Shown: positions 1 through 64,000 of the stretch, piece by piece
Position numbering within the stretch: position 1 is the first letter of the stretch
Layout: every line of letters begins with the position of its first letter
NCBI GenBank assembly: GCA_002633005.1
Contig: NMRA01000313.1
Location: 329,339 to 393,338, forward strand
Direction of reading: 5' to 3'
DNA length: 64,000 nt
Source: Phoronis australis
Lineage: Eukaryota > Animalia > Phoronida
The notes under the pieces: model-generated
Told to the model about the DNA's origin: nothing
What the model saw: only the letters and a program-made list of their open reading frames with translations
Database searches by the model: none
Translations under genes and position numbers: made by a program

Positions 1-1237
1 TAAAGCGTGGGATACTGCGTGATACCTGCGTGCCAGCACGCAGGGAACCAGAGAGCAAATAATTGCATGTCTGCCAATTTGTCACTGTGCTCTAATGTTG
101 TGTACGCGTTAATTTTGTAGAAGACAAGAACTGAATTTTTTAGTTTGAAAATTTAAACGGGTATTCAGTAACACCTGACATAGCCGCACACAACCCGCAA
201 CAGGCATGTCATTGTGTCTGTGGCTACTCCCACGGAATTGACGAGCACAATCTCAAACTGAAAAGGTTTAGCTGGATGCTGACTCTCTGCCACTGGCTTC
301 TCGTTTTTCCTTCAAAGAAGCCCAGTATTTAGTTACCCATTATCACGCCTCCCGTGTCTTCAGCTTTGTGTATAAGACCACAGCAAATGCATAAAACAGT
401 TCCACATTGCAAATCTCGGAATTCCGGTCCTCCACCACTTGGATTTCAAAAAACACATCCCAGAAAAGACCAGTTAAAGTTATACTTAGCGAAGGATGGG
501 TGGGTGAAGAACGGACAAATTCAAAGACAAAATAAAAATGAAATATGAACTTCATTCCAACCTTGGTAAAATTATAGAAAAACAAGAAGTGATAACTTGC
601 CTTATTCGACGAGTAGATTTTTTAAAACGTGTCGCAAAAATTAATAAAAAAAATCGACACTCACTTTCAAATGAAACGGGGTGTCCTTAGGTGATAGTTA
701 TATTACCAAAACTGTGAAAATTTTAGTTTTTTGACATCCGATCATTGTTTCGTAATTTTATTTTAAAACTACACCAGCCTAAACGGTAATAACTGCAATC
801 AGGAAGACGCCTTCTGAGACATGTAGAAAACATGCACTTGTTTAGATTGTTGAACCTTCCTTGCTGAAGTTTGTGGTAAAATAATAGATTTCCACCAACT
901 CATAAGTGCACTCCGAAAATTTTGCATCAAATCGTCCAGATTTCGATGTTTTTGTTCAGTGCTGCTGATTTTTACTTCAATTGATGATAATTACCTGTAC
1001 CACCTGTAAATAGTACTCAAAGTCGCTTCATTATCGACAAACTCCTACGCTGACTTAACACAAATCGGCCATCACTAATAAGTGCTTAATTGCACGCCAT
1101 GTTCTGACAGGAAACAATATGCTTTTAAAAGGTACGTGAAAACGAAAAAACAACTATTTCTAAATATGATCTTTACATGTGGTGAATATTTTCGAGCACT
1201 AATTACCGTATGCGTAACCCTAAGTCGGTTGTATATC

Positions 1238-1398
1238 CATGGGCGGATTTAGGGGGGTCAGGGGTGTCATCCTACAGACACGACAAAACAGAAAAATAAC
1301 GCCGTCGGCATGCTGTTTTTTAGAATCCATACGGGTCTTTTTCCTTCGAAAATCGTCATTGGGCCCATCCTCCTTACGACATTCTAGATACGCTGGTG
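1238..1398. mobile_element. Degenerate hAT-like MITE (CATGGGCGGATTTAGGGGG left end)
   Basis: Left end matches the element at 46397. Right end is decayed (ATTCTAGATACGCTGGTG). Flanks ATATC/ATATA resemble an imperfect 5-bp TSD. Confidence 0.45.
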
Positions 1399-3506
1399 AT
1401 ATACACATTTCCCAGTGCGTGTAAAAGTCAACGTTCTAAAGTTGTTTCGCATTTAGAATAGCTGGCTAAAAATATGACTACTATTTAAACCAATCTCCAC
1501 CTATTGCTTGAAATTCTAAAATTACGTCTCAAACCTTCTATAAAAAGATAGTGTAAATAAGTCTCCTTTATTAAAGCGGATATGCTTATAATGAGCATAT
1601 ACTGCACGTGAAATTACGTAGAATGACAGGTTAAAAATATCCTTTCCCACGGGTGATTTGTTGGTGTTCTCGAGGGTTCTCACGAACTCATATCATCGTA
1701 TCAACGAATCATACGGTAAAAATAGCTGTGTTATTTATGATAGAAATATGCTTTCACCTGATCTACGCAAGCAGTGTGCATAAAGGATTACTTTATTATG
1801 CACTGCTGGGTGGGGGGGGGGGTATTTTGGTAGGACTGAAGTCTTGAATCCATTAGCTTCATGCGTGCACCCAGCCTAAAAATAGGGGGGCTCGAATTTT
1901 TGAGAATGTGTACTTTTTACTAAGATTCACGGGGTAAGTTCAGAGCTATGAATTGTGCATTCATCGAGTTGTAGTTTCTTACTTTTTAGTGGAAATGTGT
2001 TTCGTTTTTCTTCTACTTCTTCGGAGATTTTTTCTCCGAGGATAACTTTATTACCAGAGCACCGTGTTGTTGAGCGTCATGTCTAATTATTTCTCCCAAA
2101 TTGCGTGAGAGTGATGCGGTGCACCAGAAAGTCACCTGGTTTAACGTCATTGGTCTCTTTTTGCGAAAACAAAAGCAAAATAAAAACACATTTACGGAAG
2201 AAAATCGAAATATTTTTAAGGAAAAACTCCAGCAACTGTTGAAGCGTTGTCTGGGATAAATTCGTGTAATTCTGTTCAATTTTGCACGTTTTATTCATGC
2301 CTCATTGGTGCCGATTATGTGTTTTTGTTCTGGATATTTATAGTTTTTGTTTTGTTACAACTTCGTGTACTAGGTACTGCTGTTCGACGTTTTGTCCTCG
2401 CCAGTATTGAGGTCAGTTTCAAGGTTGACCTTGAGCTGATTTAATTCGTTTGCAAGGATCTTCGATTGATTATCTCTGATTCATCATAAAGACTGGCCAA
2501 GCACCCTTTGTTTGGGCGTATGATTAATTTATCACACGTTAATGATATCTGACTTTTTTCGCATTGCGCTTTATATGTTCAGAGTCCACTCATGCGTGAC
2601 GTTCATTGAACCATTTTGCATCAACTTTAATAGTGCTGGTTATGTATCCGGAAAAAAGAACTGCGCGTAGTCCTGTGTTACCAATCAACCTCCTTTAGAG
2701 CATTCACGAAGCAATTTTTTGAGAACGTACCATGAATAAGCACTGCCGTATTCAATCGGAAGGTCGGGCAATGAAGAGCACGTATGCGTGTATTTAGGTG
2801 CAATCGCCTACATGATCATGCAAAACCCTTGGCAAAATCAAGGAATATTTTTCTAAGTAATGCGTGTGAGAAGCCACAAAATCACTTGAATTCAAGTTTG
2901 CATCAGCTATTAGATGGAAAACAAAGAATGGAAAAAGGCAAAGAAAATGCCCAATTTCAGTTAATGCCTGGGATAGTCTCCTGCGTCTACAAGTGAAACA
3001 GACGCATGCCCTACATGCGAATCATTTGAGCAAAAACATTTTGTTTATTTAGGATAGAGGTGCATGGACTTAATTTTGCGCATATGCGATAGGGAATTTA
3101 CAAAGGCATTTTTGGAAGAGGACAGCCGCTTAGTCAGCCTGCGACGTGGTTGCAGCTCGTTCCTTACTTTCGTGTATAATTATATTATAAGAAGTGATTT
3201 CATGGCTTGGGAAGAGCTGGCAGTGCATTCAAAGCATGCTTGGCGCATAAAATGAGCCGATTGGACGGAAGATGGACTTGTTGCAGCTTTAAGGTTTTTG
3301 AATAAACGCGACGCACTATTAAACATGATCTTCTGTTGAAGTAGTTAATGAAATAAGCTCAACCACACGTGACAAACTCAGGGCATTCTTGCTGTGGCAC
3401 TTTTGAAATGGATTTTTAAAAATCGATTTCAACTCGCCATCGCGATCAAAAGTCGATTATTCTTATATGCTATTTTTCTCATACATGTAAATGTTCATCC
3501 TCTAGA

Positions 3507-3852
3507 AGTGGCGTTAAGCCCGTGTTTTCTGTCAAAAATCAAGATTATAAAGGAGTTGGTTTCATCTTTTTTTTCACTCAGTTGAGAAGTGATCTCTGAT
3601 GTCGGGAAAAACTGACAGTTCGCTATATCTTCAGATCAAGCCCATAAAATTTCAGGTCACTACGTGACCGGACATTTTATGAGTTTGGTCTGAAGATTTA
3701 ACGGTCAGTTCTTTGCAAGTCCAGAAATCGCACGTACCTTGTCTAAGGAACACATTGAGAACAACATCGCACGTGCCTTGACGAGTATCGTCTGGTAACT
3801 GGTCTAAATCAAAACTTGGGTTTTTGACAGAAAGCTCGGCTTTAATACCGCT
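3507..3852. mobile_element. Palindromic MITE, family P (other copies ~29905-30190 and ~43712-43935)
   Basis: Imperfect TIRs: AGTGGCGTTAAGCCCGTGTTTTCTGTCAAAAA vs reverse complement of TTTTTGACAGAAAGCTCGGCTTTAATACCGCT. Central hairpin CATAAAAT..GGTCAC-TAC-GTGACC..ATTTTATG. TTAA at the right end. Confidence 0.6.
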
Positions 3853-6800
3853 TTAAGGATTTGCGCTTATAAGAAGAGCAAAAAAAGAAATTCTCAGTTA
3901 AAGGGCATTTCTTCATGATCACCAACAACCTGGAACGACAATCATACACCAGTGAGATTTCTTAACACCCTGCACCTTTCTCAAGGCTTTTAATAACATG
4001 ATAGAAACGATTCCTAGTCCCAAACAAACCGTTCCTATAAATAATTAGGGTAGATCAACCCTTTCCAAAATTGGTCTGCTTGATATCGATTGATTTTGGT
4101 GGTAAAATCAATCTTGACAAGCTAAATTCTGAGTTTTGTTACATGTAATCAGCGGATTTCATGATTCCCAAGTTTTGGTCGGCTGTACCGGTAGTAAAAA
4201 GGAACTTTTTTTTAAATTCTTGTGTTCCCCTCCACCTTTGCTTTGTTCGATGGTAACGTTTGTCGCTATACCAGTACTGCAGAGCTGCAGAATTATCCTC
4301 CATTTTGTTCTTAACTGTGGCCACGAACATTCTCCGCACTTGTTGGCTACTCTCCTCAGACGTTCGTGACTGAACGCCCACGCTTGCAAGCAATCACACC
4401 TACAATTCTACTTAACCAAAACCACAAGACAAGTCTTTCAAATTGTAATTTTTACCCACGTTCACAATCGAAATTTCAGTTATTAACGATCATGTTTGTG
4501 GTGAAACGCACCTGACCCAGCCCATTAAAATGTTTCCTTTATGGCCGGTAAGTAAACTCACTGTATCTCGGGAACCCTTAGGACGATCAAATCCACAAAG
4601 AGACGCGGTTCAATACACGTGCTTTAAGTTGTAGGAACTACTTGATTAAATTAGTTGCTTCCTTGGCGTTCGAGAGCAAATATGGATCGCGGAGAGCTGG
4701 TAAGAGAATAGCAAGGTCATTGTGATTGTATGAGTAGGAGAATTCTTTTGCAGCATTACGTGTACTTGCAGATAAACTGTTGTTGGGTGACTATCATCGA
4801 AGGAGTGCACTGTTGAAAAATGATGGATATATCGCATCTGTTGAACAGTCTTACTTGACAAACTGGACTGGGAATGGACGCTTGGGGAGTTCAGTAGAGT
4901 ATGACCACTTTTCTGAAATCTCAAGCTCATTCTCAGTGAATCGTCCATTGTCGGATCTCCTCCTTGCCCTGAATTCAGACGAGTGGAACCAGTGACCTGT
5001 TCCTCAACGTTCCTGATGAAGCAAGTGTGATCACTCACTTGCTTCGTTTCTAATGCATGGCTTAATTTCGCGAAGACTTGCCTTATTTCGCTTTTCTTGC
5101 AAGAAACTTGCTCGATGGAAATAAGCTCAGTTTTGTGTACTTGACTTTGAAAGGGCGAGGTTTTGGGGTACCTGGTAAACTGCCGTAGAGGCCATTTCAA
5201 AATCCATTCTTGAGACTCTCATACGTACCCAAATTTCTGGTCACTGCCCCCCCNNNNNCCCCCCCCCCCCCCCCCTTCCCTGGCAAATCACCAAATCACG
5301 CTACGTGAAATAGTCTGGAGCTTCGCGCCGGATTAGGGTCGGAGCCTTACTACCATGCTTTAGCAAAACGACGACCAGTGCAATCATTGGTCAGTGAGGT
5401 TGGAATGTTGAATTGTGAGTGTAATCTGTAAACAAAAACACTATTTCATTTTCCTAAGCCGACTTTTCTCTCCGTAAGTGTTCATCGGCCCTGAATTACG
5501 GCATCGGTAGGCCTAAGACACAGTCCCATACTCTGGAACATGCGTTTGAACACACTGATAGTATGTTTCGAAATCGATTGCTCGTCTCGAGTGTGACAAC
5601 TGTATTCTTTTGTAATTCAGTCGAGTTACCTTGCGCTCGTTGGTTTACGCTGTGCTATTGCCATGCATCAATGGGAGTTCGCGAATTGATATTCTATGTT
5701 ATTGTCTATAAGGAAGTAGTCGATTACTTCTTCGGTGTGTGAAGTATTTTTGTGTAAATGCAGTAAATTTTATCAGGCGGTTCCATCGTGATGGTATATG
5801 AGAAAGTCATTTATATATGGCTCAAGTTTTGTGAATTAGAAAGTGTTTGCAGCAAATAATTCATCAAATTCCCATCCTTGGAAGTGACTACATTGCCAGC
5901 ATCATTAAACCTTCCTGTATAGCACTACATATCACAATCTTGAATTCAAAATCAAAAAAAAAACGAGAAAATAGAAGAAAAATGACTTCGACTGAAAATT
6001 TCTTGACTCCACGGACATGAGTGTAACGTATGAACGTACCCAGCGCCAGAGTGTCATGTCAACCAGCACGCGAGTTTCTTGTACTAACTCGAGCCATCTC
6101 TGCGCTTCTCCTATGTCCCGAGAGAAAGTGGAAAGCGTTACAGTGAGGTCAAATACTAATTGACCTATCGCAAGCTCCGCCCCCGTGCGAAATGTCGACG
6201 AACAAACAATAAGTTTTACCCGGCAACGTGTTGTCTGTTGGGTAAAATGGCGGCTTGGAAACGAAGGTGTGTCACGAATGCTGTGTTTTGAATGGTCAAT
6301 TAAGCCGTCACTCAAAATCCTGGCGACAGGTCAACCACCACAAACGCAACTCCTTGCCATACCTTATTGTACCATAAACCACGGGAAAACGAGCACCAAT
6401 GAATGATGACTAATACTGCGATGGGTTGATCCAATTTTACGTAGTATTTTTCGGCCAATAAATGCTTATAACTCGAAATCATTAACATATCGTCAGATAG
6501 TGTTTGCGGTTGTACTTATTTGGCAGCTGATCAGCTGGTGTGGTTGTTTTTTTTTGGGGGGGGTGTTGATATGAAATAGTTGATTTTAAGCACTTTAAAG
6601 TTGTACTGAGCGGTGATTCGGTGGGCCACAAGATGGTAGAGATAAAATGTGAATAAAGCGGTTTATCACGCCAGAAATGACATCCATGACCTCCATTCCG
6701 ACTACGGTATAACCATAGAGAGCAAGGTGTTGTCTTGCGTCATTTGTACCTGATTTTGGTAACCGTCACACAATGAACTCATAGCGTTCGACACTTGTTC

Positions 6801-8716
6801 ACTGAAACGGTATGTCCATAATACCTACAATTTATGCACGCTCAATATACCCTTAAAAGCAAAATAAAAAACCCAATTCAGCCTATCAAATTGGACATCA
6901 AAGTTATCGTGCTTCGATAGCATCGATTTTATTATTCAGACTTACTTTAAGCCGTCAAACTTTGGAAGATTCGGATGTTTAGTGATGACGTGTCATGACA
7001 GTAGATGACGCAATTTGGACCCGGTAATAAGCGTAGACATGCCGTCACGCTGGATCCAAAAACGTTATAAAGACATCAAAATGACGTCATGCTAAACATT
7101 CCTATAGTTTTCTGTGCCGGCGTGTTTTAAAAGGTTATCAATGCGTTCCAGTCTACTTATCTGATGTCTATTTTACGTTTTCTACTTCATTTTACATGTC
7201 ACGGAACATAAATCTATACTTTCAAATACCAAAATCCGAAATATCCGGTATATTGGTGAACTTTTGAAATCACTGTTTTGTTTCTGTGTTTAGGAAAACA
7301 CCGCTCCATGACACTGTTGACCTTCTGCACGCGCACGTGTGATCAAACAACACTCAGGGTCAGAAGGTCGAGTTGAATTGCTTACGCTTGTGGTTAAAAA
7401 CAAACACATCAAAACTTCGATAGCTGTTTTTTCAACATTTTGTGACGGATTTGTACAGCTTTCTCGGTAATCTTAAAATGGTAACATAATAATGGTTTTG
7501 GGAAGAAATGGAGCGACATTAGCCACTGTTGCAGAAAATATTCATTGTAAGAAATGGAACGCATTGGTAGCCTTTAATGGTGTATCCCCAGTTCATTTAT
7601 GTTATTAATTGCCGTGGTTTGGATGTCAGATTTATTGAAGTGCGTCGTATGGTTATCGTATGTCGGCCTATTAACGAATGTTGAATGTATTAATGATGCA
7701 TGATAATTATTTATATCTATTCTATTTTGTATTATTTGTAATATTAAGCATATGTAAGGTGGTCTACATTGAACCTGCGTTTTCCCAAGTTATTTTTTAC
7801 TTGTAGAGATATTAGAATTTTAAAAAACAACAGTCTGCCTCGTGTGATTACAATATGCTATAAACATTTGCCCACCTGTGTAAGGTAATCCTGTTGTTAT
7901 GAAAATACGTTTTATTGTTTCACACTGCAGTAGGCCTACACTTGTGGCATTGGAGGAAATTTGTCTCCTGCCGGTCTCTGACGTCATCATCTCGGCCGTT
8001 CGTGTTTTAATTAGTACCTCGCGCATGTCCACTTATATCTGTAGATGGCACGGCGGGAAATTGACATTAGAAAGCTTGGACTCGTTCGAGACGTATCGCA
8101 TCATTCTGCTTGTCTAATTTTGTTTGTCGTTTCCGCCCACTCACGTCACGTCAATGAAAAACGAAATACGTTCGGATTATTTCCCATCGTTTAGCGGATA
8201 TGAACATGTAAGTTCGTCATCTTTTAGCTCTTTGTGGATTAGACGCTTTTGCAAGTAGGGGTCGAATCAAATCATGTACTGTATCATTCTTTAAATGATT
8301 TATCGTTTCTGTTCGCCTGCGCAGTATTCTATTACTTTCTAACAATGGTCATTTATTGTAAGTTATTTCACTTTCATTTTTCGACTTTTTTGATTGTCCT
8401 ATTATTGTCACTTGATATAGTCATGGTGTTTCAATCGTCAGATTGTGCTTAAAGCACATATAGTCTCGAACCCAGACTCTATTAACATATGAGTTATCTG
8501 GCATAGGTTTGTTAGGGAGCGTCGATAGCCCCCCCCCCCCCCCCCCCNCACACACACTCTCTCTCTCTCTCTCTCTCTTTCATGAACTTGGGGCAGCCCC
8601 CTCCCCCCACTAAAGCGACTAAAGGGCAGTGGTGGAGGACTGGTCGCATGAGCATTTGTGCAATGCCAGATAGAAACCCCTTCGATAGGCCCCTTGTTCT
8701 TAAATGTGGTAAAATT

Positions 8717-9449
8717 GAGCCTGTTAGATCACAAAACAGTCGCAACTGCATATGCTATCGCAATTCTGAAGTGGTAACAATTTGTACGGACATTTGAAGC
8801 ATAATCTAATCTTTAAGTTTCATTAATTTGTGGTTTATGGAGTTGCACAAACTGTCGTCGACGATGCATGCAGCACTATGAAATCATTGACAGACGACAA
8901 TAGCTTGCACCCTAGGCCTACATGTCAGTGCTCAGTTTCGATGTTCACTTGTTTTTACACCGAACCAACACTTCCTTGTCTATTTATTGGAGTCTTCCTT
9001 GCCAACATCCCAGTTTCCGCCATCCTTGACGTTCTGTCAACCTTGACATTTGTCACTGTCTTTCGTCACAGTCATCCTCTTCACTGTTGTCACAATTAAA
9101 CTATCTTCGATGCCAGTCTCTTCAATCTCTTCGCTCCTAGGTGTGAAGAGGCCCCCTCCATTTTCCCCTACTGCCCCGGTCGTCGGTCATTTTCATATTT
9201 TCGTGGGGGCGCAGAACCAACCATGCATCTTTTAGACATGCACAAACCGTAACTTCTCTCGATTGCGACAATTTGTGCTTTGAGGGGCTGTCGCAGTTTG
9301 AGGTTACGACAGTTTGCGCAACCCCATTAACGACAAATTGTTGCATAGGAATATTTCGACGGTTTAGGCTTCGAAGGTTTGTACAAATTGTCACAATTTC
9401 AGGATTGCGACAACTATGCATTCGAGATAGTTTGTGGTCTTATAGGGCC
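8717..9449. mobile_element. Old non-autonomous DNA transposon with ~140-bp degenerate TIRs (PIF/Harbinger-like ends)
   Basis: 8717-8860 aligns by eye to the reverse complement of ~9305-9449 (ATCGCAATTCTGAAGTGGTAACAATTTGTAC vs GTCGCAATCCTGAAATTGTGACAATTTGTAC). Terminus GGCCCTATAAGACC. Confidence 0.65.
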
Positions 9450-10994
9450 ACTTTGATTTGCTACCAAACTAACACTGATTAAACAAAATAATAACAAACC
9501 TCATAATTAAAAATAAGAGCGACATTTTGTTGATATATTTAATACAACGATGCTGAATACGACAAAGGTTTGGCCACACACGCTTGCAGTCAACAAAATG
9601 AACTCAATTGGTTCGGATTTGATTTTCGCGGTTTTTTTTCGAATAACGTGCGTGCACTAGTGCCATGCTGTTCGTAAGCGTAAGGAGCTTTTGATTATTA
9701 GCGGTGGGGGTGGGCATTGTACGTCCCCATAAAATGCTCTCCTGGTAGCACTCCGAAAACGTGGTCTTCTCCATGGGAAGAGAAAGAAGAGGTTTAGGGG
9801 TAACCTTGTGAATGAACTGTTAGAAGTGCAGATACCCTATAACGCAATCTAAACTTCCCAACGAAAGTTTAAACTTTGTGTGTTGGGAAGATCTGAACGG
9901 TGCAAAAGCTTTCTTTTCAGCAGAACTGCGAAGGGATTCATACTTCTTGCACTAAAAAGGCCAAAGGATTGGGTTTTTTAATTAAATAATCCTTTTGCAG
10001 GGGTTAAAACACTTATGTTAAGAAATAAAAGGTACCGTAGAAGTTGTCTAGGGGTAACCGATGGGTTCTTTTATGTTTCGTGTTGGCTCTTTAAAAAAGA
10101 GTAGCGGCATCCAGTCTCATAGACGCTATAGCAAGCTTATGGGAAATTGTAAGTGCTACCTTTTACTGACGTGTTACATTTGACTTTGCATACGTCGCTA
10201 CAGGAATAAATTAAGTAAGTTAATGAAAGAGGTCGCCCCAAAACAGCACTAAAACCTATAATACCAATGATAAATAAAAATTATACATTTTGCACAATTT
10301 GCTAAAGAACCCAGAAATCTGATCGTGGCTGGTGCAAATTCCTAATAAAATCTGGTATCGATTTTCTAAGGTACAGTGTTATCTGGGACGTTTGAAGCAA
10401 AAGTTGGATGACACAGGACTTGTGACATCGCTAGGAAATTGTGACGTAATAAAATCAAATACAGTGTCATCAGTGTTCCCTTTGTCTTTGTCTTTATCCC
10501 ACCTCCTCTGGTGAAGATTTCGCCGAAGACTTCTAAGCGTGAATGAGACTGGTACGCTGTGTGATTTGCGTTCATTTTCAAGACCATTGCACAAAAAGTC
10601 AATCACAGCAACCAGAAGAGGTGTTCACTGTTTTAGTTCATATTTTAATTTTAATAGTAAGAGTTGAGTTCAAACTTTTCGTGAATTGTTATAAAACAAC
10701 ATTTATTTGTAATTTCGGCCTTGGGGACGGAAACCTATCTCTGCCCACCAACTTTTTGGTAGTAGGTGCAGCTCGTGCTCGTACGCTTTCTATACACCCG
10801 TGTGTTTTCCGTTTAAATGCAGGCAAGACAGAAACACGAGAACCGGAAACTTGGCGACGGGTTATTCGCGCTCTATATCGTAATTTATGTTCATTGTTTT
10901 GAGCGAATGAATTAGTAAGCAAACTGGCATCACATTAAAGCATGGTGTCTGTCATCATTTTCCCTTTCCGGTAGTAAACTATGGTCGAATCCAA

Positions 10995-11055
10995 CATGCG
11001 CGCACTTAGCTTAAAAAGGAGGGGGCTCAATCGAGCCCCCCTGTGTGCGCGCATA
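10995..11055. mobile_element. 61-bp hAT-type MITE with 8-bp TSD
   Basis: TIR CATGCGCGCAC...GTGCGCGCATA. Perfect direct repeat GAATCCAA at 10987-10994 and 11056-11063. Confidence 0.8.
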
Positions 11056-14000
11056 GAATCCAACCATAGGCTTAATATGTGGACCACGTTCACTGGTCAA
11101 AAACTAATCTTTCACAGCCACTTCCCACTCTACTTTCATGTTCGTGTTAATAAATCGCGCCAACTCGTCATATCAACTTAACATTGATTTTACTGGCAAC
11201 AATTAATTAAGTAGAGTTTATATTTCACAATCGTGTTCATTTGCTAGACTGAATAACTGTGTTTACACGCGCAACATCTCTGCCTTAGTAACATTTATCC
11301 GTCAGCTCTTACCAACTGTCTCTGGATATCAATGAATACTGAAAGTCGGGGTATTCATCCAATCGATACCACAGCAATCCCCCTAGAGACATCATGAGAA
11401 TCGATTGTGCGAAATAGCTGCATTTTATTCCCTGATCTACTCCATACGAGATCTGTGTAGCTAGGATTTTTTTCTGTGAATCCATCAGAAGCTGTCCCAC
11501 TGAGATGAGTTCTGAAACCGACTTTACAGGAAAATAATCCGTCTCACTTGCCCGTCACGAATTATATTTCGGGATGGTTTTAACATTTTACTATTGTTTT
11601 TATACCGTATCCTATTAATGGATAGCGCTTTGGGTTTGATGAATGTTGTAAACAGTTCATTTACAAATAGATGACTTGCATTCGCTGGCTGTTTTTCATA
11701 TTTTTTATTTATTAACACGCAACCCCAATTTTTCTTCTCGAATTAAACGAAAAGGGATAACAAGCTTATATTAAATCGTCATAAATCAGTGGTTCTGTCT
11801 CGAACACCAAAGCAATGTGATAGCACGTGAAGTTCTCATTTTTGTTGTTCTATCTGTCCAAATTTTGAACGGCCGTCTCTATTTTACAATGTCTTATTCA
11901 GTCGTAGAAAATTTTTACATGATTCGGTTACCGCTTTTACTGTCGGGATCAATATAATCTTGAGCTATTAGCACAAATAGCCTACAATATCGATATTTTG
12001 GTCATGAATTTTTAAAGAGGGTGTGCGCGTCTTTTTTGTTCTATTTAACTCAATTGCTTCTAAGTACACTAACATGTATTTGCTTTGGAACAAATTGCTA
12101 AAACCAATTACACCCTTGATATTGTTGGTTGGGGTTAAATTGTTAGATTCCCTCGCTGGAATTGCGTATTTACTCTAGCAAAGCTATTATTATCAAAACT
12201 GTGGTGATTAACAAATGCGCAGAGTCTAAATTTGTTTCTAATGCTGTGAGCACTTGAACATACATAGTCTAAAAATTAGCAGTACAGTTAAAACCGTCGC
12301 TCATACCTAATGTGCCAGTGTTCACTGATTAATGTTAAAGAATGGAATTGGTCATGGATAAGTTATGTTAAACATGCGATAATATGTAGGGCAAGCAGAC
12401 TGTAACACTGTTAGCTACAAACTAGTCCACCTGCTTGAAGATAAGTGAGCATAACACCGGTGTGAGAGCTTGCGAACACGTCATCTTGGGGCACGACTCG
12501 GATCACGTTATCGTCATGGAATATCGTTTCGCCAGGTCCTAGTGGGTGTGTCCCGTGAGGTGTAATGGGCGTTATTCTGGATGGTTTTCAGTAGAAGACC
12601 ACAATGAACACGAATTATCTAATACACACCCACATTGGAGAATAAATGCACGCTATTAGGCGCGTTGTAACACTTGTTATCAATTGTTTGGTGCGTTGTC
12701 GACTTGTTCGTAAGTTCCGACACTGTTGGTACAGATCATCAGGTAGGCCGATGTGAATTGTTTTAGTTCATTTCAACGAAGATTTGGAAAACTCTAACAA
12801 ATACCTCTAATCAAGAACCGTTTATTGTGTCAGTCGTGTATAAAAAATTATTCTGTTTTTGTATTCGTTAAAGGATTCAGTTGTAAACCAGGTTCTTGCG
12901 ACAAAAAATTAAAGTTCTTCAGAAGCGTTGCTGATCTTCCCGAACAATGCCATCGTCTTCCAATTTTGTTGCTAGGAAACACCAGGAATACTCTTGACAA
13001 CCAAATGGTTTTGATGGCTGAAAATTACCCGCCGTGACAAGTTGCTGATTTGAAGCAATAACCAGTTCCAAGCTAGAAATTATTTCTATTCTGAGTAAGG
13101 AACAAGATTAGGTCTATTTTGTAAGGGCAATTTTAGCCATTATTGGACTTACAACTGCGCAATTCTATGCATGCAAGGCCCTGCTGCAAACTAACCATCA
13201 CTGAACATGCCTTTCGAAGTATACCCAGCGAATACAGATAAAATAAAGTAAATGTCAGTTGCTCTATTAAAAATAATCAAGAAATCAGATATTTTGTCAA
13301 TTTACGTCCAATATTTGTTGTCGGCGGAACGCGAATTTATCCAGGCAGTCAGGATTTACAGTCACAGTGGGGTTGTACATGTGCTAGTACACCACACTAC
13401 TTGGTTACAGACTATTAGTCGTATTCAAAGCCACCCTTAAACCTGTTGAGAGCTGGCTATTTGTAAAAAATAAATCTGCGTCTACCGTTACAACCTTTGT
13501 AGAGTATGCTTGATATTGAAATGCTAAAGCTCTCGTTTGCCTACGATCAGCAAGGTCGAGAAGCCTTCATCAGAATGAGTTATCAATGTCGTGTTTTTAA
13601 ATGCTTGACGACGGTTAATTGATAGATTGAGTTCGAATAGACCGGTGCTTCATATTGACGTCATTTCCTAATCAATCTATCTTCAGGTGTATTGAAAGAC
13701 TTCGTGTGCGAAGTGTCAATCGGGTAGTTTTTGTTTCCGGATCCTTTTTGCGTCAATGTTCTTATTCTAAATTAGCTCACGCTAAAGGTAAATACGGAAT
13801 ACAGTAAGTCAGCGAATGAGCTTAAGTGAACACACATTTCACTGGAGCACTATTGGCTGAGAATAGTGAGTCAGTTCGATTCTGTGGCTAATCATTTGAT
13901 GACGAAACATTCACATTCGTCAAGCCATAGGCCTATGTTGAGCTGTTAATATTCCTGTACAGTGCCTCGTTTCAGTATTTTTTCTAACTGAACAAAAACC

Positions 14001-14896
14001 AAGTAAATGGAACATGCACAAGCAGACTTGCATGTCCATGGATTAGCTCGTCATTTGTTTAAGCCTTACTGACTGACTCAGTGACACGAGCTCTTTTCAC
14101 GATCATGTCCGAAAATTTGGTGTCTGAACGGGCGGTGGGCGGCTGGCCATTTACATCGCAAACGTGAGCTTGCGAGCTCATTAAATTTTTCGGGACGTAT
14201 GTTGAACATAAATGATATTGCAGATCGATTGTGTGCGTCTTAGGGAACTGATTTTAGACAATGCACGTTAATCATATTAAAGCTGTTCCGGAAACTAGGT
14301 CTTAACCGTAGTGTGTTTACGTTTGGTACGTTTGTAAGTAATTTTCCATTTTTAGTTTTAGCTATTCAATGGGAAACGCAGAAGTAGGCCTCCATGAGTA
14401 TTTGGTTTATGCAAATTATGACGTCTGATATCGTTAATCTTACGCGCACGCACAATGCTATAGACTTCTTTTGCGCATTCATAAATTGTTCTTGGTGTTT
14501 CAGTTGTACAGGAAATATTGATAAACTGTACATGTCTAATAAAACATTTAATTACAATCAATAAACCTGCTTAGCTGATAAATCCTCCAATTACATTGAA
14601 CGTAATCTTCGACTGGCTTACAGTCATTAGTCTAGAGCACGTCGATAGCCGATGGACAACCCATTTAATTAAATTTGCCCCAAATCTCTCCGGATTACCC
14701 ATTGTCAATATACAGTTCCGCATATAGTGATTGCCAGACACGCTGAAAACTCTCGATTGACCGAGTCTCGTTAATAGTCACCGCAACAACAGGGCGACCC
14801 GAACCGACAAGGCCGGTGTACATGTTACGTGTAAATGGTTGACTCTTGTTCACTTCTTTACAGATTTCTCAAGACCGATCCATTCGACTGAGCGTC

Positions 14897-15496
14897 ATGC
14901 CCGAGCAAAGCAACGACTACCGGGTCGTGGTGTTCGGTGCGGGCGGCGTGGGTAAAAGTTCTCTGGTTCTACGCTTCGTGAAGGGCACGTTTAGGGAGAG
15001 CTATATCCCAACAATAGAGGATACCTATAGACAAGTAATCAGCTGCAATAAACAAGTGTGTACGCTTCAAATCACGGACACGACGGGAAGTCATCAATTC
15101 CCAGCTATGCAACGACTGTCAATATCGAAAGGACACGCCTTTATCTTGGTGTATTCCATTGCCAGCAAGCAATCGTTGGAGGAGCTCAAGCCTATCATGC
15201 AAGAAATTTTAGAAATAAAAGGCGATGTAGAAAAAATTCCCATCATGCTTGTGGGAAATAAATGTGACGAAACGGCGCGTGAGACCACAGAAAGTTTTGG
15301 GCGGCAGGTGGCAAAATCGTGGAACTGTGCATTTATGGAAACGTCAGCGAAAACGAATCATAACGTTAAGGAAATGTTCGAGGAGCTGTTGAACTTGGAA
15401 ACAAGGCGAGCTATCAGCTTACAGCCGGCTGACAGCAAAAAATCTAAATCAGATAAACGGAAGGAGAAATTAAAAGGGAAGTGTGTTGTGCAGTGA
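14897..15496 (+). CDS. DIRAS: GTP-binding protein Di-Ras (DIRAS1/2 family), 199 aa, intronless CDS
   Basis: [22 protein letters not shown] start, PTIEDTY effector loop, DIRAS-diagnostic [26 protein letters not shown] and ETSAK motifs, polybasic tail and CAAX CVVQ. Splice acceptor (ttcacttctttacag) ends at 14863, so the 5' UTR is spliced. Confidence 0.97.
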
Positions 15497-16954
15497 TGGG
15501 ACGTGGTGGTTAAAAGGTCTTCAACCACAACGTCTGGTACATCACTCGAGTGTTAAGTTGAGGCTCCACGGCCGGCTGTACTTATGCTGAACAAAAGAAG
15601 TTTGCGGGCGATTTTTGTCATCTAGCTCCCAAATTTGTAGCACGAACGAGTGCTGTGTGTAGATTCAGTCGAGAATTGCGTTATGTCGTGCGGGAGTGTT
15701 ACAGTCGTAGTCACCATAATGGCGCAATGTCTTGTGTTGTATTTCCTAAGCAACATCACTGGAGGTCGCACAGTTCGCGAGACTCATGGCAAAACTGTAC
15801 ACACAAGTGAAAGTATTGCTTTCAGCTAGAGAGTCTCGTTATGAAACGAGAACAGTGCAAATGACCGTCACTGAAAAGTGCAAGTAAAGGAAAACATTGA
15901 CTTTTTCTGGTGCACTTGTCAAGCAAAACATCATGTCTTGTGAAAGCCTTGTTAATTTCATACAAATCCATAAACATTGGTTCGCTCTGCCTCACGGATG
16001 TTTGCATTGACGTGCACCCTGCAGCCTGAACACAAGAACCCCGCACGTGTTACCTCTGAAACCAACACTGAACGTTAGACGTATAAATGTGTGGAAAACC
16101 TGTGAGGAAGCCTAAGCATTTAAAAGTTTCATCATAAATATAAAGCTGGTGTGGACAGTGATTTAAAGCATTTCCAACCGTTTGTTTAAGACAGGGATAT
16201 TTCTGACCGGGTTTGAACCTGTGCCCTTTGGGCGCACCTGATGATAAAAAGTGTGCCTTTTTCAAAAAGATGTGACCACCAGACTTAGAAACTGTAATTA
16301 TAGTGGTGACATATGAAACAGAAACCCCAAGGGCAATCGAAATAAGAACAGAGTCAGGATTTACCCGACTGGCTGTAAGTTGACTAGGGCCTTGCATTTT
16401 GGAAGAGTGTTGCGTTTTAAAAGATGCACCGGGGGGCGCACTGCTGCAATGTACTTGCGCCTTTTTATTTTTCATGCACGAATGGCGCAAAGGCGCAGTC
16501 TAGGAATATCCCTGTTACGAGGTTACTTCTCGGTACGAAATAATGACCGATTACCCCAACTCATTGCATTGGCAACTTAGAAATTCAGTCAAGTTTTACC
16601 CCCGTGAATCTGAAAACGTATGCTGATTTCCCGCGGTAAAATTTGACTAGGCCCTCCATCGAGTCAGCGTTTACGCGTTGTCTCGTGCATTCACGCTCTG
16701 TTGGCTGCCATGAGCAGTTTATAAGGATGTATAATGTAATAAGAAAATGTGAAATTGTCATGGACAACTGAATAGTCCCCCCGCCCTCATGTTTGATGTA
16801 CTTAGTAGCATAATATCGGCGGGATTGCATGTCCAGTTGAATTATTTCAAATGAAGACGGTCTTTTAAAAATTCTGTATTGCTGCCGAATATACCCGGTC
16901 ACCCAGACTTTGCTCTAAACTGAGGAGATCTGTTAGTTGAGATACCAGCCAGAC

Positions 16955-17092
16955 GTTCAGTAACGTTAGGACTTCGCTAAAAAGTAAGACTTCGTGAGAT
17001 TACGTGAGATATTGCCGTGTATTTTAAATAAGAACACGTGATTTTGGATAGATTTTAGCGGAGTCCTAGCGAAGGTCCTAGCGTTACTGAAC
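16955..17092. mobile_element. ~135-bp MITE, family Q copy 1
   Basis: TIR GTTCAGTAACG(T/C)TAGGAC...GTCCTAGCGTTACTGAAC. Similar copies at 26096-26233 (inverted) and 46913-47034. Confidence 0.8.
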
Positions 17093-18500
17093 TCTATCTA
17101 AGTCGCTTTGGAATACTGAACACTGTGCGATACGTTCAGCGATATTACACCTATCAAAGCTATTAAAATACCCATATGAGCAAATTCTTTAAAAATTCGT
17201 CTACTGCTGAAAGCCGTTTTTAGATGGCGCGCACGTGTCTTCTTGTTTTAGACTTTACGTAAAACAATTTATGTAAAATAATCTATTTTCGACTTTTTCC
17301 CAATTAACACCCAGCATAGATGCTAAATACTGTAGGCTGCAGTTCATGAGTAATTACGCATACCGGTGCGTACCGTGCACGCCAGTAGTTAAGTTTAGTC
17401 ATTACTCTACCCCCCCCCCCCCCNGAGCCAGTCTAATTGTTACTAATTGCAGTGCAGGAATAACTTTAGGAGCGCGCCGCGTCATTGGCGCAAAAGTACA
17501 TTCATTGGCGCGCTGTGCTTGCTTAGCTCGGGCCATCAGGCACTTAAAACTGTAAGTCGAAGAGGGTCAGTTCACCCATACCCACGTTTCTCTAAAAAGA
17601 CTCCTGAACTGTATTACGCCTTTGCCAGAAATAAAAGTTGGACACTCTTGTTCCATTAAATTTGCCTGATGCCTTTAACAAATTAATGGTGAATCAGAAG
17701 GTCCTTTGGCGACAGACGATTGCCTTGGAAGTAGATGATGCTTGAATAATATCCGAGTTGTTACTTGCCCGCCGTTCTTTTTGTTTTTGGGTTTCTATTT
17801 TCCAATAGCATGGTTTGTGTTTGAAGACCTTGGGGAGTCGACTAGATTTTAATGGGGGTGCAGTTGGAAAATTGGTATCGTTTCATTTAGATAGTGAACT
17901 CAAAAGGCTACCATTTCATGAAGCTTCTGGTCTGAAAACGCCTCGCCCACCCTTTTTGTAGGGATTAACTGCATAAACGAAATCCTTTCCTTAGGATTCT
18001 TGGACAGTTGAATTTTTAACTATGAAGCCTGAAACAGTACAAGAAAAGATGTCATGTCGTCAAAAATGGTTACATTTTCCAACCACTGACTTAAAAATAT
18101 ATCTTACATTAAAAGCCCTTCTTGTTAAAAAGACTCGATTTCGGAAAGAAACGGTTATAGTGAAATATCTCACTTCTGAGCGGCATGTCCCTTTTATGTT
18201 TTCACCCCCCAACCCCATTTCAAGGTGCCTGGCTATTATTTATAGACCCGTCTTGCGCCTATCATTTTTCTGTCTTTGATGGATAGAAACGTTTCTTTTA
18301 CAGTGGATAGTGGATACGATTGATGCAAAAAGGCGATGTTTTTCTTTTTTGTAAACACACCGTGAATTCAGAGATGTGGGCGTTTTAGGGTTATCTTATT
18401 CCTGTAGAAATAGTTGACTGCCGAAAATTTTCCCGCACTCGACACTTCCTGTTTAGTCGAACACTGATAACTTCTTGATGTGCCAGTCATCAATGGTTGT

Positions 18501-18636
18501 ACTTGATTGTCTTCGCCGATTTCACTACGTCAACCGGCTAAGACATCTGATTGGTCTGTAATTCGGAAGTAGTCATCAAGAACCAATCCGATGTCTCAGC
18601 CGGTTGGCGCGACGGAACCGGTGAAGTCAACCAAGT
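18501..18636. repeat. Imperfect ~55-bp inverted repeat (hairpin or MITE) between the convergent DIRAS and tubulin 3' ends
   Basis: ACTTGATTGTCTTCGCCGA..CAACCGGCTAAGACATCTGATTGGT pairs with ACCAATCCGATGTCTCAGCCGGTTG..CCGGTGAAGTCAACCAAGT. Confidence 0.7.
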
Positions 18637-19420
18637 GTGCCCAAGATCTTATCTTATAGTAGAAAATATGTATATATTTATTGCGTGTAGAGTTCACCTC
18701 GAAATCTCAAGAATTTGTAAAATGTGTATAGACACTTGCAATATAACTCCTGTTTTGCAACTTTACATGTTTTCTTGAACACTTCCTGCTTCATGTATCC
18801 ACACCAACATTTGCATGGAGTGTCGCTGGTGATGAACAAAAGATTAAACACCACTACAAATCGGAACTGCTAAAGTTTCTCGACCCGAGTTTGGTAAATA
18901 AGAGGGTTAAAATTCAAACCAAACAGATTTTTTTAATGTTGTACATCGAAACTAGACGTAATCTTTAATCCCGCCATAAAAAATCCCAAAAGCCGCATGT
19001 CTGCATCCTATATTAATAATCGCTGAAAAAATAATGGGTGTCCCAATAAAAGATTGACCACCAAATGTTAATGATCCTTAAGATGTTTGTGAAAGAAATC
19101 AAATCTGAAAACTCGTGAAATCCTGTCCATGTTGTATTCCAAATCAATAAAAATGGTGAACGACAGTATTCAGCCACATCAAATTGTTATTATTGATTGG
19201 AAATATAAAGAAAACGTCATGCAAAGACGGAATATCTGGCTATAAATTTTTAGGAGTATCACTTGCGACGTTTGTTATCTCGTTGGTCTGTTCCTAAACC
19301 AAAGTCATTGAATCAACTTTTTAGTATTAAACGTTTTTCGTAAAAGAAACATTGAAAGCGCTGCCACTCTTTTGCAAAGACGTCCCCCATTGGCTGAAGC
19401 TTCGCACTTACGCACTACTT

Positions 19421-31638
<12,218 letters not shown>

Positions 31639-31744
31639 GGTGACGTTCTAAGTAGTAGATGCCTTAAAAAATACTGAGAGAGAGACCTCCTTCGCCACTT
31701 CAATGTGTCGACGGTGGAGACGAAACTTCTTGCCTTGCCCGTTG

Positions 31745-32080
31745 GAACACACATTTATTAAGATGTTGTCACTACAGATCTTAGGGAGAACTTGATGAAA
31801 ATCATCGCAACGGTGCTAACGGAGATCATCCAGGCTGTATTGCGGTAGCTACGATCGCCTAACCTTGAAGCTTTGAAAAATATCGTTGGCAACGGTTTAG
31901 AAATTATTGTTGGCATTCAGTTTCAGTCTGCAAATTCTTCTTTCCGTTTTCGAAAATGATCACGTGATAGCTGATACAAACTCAGGTTTGCAGCCTAAAC
32001 AAAAACTGTTTATAAACAAAAGTGACATGTGCGATTGGAAAGGAACCAGGACTGCGTGTAAACAAGCAAGCAAACATTTT
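31745..32080 (-). promoter_or_regulatory. Putative promoter of alpha-tubulin A
   Basis: TTAATAAA box ~31754-31761; X-box-like GTTGCCAACGATAT (minus strand 31880-31893); CCAAT (ATTGG ~32034); clustered forkhead-like (T/C)AAACA sites 31996-32076. Confidence 0.45.
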
Positions 32081-32709
32081 CGAAATTATGGGAGCTACAC
32101 CGCTTCCAATACCGCGATGTCCATGTCGTGAATTTTGGTGAATTGCACTTAAAATAGACCCAGTGGATTATTCGACCAGCATGCTAAAGGAATATTTCCT
32201 TCCGTCGTGACCTAAACGTGTCTCAAATAAGCCAATTAACTCCAATGAATCAGCCTCAAGGCTTTCCTTCCCATGATAGTAGATGGTGTCTATCATCAAA
32301 GGCACTAAACACAGGAAGTTTCCCAATTTTGCCTCCCCAAACTGTTTCCGGTGAACTGGTCGACATGTATAGAAAGGTTTGAAACAAAGTTTTTGTCGTC
32401 TTTGACAAAGGTGAGTACGGTGTTCGCTAAGACGGTCGTGTATGCGTGGTTTTAGGTGTCAGCTTCATTCAAGTTGCTTTTTATATCATACGTCAGTCGA
32501 ATGTTTAGTGTATGGATATTATACAATAATAATTTATCTCCGTTTTGTTTTGTGATGCATATTTGTATTGGTAACTTTGTTACAGAGGGTCTGCAGTGAA
32601 ATGACATTTGCTTTTGGAGATCTCTCATACATTTACGTAAACATACATGGAAATATACGTTTCATTTTACTGTGCTCTTCCAATTGTGCATTAATTAACG
32701 AATTCTTAT

Positions 32710-32856
32710 TTCTCCCTCTTCCGCCCGCCCCCTCCTGTTCCCTATCCCTCCCCTCCTTTCTCCCCCCCTCTCTCTTCCCCCAGTTCCTCCCTTTCTTCCC
32801 CTCGTACCCTCCCTCCCTCCCTCTCCCTTTGTCTCCCTTTCTCTATCACTCTCTCT
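32710..32856. repeat. CT-rich polypyrimidine low-complexity tract
   Basis: ~145 bp almost entirely C/T on the plus strand. Confidence 0.85.
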
Positions 32857-34045
32857 TATTGCAAATACAATCATCATTTATAATTAATTAACCTGGTTTT
32901 TGAAGGTTGGCTTTCAACTTCAATATAAATTAATATGATGTAAGTTTCACTCTACAAAGAGACAGAACTGGCTTCGTAATATCGTATCTGCGACCGTCTT
33001 AGCCACGACTCGATTTGCGCCCTTTGATAAAACAGGCCCCTGGTTTTCAATATACCTTTGCAATAACGTGCATATTCGTCTAAAGAACATAATGATGTCA
33101 TTCGCAGCGCTACCAAGTAAACTTTGTTGGTACACTTTATACACAGATAAAGGAAAACCGTTCATTTTTTATCATTTTATTTTTCTTAATTCATCCTGGT
33201 AACAATTTCATATATCAGTGTTGGCGAATGGTCCATAAAAGGAAATAAAACTTGTGTTGTCATACTAACATGTATATTTTCTTAATGATAAAACAAATAA
33301 ATAGGAATACATTGCACGTGTCGGATTGGGTTGACTTACAAATCAACCCCATGCATGTTGATGTAACCGCACATTATACCATTAGTATTACCAAAAGCAA
33401 CCAATATAATTTTGAAAGGCTTATAAGTTACACAGGTTAACATTTTACTATTTTAGATAAGAGCATAAACCCCTTTCCTCCAGGACTTGCACAGTGATTT
33501 ATCATCCTAAGCCATACCCATACGTGGTCCCAGACACAAGTCGAATGCAATGGTTTAATGAGACCTGTTATTAGCAGAGCTTGTTATGTTTTCAAAGAAA
33601 CTCCAATTAAAATTGGTTATATTAAATAAGCATTCAAACAGGTAACGAGCAAAGGATGATTTATCGCACGGTATACTCGATAGTCTGTTATCACCGCGCA
33701 TCTGTTGAACTTCTTCTTTTAAGTAATCGATTCTTTATCGTTGTTATATTTCAGCACTATGCCATTATAATGGAATCGGGAAATTCAAGAAAATGCCAGT
33801 GGCGGATACAAGATGTCGTGAGGGGAACCAAATACCATGCCCAACAAACAAGCATTCGCAATAACCTAGTGTCGACAGCGTTTCTCGGCCATGCCCAAAT
33901 GAGAAGCCTGGATTACCGGCCCGACCAACTAAATACGCGCATGCTAACTGCGCGTGGATATGAATCTGTGCGAATTCACAGCACTGTGGAAACCCATCCA
34001 GAAAACCAATAGTTTTTTTGTCCTTGAACCGGAAGTAGCACGTGA

Positions 34046-43093
<9,048 letters not shown>

Positions 43094-43711
43094 GATGTCT
43101 TTGGATGATTCAGTGACAACAGAGATCGTCTGGCTCACAAATGACCTTGAGGAGTCAAGTGAGAGGTTAACCTTGGTTGGTGAGGGCAGTCGTTGGCTTT
43201 TATGACTGAGGACGCGTCCAAGTGACCACGAATAGGGGTGTTAGTAACGGATCGGAGCTCTGCGCTCACGCCATGAGTTTTGCTGACTGTTAAAGAAAAT
43301 GAGTCACGTCAGCAGTACATCTGAGCAGAACCTATGCTTGCGCTCAGATTTCGATAGTTCAATCGGTATAAAGACTCGGTCCGTCTAGTTAGTTACGCAT
43401 TGGTTCAATTTTCATGTCGGGTCTGTTAAAACTGTTCGGAATACAAAATTTTAGAAATTTTACTCCATTGAATTTAATTCATATGCTGCATGGCCGGGCG
43501 ACAAATTGAAGACCTACCGGCCAAGCAACGCTGTCTTTGCACGTTACCTGAAGATGACGTCAGCACACCAGGTGAAAATCTACTGCTGAATATTCTTTTT
43601 ATCCAGTTGATCTGCTGTTGTAAGCTATTCATATAAAAACGGGTATAGTTTAACATATTTTTACCAAATATTAGAAATAAGTTGCGCTGGTCTCCATTCA
43701 AATAACATACC

Positions 43712-43935
43712 ACCTACAGTTACGAAATTGGTCTCGATTTGTTCTTTACTCACATGGGTTACAGACGATATTTGGATCACTGGAAGTTTGTCAGATCAGG
43801 CCATACAAAGTTGACTTGTCAGCATGGCGGGTAATTTTATGAGCCTAGCATATAGCCTTAAGCAATTACGAACTGTCAGTTATTTGAGACCAGAAACCAT
43901 GTCTCATCTGAGTAACGAACAAGTTGACAACAGTT
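43712..43935. mobile_element. Palindromic MITE family P copy
   Basis: GAAATTGGTCTC, TTTTATGAG and ACGAACTGTCA segments shared with the 29905 and 3507 copies. Confidence 0.5.
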
Positions 43936-45914
43936 TTATACGAATAACTTCGTTTCTTTTGATGGAACGCGGGTTTATAGCACATGCCTTTCACATACGC
44001 TAGGAGAGCAGGATGAAATTCTCGTTATGTTCCGAAAACAGAAATTCAGCTTAACATCTGTTTCAGTAATATTATCGTCAAGATCAGCCCCAGCGCGAGT
44101 CGAACCTGAAACTCTCGCGCCTCAGCCAAACCCTATGGAAACCAAGCTTTTCATTTAACACGTACGGGTTTCACCCGCCAGCCCGTTAACGCGGGTACAT
44201 GAATAACGCATTACATGTAATTCGCTTTGTAGACGAGTGTAGGGTGTCTTTTGTCTGTTTTTAATTTCAGATGTGGTAGTTTGCAGTGCTCCGGTTCTAA
44301 ACTTGCGATTTTTTAGGCTGAGGTTGTGATATGTTATTCATGCTGTTATTTGTTGTTATTTATATATGCCAGTAGTGGCCCAAATCAGTCATTGAATTAA
44401 AAATTTGCCAAATCGACTGATGAACTAGCATGCAGACTGGCATCAGTTATGAGTTCTGAGTACGTCACAGTTAGTTAGAAATTTCCAGGTTATCAGCTTT
44501 TTATAACTGCTCCAAAAAAGAAATGCCAAACAGGTTGAACGCAGTCTTTGAAACTGTCCGTTCATCACATCACTAACGTATCAGTCCCACTCAGTCACAG
44601 GGTTCTTCGCTGTTGCCGTTTATCATTCTTTGCGTTATATATGTCAAGTTTCTCACGACAAAAAGGTATGTCTGCAAGATAGCAACATGTCGCAACATTC
44701 ATATTCAAAGCACATTAACGTGTTGCGAAATAGATTAGCGCGTTAACGAGTCAAGCCTGTACGCGTTAACGTTTAACTACCGTACGCGTTAACAACCGAC
44801 AGGCATGCAAGTGCCTGTTGCATAGTTGGGCTTTATCCTACTTGGTAGATGCTAGTGTAAAAGGTATCAATGTAGTAAAGTCACTGGCCTTGATTGCTGC
44901 AAATGTCTGGCAGACCACGGCGAGAATTGTTGATTTGTAATAAAATCATTAAACAAAGCCCATGTTACTGATAAATAACTGTGGACAAGCCTAATAACTT
45001 AAAAAAATCTACCCCATTCATCTATAATTCCAAAAATGCATCTTTCGGCCGTAAATAATGTTACTTGAATAATAATTTAACTCTCATTCTTTCCTTTTTT
45101 CATCAGTTTAGGGCACAGAACAAATTAAATTAATTGAAAAGTATCACGATCGTTGGGGCATTACCGTTCTAATTTTACGAATGAAATTCATTTGATAATT
45201 TATCGTTTATTCTGGAGGCCATTTTATCTTGTAGTCAGTGAATAAGCCACACAAAATTTTGTCTTAATTGTGTTTACTTTGAAAAAATATAGTCGTGTTG
45301 AAATGGTACTATTTAGGGAATATGAACTTCATCTGGTGAATTTTTTAGAAAGGATTTAAAAGCGGGAAGAGTTGTTCGCCAACAACTTTAAATAGTTGGA
45401 CGATTTATACAATTTTCGGCCTATCACACGGAGGTGGGACTGCCCAAGCTTAACATGAAAAGGGTTTACCATAAATCGGAAAAAGTCCATTTCATTTTGC
45501 AAACGTGGTGCGATATTTTTGTTATCTTTTATGGGTTAGGACTCTTGCCTTTTTTATACGGAAACAAATCTATCTTTGAATTGTGCATTTTGTTAGCCTA
45601 TTAAGGCTTTACTTTCCGGCTCCTGTTTCGTAAAACACGGTTTTTCAATTATCAGACCACATTTTGTGCAAAGCAGATAACATGTACCATTTTATACCTG
45701 CCAATGTATTCAGACAGCCAAGCGCGCTATTTTAAGCTGCGTCCGATATCCGGACTAAGAACTAAAGGCATCGTTTATGTCCTTTTTCTGAGCTCATGCG
45801 CCTTTATTTGAAACAATGCATTTTTTAAAGGAAATTAGTGAAAATCCCAACAGTTGTCTACAAAAAACTAAGTGTATATTGTTAAGTTGCCAGCTAAATA
45901 CCGTACATGCAGTA

Positions 45915-46342
45915 GACACCTACCGGGACTCTCCGTAGATAAGGTCATGGGCGTGTATGCGGAAAATGAAATTTTTAGGCGTTTATTCGGAAAAGGGGGT
46001 GTGTAAACGGAAAGTCATAGTTTTGGTTATGCATATGCCAACATGAAGCACGATACTTTTTTATTTGGTACTGTGTTTTTTAAATTTTGTGTTAGTTCAC
46101 CAACACGTTTTTTAAATGATCAGAGGAATACTCCACAAAACCGTGACAGAATTTGTGAATAAACGTTGAGGCTGAGTGAGCTTTTAAGAGGAAATTTTCC
46201 GAATAAGCACCCCACAAGTACTATCTGGATCACTTGACACTAGAAGTTGTAACACCGAATAAACGCACATGGGCGTTCAGTCGGCATAGTTTTCCAAATA
46301 AACGCCCATGGGCGTTTCACAGGGAAAATCCTGGTAGACGTA
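45915..46342. mobile_element. Degenerate MITE with CGAATAAACGC-type subterminal repeats
   Basis: CTACCGGGACTCTCC..CATGGGCGT..GGCGTTTATTCGG is mirrored by CCGAATAAACGC..CGCCCATG..GGAAAATCCTGGTAG. Confidence 0.55.
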
Positions 46343-46396
46343 TCATGCGAGCCCACTAATCCTCAATGAAACTCTTCCACGAGCCCCAGCTGATAC

Positions 46397-46711
46397 CAGT
46401 GGCGGATTTAGGGGGGACGGGACAAGGGGGCCATTCCCCCCTAAAATTCTACCGGATACCATTTGGGAGTTCGGGTGCGCGCAAGCAGGGACTCGTCGGG
46501 GATGAATAAACAACGCAAAGGCCCTGAACAAACTGAACAAATCCCGTTCACCGTTTTTTTTTTGTTTTTTTAGTCAACAGGTCCGCAACCCCAAACATTC
46601 GAGCCTCTGCGTCCCCACATTTTAGGCTGGGCTCGCGCATCTGTCAAAATTCTAGTTATCCCCGTGCCCTGGCCCCCATCCCCTTAACTCAAAATCCTGG
46701 ATCCGCCCCTG
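46397..46711. mobile_element. 315-bp hAT-like MITE with a perfect 5-bp TSD
   Basis: CAGTGGCGGAT...ATCCGCCCCTG termini; GATAC at 46392-46396 and 46712-46716. Confidence 0.8.
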
Positions 46712-46912
46712 GATACTAGATAATGTGGCGCTTATTGTCGCGAAAGCATCACTTCAGGCATGGTTTTACCCAGATATAGGCGCATGCGCCTAATTCCTAA
46801 TATAGGCGCACCTTCAAATATAGATATGGAGCCTACTAGAAATAGGCCCACGCCTATAAACAATAGACCATTGATCACCACTATCATATCATAGCGCAGA
46901 GACCAGCCTCCC

Positions 46913-47034
46913 GTTCAGTAACGCTTGGACCTCGCTAAAACGCAAGACTTCGCGAGATTACGAGAGATATTGCCGTGCATTTTAAATAAGAACACGTGAC
47001 TGACCAGGTTTTAGCTAGGTCCTAGCTACTGAAC
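46913..47034. mobile_element. MITE family Q copy 3
   Basis: Closely matches 16955-17092 (GAGATATTGCCGTG..TTTTAAATAAGAACACGTGA). Confidence 0.8.
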
Positions 47035-47084
47035 GCACGCCAGCTGTGTCGTTGTCGAGTATCTACGGTAAAAACGTTAGTGAC

Positions 47085-47300
47085 AAGTAACTGTCTTATT
47101 GCCCGCGAACATTCGTAACAACTAAACAATATCCCGGGTGACGCAAAATTTGGAAATGAACAAATTGTTACACTGGCCTACTAAATACGAACACATAGCT
47201 GTTTAAAATAGATTTTTCCCCTCTTGTGGCGTTAGGCGCTTTTGAAATATAAGTATCTGCCTTATTACCTGTGAACAGTAGTAACAACTAAACAATATGG
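47085..47300 (+). promoter_or_regulatory. Duplicated 48-bp module in the putative promoter of the kinesin/CCDC78-like gene
   Basis: 47085-47132 vs 47251-47298 differ at 7 positions and the last 18 bp (GTAACAACTAAACAATAT) are identical. Copy 2 runs into a YY1-like ATATGGCG. Confidence 0.45.
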
Positions 47301-48869
47301 CGTCTCCCAGTGTCACCCGTTCGGGTTTTGTTGCAAACGTGGTCGCTGTTTGTTGTCACGAGGCGTAGCGAACGATGTCCATCACATTTCCATAATGTAT
47401 GTCGTTTTGGTTGCGTTTAGCACCTGAAATCAATGTGCTTAAAACATCCACGAAGTCCTCAGTCATACACAGACTGTGGTCGATGTCAACAAACACAGCC
47501 TGTCCCTGGCCCGGCCTGAGGCTGAGCACTCACTCAGTCAGTGACTCAGTCTCTTTGCTCAGGCTCTGTGACTTCAGAAATCATATTTTCCTGAGTGTGG
47601 AAAGAGAATGGATGAAAAATTTGGAACCTTTTCCGAACTATGATGCCACATGTTGCTATTTTGTTGAGCATTTTTGATGTTCAGTAACATTTTGCTGGAA
47701 TTTGCACATCCATCAAGTACACTGGAAGAGTTGCTGCAATTTACCCCTAACCCTGGCTAAACTATAGCGCTCAAATGTAGATGAATACCTTTGGAGGCAG
47801 TTTGAGTCTTTTAATTTTTCAAACTTGAACAAATACTCTCGCAGTCAACATTTTTCCAAATAGCCCTTAATTTCGTTGGCAAAAGACTGAATGCCATTAC
47901 AGTCAGTGTGCTTGAGGTCAAACAGAAACGTGTAGCGGGTTATGGGAAGTCACCTGTCTGCCAACCATGCCAAGAGGTGGCAGCACAGACTGGGGACTTG
48001 TCTATTCTACACGTTGCTAGTGTGGTTTGTTATCAGGGTACCCATCAGATTATCGTCTTGACCACAGTAACAATGTATCGTGAATTAATTTCCGGTACTG
48101 GCCTTTATTTTGGTAACACTAGAAACCAAGAGCTTGACACCTAACCTAATTCAAGTGTTGAAAGCGGCCTATACACCTTGGCTGGACCTTGTAGCATTTG
48201 AGATTGGTCTAAGAAGTCAGTTGGTGTTGAAATGGGTCAAAAGTGGATTGTGCCTGAATTATCTTATCAGTTTGTGCGTAACTGAATTTTCCCAAGTGAT
48301 GACAATCTCACTGATAATTGCTAAGATTTAATACCTAAATATATCATCTTGGAATTAAATTAACTCCGGGGGATACTTGTTAATGATCCTTTTGGTTCAT
48401 GCAAGTATTTTAAAATAGAAACTTTACAAATTTTACTGACATTTTTTTCAAAGATAAGCGCAAGATATAAAAGAGGTCTTAAGATACCTCTCTTAATGGA
48501 AGTTTCCGTTTCTTAATTGTTTTGTTTGGAATACAAGAGCACTTCATGTCGAGTTGTAAGATTTTTGTGGAATGCTTGAAAATTATTTTTTATTCAAAAC
48601 TTATTTTAATGAATACAGGAGTCAAGTTAATTTCTCTTTCTCATTATGTATTACTGATACTACTTTACTAGTACTGGTCATCCATTGCACACTCAAAATA
48701 TAAAAATTTGCATTTCACAATTTTGATATTCACTGCCCCCCATATTTGCCAAAAGTATCTATGTTGAGCCTTAAACTAAGTAGATTATTTTGTTTTCTTG
48801 TCCATATCAAAACGAAACAACCAAGACTGTCTTCTCTGCCAATTTAGACGTACTTATTAACAGTTGACC

Positions 48870-48985
48870 ATGAATGTTGATGTTGTCGGTCGTATACGAC
48901 CTTCATACGGATCTGGACCTCTCCATGGTCTTCATATAGACAGCCATCACCGTATCACCAGCCGCTCAGGAGGTAACCACTTCAG
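48870..48985 (+). CDS. Kinesin/CCDC78-like coding exon 1
   Basis: acag|ttgaccATG; MNVDVVGRIRPSYGSGPLHGLHIDSHHRITSRSGGNHF(S)|gtagg. Confidence 0.85.
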
Positions 48986-51900
48986 GTAGGCAGATTCACA
49001 TATTTCAGAGAACCTGATTTGGGAACGTGTGCCACGCTAGTTTATTCGCATTTCCTTGCATGTGGGATGGGAAAGGAGGTCAGTTTCTGTAGTACAGGTT
49101 ATGAACTCTTGTTCCCGGCCCTCAAATCCTGTGTTTCCTGAGCATTCGAGGCACACTACTGGTAGATTGCCGCCGATTTGTGTACCTCATCCGTGGTTCA
49201 TTACAGAAAGCCATAAACTGTTTTTAAGCTGTACTTGGCTAAGCTGGATGGGGTGATTGGTTTTTACCACTTTTCAGTTTTATGATGGCTGTTGGCAGTG
49301 TGGAGTGACCGTGTGAGTATTGGGCTAACTGTCTCTCTCTCTTCTTGTATTGTCAGTTGCTGGACTTGAGGCAGCTAAAAATTAAATGTGACATTTTTGT
49401 ATTTTGAATCAATAGAATTTGCGATCTTTGATCTGGGGTCTATGGCAAAATCTCAAAATCCGCATGTAACAATCGCAATTTTTCTGGGTACCCTTGTTTA
49501 GTTTTTTGTAATTGTTAGAGTATGCTAGGACACGGGGGTTTCGGAAATTTTGTTCCCAGATCAAAGATCATGGTTCGTTTCGATGCATAAAATACAAGAA
49601 GTCTGGTTCGATTTGAATTTTAGCCATCTTACTCGCTTAATTCAGGCCCACTAACGTTTACTAGTTGCTGGAGCAGAGTTTGGCGAGTGTTTGAATGGGA
49701 ATGGATGTAGTGTGAAATTTTTTAAAATAATTGAATGGGAGTCTCTGTATTCAGTGTATGGCACTGTAACTGTACAGACAACAAAGTTTTAATCATAATA
49801 TTTTTGTTAGAAATACTGTATCAGTAAAAATGTCTTGTGTGTTCTTTTTAATGTTTAGTCTAGTATTCATCTGTTTGTAGTTTTTCAAATTGTAATTTTT
49901 GTGGTGGCAAAGTAAACAGAATCTTAAAGCGTCTATTTCTGACATTGATTTATGTAAAACCTTGAAAGCTGTCAAATTTTAAATTTGTTCTAGTTTCACC
50001 AGTTTCAGCTTCTTCCATTTTCATGTTGTAACTAAGTGCAGTCTGAAGTGTTGCAGGAAATGAATATTTTCCGTCTCGTATGAGTATTCTGAATTATCTT
50101 CATGACGTATTTCTCAGCCTTACCATGCAGACTAATTGACTTTTTGAAACTGCCAGACAGTACCGTACACTTTGTCTCTGATCTCCTCTAGCAGATTTCT
50201 AGCGATGAACATAAAGCTATAGTAGTACATAGATATGACATTTTGACTAGTGTTTCAGGATGTCTATCATGTATTGATTAATTAATTTTCAAGAAGCACC
50301 TGGCCACAAAAGGCACTGTTGTAAAATCAAATCAACTGAAAACAGCAGCCTATAGGGGTTGATGGCTGTAATATGATGGCTGTCTGTCTAGTTTGGCATT
50401 GATAATGAACGTTATACACTTGTTAAGATTTGTTCTTTTATGACCCAGATTTAAAGATTGTATAAACAATGGATTTTGAAAGTCGGTTGTGTGCGAGTTG
50501 TTATCCATTGTCTGCTTTGATAGTAAACCCATGGATTCTATTAAATATCAACTTTTGATTTAGGTCTTTTTTGAAATTCGACTCATTGTGTTCCTTACTC
50601 AGGTTAGAATTGAGATTTGATTAGAAATAATGTGTTGGCTTGAGAAGAACTCAGGACAGGTTCATTGCTTCAGACATCGTCCAATTAAGTTACTATTCAC
50701 CTCAGGTTAGTTTCAGAAGCCAATCAGGAGAATTCAAGAAAAATTATTGAGTAACCAGTTCAATTTAAAGCCTATCATCAACGTTAACAAATTTAATTTT
50801 TTCCTACAGTATGTTAAGAGCATTGCTCTGAGCTCACTAGGTCCATAAACTGACAAATGTAACTGTTAGCCGAGAGAATCACCTTTTAATTCAAAAAGCT
50901 ACAAATAACACCTTCACCCAATGGTGTTCTATTCAGACCCTATTCAATACAACTGTTATCGGCCTTTTGTTGTTTGTGCTGGGATCTCGCGGTGACGCAA
51001 TATGGTACGAAAAGGCAGCTTCATCTATCATTTGACGTGCCTACACTTCCGTGATTAAACTCGCGTTTTCTTATCTTGCTAGGGCTTTGCTATAACTTCC
51101 TGGTTAACCCAATAAACTTAAATTACAAAATTCCATTGAAATTAGGCTTTAACAAGTAGTGCTGTCCACATACAGACTTTACCCTAAAACAAGTTACTCC
51201 TGGAATGACTTGTCGTTAGGTTTAAGGGTTGTGTGTACGCTGTTTAAACTAGTGCAACTTACCCCACCTGTGACAACTTACTACACCTTATCGAGGTGGG
51301 GTAATTTGTTCTAGGGTAACTTGCGCCACTTCTAATTCTTGTGTAGCTGCAAATGTGGGGCAAGGTGGAAGTAATTATCCTTCTTTACATACCGACGGGT
51401 CTTCTTTTGTGCATCGTATTGCATCGACTGTTCATTGTTATGCTCAAAGCGACGACTTCCGCCTTGCACTAGTTATCGGATATTTATGTAGTGACGCTCC
51501 ACTTAAAGTGGTACAAGTTCCACGAGTGCAAGTTGTTCTAGGGTAGGGCCTAAGTCTGTCTATGGACGGGATTAAAGAATTAGCAGAATGACATTAGCTT
51601 GGAGAAGCATTAATACACCTGTGAAGGCCGGTATCTAGGCCTGGGGTCTAATCATTTGTTGGTGGTATATGTGGGTTAATGTGTTATCCTATTTTGTACT
51701 CGATGACCCCAAGATTAAAGCTATAAGTTTGAGTTTTTACTTGAAATCTTGAGTTTGTTGCTCAAATCTACTGTAGGGGTCATCAAGTGAAAATTTAGGC
51801 TACACTCTCGTTTGCATTATCCGTAACATACTCAAGCGCTGACTAATAGATAATGATCTTGAGTTCGTGGGGCAATTGGTTCCTAAACATCCGGTGACTT

Positions 51901-54900
51901 CTCTAAATGGGAGATGCGTAATTAAGTCATTCCTAATTTGAGTAAGGTACGTTTTATGAGTTTAATTTTATAAACGAACTAAATCAGAAGTTGGTTTTCA
52001 CCACGAGTTTATCGTTCATTTTATTGTAATGTGTTTATGTTGGTCCCAGTTCAAAGAATCCATTTAATTCAAAATTTTTGCTGGAACAAATTCTGTTGCG
52101 CATATGGTCTCCAATAGTGACACCTATTGGTCACAAAGTGCAGTATCAGTATATTGTTCCTTAAGGAATTTTCATTTCTAAGTTTTGCCATTCAGTGAAG
52201 GGTACGGTAATTTTTGCTCGTCTTATGATTGATGCGACACTGCATCTGAATGCAGTTGGGCTCTCAGCAACATTATGAAAAAGAGGCTACATACTCTTAG
52301 AGAGCAACAGTTATTTTTTCTCCAATATTCTGCATGCAGTGTTTTTTCATGAAAACCTGTCAACATTATAGTACACGAAATTTTCATTTCCGTCATTTCC
52401 TTTTGAGGAATGGTGCCTGGGCTGAAACTGTAAGTTACATTTTGTGCATTGCAGCTTCCAGAGCTTATACAGGGGAGATAACAACACATATGAACTCTAC
52501 AAGTCTTCTCTCCATTCCCTGTTGGAGTTGTTTGTCAGTGGATACAATGTGTGTACTCTCGTTGCTGGCGAAAGTGGGTCTGGCAAGTCACACCTGGTCG
52601 CGGGCGACTCGGCAAGTTCATCTGGCATCGTGCCCGTGATTTTAGACCACTTGTTTGCTAAAATTGCTGAAGGTACGTGCTTTTGAATTCTCCAAGTCAG
52701 TCTGGCAATGTTTTTAAAAGTTACCGACGTTCAAATGTTGGTAGACCAGTTAAAAATGATGAGTCTTATAAAAATGCTGAACCCAGAAAAATCAGGAACC
52801 TCAACTGGGAATCGAACCGCAGGTCTCTTGATTGCCAGTCTAGTGCTCTTACCACTTCAGCTACTGAGGACCCGATGTCTGTGCTATTACTGTTTGCGGC
52901 CAGCTGTTGTCATACATCCCATGAGAGGCGTTTCGCATTTTCCACATGAGATTTGGACATGGAATTATATAGTCAGCAATTTACCAGTATGTGTTTACCA
53001 GTATGTGTTAATTAGATATAGCAAATATATAGACGCTGAGGTTGGCCAATAGTGAGATACATCAAATAATTGCACTAGCTCAGTGGTAAGAGCACTAGAC
53101 TGGCATTCTAGAGACCTGTGGTTCGATTCCCAGTTGGGTTTCCTGATTTTTCTGTGTTTATTTGATATTTATGCTCGGAATATGTCCCGAAAATAATAGG
53201 TGCGTCGCAAGCTCCGTTTCCAGAGATACAAAGGAGACCGTGTATAGGCGATATAAGGTCATTTATTATGACTGATAAGGTACAGAAATATGAGTGTACA
53301 AATAACATAAAGATAAAATAATAATTTCTGGAAAGATGGGCAATAAAAAGCGCCACGAGAGATGTTGAAGACATCTCATGCCCATGCTGGGGGCTGCAAC
53401 TCCAAAGGCAGAATGTGAATTCACTATTTTAGAATGTGGTTCTTAGAATCGACCTGTCATTTCTAAAACGAGGCTAATGCATATTCCTACCTCCTGGACA
53501 AAGGATATTTCTATCCGGTTCAGTCTTATTGGTCAATTTTTGAGTCTAATGTTGAGACCGGAGATTAGATCCCAGTCTCAAAGCTGGGTGGCGTTAATTA
53601 AAATATTTAAGTTTGATTCTTGATTTCAACTGCGTTGGTCAACACTATCGACGTGAAGCCTGATAGTGTTGGATCATGATGGTGTTGGATCATGATGGTG
53701 TTGGATCATGATGGTGTTGGATCATGATGGTGTTGGATCATGATGGTGTTGGATCATTGATGGTGTTGGATCATTGATGGTGTTGGATCATGATGGTGTT
53801 GGATCATGATGGTGTCGGATCATTGATGGTGTTGGATCATTGATGGTGTTGGATCATTGATGGTGTTGGATCATTGATGGTGTTGGATCATTGATGGTGC
53901 TGGATAATGATGGTGTTGGATCATGATGGTGTTGGATCATGATGGTGTTGGATCACTGATACTATTCAGCGTTTAACTTTTAATGTATGCAGGTCAGCAA
54001 CAGACACCACTCCTTAGATATTACAAGTGGGTTCTCTTTTGAGATGCTGCAAAGCAAATTGACTAGTTTCATAACAACAATCAATTCCACCTGTTTCCCA
54101 AATTCTGCTCTCCTCTTTTGCGAAGGTAGAAAAATGCATAGTATGATCGACCTAGTTTTTGGTAGGCTGCTAATATACTTCCGAGGTGAGAGGAACAAGT
54201 GAACAATTTATCATGCCCCACTCAGTCTTTCGAATGTTTTATGTGCGTGTTGTAATCCGTGTTACACTAAAATTTAAGTGGCATTACAATGTTCGATTCG
54301 TCAACCACGAATTAAGTTGCCACATACAAAATGTTTGTTGCTAAGCGTGCAGGACACTCTTAATTTTCCTTTTGACTAAAAAACTAAAAGAAAACGCCCT
54401 TCGGGCAGTTTTGGGTAGATCAACAGATATTTGTTGAGTTTGCCGGTTCTTTATTCCATCTGTTGCAGCTGTGCAGCCACCACAAAATGGCAACCCCTAT
54501 ATGGTGTTTCCTTGTTTTAGAGACTTCAGTTTCCATTTGGTGACCTGGAAACTTTCCCAGGTCACATTTGGTGAGTTGATGTCGAGTGTCATGCCCTACA
54601 TTAGAATGACTTATGCATGTTATGGTACTTCAAACTAATTTTGATGAAAAACAATGATTAACATTGGGAACAGTGGGATGAATGGCCTACAGAAGCACAG
54701 CGTTGTGGGTATATACTGCTGAATGACAGAGTGCATTGTGGTATTTTGGAAGTGGCTATTTCAGCTCTCAGTCAGCAAGACATGATTGTTGATTTATGAT
54801 GTTATCTAGTGGAAAAGTTTAGCATGTCACTCATTGTAACTTTAAAGGAGCATGCCACCCAAAAAACAACCTATTTTGTATCAATTTACATCGAGTAGTT

Positions 54901-57900
54901 CTACTCGATAACGGCACGTTCGGTTGCGTTACCTGACACCTGACGGCAGACGGAGGTGTTGAAATTATCCAATGACATCATTAGTTTCATACGCAGTCTG
55001 TTCAGCAGTTCACAACACGGGTTATTAGTGTCAGCTTATCACTTGAAGTCATCGCTTAACACCAATAAATCATCAAACTTCAATGTAAAACCCTTAAAAA
55101 TACACTAAGTTCTTATACAAACGTGTTGTTTGATTTCACTTTTACGTATTTATTTGGACACACCGTAGCCTACAAAGTTCGGCAGGCCAATTTACCAATT
55201 GGTTCGAAGCTCGAGTTTGGGGTCTGTGTGGAGATAAATTCGAAGTATTCTTCCGTGAAATACAGACAGGAGAACCTAGATTTGTGTTGTTTAGACTTGT
55301 GATTTTTTGAGTTCTAAACGCTTGTTATCCCGGCCAGTGGCTCGGAACCCGATCAGACCCATCGCGGCCGGACTGAAGACATCACGAACATAAACCAGCC
55401 AAAGTTGGAAATTAAACTTCCAGTCAAGAAAATACTAGACTAGTGAGCCAAAGAAGTTATGTGCACTTGATTATGTTGGTGAATTAGCCACGAAACTGCA
55501 AATCTACTTACTCGTCAGCTGCCACGAATTCAGGTTCCCCTTTGACCCGTCAGTGCAGAAGTTGTACATTTGACAATCATTATTTGAATAATGTATATAT
55601 AAATAAGGATTCCCGTAACACCTGGCCGTGGGATAGAAAATCGAGTTATTGTTTCACAGTTCCTGTCAGCAAACACTGAATTAGCATGCGCTCACATGGC
55701 CTTAGTTGGTGCCCGGTCAATTACCTTTATTGCATATGAATCCGGTAACGCAGCGATTTATTCATTGCTGGCTTCTCAAAACATTTGCACTCATGAGTAC
55801 TCCAATTAGGCATTACAAATTGTATCTAATGAGACAGCCTTTGTTTCAGTTTGATATAAGCATTGGTTAGGGCTGGAATATTTCATTTTGAAACAGAATG
55901 CACAACGTCAACAGAATACGAGAGTTCATCCACCGAAGACTTTGCAGGTGGATCGTTAAGTTTCACAAGCTATCAGTTCGAACCGGAATAAATTGATCAA
56001 GAAATACTAGAGAGGCGCCGTGAACATGCACAGACAACGGAACGTATGGATAGTTCTTTGGTATTCTGGCATTCGTCAGACTCACTGTCAACGACTGCCG
56101 GCCACATCGGACACGGAGATGTTTTACGGCCTCATACTTGTTATTTACAGTGTACTTTTCATTCTTCACTACCGCGAGCCACTTCCTAAGCATTTTGGGC
56201 TCTCGAGGAAGTAAAAAACGATATATCTGCTTTCTTCGCAGCTTCATAGTTTGGACAAGCGGGATGCACAGCAATATAGTGGCATTCACTCTGTAGATGA
56301 ACCATTGACATCGCTGCAACACTTCTCACCTTCCTCACAGGTTAACGCGACACCTCTTGGCAAGGTGAGGTCGACTGCGTAAGAGGCAATGTGGATATAG
56401 ACCGATTCAGATGGAAAAAAAGACTAATTAAATTGGGTGGCATTCTCTTTAAAGGTGACAAAATGAAATTTTGTAATAAAAGTGAATTTATCTGTTAATA
56501 GAGGAACAGTCCCTTGGCTCCCTGGCTTATAACCAGGACAGCAGGGTTACACTACAGATGTATGAAGTATATAACGAGACAGTACGAGATCTTCTCCAGC
56601 CTGGAAGGGGGCGCTCTACTGACTACCTGGAGTTGGATGAGAATCCTGACAAAGGAGTTTTTGTTCAGGTGATACTTCAGTCTATAACTTCCGTTGCATT
56701 CTGGGAAGACTGAGTCTTTGCTGTCATCACACCCACTGTCAGGGTTATTGTCATAATCTTAAAGCTTTTGAGTCTAAACTCGAAATCTTCCATTATAGAT
56801 CTCGAGTTAGACTACTAGCTTGAATTTAGGGGTCAATCAAGTTCAAATTCGAACTAGAAATTCACGTGGCTAAACCATAACTTGCTCGAAAATACAGTAC
56901 TAGAAGCTTATCTTGATTTCAGAGAATAGAGAATAGTTTAGCGTAATTTGAAGTTGAGAGATTAGACCGCGGGTCATGGTTCGATTGTGACATTTGTTCA
57001 AACCCATGTACAGGAGACAGTGTGACTCAGTGGTTAGAGCTCCGGACTCCTGTTTGGGAGACCCGGGTTCAAATCCTGGCTTGACTGGCAGACAATTGAG
57101 CATTGCACAAAGGTGTCTCCTATTCCTCTGAGCGCGGTCTTACTTGTGAACGTGTGCAAGGGAGTGAATGAGAACCTGGATATAATGCAAAAGCGATTTC
57201 TGGGGCTGTGCTCATATTAAAAGTTGGGCTCTGAAAATGTAAATACAGTTACTGTGTTAACTGAATACATTACTGCTCACTGGTCATCTTTTCATGTTTT
57301 TTAATGTTTGATTCTGAAAATTGCGTGTTTTAAATAAACAAATTGGAATTGAAATCTTAATTTCAGGGTGGTGAAAGTGTGTCGTTCAAGAATTCTGCTG
57401 ATGCCACTCGCACATTCCGCCAAGCATTTAGCCGGCGAGTCAACAGCACCACAGACTTCGGACCCGCACGGAATCACTCGACTGTTATTATTTATATTGA
57501 CCTCACCCTGGTATGTAAACTTACCAGAATCTTTTGCATAATCGCTGGTTTTAATCGGTTGAAATTTTTAAATTGGGTGCAGAACTAAGCAGTCCAAAAA
57601 GTGGAGACCAGTTTCAAATAATGAAAGGTGACCTAAATAGAAACTTAAAGTCCTTCTTGCAAACTGACCATGTGGTTCCAGTATCCGAAAATACTTACCA
57701 CATAAATTCTTATTTTCGACACCCTTTCTTTATATTCTTTTCGCCTTTCTTGCCAAAAGCGATTTTTTAACAGTATTTGACCCTTCTCTCTGAGCGTGTG
57801 ATTACCGGTTGTCATCGGTTATTTCCGTACCGACATTTACGGCTCATCAGTTCTGGAACTTGTCCTGAACGCCGCCATTTTTTCCTTGTAACTGAATGTG

Positions 57901-60900
57901 CTATGGCTTGCTTCATTATTTTGTTTTATTAGTAATATATCATGATTCGTTTGCATATGTAGTGTATTTATAGTTTGTAGTTAGTGGTCGCTGATTTTTT
58001 TTGGAATGTTACGCGTACTTAGTATGTTAAAATAGCATTGGTGTTTAGTTCCTTACGTAGGCGGGTCGAACCTAGGAACCAATATGGGTCGAACCAATTT
58101 TTTTCGGTTTTATTTTTTTCTTCGTTTTGAAAAAGTACTTTGCTATCATCGGAAAGGTAGTACATTGTACTCAGTAAAAATCGAAAAAGTATCAAAATCG
58201 GGGCAAGCACTGTAAAGTTATTGCAAGTTTTGTAGCGAAATTTGGGTCACTTTTGGATCGCGTCGGCCATATTGGAGGACAGCGGGATGAGTTACGAGTT
58301 TAAAACTTTGTGTAAATTTTTTTCGCCAACAAATTACGGTGAAATTTAGTTAGACATATCTTTACTTACTATTCTGCACGATTTAACAGTGTTCACCAAT
58401 TTTCAGTTGTTACTCATTAAGTGATAAATGTGCTCACAATTCCCGTTGGACTTCGTCTCATTTCTGGCGGCACCTACAATGTGGACTTTTGCTGAACTGA
58501 AAGGCATGTTCAATCGGCTACTTTGTAATTTGTGAAGATTTAACGTTGATACATTTTGACAAATGTTGCTACAAAAAAGAAACTTTGTTCAATTTTCGTG
58601 TTTTTTTTGTGTTTGTGGTCAGCGACCAGTTAGACCTAAGGGTAGTCTTGGCACAAAGCTGTATAGGCCTACTAACAAGCTGTATTTTGACTATTAGTCT
58701 TCACTGGTAGCTGGTGACTGAGGCTAACTAAGGTCTGCCGCGGCAGTGTGACACAGGACTAACCAGCCCGTTATTTCATGCAAGTGTCTGAAACTACCCT
58801 TGAACATATGCAGCATTTATCATTTGACCATTTTACTTCGACAAAACAGCTTGCAACCGCATGCATTTACCATTCGCCAGTGTTTGGTCTCGATCTGCAC
58901 CTGGTCCGATAGGCTGCGGTCCCGAGTCTGGCAAAATAATTTCTGTCAAAATTTATTCGCCACATTTCTTTAGCAAATTCCATAAAATTGTCCGTAGTTT
59001 GATTTTATCAAAATTAAGGCGCGCTGTTGATTTTTTTTTATCCCCATTTGCTGGCTGGTAACAGTACAGGCACTGCTCCAGTCGCACTGACGGCGTTTTC
59101 TCGGCCTGGGTTCCTGAATGAATTGTACTTCCGGGTTCGCGGCAAGTTTAAAATGGCGGTGTTTCTTCGGGTGCAAATCGTGAGTGGCGTGTTCATTTAA
59201 ACTGTTTTCGAGTACGGATCGTGTATTAGTTATGGGGTAGGTACTTCTTGGATCCTTATAACATCTTCTAACCATGTAATAAGGGTTAACAACGCGTGAG
59301 AGAAGGACTTTAAAGTTGATTTACTTTGACATAAGGCAGATTTATAGGAACATCACACAAGTACTAATGCTTAATCGTTTAGTATGACATCTTGGACCCA
59401 GTCAAATAGAATTAAAATGACAAAATTAAAAAAAAATGAATGCTAGATTTACGTAGCACTGTAAATTACTTGGCACTTTGAAAATTCTTACCTGGTTATG
59501 GACCTGGTCAGTTGTAATCCTTCTCAACTCCTTCTCAACTCCCGGGGATCGTGTAACAAATGCAACCATTTTCTGCACACAGCGATTAATTTTAGACACA
59601 ATTTTGTAAAAGTTTCAAGTGTTATTATGAGCCCGTGCTTACCTGAATTGGAAAAACGTCCAGCAAAACTGGTGAAAATGTGATGTGACTGCATTTTTAT
59701 TACAACTTGTGGACCTAAATCGTGTCACAATAAACATCGTGCTTTCAGCCATCTAGGGACAACCCATATCCTAACAAATCTCGCTTCACTATTGCCATGT
59801 TATCTGGCGTGGAACAGTTGGGAGATGGACCGGAGTACAGGCGTCTCCGAGACGGGGGTCAACTGAGCCAGCCTATAATGGCTGTCAGTAAGTTAGCAAG
59901 CCAACTGTCGCGGGAGCCCTACTCCAACAGAATCATTGACTACAGGTGAGTGAGGCTGGAAAGTATCTGTGGTTATAAATACGTTGTAGTTGTTGTTTCT
60001 ACTGGTTATTTTTTAACTCGCTGTTTGATTTATGGTGATGTAGGACCTCATCGACAAGTCTCTTTATTTAGCCAAATATTAACAAAACTGTAGCTTTTGA
60101 CTTTTTAAAAGTATTTTCTAGAAGCAGAAGACAGATGTGGCTCTGAAATTCACCAGTAGTGTGCGCTACATGAGCTACCACTAACAAAATAATAAAAATT
60201 GTTTGAAATTAAGGAATGTTTCCGTAAGAGGGTTGGGAGAATTCTTATTGTAATAGTAGCATGGAACTTTCTGTGAAACGTCTGTTCTGCATGATTCCAG
60301 TGGCTCCAAGGTGACTCAGCTGTTGAAGGAGGAACTGGGAGGGAACGTCAAGACACGCGTGGTCGTCTGCTTAAAACCAGAAGAGACAGACGCTTTGAGT
60401 CATATGCTCAAGCTGGCCACTGATCTGTCTCTAGTGAAGAACTACCCTGTATTGAATGACTGCTGGGCACAGGTCAGTCATGGTAGTGGATAGTGGAGGT
60501 CGTGACGTGGTCGTGACCAAGGCCAGTTACAATGACTTGGAAAAGACAGTAAATCGAATATGCTCAATTACCATTTTGAGAGCAATAATTCAGTATGTTG
60601 TTCTACGGCCTCTTAATTTGTAAAGACTACAACTTTCATGTATTTGACATTAGAATTTCTTTATTTAACAATCCCTAAAAGTTGTGTGGAAACTCAATTT
60701 GTTTATTTAAAAAAAATTAATATTAATTTATTATTGCACAAATAAGGTCTTAAGGAACATTGTTTGGGTGGCAAAATTTTGTATTTTTGATTTTTGACAG
60801 CAAAATTAATTACATTGCTTCACTGTTTTCAGGATCACGATTACAAAACACTTTCTTTTTAAAATAGTCCCAAAATCGTGTACTATAGTGGTTGGCGAGG

Positions 60901-63423
60901 AATTGATTGAGATATTAGCTAAGTATATTTTTTACAAAACTTTTTTCTGTGCTTACAATGAGATTGTGTTTTCATTTCAGAACCTTATCACCCAGTATCG
61001 AGCACGTATATTAGATGGTCAAAGGTTACTAGGTACTGGAGTTGGGCTGATTACCCCCAATGGTGTTGGTAACCCCAGCGACGCACTGCAGAAGATGTAC
61101 ACTGAAAATGTAAGAAACGAGGCATGTTGAATAAATCTTTACCATAAGAATACTGTCTGCCCTGTTCGCGTTTATATATACGTGAAGCTGTGCCAATATC
61201 TCAAATCTGGTTCATGTGTCTTTCTGTAAATAATCATTGGGTAAATTGAGAAGCGATAGTGTGTGAATCAAACTAGACTTTTTTGTTACAAAATGACATT
61301 TAGTGTAGATAAGTATAGTATGGACAGAATGTACAAGCGTTTGAGGTGTACATGTCACTTGTCTGTTTGCTTGGCAACAGATGCAGCTGAAGGACAAGAG
61401 TGAACGTCTGTTCAACAGAATGGAACAGATGCAGGGTCGCTATGGACATCTGGCTAATAGTAAAACAGACATCTCGGCTCAACTACTGGCAGCTGAGGAG
61501 GAAAAATTGAAGGTGTGTGACTTTTCACTGTTTTTATGTTATTTCAATTCTTATATTTAATTAACAAAGCGTGCACACACTTTGGATTACAGGTTATTAT
61601 ATACATTTCTTTTGGTCTTTTTATGTTTTTTCTTGTGCATGACGAGAATGGTGAATTTTGGAAACTTGTTCCATTTCGACATATGACTGGAAAAGCCACC
61701 TGCTGTGACGAAAGCAATTTCCTGCATTCGTTTGGTATCCTTTGGCCAATAACATGGAAATATTGTATCAATTGTCTTTCGAAATAAAGATCTTGATGTT
61801 TTGAGATCAGTTAGTAAGTGGGTATTTCATCATATATCGGTATAAAACATAATTGCTATTTGTGATATCTTTTAAAACATATCCTATTAACAGCTTTTTG
61901 GAGAACAGTCTATTAAGCATGATACTTGGAAGTTTCACATGAATCTGGTAAACCAATTCTGAGATATAGTGCTCTGAAGTTTGCCAAATTTGGACATTTT
62001 TTGAAGGTCCTGCGTAATCTTAACTACTCTGAGCACCTTAACCCTTATCCTGCTAAGCCTCTATTCAGACAACTTTCCCTGTGTGCTAAGCTAAGTAGGT
62101 CACCACTGCTGCTATGCACTGGGCTGTTATGAAGGTCACTCAGATTAATGACCTAACATTTTTAAATTGGAAATTTGAAGGGGTAATGTCAATTTTACAT
62201 AAAAGTAGTCTGCACAAAAGTTGTTCAGAATTTAATGGAGTTTTTCACCATATACATATCTTTACCATCGTCTTGCTGTGAATAATTCTATTAACTTTCA
62301 AACTGGACACTCTTTGTTTTTATCTGTTTTCGCACATGAGAACATTATAGCAGACACTCAAAAACCGTAATAAGCATTTTTAAAAGGGAATTCATGGGAT
62401 TTGCATGTTTAACAAAGCAGATTTATTGTTTGTAACATCACATCTACAAACAAGAATGTACAGTATATAACATAGGGCCTACCTCAACTTTGCACGATAA
62501 CAAATTTATGAGTGGTGCAGTCGCTTGCTAAAGTCTGTTTTGAAGTTCACCTTGACATGCAAAAACTTGAATCACGGGTGGGGACACAAAACTATTCTGT
62601 GAAAAAGTCACAAAAATATCTAGTTCTGAATGAGTTCCATCATGCGCGAATGGCGTGAGCCAAGCATCGTCGTAGGCCCGTCCAAGTTCAGCTTCAGGGA
62701 CCGGTAACTCCTCCAAAATTGCACCGAGATCCGAATCGATAGAATCTGCATTACTTGTGACTGTTGTATTAGTTTCCCAGTCACTGTCACCGTCACTTTG
62801 AGTAGCAATTCCAGCTTGTTTTCACTATCTGAGTCCATGAACACTTCCTCAAGAAACTGGTCAACAGTCATCTTACCACGTTTGGCACCAGCCAAGATAA
62901 AACTTGCGTAAACTTTCAAATATCTCAGCAACAACTCACCACAGCCATATGTTGTAAATCAGAAAAATGTACAGGAAACTATGGACTGTGGAATGCGCAT
63001 GCTCACATATATAACCAGCATACGGGGCTTTCACAATTTCTGAATGAAAAACACCAGTGTCCTGGGGTGAGTACACTCTCCTTGCGCAGTCTAGCCGTAG
63101 CTTATTATAGGCGATTGAGTACACCCGACGCATTTTAGTAGGATAATTGGCTTGTCGGCTGACCTCGCCTAGCGCAGGATAAGGGTTAATCACAATTCAC
63201 AATAGTGATAATATATTGGGAACTTCTTGGACAATTTGAAGTTTTGAGATGAAGACGGGTTATAATACTTCTTGAATATCAAAGTTATGTTAGGTCCCTC
63301 AGTATTGTTTAATCCAATATTTAAAATTTTATACAGATCTCTCAAGCACTGGTTGAAGTTCAGATTGAGAATAACAAGATACAGGAAGAGATGGAGGCTT
63401 CCAAGTTTGAGCTGACGAACAAG
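48870..63423 (+). CDS. CCDC78: Kinesin-motor-domain / CCDC78-like coiled-coil protein, 5' part (454 codons, continues beyond the last exon found): join 48870-48985, 52455-52672, 56502-56668, 57367-57510, 59749-59945, 60301-60472, 60981-61109, 61381-61512, 63337-63423
   Basis: Nine GT-AG exons join with matching phases and no stop. Kinesin motifs VVGRIRP, GYNVCTLVAGESGSGKS, YEVYNETVRDLL, SKVTQLLKEELGGNVKT, VKNYPVLN are followed by EEEKLK|ISQALVEVQIENNKIQEEMEASKFELTNK, which I recognise from memory as CCDC78-like. Confidence 0.85.
51165..51568. mobile_element. MITE with degenerate ~45-bp TIRs
   Basis: GTCCACATACAGACTT..TACCCTAAAACAAGTT vs reverse complement GTCCATAGACAGACTT..TACCCTAGAACAACTT. 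Confidence 0.6.
52455..52672 (+). CDS. Kinesin/CCDC78-like exon 2 (P-loop)
   Basis: ttgcag|(S)FQSLYRGDNNTYELYKSSLHSLLELFVSGYNVCTLVAGESGSGKSHLVAG...GIVPVILDHLFAKIAE|gtacg. Confidence 0.92.
52780..52863 (-). mobile_element. tRNA-derived SINE head / tRNA-like pseudogene, minus copy
   Basis: Reverse complement reads TAGCTGAAGTGGTAAGAGCACTAGACTGGCAATCAAGAGACCTGCGGTTCGATTCCCAG, with A and B boxes. Confidence 0.7.
53076..53158 (+). mobile_element. tRNA-derived SINE head / tRNA-like pseudogene, plus copy
   Basis: A box TAGCTCAGTGG, anticodon-like stem CTAGA-CTGGCAT-TCTAG, B box GGTTCGATTCC; T and acceptor stems do not pair properly. Confidence 0.7.
53661..53960. repeat. Minisatellite, ~18 copies of 16/17-bp unit GGTGTTGGATCAT(T)GAT
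   Basis: Direct reading; two length variants are interspersed. Confidence 0.95.
54846..56448 (-). mobile_element. Kolobok-like non-autonomous element with decayed THAP remnant
   Basis: TTAA at 54842-54845 and 56449-56452. TIR AGGAGCATGCCACCCAA vs AGAGAATGCCACCCAA. Minus-strand remnant MPLYCC.. (ATG at 56285) and RFLLPREPKMLRKWLAVVKNEK..HLRVRC. Confidence 0.7.
56502..56668 (+). CDS. Kinesin/CCDC78-like exon 3
   Basis: aatag|(E)EQSLGSLAYNQDSRVTLQMYEVYNETVRDLLQPGRGRSTDYLELDENPDKGVFVQ|gtgata. Confidence 0.92.
57013..57225 (+). mobile_element. tRNA-derived SINE (second family)
   Basis: A box TGACTCAGTGG (~57023), B box GGTTCAAATCC (57066-57076), followed by non-tRNA body and an AT-rich end. Confidence 0.6.
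57367..57510 (+). CDS. Kinesin/CCDC78-like exon 4 (switch I region)
   Basis: tttcag|GGESVSFKNSADATRTFRQAFSRRVNSTTDFGPARNHSTVIIYIDLTL|gtatgt. Confidence 0.88.
57649..59309. mobile_element. Probable Kolobok-like non-autonomous element (1.66 kb)
   Basis: TTAA-AGTCCTTCT at 57645-57657 and AGAAGGACT-TTAA at 59301-59313; only a 9-bp TIR; no coding remnant recognised. Confidence 0.55.
59749..59945 (+). CDS. Kinesin/CCDC78-like exon 5 (switch II region)
   Basis: tttcag|PSRDNPYPNKSRFTIAMLSGVEQLGDGPEYRRLRDGGQLSQPIMAVSKLASQLSREPYSNRIIDY(S)|gtgagt. Confidence 0.9.
60301..60472 (+). CDS. Kinesin/CCDC78-like exon 6
   Basis: ttccag|(S)GSKVTQLLKEELGGNVKTRVVVCLKP...VKNYPVLNDCWAQ|gtcagt. Confidence 0.92.
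60981..61109 (+). CDS. Kinesin/CCDC78-like exon 7 (neck region)
   Basis: tttcag|NLITQYRARILDGQRLL...DALQKMYTEN|gtaaga. Confidence 0.88.
61381..61512 (+). CDS. Kinesin/CCDC78-like exon 8 (coiled coil)
   Basis: caacag|MQLKDKSERLFNRMEQMQGRYGHLANSKTDISAQLLAAEEEKLK|gtgtgt. Confidence 0.9.
62042..63185 (-). mobile_element. Internally deleted piggyBac-type transposon (1144 bp)
   Basis: TTAA at 62038-62041 and 63186-63189; perfect 12-bp TIR CCCTTATCCTGC; minus-strand remnant of an acidic transposase-like N-terminus (KRGKMTVDQFLEEVFMDSDSE). Confidence 0.85.
63337..63423 (+). CDS. Kinesin/CCDC78-like exon 9 (CCDC78/DUF4472-like segment)
   Basis: atacag|ISQALVEVQIENNKIQEEMEASKFELTNK|gtaagc; in phase with exon 8; absent from the ORF track. 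Confidence 0.88.
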
Positions 63424-64000
63424 GTAAGCAGACGACATTGTATGCATAGAATTTAAGCCTGCTATAAATTAGTTACAATTTAATACAAAATATCAGGAAT
63501 AGAAAACACCTAGTGTCTTTGAAAATGTTGTCAATTTTCATTTTTTGTCAGTTTAGTAGCTTAGTTGAAGTTGTTTCAACTCAATTGTAATGAGACCAAG
63601 TGATATTCAATGGTTCAGAAAAACAGAAAATAATGCAGTCTTTCTGTAGTTGCAGAATTTGTGTTCATAGTTTAATCCTTTGATGCCAAATGAGAGCATG
63701 TAATTAAGTATTACCAGGAAGAGATAACCAGGAAGGGACAACTGTTTTAGCGCATTTTAACGTGATTTCAAACGTGATTTCAAAAGTAAATGTTCAAGTT
63801 ATCTGGAATCCAAACATTATTTTTGAAAGATTAACTCTTTAGCTATAAAATGACACCACTTTGGTCCTCAAAGACTGCATATTACTGGCACTGGGATGCT
63901 TTGAACGTGACATGTTTACCCTTCCAAAAGATGCTTCTTCCCAGGCATGTACTCGGGCATGAGCCTCTTTTTTGAACCAACAGATGTCACTAACATATGC

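Follow-up and report, generated by a model that had tools for sequence, protein, structure and literature searches.

A CCDC78-family gene of Phoronis australis with a predicted kinesin-fold head, probably no working motor

Described CCDC78 proteins and kinesin-fold heads that do not walk

A recent study shows CCDC78 to be an organiser of the extreme tip of motile cilia (PMC12796433), and the family-level points made here are of some value to cilia biologists. In the account given there, vertebrate Ccdc78 localises to the extreme ciliary tip, bundles microtubules and, in Xenopus, has Ccdc33 as a partner; it is also said to lack the motor domain that the Tetrahymena form has. The latter, I7LVY1 (1066 aa), has by description the same architecture as the Phoronis protein, namely a kinesin motor domain and a CCDC78 domain (PMC10522465, PMC12796433). 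This likeness rests on the published descriptions, which treat I7LVY1 as a kinesin and, in the passages concerned, leave its catalytic motifs uncommented. In cilia of FAP256-knockout Tetrahymena, I7LVY1 is down at least fourfold, and Legal et al., reporting this reduced abundance, call its binding to the tip "likely" (PMC10522465).

In sequence databases, the closest systems are RefSeq proteins named "CCDC78(-like)", kinesin-headed and 850-950 aa long, from sponge, anemone, molluscs, amphioxus, sharks, lungfish, axolotl and alligator, with rays also among the head-bearing vertebrates. Such records (Liolophura sinensis P0253, Dreissena, Mya, Ruditapes XP_060564516.1, Branchiostoma XP_019633836.1, Nematostella XP_048584307.1 and, among vertebrates, sharks, Protopterus, Ambystoma and Alligator KYO32479.1) combine Kinesin (PF00225) and DUF4472 (PF14739) in the same order as the Phoronis protein. 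The fusion of a kinesin head to CCDC78 is therefore already catalogued and not new, as an earlier note on this DNA had anticipated for automated annotations; the Phoronis gene is one more, ordinary orthologue of an annotated family whose overall story is modestly interesting.

Regarding kinesin-fold heads used without walking, KIF26A is described as devoid of ATPase activity (PMC12783630) and KIF7 as a non-motile kinesin of the cilium tip. Their likeness to the Phoronis protein is probably functional; their tails and pathways are unlike those considered here. Literature searches on DUF4472 and on R210A returned no paper, and the sole match to "pseudokinesin" concerns a fungal group.

Gene structure and membership of the CCDC78 family

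The window, i.e., the whole stretch of 64,000 nucleotides that was analysed, contains the 5' half of a CCDC78 gene of the long form, which is real and spliced (Table 1). Nine phase-compatible exons, delimited by AG acceptors and GT donors, give 1362 nt or 454 aa with no stop, approximately the first half of a protein of roughly 900 aa. This uninterrupted frame had been proposed in the earlier note and it holds, as do the sequence segments quoted there, which are present in the translation. Because exon 9 closes with a GT donor, the gene runs past the end of the window; a further exon was looked for in the last 577 bases after exon 9 and none was found. Junctions 1-2 and 2-3, without read evidence, are deduced from their phase and splice signals and from the collinearity of tblastn matches. 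The homologue of the chiton Liolophura sinensis is collinear in tblastn with exons 1, 2, 3, 4, 5, 6, 8 and 9, and its protein is 47.7% identical to the Phoronis protein and collinear with it across all 454 residues.

Table 1. Exons of the Phoronis australis CCDC78 gene (positions within the window)
Exon	Position	Strand	Residues	Content	Support
1	48870..48985	+	1-39	start ATG; first strand with RxRP motif (RIRP)	tblastn matches from homologues P0253 and P0021; without read evidence
2	52455..52672	+	39-112	P-loop GESGSGKS (aa 77-84, about 52567-52590)	without read evidence
3	56502..56668	+	112-167	central strands of the motor core	exon 4 junction in reads
4	57367..57510	+	168-215	degenerate switch I region, GPARNHST (aa 199-206, about 57460-57483)	both junctions in reads
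5	59749..59945	+	216-281	degenerate switch II, MLSGVE (aa 232-237, about 59797-59814); loop 11; helix 4	both junctions in reads
6	60301..60472	+	281-338	helix 5, LGGN, last strand, helix 6, neck-like segment	reads
7	60981..61109	+	339-381	short neck helix, Gly-rich linker, start of CCDC78 coiled coil	both junctions in reads
8	61381..61512	+	382-425	coiled coil corresponding to N-terminus of head-less vertebrate CCDC78	reads
9	63337..63423	+	426-454	start of DUF4472; GT donor at end	reads

Judged from sequence comparison, the encoded protein is a member of the CCDC78 family. Pfam DUF4472 (PF14739) is found on exon 9 with 35.0 bits (cut-off 26.6; model positions 8-36 of 107), and the tail (aa 374-453) aligns with the N-terminus of Xenopus tropicalis CCDC78, a head-less protein, with 41 of 80 residues identical (51%, E 1.9e-23). 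The best non-family protein reaches E 0.38 against this tail among 313 proteins compared, a set drawn from family searches, so that the result differs from a proteome-wide reciprocal best hit. The tail is thus that of CCDC78 and of no other kinesin stalk, as the earlier note had supposed. With the amphioxus tail as query, 120 of 227 matches were listed and all 120 carry PF14739. By contrast, word-indexed protein searches gave no match for exon 2 (404 candidates) or for the exon 9 frame with flanking intron codons (1 candidate); as an index-free search recovered the family, these null results reflect a limit of sensitivity.

The kinesin-fold head and its probable loss of motor function

The head is predicted to adopt the kinesin fold. 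Among the nine exon frames searched, Pfam Kinesin scores 43.7 bits on exon 2 (cut-off 29.3), 28.2 on exon 3 and 23.9 on exon 6, so that Kinesin and DUF4472 are both above cut-off, as had been expected. At E<=0.001, exon 2 matches 67 distinct PDB sequences, and all those listed (60 of the 67) belong to the kinesin family; exon 6 aligns with CENP-E 285-337, neck included; a search of the ESM Atlas with exon 5 yielded low-score bacterial hypothetical clusters only and was uninformative. The fold was modelled on the homologue of the clam Mya, 44% identical to the Phoronis protein, whose AlphaFold model (pLDDT 80.4) has its best match in a kinesin-2 motor (TM-score 0.90, rmsd 2.6 Å). The long coiled coil is predicted to dimerise two such heads. 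In a tree of heads with no labelled rows for KIF26A and KIF7, and with ciliate sequences outside the alignments, all 40 family heads and the Phoronis protein form one clade (support 0.998), whose branching roughly tracks animal phylogeny; a recent lineage-specific fusion is hence ruled out.

The full N-terminal kinesin fold claimed in the earlier note is thus upheld as a predicted fold, without the canonical switch I and switch II motifs, and what had been overlooked is that this head is probably no working motor. The P-loop consensus GxxxxGK[S/T] is present, its Lys and Ser/Thr being found in 48 of 48 family members (one row per genus). A Glu replaces the usual Gln in the Phoronis head and in 46 of 48 relatives. 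Myosins, whose P-loop also starts with GES, are active all the same, and this Glu was rejected as proof of a dead motor. In switch I, GPARNHST stands where NxxSSRxH is expected; NxxSSR occurs in none of the 56 family rows that were scored (a further 8 being gapped) versus 23 of 25 control kinesins, and the Arg in 2 of 48 genera. A sponge member has SSR near this column. In switch II (MLSGVE), the Asp is lost and the Gly and Glu are kept. DLAGSE is found in 0 of 62 family rows and the looser DxxGxE, which the Phoronis head also lacks, in 12 of 62, versus 24 of 25 controls for each; per genus, Asp is present in 12 of 48, Gly in 43 and Glu in 46. These degenerate switch motifs are common to the Phoronis protein and the family records, the former lacking in addition a switch II Pro seen in 47 of 48 family rows. 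Two members (Owenia, P0102) retain xAGSE, which, with the two Arg and the SSR of the sponge, speaks against a dead motor.

Taken together, we favour, with reasonable though not high confidence, a long form of CCDC78 in which the P-loop is retained while switch I and the Asp of switch II are gone; it would clamp or bundle microtubules without walking on them, probably at the tip of the motile cilium. As P-loop Lys and Ser/Thr are invariant, the head may still bind nucleotide; with neither the bridge between switch I Arg and switch II Glu nor the Ser and Asp that coordinate Mg, its ATP hydrolysis would be weak or nil. Contact with microtubules would occur through the conserved surface of loop 12 and helix 5 (mean conservation 0.78 in the family versus 0.69 in controls), and the ciliary tip as a putative site of action is transferred from Xenopus, mouse, human and Tetrahymena data. 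Frog Ccdc78, which has no head, bundles microtubules unaided, so that the head might be an accessory grip that lineages can drop. Tight binding does not follow from the loss of Arg as such, since KIF5A R204Q/W mutants bind microtubules less well (PMC5498027).

The invariant P-loop and the kept switch II Gly and Glu count against a dead motor, as they could serve a slow, unconventional ATPase with a family-specific switch I loop, carrying the CCDC78 tail to plus ends at the ciliary tip. The TDxGP motif conserved immediately ahead of the switch I column, together with the retained neck-like segment and coiled coil, would fit such an active motor. However, NxxSSR is called strictly conserved in kinesins (PMC5076506, as described there), the three SSR columns are highly variable across the family, and single switch I changes already cripple KIF5A, its microtubule-stimulated ATPase falling from 6.77 to 0.35-0.50 per second or nil (PMC5498027); we consider this reading unlikely, although with a real chance.

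Quite unlikely, too, is that the head tethers deuterosome-like platforms of centriole amplification, or basal bodies, to microtubules, a link towards which the earlier note had leaned. Xenopus Ccdc78 is indeed described also at deuterosomes and apical foci, and human CCDC78 as co-localising with centrin at the base (PMC12796433), while some invertebrates are reported to have deuterosome-like structures (PMC4926731). In the latter account, however, mouse Ccdc78 was undetected on Deup1 deuterosomes and the origin of Deup1 is placed within vertebrates, and Tetrahymena also has a head-bearing form, for which the reported evidence favours the ciliary cap (PMC10522465). With tip localisation and bundling described for vertebrate Ccdc78, the centriole platform is the weaker lead.

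Regarding the clamp proposed above, helix 4 counts against it, being more divergent in the Phoronis protein than in the family (agreement with the consensus at 4 of 17 positions only). The head might accordingly have ceased to bind microtubules and have become a protein-interaction or auto-regulatory domain, all microtubule activity residing in the tail; the unaided bundling reported for head-less Ccdc78 (PMC12796433) and annotated head-less forms in six clades point the same way. Nevertheless, the loop 12/helix 5 surface and the LGGN element (0.74 versus 0.66) are conserved as in control kinesins, and we regard a non-binding head as very unlikely.

Expression, distribution and possible repeated loss of the head

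Exons 3-9 are expressed. Within 55900-64000, six of six junctions (3-4 to 8-9) are supported by reads at exactly the predicted bases, with 14, 18, 9, 21, 24 and 31 reads in run X2, 7, 16, 16, 12, 13 and 9 in X3, and 0, 1, 2, 0, 0 and 0 in X4; contigs X1 support none of them. These runs are raw reads picked by species label, X2-X4 belonging to one study, and the first mate lies on the minus strand in all junction reads. Every junction from motor to coil is thus covered in two runs of one study and, as the earlier note had assumed, motor and coiled-coil exons belong to one gene. The idea of a tandem kinesin-like gene wrongly joined to a CCDC78 gene, to which reads of 151 bases (too short for any to span head to DUF4472) and a few database entries with the head split off lend some colour, has practically no probability left and is largely refuted, since two runs cover each of junctions 5-6, 6-7, 7-8 and 8-9. 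Among 118 relatives selected by their tail, moreover, a full head is present on the same chain in 43 and a partial one in 11, and alignments to homologues extend across residues 1-454.

A dominant head-less isoform in Phoronis australis is not indicated either: along the gene, junction read counts rise from 14-18 to 21-31 in X2, whereas X3 shows no such rise. The Gly-rich linker of exon 7 also contains no Met, the first one being aa 377.

As the head is carried by sharks, rays, lungfish, axolotl and alligator in the records, and by I7LVY1 in the published descriptions, the invertebrate-only form proposed in the earlier note is ruled out. The head-less forms in the annotations are spread over six separate clades, and their start is often a Met that lies inside the chain of head-bearing relatives; this suggests that the head was lost repeatedly. 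Head-less vertebrate Ccdc78 starts 11-16 residues upstream of the coiled coil. We tentatively propose, at somewhat less than even confidence, that ancestral CCDC78 was a pseudo-kinesin of the ciliary tip, whose head, hydrolysis-dead but nucleotide-binding, persisted in sponges and anemones and all the way to sharks, lungfish, salamanders and alligators. On this view the head was dropped in at least six independent events (land snails, ray-finned fishes, frogs, lepidosaurs, turtles and birds), mostly through a translation start at a Met that the linker after the neck already contained. If true, the published view of vertebrate Ccdc78 as a protein without a motor domain would need correction, as the records place the head, probably non-motor, in several vertebrate lineages. 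Pairs of sister taxa (axolotl and frog, alligator and bird, pond snail and land snail) would then probe the contribution of the head to tip structure; should assays agree, an ancient class of pseudo-kinesins would be added, its repeated losses providing a natural comparison. The database entries in which the head is split off are those of Latimeria (P0039) and Lytechinus (P0165).

Structure and transcription of the gene

The gene model is real and correctly assembled. The earlier note had read nine phase-compatible exons as one uninterrupted frame of 454 aa, and this reading holds: the introns are GT-AG in 8/8 cases with compatible phases, the spliced product contains zero stops, and Pfam, run on each of the nine exon frames separately, returned both of the domains that had been anticipated, Kinesin and DUF4472. 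About half of the gene is absent from the window, since its homologues reach ~900 aa, and no tenth exon was found in the final 577 bases of the window.

Features of the window, with Pfam matches of the CCDC78 exons on their own frames
Feature	Window position	Strand	Remarks
Ras-family GTPase	14843-15496	+	intron-free frame, ~200 aa; CaaX-type end CVVQ; Pfam Ras 162.8 bits; presumably resembles DIRAS
Alpha-tubulin-like gene	22664-25527	-	tandem pair with the next; main exons 93% identical
Alpha-tubulin-like gene	34993-41932	-
CCDC78 exon 1	48870-48985	+	no relevant match
CCDC78 exon 2	52455-52672	+	Kinesin
Tandem array (intron 2)	53661-53960		16-17-base unit, ~18 copies, 95% matches
Interspersed repeat (intronic)	55900-56440		transcribed
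CCDC78 exon 3	56502-56668	+	Kinesin
CCDC78 exon 4	57367-57510	+	no relevant match
Interspersed repeat (intronic)	57530-59420		transcribed
CCDC78 exon 5	59749-59945	+	no relevant match
CCDC78 exon 6	60301-60472	+	Kinesin
CCDC78 exon 7	60981-61109	+	no relevant match
CCDC78 exon 8	61381-61512	+	no relevant match
Interspersed repeat (intronic)	61860-63220		transcribed
CCDC78 exon 9	63337-63423	+	DUF4472; 3' end is a splice donor

The alpha-tubulin-like pair precedes the start of CCDC78 by ~7 kb, a proximity that is probably due to chance.

Three RNA read runs of one study (X2-X4), assigned by species label only and sampled at ~18-19% of each raw run, were mapped together with an older contig set (X1) onto window 55900-64000. 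Junctions 3-4 to 8-9 were crossed at the predicted bases by, in order, 14, 18, 9, 21, 24 and 31 reads in X2 and 7, 16, 16, 12, 13 and 9 in X3, with hardly any in X4 (0, 1, 2, 0, 0, 0), the joints listed being those that remain when ten weaker ones are set aside; none of the six junctions is present in the X1 contigs over this interval. The first mate falls on the minus strand in all junction reads, which is what plus-strand RNA should give in most stranded libraries. Exons 1 and 2 are covered in order by homologues with no extra exon between them, junctions 1-2 and 2-3 being without read support. Motor and coil exons do not belong to separate genes, as the earlier note had allowed they might, both sets being spliced together in reads, and an artefactual joining of kinesin and CCDC78 is scarcely credible. 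The intronic repeats attract many RNA reads, 90-95% alike and on both strands, which far outnumber those of the gene's own exons.

Identity of the tail and place in the family

The tail had been taken for that of CCDC78 and not a kinesin stalk, and this is borne out: residues 374-453 are identical to Xenopus tropicalis CCDC78 at 41/80 positions, and the best E of a non-family protein was 0.38 (among 313 proteins compared). An index-free search with exon 2 retrieved 151 proteins (150 listed), Kinesin and DUF4472 occurring together in 8 of 29 longer matches that were run through Pfam; proteins with both domains from Ruditapes, Branchiostoma, Nematostella and Lytechinus are named CCDC78 or CCDC78-like at source, as is one from Dysidea with no DUF4472 match at the threshold used. 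The amphioxus coil gave 227 matches, with PF14739 in 120/120 of those listed; 118 of the listed proteins were new (43 with a full head, 11 with a partial head and 64 with none), and mammals were not found among the matches listed.

The best full-length matches are molluscan, a chiton protein reaching 47.7% identity over 459 columns. In a FastTree analysis of 66 heads, from which 8 short rows had been removed and 17 near-duplicates thinned out, the Phoronis head and 40 family heads form one clade (support 0.998) apart from 25 control kinesins. Within it the Phoronis head groups with molluscs and the annelid Owenia (support 0.854), which makes the organism a likely spiralian.

The architecture is already catalogued, through RefSeq and UniRef names and precomputed Pfam, and the Phoronis gene is a further CCDC78 member of it; Pfam's DUF4472 entry text itself mentions kinesin domains. 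This architecture has also been described in Tetrahymena, whose homologue has a kinesin domain stated to be "absent from vertebrate Ccdc78" (PMC12796433), I7LVY1 being predicted as a kinesin that also carries a CCDC78 domain (PMC10522465). Several members or fragments are labelled as ordinary kinesins (working handles P0039, Latimeria; P0070, Rhincodon; P0165, Lytechinus; P0160, P0196 and P0281), under names such as kinesin heavy chain-like, KIN-1, KIF19, CENPE or KIF3B-like, so that the family is hidden in annotations.

The kinesin-fold head and its possible role

Kinesin consensus motifs are GQTxxGK(S/T), NxxSSR and DxxGxE (PMC5076506); the Phoronis head carries GESGSGKS as P-loop, GPARNH as switch I and MLSGVE as switch II. 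Motifs were scored in 64 family rows, chosen by hand, and in 26 control kinesins that the same searches had returned. NxxSSR is found in 0/56 scored family rows (8 gapped) versus 23/25 controls, DLAGSE in 0/62 versus 24/25 and GxxxxGK[S/T] in 53/56 versus 26/26. When each genus is represented by a single family row and every unnamed row counts for itself (48 rows in all), Lys and Ser/Thr of the P-loop are each kept in 48/48, the switch I Arg in 2/48, and the switch II Asp, Gly and Glu in 12, 43 and 46, Pro replacing the switch II Ala in 47/48. The structure modelled was that of a Mya homologue with 44% identity (599 aa; alignment of 47 rows; mean pLDDT 80.4). It is predicted to combine a core of kinesin type with a neck helix, a linker lacking order and a helix of 170 residues, and its top PDB matches are all kinesin motors. 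Motif counts and homologue model together argue that fold and nucleotide loop are under selection and the hydrolysis switches are not. In P0235 (Ambystoma) and P0252 (Alligator), Arg replaces the Gly preceding the P-loop Lys, the following Ser/Thr also missing in the latter, which suggests further head decay in tetrapods still retaining it.

Most likely, kinesin-headed CCDC78 would form a dimer that does not walk but clamps microtubules, cross-linking their ends at the tip of the cilium, a mechanism of which we infer every functional step; I7LVY1 is at least fourfold lower in FAP256-knockout cilia (PMC10522465). In KIF5A, whose Arg-Glu bridge is described as required for switch closure, the microtubule-stimulated ATPase of 6.77 per second falls to 0.35 in S202N, 0.50 in R204Q and ~0 in R204W (PMC5498027). 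A slow unconventional motor is unlikely. A head tethering a centriole platform, as first proposed, is slightly more doubtful, and the deuterosome role of CCDC78 is contested (PMC4926731). The KIF5A R204 mutants also bind microtubules more weakly (PMC5498027). Loop 12/helix 5 and LGGN are as conserved in the family as in controls; a head that has lost microtubule binding is quite improbable.

Head-less forms

A tail tree was built from 53 named records, chosen by hand; in it, forms without the head make up six clades nested among head-bearing ones: land snails (n=3 records), ray-finned fishes (n=7), frogs (n=4), lepidosaurs (n=3), turtles and birds (n=4). The raw Dollo loss count is 9 for either coding of four partial records, six being the clade-level reading. 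Head-less forms start 10-38 residues upstream of the coil, and in several pairs the position of their start Met corresponds to that of a Met inside the linker of head-bearing relatives (bichir and sturgeon with sharks; frogs, roughly, with salamanders; turtles with alligator; Candidula and Arion with Lymnaea and Physella). One turtle isoform keeps the last helix and neck, and in an alligator a long and a short isoform occur side by side. These annotation-based patterns, which truncated gene models could mimic, suggest that the head was lost repeatedly. The boldest reading, tenable if slightly doubtful, is of a pseudo-kinesin of the ciliary tip, ancient in origin, that has shed its head on six or more occasions. 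In the CCDC78/DUF4472 literature covered, which took in a minority of subscription journals, no entry among those listed describes the long form in animals, the loss of its switches or a head lost repeatedly. The land-snail records (P0283, P0288 and P0305) are head-less at 558-559 aa and freshwater pulmonates retain the head, a possible parallel to the vertebrate loss.

Follow-up and report, generated by a model that had tools for sequence, protein, structure and literature searches.

The CCDC78 Gene of Phoronis australis

The window, a 64,000 nt stretch of Phoronis australis contig NMRA01000313.1, carries nine forward-strand exons of a CCDC78 orthologue of the long form, in which a kinesin head precedes a DUF4472 coiled coil. 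Exon 1 (48870..48985) contains the start codon and the RxRP base-binding motif (aa 1–38; family HMM i-E 1.7e-6), exon 2 (52455..52672) the P-loop GESGSGKS at 52567–52590 (Pfam Kinesin E 2.4e-11), and exon 3 (56502..56668) the beta4-L7-L8 region of the head (Pfam Kinesin E 1.2e-6). Exon 4 (57367..57510) specifies alpha3 and an altered switch I, TDFGPARNHST, at 57451–57483 (family HMM i-E 1.6e-11), while exon 5 (59749..59945) provides switch II, MLSGVE, at 59797–59814, followed by L11, alpha4 and the start of L12 (family HMM i-E 2.2e-15). The head ends in exon 6 (60301..60472) with L12/alpha5, beta8, alpha6 and the neck-linker root (Pfam Kinesin E 2.4e-5). The neck helix and linker are in exon 7 (60981..61109; RNA joints on both sides, and homology), and a coiled coil is in exon 8 (61381..61512; RNA joints on both sides, and a long helix in an orthologue model used as proxy). 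Exon 9 (63337..63423) begins DUF4472 (PF14739; 35.0 bits against a cut-off of 26.6, with an RNA joint). The gene continues beyond the window end, and the first 29 residues of DUF4472 lie inside the window.

The reading frame is open, is spliced at GT-AG sites, and contains every motif string quoted in an earlier sequence-only reading of this DNA. That reading had assigned the motor to 57367..59945; both the P-loop, which is present as it stated, and the second half of its L12 string, which is real but spans the exon 5/6 joint (59945/60301), are outside that range. At least five of the eight junctions are supported by RNA among the joints listed, including exon 1–exon 2 (22 and 8 reads), a direct exon 4–exon 5 joint (18, 16 and 1 reads in runs X2–X4), exon 6–exon 7 (21 and 12) and the exon 9 joint (31 and 9). 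The exon 2–exon 3, exon 3–exon 4 and exon 5–exon 6 joints are absent among those listed and are based on splice signals and homology. RNA at the locus is both spliced and stranded, showing expression of the gene. No X-box consensus was found upstream of the gene, and forkhead-like sites are not enriched there (6 in 2.4 kb, compared with 149 in the 64 kb window).

The layout of kinesin plus DUF4472 was seen in 84 of the 120 homologues among the matches listed, most of them named CCDC78, and over its whole 454 aa the protein shares 35–45% identity with each of seven full-length family members. In a quick tree of the heads, a single branch (SH-aLRT 100) separates the family from 14 canonical kinesins, and the window protein nests with annelids and molluscs (support 95). 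It is an ordinary member of the CCDC78 family. With exon 2 as its sole query, a word-indexed search gave no match among 404 candidates, which is weak evidence, and exon 5 alone gave no useful match against the PDB and Atlas. This identity escaped the sequence-only reading, as did the ancient, family-wide pattern of motifs described below.

Motifs of the Kinesin Head

The P-loop satisfies the consensus GxxxxGK[ST] and, like RxRP, is intact in the window protein and conserved in the family. Switch I does not match NxxSSRSH, and in the register of the family alignment reads GPARNHST. The canonical HMM instead places ARNH against SRSH with two gaps, retaining the Arg and His and losing the Asn and both Ser; the family alignment disagrees with this register, and has Arg in that column in 1 of 56 metazoans, the window protein carrying its Arg two residues upstream. 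In switch II, DLAGSE has become MLSGVE, the Asp being replaced by Met while the Gly and Glu are retained. The alpha4 linchpin Asn255 and Arg278 of L12 are both Ser. By sequence, switch I is lost and switch II only half lost. The earlier description of both switches as degenerate was thus correct for switch I and for the switch II Asp, but overstated for the rest of switch II; similarly, the salt bridge between the switch I Arg and the switch II Glu fails at its switch I end, but its Glu is intact.

An alternative exon with canonical motifs was considered and rejected. When the canonical-kinesin and family HMMs were run on 3539 stop-to-stop pieces, matches with i-E <1e-5 were confined to the six head exons, so no alternative exon carries such motifs; SSRSH and DLAGSE have zero occurrences in six frames of the whole window, and RNA joins exon 4 directly to exon 5.

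The canonical kinesin HMM matches aa 3–333 of the protein with 175.8 bits. The predicted structure of an orthologue of 47% identity, used as a proxy, has a pLDDT of 85.8, and its best Foldseek matches are all kinesin motors (KIF13B, E 5e-30). The kinesin fold is predicted to be intact. Among metazoans, mean pairwise identity of the head is 43%, near the 46% of the neck, indicating that the head is under constraint, and 41 of 331 head columns are at least 90% conserved. The window head has an identity of 0.38, at the low end (8th lowest of 58), and differs at 6 of 57 conserved columns; echinoderms and Capitella differ at more (7–9).

Catalytic Residues across the Family

The functional roles of kinesin residues were taken from published work (PMC4924600, PMC4383081, PMC3226556). 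Neither SSRSH nor DLAGSE occurs in any of 104 relatives, and the switch I Asn (Asn198) is missing in all 94 scored. The P-loop Lys is retained in 96 of 97, the switch II Gly in 95 of 102 and the switch II Glu in 99 of 102; N328, P330 and N333 of the neck-linker root are at least 90% conserved in metazoans. On a checklist of 14 functional residues the window protein scores 5, compared with means of 6.1 for named metazoans (52/60 complete), 8.2 for protist-like members (19/21 complete) and 13.6 for canonical kinesins (34/42 complete), the last set having been picked by motif, which makes the score circular for the switches. The odd switches are, on these alignments, an ancient family signature rather than decay in Phoronis australis. 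Retention of the switch II Gly and Glu and of the neck-linker root could mean that a nucleotide-driven conformational change survives. No publication on the dead motifs of the CCDC78 kinesin head was found in a literature search, nor any biochemistry for a kinesin-headed member of the family.

The losses are graded between lineages. Residues for splitting ATP are also missing in relatives from algae to sharks, and protist-like members, cnidarians and echinoderms still have a basic residue where switch I would carry its Arg. Protist-like members have R/K in this column in 21/21 cases, and in switch II the Asp in 19/20, the Gly in 20/20 and Glu/Asp in 20/20; the ciliate Stylonychia, for example, has Lys in the switch I column and a switch II of DMPGSE. 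In bilaterians other than echinoderms, R/K is found in 0/46. The P-loop is intact in 50/51 non-tetrapod metazoans and in 21/21 protist-like members, and is broken in five tetrapods. Gene models of ray-finned fish, turtle, snake and bird lack the head, which is present in records from shark, ray, lungfish, caecilian, axolotl and alligator.

The Microtubule-Binding Face

Alpha4 and the L12 motif Y-x-x-S-K-L-T are conserved, and Lys281 of L12 is retained in 81 of 103 members. At Arg278 the column is retained in only 5 of 103, and at the alpha6 Glu in 1 of 102. Net charge of the face, summed over segments chosen by us and so a crude proxy for affinity, is +6.7 ± 2.3 in canonical kinesins (n = 31), +2.7 ± 1.7 in the metazoan CCDC78 family (n = 58) and −1 in the window protein. 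Judged from these residues, it is doubtful that the head binds microtubules tightly.

Proposed Function and Alternatives

The head is likely a non-moving anchor and not a motor, as far as its residues tell. On balance we lean towards a docking module that holds nucleotide in its P-loop, does not move, lacks the switch I residues that split ATP, and sits on a coiled coil likely to bundle the microtubules of motile cilia at their tips. Productive ATP hydrolysis or stepping would very probably not occur, because other residues occupy the positions of Asn198, Ser201, Ser202, Arg203, Asp231 and the linchpin Asn255. Mg-nucleotide is fairly likely to be bound still, as a structural cofactor. The head may well bind microtubules weakly or not at all, mainly positioning the protein or binding a partner while the tail bundles. 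A location at the ciliary tip and deuterosome would follow from orthologues (PMC10522465 and PMC12796433). The present analysis supports the earlier proposals of a head that probably does not move but may retain nucleotide binding, and of a role in cilia or centrioles.

The same reading had also proposed a static microtubule scaffold, and a rigor-like clamp that grips tightly whatever the nucleotide and cross-links microtubules with the tail, as in Costal2, has precedents: Costal2, with a switch I of SPLAH, binds statically, and KIF7, also immotile, serves as a tether for complexes at the tips of cilia (PMC5881503). The conserved fold, alpha4 and L12 would suit such a clamp. However, the face has lost basic residues, including that of the Arg278 column, and the alpha6 Glu column is hardly kept, which weakens the idea, and headless orthologues bundle without a head (PMC12796433); we regard it as unlikely. 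Slow but real hydrolysis by rewired catalysis, for instance in a tubulin- or tip-sensing switch, would fit the near-complete protist-like columns and the displaced Arg of the window protein, but the absence of Asn198 in all 94 relatives scored, the Met in place of the switch II Asp, and the lack of R/K in the switch I Arg column of bilaterians outside the echinoderms make it improbable.

Kinesin folds that have lost catalysis can serve in heterodimers, and by analogy the dead head might be a foothold beside an active kinesin, of the Kar3-Vik1 or TbKifX2A-TbPH1 type, that is carried to the ciliary tip (precedents in PMC4338441 and bioRxiv 10.1101/2021.09.29.462327). A conserved neck helix follows the head, and Kif3ap co-purifies with vertebrate Ccdc78 (PMC12796433), but this link rests on a headless orthologue, and we give the arrangement little credence. 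A functionless vestige or decaying pseudogene might be suspected from the broken or missing heads of many vertebrates and from the low identity and column departures of the window head. The column departures are exceeded in echinoderms and Capitella, and the open frame, the spliced and stranded RNA and the constraint on the head led to rejection of a pseudogene, as the earlier reading had also held; any form of this explanation is very improbable.

Relation to Known Systems

The Tetrahymena protein I7LVY1 has the same layout of kinesin motor and CCDC78 domain, is at least fourfold lower in cilia of FAP256/CEP104 knockouts, and has been proposed for the tip cap; the accessible text of these reports (PMC10522465, PMC12796433) describes it as a predicted kinesin and does not mention lost motifs (the ciliate compared here is Stylonychia). 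In Xenopus, mouse and human, CCDC78 has the orthologous DUF4472 coiled coil, marks the extreme ciliary tip and the deuterosome, and bundles microtubules, but unlike the window protein it is headless (PMC12796433). Drosophila Costal2 and KIF7 (kinesin-4) use immotile heads as tethers, as proposed here, but are Hedgehog scaffolds with tight microtubule binding and no known link to DUF4472, and are likened by description (PMC5881503). Vik1 and Cik1 also join a kinesin fold that lacks catalysis to a coiled coil (PMC3384419, PMC4338441). The earlier comparison with them is a poor one, since Vik1 has no nucleotide site and binds microtubules tightly as partner of the active motor Kar3, whereas the CCDC78 head keeps its P-loop; Costal2 is closer. 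Trypanosoma TbPH1 likewise has an N-terminal, likely inactive kinesin head, but was inactivated at Walker A and has a PH domain, whereas the CCDC78 head is altered at switch I (bioRxiv 10.1101/2021.09.29.462327).

Implications for the CCDC78 Family

The union of kinesin and CCDC78 domains is already published for Tetrahymena (PMC10522465 and PMC12796433). The latter also states that vertebrate Ccdc78 has no motor domain, a claim that the heads of shark, ray, lungfish, caecilian, axolotl and alligator qualify. A ciliary-tip and myopathy-candidate gene can now be seen as what remains of an ancient kinesin. We tentatively suggest that CCDC78 represents a kinesin family spread across the eukaryotes that has escaped recognition, and that its head was switched off stepwise. 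In this scheme Asn198 and His205 would have gone at the root and the switch I Arg in most bilaterians; the P-loop would have broken in tetrapods, and bony vertebrates would have deleted the head on several occasions. The invertebrate and shark form might then cap the tip of motile cilia as a nucleotide sensor or clamp that does not hydrolyse. The natural series from a near-complete active site to no head offers a test of the role of the head at the tip without walking, and of which switch residues are dispensable. If the stepwise loss is real, human CCDC78 would be a motor that shed its engine.

Gene Structure and Expression

The kinesin-like feature is real. Nine GT-AG exons (E1 to E9) between 48870 and 63423 on the (+) strand join into a single open frame of 454 aa, which continues beyond the end of the window. 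All of the motif strings quoted in the sequence-only reading are present in this spliced frame, but the range it gave (57367..59945) covers neither the P-loop (52567-52590) nor the latter half of the L12 string. Alternative exons had been raised as a possible source of canonical motifs; neither SSRSH nor DLAGSE occurs in six frames of the window, and two HMMs run over its 3539 stop-to-stop pieces found no further kinesin exon.

Three raw RNA runs (X2, X3 and X4) were sampled at about 18–19% each and aligned to 47000-64000. Among the joints listed, at least five of the eight junctions were confirmed by reads, with counts in X2, X3 and X4, respectively, of 22, 8 and 0 (E1-E2), 18, 16 and 1 (E4-E5), 21, 12 and 0 (E6-E7), 24, 13 and 0 (E7-E8), and 31, 9 and 0 (E8-E9). 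The first mates of all five joints map to the minus strand, which by the convention of most stranded libraries signifies plus-strand RNA. Each joint thus has 8–31 reads in X2 and X3 versus 0–1 in X4, all from one study, suggesting that expression is restricted by tissue or stage. Upstream of the start codon, 47000-48133 shows low stranded RNA depth and is possibly a 5′ untranslated exon.

Intron 2 holds a tandem array (53661-53960; 18.2 copies of a 16-base unit, 95% matches). At ~54400-56450 and ~57600-59400 (introns 2 and 4), RNA covers both strands deeply, and its alignments show many differences and loose ends; these are interspersed repeats. Short related elements at ~52770-52880, ~53050-53170 and ~57010-57110, two of them oppositely oriented (with an opposite-strand RNA joint, 53058/53168), look by eye to be tRNA-derived and SINE-like. 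Further upstream are two (-) strand tubulin exons (22664-23527 and 35479-36351; Pfam Tubulin and Tubulin_C), each of ~290 codons and ~13 kb apart, which by their motifs both look like alpha-tubulin, and a single-exon (+) strand Ras-family GTPase ending in CVVQ (14843-15496; Pfam Ras, E 6.6e-48), which resembles Di-Ras.

Identity as CCDC78

Pfam finds Kinesin in exons 2, 3 and 6 and, with a score over the cut-off, DUF4472 in exon 9. A protein search with exon 2 gave 151 matches; among the 150 listed, the best full-length matches (35–45% identity across all 454 aa) are mostly named CCDC78 or CCDC78-like and come from clam, flatworm, hemichordate, amphioxus, sea anemone and sea urchin, with a weaker sponge match (28%) of the same type of name. 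A profile search found 161 matches among 7990 scored candidates, and the 120 listed comprise 84 with Kinesin and DUF4472, 35 with DUF4472 only and one with neither. A second profile yielded 31, cryptophyte-like proteins and one from the ciliate Stylonychia among them. Some members carry the labels CENPE, KIF19 or KIF3B-like, which obscures the family in databases.

A quick tree was built from 56 heads: the window model, 41 taken from the 104 family proteins and 14 canonical kinesins out of 42. It splits the family from canonical kinesins (SH-aLRT 100), places the window protein among annelids and molluscs, and roughly follows animal phylogeny. The source animal is probably a lophotrochozoan. 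The window CCDC78 is an ordinary family member.

Residues Kept and Lost across the Family

The family set of 104 proteins, which counts isoforms and fragments, includes 60 named metazoans (one per genus) and 21 'protist-like' members, the only named ones being Guillardia, Hanusia and Stylonychia; the 42 canonical kinesins compared were selected for having SSRSH and DLAGSE. Neither motif occurs in any of the 104. Residues kept (kinesin-1 numbering) are K91 (96/97), T/S92 (94/98), G234 (95/102), E236 (99/102) and K281 (81/103). N198 is kept in 0/94, S201 in 26/97, S202 in 18/97, R203 in 30/97, H205 in 1/98, D231 in 43/101, N255 in 59/104, R278 in 5/103 and E311 in 1/102; the columns of K91, H205 and E311 are our own assignment. 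Family-specific motifs stand in place of the canonical ones, T-D/E-F/Y-G at switch I (Gly in 53/54 and 21/21) and L-P-G-x-E-K-L at switch II (Pro in 58/59 and 18/20). The window protein has five of the 14 functional residues on our checklist, and is unusual in its Met at D231 and Ser at the family Pro of switch II. Roles of the scored residues follow PMC4924600, PMC4383081 and PMC3226556.

The register of switch I depends on the profile. The canonical HMM sets ARNH of the window protein on SRSH with two gaps, but the family profile aligns gap-free to KIF14 and CENP-E in another register. In the family alignment, the switch I Arg of protists, cnidarians and echinoderms shares a column with His of the window protein. 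All protist-like members (21/21), cnidarians (5/5) and echinoderms (5/5) have R/K there, compared with 0/46 remaining metazoans, the sponge alignment being unreliable at this column. Protist-like members also retain the Asp, Gly and Glu of switch II. The P-loop is intact in 21/21 protist-like members and 50/51 non-tetrapod metazoans, shark and lungfish among them, and broken in all five tetrapods with covering models (three caecilians, axolotl and alligator), which still have a kinesin head. Of the vertebrate records listed, 36 (gene models of ray-finned fish, turtles, python and birds) lack a Kinesin match; 34 of these have no trace of the head, and the other two, Trachemys isoforms, retain ~38 head residues.

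The kinesin and CCDC78 layout is shared with Tetrahymena I7LVY1, for which it is published (PMC10522465, PMC12796433), and is already in public annotation. Non-motile heads are known from Costal2, KIF7 (PMC5881503), Vik1/Cik1 (PMC3384419, PMC4338441) and TbPH1 (10.1101/2021.09.29.462327). In the openly available papers and passages searched, we found no description of motif loss in this family, or of CCDC78 kinesin heads in shark, lungfish or amphibians. The loss of switch motifs is an unusual and apparently undescribed property of the family.

Predicted Structure and Function of the Head

The fold was judged by proxy from a Tegillarca orthologue (47% identical to the window protein; 75 sequences), modelled as a full kinesin head (mean pLDDT 85.8, pTM 0.70) in which switch I forms a hairpin plus a short helix and a long helix follows the head. 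The listed Foldseek matches (best E 5e-30, 22–28% identity) are kinesin motor entries, bar one axoneme chain with no protein named in its title. Net charge over four microtubule-facing segments of our own choice is +6.7 in canonical kinesins (n = 31), +2.7 in named metazoans (n = 58), −0.7 in protist-like members (n = 19) and −1 in the window protein.

Hydrolysis by kinesin-1 requires the R203-E236 bridge, S201/S202, G234 and N198 (PMC4924600); its coupling to the microtubule depends on N255 (PMC4383081). Because N198, both Ser, R203, D231 and N255 are replaced, the window head is very unlikely to step along microtubules. The conserved P-loop and RxRP suggest that it still binds nucleotide, and the lost R278 and net positive charge suggest weaker lattice binding than in motors (PMC3226556). 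Rival readings of the head are a clamp that grips tightly, a foothold used by an active partner, an ATPase of low rate or a vestige, and the conservation of E236, G234, K281 and the neck-linker root counts against a passive role. Headless Ccdc78, translated in vitro, bundles microtubules (PMC12796433). Given this bundling and the weaker lattice binding predicted, we favour a head that would serve as a passive docking module, carried by a coiled coil that would bundle microtubules at the tips of cilia.
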